A stretch of 13,963 bases of DNA, taken from Pseudobacteriovorax sp. GTDB lineage: Bacteria > Bdellovibrionota_B > Oligoflexia > Oligoflexales > Oligoflexaceae. Position 1 is the first letter of the stretch. Each line of letters opens with the position of its first letter. The translations under genes were made by a program, and so were the position numbers. The notes under the pieces were generated by a model, which was given only the letters and a program-made list of their open reading frames with translations, did no database searches and had not been told where the DNA came from. The stretch spans positions 1-13,963 of the forward strand of contig JBNKNM010000148.1 in the NCBI GenBank assembly GCA_050293845.1, in the 5' to 3' direction. Shown piece by piece: positions 1 to 13,963 of this stretch.

Positions 1-1
1 G

Positions 2-706
2 CTAATATGTTTATGCTGGAGCCACACTGGCTTCGCATTAGAATTAAAACCTTTGAATCTTATAGAGCTTTTTACCTCTCAGGGATGTAGCTCCTGTCCA
101 CCAGCGGACAATTGGGTCTACCAACTAGGCAAAAATCAGCGCCAATATCAGGACTTTATTAGCATCTCATTTCATGTCGATTACTGGAATTATCTGGGTT
201 GGCGTGACCCTTTTAGCTCGAAAAAATCATCCCATCGCCAGAGATCTTACGTTAGGCAAGGGTTCTTCAACTATGTTGCCACTCCAACAGTTCTAGTGAA
301 TGGAAGACCTTACAAGGGATGGCGTCGCAACTCAAATCCCCCGCCACCTAGTCAACAAAAATTCCCCTCCGTAACAGTCCAACGAAAAGGTAATAACTTC
401 CAAATTAGTTGGCCCTATTTTACGGGAGATCAGAAGCTATGGCTGCAGGGTACTTTGCTATCCAGCTCCATCGCTATCAAAGTAATTAATGGTGAAAACG
501 CTGGTCGGACTTTACACCACCATCATGTTGCTCTGGGGCTCCAGTATGCGACCGTCACCTACAACAAGGCAAGAAAACGTTACATAGGCACTATTAACCT
601 TAAGAAGGAAATCAAACAGAAAGCAAAAATTGATGGTTTTGCTCTATGGATAAGCAAGGCAAACGAAAATAAACCTATTATCGCGGTTGCCAGTAAACTA
701 CCATAA
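2..706 (+). CDS. DUF1223-family thioredoxin-like CxxC protein, probably exported; 5' end lies outside the window
   Basis: Motifs ELFTSQGCSSCPPAD, FHVDYWNYLGWRDPFS, TPTVLVNG and GENAGRTLHH are characteristic of DUF1223. The frame is open from position 2 (LICLCWSHTGFA-LELKP), which reads like the end of a signal peptide, so TTG at 53 is unlikely to be the true start. Confidence 0.9.
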   Translation, partial: LICLCWSHTGFALELKPLNLIELFTSQGCSSCPPADNWVYQLGKNQRQYQDFISISFHVDYWNYLGWRDPFSSKKSSHRQRSYVRQGFFNYVATPTVLVNGRPYKGWRRNSNPPPPSQQKFPSVTVQRKGNNFQISWPYFTGDQKLWLQGTLLSSSIAIKVINGENAGRTLHHHHVALGLQYATVTYNKARKRYIGTINLKKEIKQKAKIDGFALWISKANENKPIIAVASKLP

Positions 707-722
707 GGACTGCACAAGACAT

Positions 723-746
723 CGGGTATTCAATATTTGATACCCG
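723..746. terminator. Inverted repeat just downstream of the DUF1223 gene (terminator or operator)
   Basis: CGGGTAT (723-729) and ATACCCG (740-746) form a perfect 7-bp stem with an inner CAA/TTG pair. It starts 16 nt after the stop. The U-tract is weak. Confidence 0.4.
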
Positions 747-1041
747 TTAGTAGAGCTTTTTATGCTGCTTAATTTCCTCGACTCGGGTCTTCACCTTGAA
801 TTTTACTCGAATTTATCAGAGGTGTGGAAAACGCTAATTCCCATAGAAAAAATAACATCCATATGGAATTAAAAGGAAATATGGAATGATTAAGGAATTT
901 CACCTCTACCCTCACTTCATCACAGTTTTAAATCAGCTGGACCGCCTATTTTAACTCACCTTTTTTAATGACTTTTAGGAAAAAATTTGCCATTTTGGAC
1001 TCTCATCCCCAGGAGGTTAACCAATAAGGGAAAACAAAAAA

Positions 1042-1506
1042 GTGAACTCAAGTCGAAACATCTCAAGAATACTAGTCATTTTTGCATTTATTACTATGGT
1101 GTCTGCGTGCCAGACAACTAAAACAAGATTGAACCCAGATAAAACCTACAAAGTAGCCGCTGCTTTTATGCATATTAGAACTAAGTCTGGTCGTAGTATA
1201 AACAGCAAATATTGCAACTATGATAAAAATTTGGAAAGATGTATCGCAATGTTACACCCTACCTTGGAAGATCTCGCCAAAAAGGTTTGTGGTAGTAGAA
1301 TTCCCGTAGAAGCGAATTGCCGTAAAGACACCGTAAATGGTCATAGAGGTGTGAGCTGCACCGGGATGTGTAAGGAGCCAAGTTCAGGAAGTATGGAGTC
1401 AAATCAATCTATCAAACATGGTCTGAAGCTCGCAAAAAGCTGCAAAGAAGCAGGAGGCGTCCTAGTTAATGATCGTTGTTTCAAGGAAATAGAAATCAAG
1501 AAATAA
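1042..1506 (+). CDS. Hypothetical Cys-rich lipoprotein
   Basis: GTG start, basic N-terminus, hydrophobic stretch ILVIFAFITM and lipobox VSA-C. There are eight further Cys in the mature part. No family recognised. Confidence 0.7.
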   Translation: MNSSRNISRILVIFAFITMVSACQTTKTRLNPDKTYKVAAAFMHIRTKSGRSINSKYCNYDKNLERCIAMLHPTLEDLAKKVCGSRIPVEANCRKDTVNGHRGVSCTGMCKEPSSGSMESNQSIKHGLKLAKSCKEAGGVLVNDRCFKEIEIKK

Positions 1507-1716
1507 CTAACTTTTATATCTAACATTGATATAAGCGCTGATACGGACAATAGTTCTCAACCCTTTTTATTCAAGTGCTTTGCTGCACATCATTAATTTC
1601 TTGAGGGTTTTCAATTTCTTCCAAAACTGCATCTCCTGCGCTTTTCTGATGACGGGTGGCTATATATTGCTAATATTAGTCTAGGTCAGTTTTGGAAGAA
1701 GCATTAAACCATAAAA

Positions 1717-2328
1717 TTAAGACTTTTTCTTACGATCCTTACCCCAATACTTATCCAAAAAGTCATCGCGCCCTGAGTTATAGCGATAATATTTGTACCG
1801 CAATGGGTTTTTCTTATAATAATCCTGATGGTACTCCTCAGCCGGATAAAATGTGCTGTACTTTTCTATCCTAGTAATAATGGGCTTGGGAAATCGCTTG
1901 GATTTTTCTAAAGCAACCTTAGACTCCATGGCAGCTTTTTTCTGGGCTTCAGAAAGATAAAAAATCGCTGGACTGTATTGGAAGCCACGATCGACGAACT
2001 GGCCCTGGTTATCCATGGGATTAATTTGCATCCAAAAAACTTCCAATAACTTTTTATAACTAACTTTTTGGGGATCAAATACTATTTTTACAGCTTCTAA
2101 ATGACGGGTTTTTCCTGAAGAAACCAGCTTGTATGAAGGATTGACCTTCTTGCCTCCGGCAAATCCAGAAGTTACCGACTTGACTCCCTTCAAATTCTCA
2201 AAAGGGGGCTCCATACACCAAAAACATCCACCGGCAAACACTGCAACACCCAGCTGTTCCGATTTGCTTACTTGTCCCCAAGCCTGACTTGCAAAGATCA
2301 TGATTAAAAAAAATATAGAAGTTCTCAT
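1717..2328 (-). CDS. msrA: Peptide-methionine (S)-S-oxide reductase MsrA with N-terminal signal peptide
   Basis: Motifs FAGGCFWCME, HLEAV, GQFVDRG.QY and FYPAEEYHQDYY. Sec-type leader MRTSIFFLIMIFASQAWG. AAGGA SD upstream. Confidence 0.96.
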   Translation of the reverse strand: MRTSIFFLIMIFASQAWGQVSKSEQLGVAVFAGGCFWCMEPPFENLKGVKSVTSGFAGGKKVNPSYKLVSSGKTRHLEAVKIVFDPQKVSYKKLLEVFWMQINPMDNQGQFVDRGFQYSPAIFYLSEAQKKAAMESKVALEKSKRFPKPIITRIEKYSTFYPAEEYHQDYYKKNPLRYKYYRYNSGRDDFLDKYWGKDRKKKS

Positions 2329-2754
2329 GAATTATATCCTTACTTTGAATGACACAGTTGCCTTCCCTGATGTTCGCACAAACTAAGCTTCTGGTCACAC
2401 CCCAGAATGGCAGAATTGATAATATTGTCAGCTTTACAATTTAATGCTAATATGACATAGCAATAGTTGCGCCTAAATCCCCCAGTTCAAGGATTTTTGA
2501 GGCTTAATGACTCAACTAAAGAGAGGATCTCTGGTGCTCCCCCAAAATCATATCAATAAAATCAAATGGTTAAAAATTATACTCCATCGCGTGGCCATCA
2601 CTAATATACTAATACCATTGAAATTTTTTCTAAAGCCCAAACCGTGGTATAGCCTAGCCGAAAAAAAGCAGCATCAAGCTATTAACAATGAAAAACTTTC
2701 GCGGCCCTATTGAGGCGAACTTAACAGCATCAAGGTCATCCTCCTTAGCTAGTT

Positions 2755-3516
2755 TTACGCTTTTAGGCGATATCCAGTACGAAAAATCCAAGCAATAAAG
2801 CCCAGACAAACCGATAGAAAGACTGCTACCATTCCCAAGCTCAGCCCCAAACTAACGTCAGCACTTTCATAAAAGCTCCATCTAAAGCCACTGATCAAAT
2901 AAACCACCGGATTTAACATGGAAATTTTCTGCCATAGCGGTGGCAGCATCTTAATTGAATAGAAACTCCCACCTAAAAAGGTCAGTGGGGTAATAATGAG
3001 CAGAGGAATAATCTGTAGCTTTTCAAATCCATCGGCCCATATTCCAATAATAAAACCAAACAAACTAAAGGTTATAGCGGTCAACAGCAGGAAGAATAGC
3101 ATGATAAATGGGTGCTTGATTTCCAGGGGTACAAAAAAGCCTGCTGTAATAAGAATGATAATTCCTAAAATAATGGATTTGCTTGCTGCGGCTCCCACAT
3201 AGCCCAACACAATTTCAATAAACGATATCGGTGCCGATAGGACTTCATAAATAGTACCACTAAATCTAGGGAAATAGATACCAAAGGATGCGTTTGAAAT
3301 ACTCTGGGTTAAAACAGAAAGCATGATCAAGCCTGGTACAATGAAGGAACCATAGGAGACACCATCAATCGAGTCGATACGAGAGCCGATAGCTGAACCA
3401 AAAACAATAAAATATAGTACGGTTGAGATGACAGGAGAAGCAATACTCTGGCCGATAGTTCGCCAAGTTCTAGCCATTTCGAACTTATAAATAGCTGCAA
3501 TAGAACGTGAATTCAA
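2755..3516 (-). CDS. ABC-2 type transporter permease (YadH-like)
   Basis: About six hydrophobic segments with [20 protein letters not shown] and [11 protein letters not shown]. The TTG start overlaps the upstream TGA (TTGA, 3516-3513) and has a strong AGGAGGT SD. Confidence 0.92.
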
Positions 3517-4466
3517 TGTCCCACCTCCTGGATTTGTGGCATTTCCTGCTGATTTAAAAGATTTACAAAAATATTCTCCAGCGAACTCTGGCTCGTATAC
3601 AGATCCTTGAACTTAATCCCTTCTTCATGCAACCTTACAAGCAAATCCGCAATATGATTATCTTCCATATTTTGATCATAACGAAAAATTAATTGCATAC
3701 CTTGTTTATCTAGCTTTAAGTCAAAGGACCTCAATAATGCAGGAATCTCTTGGAGGGGCTGCTCTAATTCAAATTGCAGCTGCTTTCCTCCTAGTTTAGT
3801 CATAATAATATCTTTTTTCTCTGTAAGTATCAGTCGCCCCTTTTGAATCACCCCAATACGGTCAGCCATTTCCTCCGCTTCTTCGATATAGTGGGTAGTC
3901 AGAATAATAGTGACGCCGTTATCACGAAGCTTACGCACCAAACTCCACATTGATTTTCGCAACTCCACATCAACACCAGCCGTTGGTTCATCTAGGAAAA
4001 GAACTCTCGGCTCGTGAGACAGGGCTTTAGCTATCATAACGCGTCTTTTCATTCCCCCAGAAAGCATCATCAGCTTGCTATCTTTTTTATCCCATAGGGA
4101 AAGATCTTTGAGAATTTTTTCAACATAACTATGATTTTTCCGCTTTCCAAATAATCCACGGGAAAAATTAACAGTATTCCAAACGGTCTCAAAAGCGTCT
4201 GTAGTGAGTTCCTGGGGAACTAGGCCTATTTGTGAGCGAGCATTGCGATAATCTTTGACAATATCATGGGAATCGACAATGACACGCCCCTGAGATGGAT
4301 TTACAATTCCACAAATAATACTGATTAAAGTCGTTTTCCCAGCTCCATTAGGACCCAACAAGGCAAAAATTTCTCCTTTGTTAATTTCAAGATTGACATG
4401 ATCTAAAGCCTTAAATCCACCTTGATAGACTTTTGATAGTGACTCGATCGAAATTATGGATGGCAT
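3513..4466 (-). CDS. ABC transporter ATP-binding protein (YadG-like)
   Basis: Walker [10 protein letters not shown], signature LSGGM, Walker B LFLDEPT and H-loop TTHY. Start moved from 4484 to the ATG at 4466 because GAGGAG lies just upstream of it. Confidence 0.95.
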
Positions 4467-4635
4467 CTTCAGCTCCTCAAACAATCATCAGAAATACCAC
4501 GTTAGCAAGAAAAAATAATATTGCCATCACTTTAGATAACTTATTCCTGAAGGTCGTGAAAAAACTTTATTGTCTATCGTTGCGTTGAACTAATTATCTT
4601 GAATATACTGTGTTAGCATGCCATTAATCGACATA

Positions 4636-4674
4636 TTGACACCTTTGTCTTTACCCTGGTACCGTTGGTACACT
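4636..4674 (+). promoter_or_regulatory. Candidate sigma70 promoter for the asparaginase gene, overlapping a palindrome
   Basis: TTGACA at 4636-4641, an 18-nt spacer, then TGg-TACCGT. A second extended -10-like TGg-TACACT is at 4666-4674. GTACC-gtt-GGTAC (4659-4671) is an inverted repeat. Confidence 0.4.
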
Positions 4675-4723
4675 TTCTCTATAGTGAACCCCATTCTTTA
4701 ACGATAAAGTCATAGGGAAAGCC

Positions 4724-5605
4724 ATGATAACTTTTGGAAAGTGCTCCCAACCCGCCCTTCTCATTCACGGTGGCGCAGGTCCCATGGACCCTAGTGCCAG
4801 TGGGATACAAAATGCTACACAGATTCTAAGAAATATCGCTACAAAGGTTCTGATAGACTCGAAAAAAGACAATCTGCTTCATTATATTGTAGAAGCCTTG
4901 ACAGAAATGGAAAATCATCCTGATTTTAATGCAGGCTTGGGAAGCGCTCTCCAACAGGATGCTGCGATCCGCACCACAGCTGCTATTATGCGCGGTTCCA
5001 GTCGTAGCTTTTCAGGAGTGATTGGTCTCACTCATGTAAAAAATCCTTCCATACTGGCAGCACACCTGCAAACTGCAGATGCACGTGTCCTCACCCATCC
5101 CGGTTGTGAATTTTTAGCACGCGAACTCCAGCTTCCCTTTGATTCTTTATTAACCAGCAAACGTGTGGAGCAATGGCAGAAACGTTTGTCATGCGAAACC
5201 CCTAGAAATGATTGCGATACGGTTGGCGCTATCTATTGGGATGGAAAACGGGAACTCATAGCAGGTACCAGTACAGGAGGAAAAGGTTTAGAATATCCGG
5301 GCCGTGTATCAGATTCAGGAACGGTCGCTGGCAACTACTCTAACGAATATTGTGCCACGGTTGCCACTGGCATCGGTGAAGAAATTGTGGATGATGCCCT
5401 ATGTGCAAAAATTGTCACGCGTGTAAGCGACGGCATGAGCCTAGCTGATGCTTGTCAACGCACCTACCAGGAAGGTCAGCGATATAACCGATCATATGGC
5501 TGGCTGAGCGTAACTGCGGATGGCGAATGGTGCGTCGCTCATACTAGTCCAGCCATGAGCTACTTTGGTTTAACAGAAGATAACAAGAGCTTTGTTTCAA
5601 GCTAA
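4724..5605 (+). CDS. Isoaspartyl peptidase / plant-type L-asparaginase (Ntn hydrolase)
   Basis: IHGGAG, FNAG.GS, autocleavage site D-TVGA (nucleophile Thr), GTSTGG, GRVSDS and ATGIGE. Confidence 0.92.
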   Translation: MITFGKCSQPALLIHGGAGPMDPSASGIQNATQILRNIATKVLIDSKKDNLLHYIVEALTEMENHPDFNAGLGSALQQDAAIRTTAAIMRGSSRSFSGVIGLTHVKNPSILAAHLQTADARVLTHPGCEFLARELQLPFDSLLTSKRVEQWQKRLSCETPRNDCDTVGAIYWDGKRELIAGTSTGGKGLEYPGRVSDSGTVAGNYSNEYCATVATGIGEEIVDDALCAKIVTRVSDGMSLADACQRTYQEGQRYNRSYGWLSVTADGEWCVAHTSPAMSYFGLTEDNKSFVSS

Positions 5606-5609
5606 AACA

Positions 5610-5639
5610 TAATTGCTAGCATCAATGCGCTAGTAATTA
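5610..5639 (+). terminator. Hairpin immediately after the asparaginase stop
   Basis: TAATTGCTAGC pairs with GCTAGTAATTA (11 bp, one G-U), 4 nt after the TAA. No clear U-tract. Confidence 0.45.
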
Positions 5640-5873
5640 AAACATTATTCATTCTGTAGCCTGTTGGAACCAAAAGATTTCCAGTTAAATTCTGCAAAAT
5701 AGCGAGGGTATTTGATTAATTTTTTTTAAGCAAATGCCCTACTTTCGTTTCAGTATCCGTGTTTGCACTTTTAGTACGATGGATTGGGATATTTTGCTTA
5801 TTTCTCTTTTTTTCATAACTGTCTAGAATCGACTTGGCTAATTGGCCAAAACCCAACAGTTAAGGAGGGCGTT

Positions 5874-6350
5874 GTGAATTTTCAGCCAAGAAAGGTAGTC
5901 GTCAAAGAAAATAATCAACTAGCAATTACTGTCGAAGGTGTTATGACAAGAAGGTTTGTGTGGGTAAGTTCATCAGCAAACATAGAAGAAGCTATTGAAA
6001 AAATCGTCAAGTCTAACCAAACCGGTGCACCAGTGCTTAACAAGAATAAAGAACCTGTCGGATTCATATCACAAAAAGACTGTTTAAAACTTGCAACACA
6101 GTTACGCTATTTCAATAGCTATCCTGGATTTGTTTCCAACTATATGACTCAAAATGTTGAAGTACTCCATAATAAAGTTAAGTTATTTGACGCTATCAAT
6201 TGCTTTATTGAGAAATGGTTTCATGCTTATCCTGTGGTAAACGAAAAAAACCAGGTCATAGGATTGCTGACCCGTAAAAAAGTTTTAGAGTATGTGAATA
6301 CAATCAACCAAACTAGCTGGTATGATAAACAAGAAAGTACACACTATTAG
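5874..6350 (+). CDS. Stand-alone tandem CBS-domain protein
   Basis: Two CBS repeats: V..VMT...GAPVLN....VGFISQKD and V..YMT...YPVVNE...VIGLLTRK. Start moved from 5784 to the GTG at 5874, which follows TAAGGAGG. Confidence 0.88.
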   Translation: MNFQPRKVVVKENNQLAITVEGVMTRRFVWVSSSANIEEAIEKIVKSNQTGAPVLNKNKEPVGFISQKDCLKLATQLRYFNSYPGFVSNYMTQNVEVLHNKVKLFDAINCFIEKWFHAYPVVNEKNQVIGLLTRKKVLEYVNTINQTSWYDKQESTHY

Positions 6351-6487
6351 ACTGCAGCCTCTGTGGATTATGACTATATCCATTTTTATTCCTTCCTGTG
6401 TGCGCTCCCCTGTTACAATTTAGTTGTTTTCAGGGGGCCACATCCCATAGAACGCTATCTATTCCTAGGAAGAGAGATACCCAGCTG

Positions 6488-7954
6488 TTAATTAGTCAAT
6501 GGAATTAGAAATGAAAAACATGTATGGCCGTTTTTTGTACCTATTTCCAAAGATCCATTATGAAGCTTAGCAATTTCTTGTACGATGCTTAACCCCAAAC
6601 CTGAGCCATTGTTTGCTTGCTTGGTGGTAAAAAACGGATTTGTAATATTATTTTTCAGTTCCTGAGGAATACCGCCTCCGGAATCTACTATATATACTCC
6701 AAAAAAATCATCTTTATTCGTCACAGAAACCTCTATCCACGGATTATCAAAAGACTCTAAAGCATCGCATGCATTAGACACTAAATTTATAATAACCTGC
6801 GTAATTTGGGTAGGATTACATCGAAGCATAAAGTCATCCTTAGGGAATTTGAAATCAAGACGAATACGCATCAATCTAGCTTTTTCTTCTGTAAAAAGTT
6901 TAGCATTGTCAAGAATACACTTTATTGACGAAGGCTCGTGATTATTTCTTCCGTTATTTTGAATAAAAGAAAAGATGCCATCAATTATTTTGTGAATCAT
7001 CTTGGCAGCACGATCGATTTTCTCAAGTTGGGCTTGAACAAATTTACTATCATCTTGGATGCGTGTAAAATGGCGACTCAATATAAAGTGACTTCCCATC
7101 ACAGTTCCCAGAGGATTTTTTATTTCGTGTCCAATATACGAAGAAACCATTCCTAACGTTTTTAAATGCTCAGCCTCAAGTAAAGCTTCTTTTTGAGCAG
7201 CAACAGTCTCTTTGGCTTCACCATATTTCTGTATCGTCTCATAGTAATCTTTAGCAAAGTACAAGATGAATCCTGCAACTAAGCCTAAATACCCAAAGTG
7301 TTGAAGATAGTAAAAGTCATATACGCCATATAGAATATTAAAATCAGAGATGACACAAACGAAATAAATGCATAAGCCCATATTGATCGGCTGAAAGCGG
7401 GCCCCAGTATTTGACTGTTTCCAAAGAAGTAGGAGGGTGAATAGAGTGAAAGCAATACTGACAAAAACAAGATAGCCATAACCGAATGAGGAAAATTGCA
7501 GCAATTTTAAATGCGAGGTCGTATCGTTAAACACCACCTTACTTAGTATCAGATGGGAACCTGAACTGAGATCGATAGCAATGGAAAAAGAAAAGACAGT
7601 TGTTAAGAAAATGTTGAGCTTCTGAAAAATGCTAAGCCAAGTATATCTTTTTTCCAATAGGATAATGGTCAGTTGACCAGTAAATACAGTCATATAACAA
7701 AGGGTTCCTGAAATGGAACCTATCAACAGCATCGAATATATTTCAGATCTCTCTGAAAAATAATAAGGCAGAACGATACAATAGTATGCCTCAAGTAAAC
7801 TCATAATCGTTAAGTACTGCCACTGGCGTCGGTTGCGAAATATGGCAGCTATGAATGTGGTAAAAACAGCCAAAGCAATACTGCATCCACCTGCGATCCA
7901 AGCACTTGTGTAAAAAATGTTAGTAATGCGCCAACTCCCACAAGCTCGATTCAA
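6488..7954 (-). CDS. Membrane sensor histidine kinase with a multi-TM (about 7) N-terminal input region; start uncertain
   Basis: H-box GHEIKNPL, N-box QVIINLVSNACDA, G1 DSGGGI, F-box PFFTTK and G2 GSGLGLSI. The first ~230 aa contain repeated hydrophobic segments. Confidence 0.92.
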   Translation of the reverse strand: MNRACGSWRITNIFYTSAWIAGGCSIALAVFTTFIAAIFRNRRQWQYLTIMSLLEAYYCIVLPYYFSERSEIYSMLLIGSISGTLCYMTVFTGQLTIILLEKRYTWLSIFQKLNIFLTTVFSFSIAIDLSSGSHLILSKVVFNDTTSHLKLLQFSSFGYGYLVFVSIAFTLFTLLLLWKQSNTGARFQPINMGLCIYFVCVISDFNILYGVYDFYYLQHFGYLGLVAGFILYFAKDYYETIQKYGEAKETVAAQKEALLEAEHLKTLGMVSSYIGHEIKNPLGTVMGSHFILSRHFTRIQDDSKFVQAQLEKIDRAAKMIHKIIDGIFSFIQNNGRNNHEPSSIKCILDNAKLFTEEKARLMRIRLDFKFPKDDFMLRCNPTQITQVIINLVSNACDALESFDNPWIEVSVTNKDDFFGVYIVDSGGGIPQELKNNITNPFFTTKQANNGSGLGLSIVQEIAKLHNGSLEIGTKNGHTCFSFLIPLTN

Positions 7955-8587
7955 GAGTCAAATTCAAACTCCCCATGAAACTTTTTTGCAAACCGAAATT
8001 GATTGAAGGAACCGCTCGCCCTTGGCTCCCGATCTGGCACCCAAACTAACCTTTATAACAGATTTAATCTAATCAAAGGGCGCGCTTGTTATCTCATTAT
8101 CACCTTTTAAAGTCAACACATGACTAGCTGCTTTAGGCTAATCTTTTATTCTAGTTCAATGAAACAGTTACTCTAAAGAATCATAGTGCTCATGGCTGCT
8201 AGATACTGCCACTAGCCTTTCTATCGGTATCCTATAAAACATGTTGAATGTTGATTTCACACGTATGACTTGTCACAAAACACTAAAGTCAGAATATATA
8301 GTAAATAAACTCAGAGCACCCACCCGAGTTTGCCTGCCAAATAAAGCACTAATAAACACCTCGATTGCTTCAAAGTTGAAAATTTAAAACAGCAACCGTC
8401 ATATGCAACGATAGAGCTATTTTATTCTTAAGCCTTGCCAACTAAAAAGGCTCTGCTCCTTCGTTAACATCTTAGTTATATACCTTTTTTATCAGATTTA
8501 TTAATATCTTATTAATCTAGTGCTAATTTTCGATAGTAAATTTTTATATAAAGGTCCTTTTGACCTACCAAAGGAACTGGGGATTCT

Positions 8588-8974
8588 ATGTATATTGCGT
8601 TTAAGGTCGTTGATACTTTGGTGAGCATCTTGTTGTTTTTTGTCAATCATGCTCAAGGATTCAAAAGTAAGTTTGTTAACCAGCTCCGCCAGTTAAAAAG
8701 AGGACTTTCAGAAGAGAAGAATGAAACAAAGGACATGTTAAGAATATACCGCCGCTATATGAATGCTGATGCTTCGAAGGAAGAGCTTGCATTTGCGAAC
8801 AAGCAACTCCGTGACTTGATGAAAACTATGGGACTCGGTATTTTATTGGTATTACCATTTTCTTTCTTAACCCTCCCAGTTCTTGTAAAGCTTGGCGAAA
8901 AACTGGGAATATCACTTCTTCCCAGCGCATTTTCTAAAGATCGCGACACATTCACAAATCAAGATAAACTATAG
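8588..8974 (+). CDS. Small LETM1-like membrane protein
   Basis: ATG with GGGGA SD. The segment DLMKTMGLGILLVLPFSFLTLPVLVKLGEKLGISLLPSAF resembles the Pro-rich TM plus LPSxF segment of LETM1-domain proteins (recognised from memory). Confidence 0.65.
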   Translation: MYIAFKVVDTLVSILLFFVNHAQGFKSKFVNQLRQLKRGLSEEKNETKDMLRIYRRYMNADASKEELAFANKQLRDLMKTMGLGILLVLPFSFLTLPVLVKLGEKLGISLLPSAFSKDRDTFTNQDKL

Positions 8975-11202
8975 TATAGCTTCTCTCTAGCTACCTTAGC
9001 TTGTTCTTTAAAAGACGAAAGTTTTATCAAGAACTCATAAAGTTTCTCAGGAGATTCCAAATAGTATTTTGAATAAGCATTTGCAGATCCAATATGTATG
9101 GAGTGGTTATGCATTGTTTGTACGCGGTGCATATCCTCGTCTGTAGTATCATCACCAACGGTAACGAGAGCATCCTCTTGGTCATTCCAACCTTCGCGCT
9201 CCAGGATGGTTTCCACTCCAAAACCCTTATGAGCCAAGCTTTGCCTAATTTCCACGGATTTTTTCCCATGATAAACTGACCAAGTCGTTTTCGCAAGCAT
9301 TTGCTCTAAGCTTTCTCCTAAGACTTGCGCTTGCTGAGAAGCAAATATAGGCTCGGACTCGCGATAATGCCATACGATGCAGGTATCTTTAATTTCAATG
9401 TGACTATTAGGTACAGATTTTTGATAAAGCTCCAATAGCTCTAGTATTTCAGTACGGATTGCTTTTATCTCTTCTCCGGGAATGGCAATAGCTTGCTCCC
9501 ATTCGTCGCTATCAGAAAACTTCAAAAATGATCCATGCTCGGCAACAAAACTCACTTTATAACGGCTTAAATATTTTTCACAAAAGTCCTTTGGCCTACC
9601 TGTTACAATGGAGACCTTAATCTGCGGGCAGGCTGCCAGATTAGCCATGACTTCATCAAGGGAAGCATCGGGTAACGCCATTTCAGGTCTTTTCCTAATG
9701 GGAGCCAAAGTTCCATCGTAATCCAAAAACAAAAAGATGCGATTTTTTTGCGCCAAAATATCAACAAGGTCTTGCTGTGCACCTTCTACTAGTGGCAATG
9801 ATACCTTCATATTATCTTGATCGTGATGCTCCCACATTTTTATAAAACTCTTTGCCCAGCTCACATTGTCATTTTCTTGCATTCGCCGCCTTAAAATTTT
9901 AATGCGTCTAGTTCTTTCGCTAAAAGGCATCGATAAAGCTTTTTTCAAGGTTCTAGCAACTGTATCAACATCATAAGGATTTACCTGAAGGGCCTCGCCC
10001 ATCTCTGACGCCGCACCAGCAAACTCACTAAGAATCAGGCAGCCATCAAGATCTGTGCGTGCTGCAATATACTCCTTACAAACCAGGTTTAGACCGTCAC
10101 GCAAAGGAGTAACCAGCATCACATCAGCTTGTTTATATAATTCTACTACTTCCTGTTGGGGAATTGATCTAAAAATATATTCTACAGGAATGTAATCCGA
10201 ACGTGAAAACTCACCGTTTATTTTGCCTACCAAACGTTCTACTTGACTGCGAATTCTGTTATAGGAACCAATGTCCTGCCGGCTAGGAACACATATCTGA
10301 ATTAATCGGACCTTGCCAACGACCTCAGGATAAAACTCAAGGAAGCGCGCGAAGGATTTGAGTCGTTCAGGTAGCCCTTTGGTATAGTCCAATCGATCTA
10401 TACCAAGAATAGTGATCCTCTCTTTATCGCGAAGATACTCAGGATTATCTTCAAAAACACTGCTTTTGCTTGTAGAAAAAGCCTTAAAATCGACGCCTAA
10501 TGGATGAGCCGCTACTTTAATAGGACGATCTTCGAATATGATTTCATTTACCTTAGTCTTTATCCCGGCAAGACGCTGCGTAGACTGTAAAAAATGACGA
10601 ACATAATCGTAAGTATGAAAACCAATATAGTCAGCTCCCAGCAACCCATCGATTAGCTCCTTACGTCGGGGAATTGCTCTAAAGATCTCACTACTTGGAA
10701 AAGGTATATGATGGAAATAGGCAATTTTTAAGTCTTGATAATGATTTCGAAGCATCCTTGGTAATAGCATTAACTGATAGTCATGAACCCATATCCGATC
10801 GTCGGGGTTGATAAACATGAGAATGCGTTCTGCAAATAGCTGATTTGCCTTAACATAAGCGTGCCAATGTCCATCGGAAATACTCATAGTAGCCAAAAAA
10901 TTATGGAATAGGGGCCACAAGGTACCATTTGCATAGCCATTATAATACTTATCATAAATTTTATTAGTCATGGGAACATCAACTAAAGCATTCTCATCTA
11001 GAAACTGATCGATTCGTTCGACATTACCTTCAATCCCCCCCAGGTATCCCACCCAAAGTGAGTTATTTTGTTCGTGAATTTCTCGTAAGCCCGAGACTAA
11101 CCCGCCGCTGCTTTTTTTTAGCTGCTGATTACCATCGGCATCCTTATATAAAGTGACTGGAAGACGATTTGAAACTATCACCAGTTTTCTTTTACTATCC
11201 AT
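8959..11202 (-). CDS. Bifunctional trehalose-6-phosphate synthase/phosphatase (GT20 OtsA domain fused to HAD OtsB domain)
   Basis: GT20 motifs VSNRLP, GGLV, WVHDYQL, HIPFPSSEIF, DRLDYTKG and RDGLNLVCKEY. HAD motifs DYDGTL, TGR and GDDTTDEDM. The likely start is the ATG at 11202 (GAGG SD, 1 nt after the GH15 stop) rather than 11223. Confidence 0.96.
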   Translation of the reverse strand: MDSKRKLVIVSNRLPVTLYKDADGNQQLKKSSGGLVSGLREIHEQNNSLWVGYLGGIEGNVERIDQFLDENALVDVPMTNKIYDKYYNGYANGTLWPLFHNFLATMSISDGHWHAYVKANQLFAERILMFINPDDRIWVHDYQLMLLPRMLRNHYQDLKIAYFHHIPFPSSEIFRAIPRRKELIDGLLGADYIGFHTYDYVRHFLQSTQRLAGIKTKVNEIIFEDRPIKVAAHPLGVDFKAFSTSKSSVFEDNPEYLRDKERITILGIDRLDYTKGLPERLKSFARFLEFYPEVVGKVRLIQICVPSRQDIGSYNRIRSQVERLVGKINGEFSRSDYIPVEYIFRSIPQQEVVELYKQADVMLVTPLRDGLNLVCKEYIAARTDLDGCLILSEFAGAASEMGEALQVNPYDVDTVARTLKKALSMPFSERTRRIKILRRRMQENDNVSWAKSFIKMWEHHDQDNMKVSLPLVEGAQQDLVDILAQKNRIFLFLDYDGTLAPIRKRPEMALPDASLDEVMANLAACPQIKVSIVTGRPKDFCEKYLSRYKVSFVAEHGSFLKFSDSDEWEQAIAIPGEEIKAIRTEILELLELYQKSVPNSHIEIKDTCIVWHYRESEPIFASQQAQVLGESLEQMLAKTTWSVYHGKKSVEIRQSLAHKGFGVETILEREGWNDQEDALVTVGDDTTDEDMHRVQTMHNHSIHIGSANAYSKYYLESPEKLYEFLIKLSSFKEQAKVAREKLYYSLS

Positions 11203-11203
11203 T

Positions 11204-12997
11204 TCATTCCTCATTGAATTCATTCAGAAATAATGATCCATGATCCGGGTATAAAGCAAAAACAGCATTTATCAGGCCAACATGGGAGTACGTTTGCGGA
11301 AAGTTACCCCATAACTCTCCCGAATTCGGATCAACATCTTCACTATAAAGGCCCAGATGATTGCTGTAACTCATCAATTTTTCCAACAATCTGATGGCCT
11401 CTGACCGCCTCCCTAATCGAGCCAGAGCTTCAACCAACCAAAACGAACAAATGAGAAAAGCATTGTTGGTTGCTCCGAAGTCATCACTAGCCACATATCG
11501 ATACAACAAACCATTGGCGTGGGAGAGGTTATCCATGATTTTATTAATCAGCTGATGTGCCTTGGGGTCATTTTTACTCAGATAACCCATATTCACCATC
11601 ATCAGAAGCGACGCATCAAAATCCTCCGAGCCTACCGCCTGAGTATAGCTTTGCGATTGCTCATTCCAAGCAAATTCGTCGATATACTTTGAAATTTTTT
11701 CCTTCAAGGATCGACAATAATGTTCCTGTTTTTCATCATTCATTTTGTGGAAAATTTTTTCTCCAACTAATAAACCTGCCCAGTTCATTAAAAGAGTAAA
11801 TGTATGAATCTGCGCTTTGCCACGAAATTCCCATAGCCCTGCATCCGCCGCAGTTAAGTATCTTTCAACCTGCTTGATGAGCTGCTCAATCAGATCCACA
11901 GGTAGCAGTTTTTTTTCTTTTAAAAATCTTTCGTCAACAAAAATAGGACTGATGGCCATTAATATTTCACCATAAACGTCATATTGCAGATGCTCATACG
12001 CCTGGTTGCCAATACGTACGGGTTTATGATTTTTATAGCCACAAAGCTCACCTAAAATAGCTTCTGTCAGATCCGGATTGCCATCGATGTTATATACAGG
12101 TTGGATAAAAAAGTCCCGTTCCCGAGACTCCTCGACTAAATTATGAAGATATAAAATAAATTTTTCTAGCTCTTCAAAATGAGTCAGACGCTGCAAGGCT
12201 GATAAAGAAAACATCGCATCACGAATCCAGCAATAGCGATAATCCCAATTTCGTTCCGTCCCCTTCGCCTCCGGAATACTTGTCGTGGTAGACGCAATAA
12301 TCGCACCAGTGTCTTCAAACTGGTGCAACTTCAATACTAGAGCCGATCGGATGACTTCTTTCTGAAATCGAGTGGGCAGATGACTATGTTTAATCCAGGT
12401 TTCCCAATACTGGCAAGTTTTTTCAAAAAATTTAAAACATATCTCTTCAAGATCTGCTTCAATAGGTTGCCCATAGGTTAAAGCAAAGTAGAAATTCCTA
12501 TCGACAGAAAAACCCTTGTTCTGGTCTATATAGGTAAGGGGAGCATTACTAGTAAGACGCATCTGGTAGTCATATCCAGAAAATTGGATGTGGTTAGATT
12601 CGATGGTTTGTTTACTCGATTTTTCACCATAGTTAATTTTACAGTCGATTTTAACTCTACATCGAGGTTTCCCGCAAATTGGACGTACTATACGAATCAA
12701 CATCTTTGGCTTGAAATAACGATTGAACTGCAGAAAGCGAGGAGCAAAATCTATGACTTCAAAACTTCCCTTATCATTGGTAAATAGAGTTCGTAGCACG
12801 TTGGTATTGCCAATATAAGATTGGTCTCCATCAGACTCTAGCTCCGGACAAATCTGAAAAACTCCTCCCTTTTCACCAGCAATGAGCCGGCCAAACACAA
12901 AGCTGTCATCAAACCTTGGCCAACAGAGCCAATCAATATTACCATTACGGTTAATTAGCGCACTATACTGACAATTCCCAATAATGCCTTGATCCAT
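11204..12997 (-). CDS. Glycoside hydrolase family 15 (trehalase/glucoamylase-like) with N-terminal trehalase-like domain
   Basis: GIIGNC..SAL, IDWLCWPRFD, RNWDYRYCWIRD, GLWEFR (catalytic Glu), GLYSED (catalytic Glu) and GNFPQTYSH. GGAG SD. No signal peptide. Confidence 0.95.
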   Translation of the reverse strand: MDQGIIGNCQYSALINRNGNIDWLCWPRFDDSFVFGRLIAGEKGGVFQICPELESDGDQSYIGNTNVLRTLFTNDKGSFEVIDFAPRFLQFNRYFKPKMLIRIVRPICGKPRCRVKIDCKINYGEKSSKQTIESNHIQFSGYDYQMRLTSNAPLTYIDQNKGFSVDRNFYFALTYGQPIEADLEEICFKFFEKTCQYWETWIKHSHLPTRFQKEVIRSALVLKLHQFEDTGAIIASTTTSIPEAKGTERNWDYRYCWIRDAMFSLSALQRLTHFEELEKFILYLHNLVEESRERDFFIQPVYNIDGNPDLTEAILGELCGYKNHKPVRIGNQAYEHLQYDVYGEILMAISPIFVDERFLKEKKLLPVDLIEQLIKQVERYLTAADAGLWEFRGKAQIHTFTLLMNWAGLLVGEKIFHKMNDEKQEHYCRSLKEKISKYIDEFAWNEQSQSYTQAVGSEDFDASLLMMVNMGYLSKNDPKAHQLINKIMDNLSHANGLLYRYVASDDFGATNNAFLICSFWLVEALARLGRRSEAIRLLEKLMSYSNHLGLYSEDVDPNSGELWGNFPQTYSHVGLINAVFALYPDHGSLFLNEFNEE

Positions 12998-13144
12998 AGA
13001 ATCTCCGTCTAATCATATACATGTCTTTTTGGTAATATTACACAATTTGAGAAGGAAAGCTAACGAGAGCTTTATGAAGATAAAATTTTATCCGAATAAA
13101 AGTAAGGTAAATCCTTATAAAACTGAAAGTAACTCCCTTATTCA

Positions 13145-13236
13145 CTGCCATAGACATGCACTCCCCCCGACCTACCCCTTGCACGCTCTATGGAGCGCGT
13201 TCCGGTATAGGTGACGTTTCGTGCTCTAATATCCAG
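13145..13236 (-). ncRNA. Candidate structured RNA (long interrupted hairpin) upstream of the GH15-TPS/TPP operon
   Basis: Nested pairings on the minus strand: CUG/CAG, UAGA/UCUA, GCAC/GUGC, ACCUAU/GUAGGU, CC/GG and CGCGCUC-CAUA-GAGCGUG. It is a GC-rich island in AT-rich intergenic DNA. Folded by eye only. Confidence 0.3.
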
Positions 13237-13405
13237 GTCAGGTCAGCCTAGACTTCACACCCCAAGCTAGTTCCTAACCCGTAATCTCTGTGCCTAAATA
13301 GACGCAGCCGGTCCAAGCGCAATTAATCATCACTACTATATGCATAAAACCTCGCATAAACTACCAACCCATCTACATAAATACACAGCGTAGATCCTGT
13401 TTAAA

Positions 13406-13840
13406 ATGCGAAAAAAATTTGCTTCTCACATCATGGTATCGCTAAAACCTGCTTGTTACGTAAGCACGGCCGTAGCAAGGGCTACCGATTTAAATTTTTC
13501 CCAGAACTACAGAAAATACTTTATTAAAATCGTTACTCATACACCTGACCGTATTGAAATATATTCGAAATGATAAGTATAACTTAGATTTAATTCAGTA
13601 TTTACAAGAATATTTCAGAGATATTGAAAACGGTCAAGTCAAACAGGACATTGCTCCCTCAGCTACTCACAGATCGATTTATATACATCTCAGCTTACAT
13701 CACCCTTGTAACAGACCCCCATAAGTTGCTAAGGTACAAATAAAAACGAGATCTTTTTACAGATTTTTCGAAGTAGTTTCCTAGCTGCCAACGACATTCT
13801 TTACTTCGCATGGCTGCTTGACGAGTGTTCCATGAGAGGT
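13406..13840 (+). pseudogene. Possible decayed gene in three fragments, ending at the IS boundary
   Basis: Consecutive stop-free frames 13406-13573 (from ATG), 13494-13724 and 13733-13840. No SD and no recognised family. Confidence 0.2.
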
Positions 13841-13963
13841 GTGAACTACTCGACCCTAAAGGACCGAGCTTCCAGTACTAAGCGGTTTTCGTCGCTTTTC
13901 TCTTCTTTTTTGACGCTTCTCTGCTACGTGCACGGGTTGCTTTCGCTTGCCGCGTCTTAGATG
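13841..13963 (-). mobile_element. IS200/IS605-family element right end with probable omegaRNA (reRNA) scaffold; the element continues beyond the window
   Basis: The minus strand ends GGAAG-CTCGGTCC-TTTA-GGGTCGAG-TAGT-TCAC. The 8-bp subterminal hairpin (13849-13868) pairs fully only on the minus strand (two G-T). GAAG is at its 5' foot (13872-13869) and TCAC is the terminal tetranucleotide (13844-13841). Confidence 0.82.
13878..13961 (-). CDS. C-terminal tail of a probable TnpB-family protein (partial, runs in from the window edge)
   Basis: Open frame SKTRQAKATRARSREASKKKRKATKTA-stop ends 5 nt before the GAAG/hairpin. Its position and basic low-complexity composition fit a TnpB tail overlapping the omegaRNA. 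No RuvC or zinc-finger motif is visible in the window. Confidence 0.55.
   Translation of the reverse strand, partial: SKTRQAKATRARSREASKKKRKATKTA

Follow-up and report, generated by a model that had tools for sequence, protein, structure and literature searches.

The right end of an IS605-type element, with a predicted TnpB omegaRNA scaffold, in a most likely decaying copy at a contig end of Pseudobacteriovorax sp.

Introduction

The TnpB-omegaRNA (reRNA) system of ISDra2 in Deinococcus radiodurans uses the TAM TTGAT and a guide of 16 nt. For IS608, the part of the published account available to us (PMC5934647) gives the right-end guide and cleavage tetranucleotides as GAAT (GR) and TCAA (CR), and those of the left end as AAAG (GL) and TTAC (CL). 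For the ISGst families of Geobacillus stearothermophilus, the accessible portion of the corresponding report sets out a homing model in which TnpB cuts the donor joint, and describes a left-end TAM and a right-end transposon-encoded motif (TEM), both read by DNA guides, an omegaRNA that covariance models define over the ~250 nt preceding the boundary of the right end, and PATEs, which are non-coding derivatives (10.1101/2023.03.14.532601). In the same portion, RF03065 and RF02998 are given as the Rfam families of TnpB-associated RNA (10.1101/2023.03.14.532601).

The stretch of DNA analysed here (the window, 13,963 nt) is contig C148, in its full length, from a metagenome-derived Pseudobacteriovorax sp. 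(Oligoflexaceae) assembly (G000) that comprises 741 contigs and 6.68 Mb and is 96% complete; other contigs of this assembly are likewise cited by C numbers. A preliminary description of the window had proposed that it terminates in an IS200/IS605 right end with a probable TnpB omegaRNA and an adjoining guide. The sections below set this locus beside its copies in the same genome, its relatives in other genomes and the systems named above.

Organization of the right end

On the minus strand, 13963 to 13841 make up the right end (RE) of an element of the IS200/IS605 family, whose boundary lies after TCAC. All features listed in the preliminary description were found on the minus strand of 13821..13963, which is laid out as follows.

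13841..13963, minus strand: the part of the IS605-family RE that the contig covers, and also the 3' half of the omegaRNA scaffold as predicted; its copies in the genome share a precise 3' boundary at 13841, and it scores 102.4 bits against the family model R1.
13931..13954, minus strand: scaffold helix S3 (7 of 10 family pairs in this lineage, with a 3x3 internal loop); by covariation (helix 1), 9 of 9 pairs changed on both sides and 84% of cells paired.
13904..13919, minus strand: conserved, single-stranded motif GAAGCGTCAAAAAAGA, near-invariant in nucleotides among proteins that are only ~50-60% identical.
13880..13897, minus strand: helix S4, overlapping the tnpB stop codon, with 5 of 7 pairs forming in the window copy; double changes in 6 of 6 pairs (helix 3).
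13878..13961, minus strand: tnpB tail, consisting of the final 27 codons and the TAG stop, by homology to the C-terminal ends of a 461-aa Oligoflexus TnpB and of the TnpB in sibling copies.
13869..13872, minus strand: tetranucleotide GAAG, which stands at the hairpin's 5' foot and is the DNA guide GR according to the rule in the available part of PMC5934647.
13849..13868, minus strand: subterminal imperfect palindrome, predicted to be the TnpA binding hairpin and equal to RNA helix S5; 6 of 8 pairs double-changed and 91% paired (helix 4).
13841..13844, minus strand: CR or TEM tetranucleotide TCAC, with the predicted TnpA cleavage and the element boundary after 13841, from the alignment ends and the GR/CR pairing.
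13821..13840, minus strand: flank and putative omegaRNA guide, judged by its position, of which the first ~16 nt (13840-13825) would serve if the system is ISDra2-like.

The frame is open on the minus strand from the contig end to the TAG at 13880-13878, and its C-terminal reading is ...SKTRQAKATRARSREASKKKRKATKTA. The stem GCGGCAAGC/GCAACCCGT noted earlier is present as well, but it proved imperfect in the window copy, where the 3x3 internal loop leaves 7 of the 10 pairs of the family. The terminal hairpin is formed by the arms CTCGGTCC (13868-13861) and GGGTCGAG (13856-13849) around the loop TTTA (13860-13857); it is an imperfect hairpin of 8 bp which, as DNA, contains two G.T mismatches. 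The spacer TAGT (13848-13845) stands between this hairpin and TCAC, the hairpin being 8 nt from the element end, and the flank beyond TCAC reads ACCTCTCATGGAACACTCGT from 13840 to 13821. The two tips of the element, CAAAATGC... and ...TAGTTCAC, are not inverted repeats of each other.

Outside the RE, the contig is chromosomal DNA of an ordinary kind, with genes for a DUF1223 protein, MsrA, an ABC-2 transporter pair, an asparaginase, a CBS protein and a histidine kinase, together with an OtsA-OtsB fusion and a GH15/trehalase-like gene that starts 843 nt downstream of the RE on the same strand. No tRNA or tmRNA was detected in the window. Recognition of the element is of value mainly for annotation: it marks 13841-13963 as mobile-element DNA and not host regulatory sequence, and it accounts for the stop of the contig at 13963, inside a repeat, which is where the assembly breaks.

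Between the RE and the GH15 gene, the non-coding stretches 13471-13544 and 13171-13333 (minus strand) also have repeat matches, at 71-77% identity, on four contigs of the host (C358, C8, C71 and C163) and in three relatives (G001, G002 and G005), some of them at contig starts. Neither stretch contains a tRNA or has an Rfam match, and both probably represent small repeats of another type or conserved leader elements.

Repetition in the host genome

When a 264-nt query was used, 13 other matching places were found in the host assembly. Twelve of the 13 alignments stop at ...GTAGTTCAC, at query position 123 or 124 (equivalent to 13841 or 13840), and the thirteenth (C61) extends to query position 130 across a flank of chance similarity. 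The eight longer copies (C98, C61, C32, C383, C225, C62, C19 and C113) read ...GT(A/C)GTT(C/A)AC and then pass into unrelated flanks. Homologous ends thus do break off exactly at TCAC, and the lack of such ends, which the preliminary description had named as a refutation of its reading, was not observed.

The 5' extent could be read in nine copies, which retain 372, 279, 201, 144, 121, 118, 70, 37 and 37 nt. All nine are truncated or interrupted, the longest (C61) being bounded by another repeat; the C98 copy and the window copy reach contig ends. In C61, it was additionally observed that the tnpB remnant is broken, ~372 nt upstream of its RE, by the end of a repeat common to C186, C182, C50 and C265, whose matches all end at one base, a sign that insertions are nested in a decaying IS. 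The possibility that the truncated RE copies are PATEs or MITEs was considered and rejected, given that a left end was not found on C62, C19, C383, C32 or C225. An orthologous, uninterrupted (empty) site was searched for in 20 relatives with 841 nt of flank, and only short repeats were returned; for none of the copies did an empty site come to light.

A distinct group of mini-elements of ~45 nt was also encountered in the host. Five are clear (C17:6311-6354, plus strand; C8:34660-34703, minus; C71:9699-9742, minus; C76:8464-8507, plus; C158:12573-12616, minus) and two are degenerate (C186:3588-3631, plus; C319, minus). Each is built of a left-end head (TTGAA, the boundary, then C AAAATGCTCGCGCAAT), one hairpin and a right-end tail (TAGTTCAC up to the boundary), and the flanks differ among copies and show no duplication. 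They look like deletions between the near-identical hairpins of the left and right ends, in which they can be compared with solo LTRs, and their shape is REP-like. According to the guide rule, the CAAT foot that they carry should not direct cleavage at TCAC.

Two further repeats of the assembly were noted. On C332, at ~4850-5100 (minus strand), there is a tandem array with at least 14 copies of an 18-nt unit, CGGTGCAGA(A/G)TAGTTCAC, which terminates in the same TAGTTCAC as the RE. Another abundant repeat end has the hairpin CCCCCACC-TAAA-GGAGGGGG and reads ...GGGAGACTAGTTGAC followed by CAGACCACTAGCAA; it was found at dozens of contig ends of the host (C40, C44, C45, C59, C69, C76, C126 and C150, among others), and is probably the end of another, more active IS, which breaks up the assembly.

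Related elements and their transposition genes

The basic frame pointed out in the preliminary description was identified as the C-terminus of TnpB. The window tail is 93% identical to the fragment of the sibling copy on C61, and this fragment matches a 461-aa Oligoflexus TnpB at 83%, or at 76% over the longer stretch of aa 333-461. In the sibling, the frame has 115 residues, with two CxxC pairs and an NADHNAA motif, and its TnpB fragment was matched in 13 of 41 related genomes (G000 counted), five of which contain open frames of 465-514 aa.

The best relative (G005) is a metagenome-assembled genome of Oligoflexus sp., whose element carries a Y1 tnpA of 133 aa or more (PF01797, E 9.7e-41), divergent from the 461-aa tnpB, an order found also in IS605. 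The domains PF12323, PF01385 and PF07282 were detected in this TnpB, which matches the ISDra2 TnpB structures (8bf8/8ex9/8exa, 8h1j) with an E of 6e-18 over residues 8-409. Alignment to an engineered relative (9yyg) places D208, E297 and D397 in GxDxG, xEDL and DxNAA motifs, and we take these residues to be the equivalents of the ISDra2 RuvC catalytic triad; in addition, its two CxxC pairs are aligned to conserved TnpB motifs. The HTH/WED, RuvC (D-E-D) and zinc-ribbon domains of TnpB are therefore present in the relative, the window holding only the last 27 residues. Likewise, the Y1 tnpA is found at the level of the family, in G005, and the window contig ends before any such gene; on two other contigs of the host (C456 and C106), tnpA fragments adjoin tnpB fragments of the same family.

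Past the tnpB stop, the G005 element ends as ...GGAAG-CCCGGCCCCC-TTTA-GGGGGCGTGG-TAGTTCAC and is followed by unrelated DNA. Its foot, spacer and terminus are the same as those of the window RE, and its stem differs from that of the window by compensatory changes. The copies that break after TCAC, together with relatives that carry tnpA and tnpB upstream of the same end, bear out the IS200/IS605 assignment that had been made at the outset.

Additionally, when one genome was scanned for each species, 80 loci encoding relatives were obtained, mostly in Gammaproteobacteria (Endozoicomonas, Vibrio, Pseudoalteromonas, Shewanella, Acinetobacter, Yersinia, Aeromonas and Marinobacter), with further hosts among Oligoflexia, Legionellales and chlamydial metagenome-assembled genomes. 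Relatives of the TnpB were also present in 501 plasmid records, all at less than 60% identity, where they are annotated only as "RNA-guided endonuclease TnpB family protein" or "transposase". The window element belongs, then, to a widespread family of the IS605 type.

Structural conservation of the RNA

Comparison of aligned ends shows covariation, across the family, of three helices within the last ~120 nt. In a plain MAFFT alignment of 22 ends, on which helices S3, S4 and S5 (the terminal hairpin) were defined, 77.8% of the cells are paired, against 62.1% in shuffled alignments and no more than 38.9% after sliding of the partner. Changes on both sides were seen in 18 of 25 pairs, and the covariation score was 0.389 against 0.154, a value reached by none of 500 shuffles. 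A covariance model built from this alignment was then run over 67 sources and recovered 61 ends. In the resulting model-fitted alignment (58 distinct rows from many genera), 86.2% of the cells are paired, 22 of 24 pairs carry double changes, with at least 6 such pairs per helix, and the score rises to 0.550 against 0.173; this alignment leans towards the model, so that the MAFFT figures are the conservative ones. The window, which is in the seed of the model, scores 102.4 bits, and sibling copies outside the seed score 66.9-107 bits.

The conservation extends further upstream. In an alignment of 26 sequences, nucleotide conservation over the last ~235 nt is far above what would be expected from proteins of 50-60% identity, and RNAalifold found on it, upstream of the window portion, two hairpins that covary, as well as a long-range GACG/CGTC pairing (columns 117-120 with 200-203). 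For the CGTC within the motif GAAGCGTCAAAAAAGA, the predicted partner GACG would lie beyond the contig end. The window scaffold is without the 5' ~110 nt of the conserved scaffold, that is, the window holds the 3' ~123 nt of a scaffold of ~230 nt.

The structure covaries, lies on the tnpB strand, overlaps the 3' end of tnpB and ends at the RE boundary. Helix S3 is inside coding sequence; a structured RNA is the simplest reading, since S3 is coding and both S3 and S4 are dispensable for the known hairpin recognition of TnpA. A covarying structure with this placement fits a TnpB omegaRNA scaffold, its position, strand and 3' boundary being as described for TnpB omegaRNAs in the available part of Meers et al. 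In this respect, the comparison of family members speaks for the omegaRNA-type RNA over the tnpB 3' end that the preliminary description had suggested. Its interpretation proved essentially right. Of the TnpB system that it named, the right end and the TnpB tail are there, and no complete tnpB of the family was found in the assembly.

In Rfam searches, the whole window gave no hits at the gathering score, and neither a full relative (L062) nor a sibling copy (L003) gave any at E<=1; at E<=10, only chance-level matches to unrelated families were obtained on 13600-13963 and 12950-13650. The kind of element is already known, and this family of it is without an Rfam model match. Folded as DNA, the hairpin of the window copy has -3.6 kcal/mol (z -1.24), which is equalled by 16 of 200 shuffles, and folding of the 143 nt as RNA gives a z of +0.55. 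The folding energy of the window copy alone is not above chance and is given no weight, for or against, in judging the family; it is repetition and covariation that put the feature far above chance.

Cleavage rules at both ends

The pairing between the hairpin foot and the cleavage tetranucleotide was tallied in the 61 model-aligned ends. GAAG occurs with TCAC in 48 of them and GAAA with TCAT in 5 (Acinetobacter), whereas one end (L058) combines GAAA with TCAC; the others comprise 2 ends with a mutated GR, 3 chimeras of left and right ends and 2 that are degenerate or misaligned. In a distant clade, GAAA/TCAT was found in 9 of the 11 loci examined. Comparative evidence from few independent lineages thus supports covariation of the last foot and cleavage position, as G:C, as A:T and, in IS608, as T:A. 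The preliminary description had read GAAG/TCAC as a compensatory change, which agrees both with this variation within the family and with GAAT/TCAA of IS608, as given in the available part of PMC5934647.

At the left end, 17 relatives (one spurious row, L062, being excluded from the tally) show TTGA-N-C, then 9-10 nt, then GCGCAA-N' and a hairpin. The pair N/N' is A/T in 15 of the 17 (TTGAAC/CAAT), T/A in one (TTGATC/CAAA) and G/C in another (TTGAGC/CAAC). In these 17 relatives and in eight left ends of the host, the hairpin stands 16 nt from the boundary between TTGAA and C; TTGAA(C) precedes six of the eight host left ends, and TTGA[A/T/G]C is found at all 17 of the relatives. On the strength of the covariation, the left cut is predicted to fall after TTGAN (between TTGAA and C), and TTGAA is the predicted TAM of this lineage. 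A second, outer helix was also observed around the left-end hairpin (L062:1850-1930 and the left ends of Endozoicomonadaceae); it reads GCTTGC...GCAAGC in Oligoflexus and CCGGGC...GCCCGG in Endozoicomonadaceae, its arms covarying between lineages.

A mode of action can be proposed from the established mechanism of the family. The Y1 TnpA would bind the imperfect hairpin at 13868-13849 on the single-stranded top strand, which is the minus strand of the window, and pairing of the GAAG foot with TCAC would place the cut after 13841. The 3' part of the tnpB transcript, with the RE, would be processed into an omegaRNA that reads across the boundary, the flank from 13840 to ~13825 acting as the guide for TnpB. 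TnpB may then cut the resealed donor site, in which TTGAA would precede the match to the guide, and the element would be restored by recombination with a sister copy. In the assembly, the first 16 nt of the guide have no second target with fewer than 2 mismatches, and TTGAA precedes none of the near-matches listed; the lack of another near-match is what would be expected of a homing guide.

Integrity of the copy and alternative explanations

The state of the family in the host was assessed by tblastn with the 461-aa TnpB, which returned fragments only and no intact tnpB in the G000 assembly, the longest single stretch being 139 aa. The pieces cover aa 1-139 (C185), 1-96 (C456), 1-70 (C281), 47-154 (C186), 157-272 (C315), 271-425 in two frames (C323), 333-461 (C61) and 384-461 (C225), along with smaller ones. 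The window copy itself has two private substitutions: an A at 13886, where most other copies and most of the Logan depth have another base, breaks a C-G pair of S4 kept by the siblings, and a change at 13853 turns a G-C pair of the hairpin into G.T. In Logan contigs from four runs of one study, the unique path of the window (depth 4.6) joins at ~13887-13915 a shared path whose depth is 26 in X1 and 44 in X2, and the shared repeat continues past 13963 without a break for 112 nt (X1 and X2), 117 nt (X4) or 211 nt (X3). X1 possibly represents the sample of origin. These continuations belong to the shared repeat and are not assignable to the window copy; they hint that this copy is longer than 123 nt and do not imply a whole gene. 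Given the fragmentary tnpB, the truncated copies and the private substitutions, which weaken both S4 and the hairpin, the window copy is most likely a decaying, non-autonomous remnant and not a working system.

The explanation as a whole, namely the RE of an IS605-type element with divergent tnpA and tnpB, bearing an omegaRNA scaffold, in a copy that is most likely a decaying remnant, is held at a probability of about 0.88. It could be argued instead that a complete and active IS605 element is present, with tnpB, tnpA and the left end just beyond the contig and an omegaRNA that is made and used. The frame is indeed open up to the contig end, the score of 102.4 bits is as high as that of intact relatives, the shared-repeat contigs run 112-211 nt past 13963, and a fragmented assembly that breaks at repeats may leave an intact copy unassembled. 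However, no contig holds more than 139 contiguous TnpB residues in one frame, every one of the nine readable copies is truncated or interrupted, and C323, the only contig that ends in a matching upstream part, is cut at ~aa 271 and frameshifted; together with the substitutions in S4 and the hairpin of the window copy, this makes a complete element unlikely. That the feature is a hairpin arisen by chance, an intrinsic terminator or a REP-like repeat of unrelated origin can hardly be entertained, even though the window hairpin taken alone is thermodynamically unremarkable: no T-run follows it, the adjacent 100 nt are conserved with the TnpB C-terminus across many genera, and the copies stop at one base. 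The shared copy boundary, the tnpA and tnpB of G005 and the covariation of the family refute it.

A different proposal would treat the RE as an orphan guide-RNA module that is transcribed without a tnpB of its own, and that either serves a TnpB in trans or acts on the downstream trehalose genes. Several RE modules do have exact 3' ends where no intact tnpB was found, and the RE points to the GH15/trehalase-like gene and the otsA-otsB-type gene. The retained lengths are nevertheless scattered from 37 to 372 nt without a common 5' boundary, several copies are devoid of the upstream helices, the stems of the window copy are weakened rather than preserved, and the assembly contains no further match to the guide, all of which renders such a module highly improbable. 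A bolder version, which we consider improbable too, would hold that the host has lost every working tnpB while keeping RE/omegaRNA modules with exact 3' ends at nine or more loci, with the module of the window representing an orphan guide-RNA gene, perhaps still transcribed and used by a TnpB in trans or exapted to act on the trehalose genes, and the 45-nt chimeras a REP-like end state. The decaying remnant of an IS605-type element is retained as the preferred reading.

Relation to described systems

What is added here is the description of a widespread, uncurated TnpB/omegaRNA family, with its end motifs, TAM prediction, helices and long-range pairing. The most reusable results are the 45-nt chimeric elements with a single hairpin and the covariation at both guide/cleavage pairs.

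The TnpB of the relative shares with that of ISDra2 the RuvC D-E-D residues and the zinc-finger cysteines, and in both systems the scaffold overlaps the 3' end of tnpB and the RE, the guide coming from the flank, as it presumably does here. The predicted TAM TTGAA also resembles the TTGAT of ISDra2. On the other hand, the two scaffolds have no detectable sequence match, and the gene order differs. The RNAs of RF03065 and RF02998 are of the same kind, although the scaffold described here has no Rfam match.

The likeness to the ISGst families concerns the homing model, the two DNA-guided end motifs, the omegaRNA preceding the boundary and the existence of non-coding derivatives, as far as these are set out in the available portion of the report (10.1101/2023.03.14.532601). 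In contrast to those families, as that portion presents them, the element belongs to another TnpB clade and has other motifs, and the host genome displays decay products instead of active copies.

A close parallel at the level of DNA ends is IS608/IS605 of Helicobacter pylori, with its 'peel and paste' TnpA, which, like the window family, has a subterminal imperfect palindrome at each end. The differences from IS608 lie in the cleavage tetranucleotide (TCAC, not TCAA), in a cut placed 8 nt after the hairpin, in the predicted target or TAM (TTGAA versus TTAC), in a longer TnpB of 461 aa and in hosts that include Oligoflexia and many Gammaproteobacteria instead of H. pylori. In both, the cleavage tetranucleotide is set by a DNA guide of 4 nt that stands at the hairpin's 5' foot, and GAAT/TCAA of IS608 and GAAG/TCAC here are the same but for the compensating last position, as far as the available part of PMC5934647 describes the former. 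The natural covariation reported here supports the guide/cleavage rule of IS608 in a distant clade, and it changes no concept.
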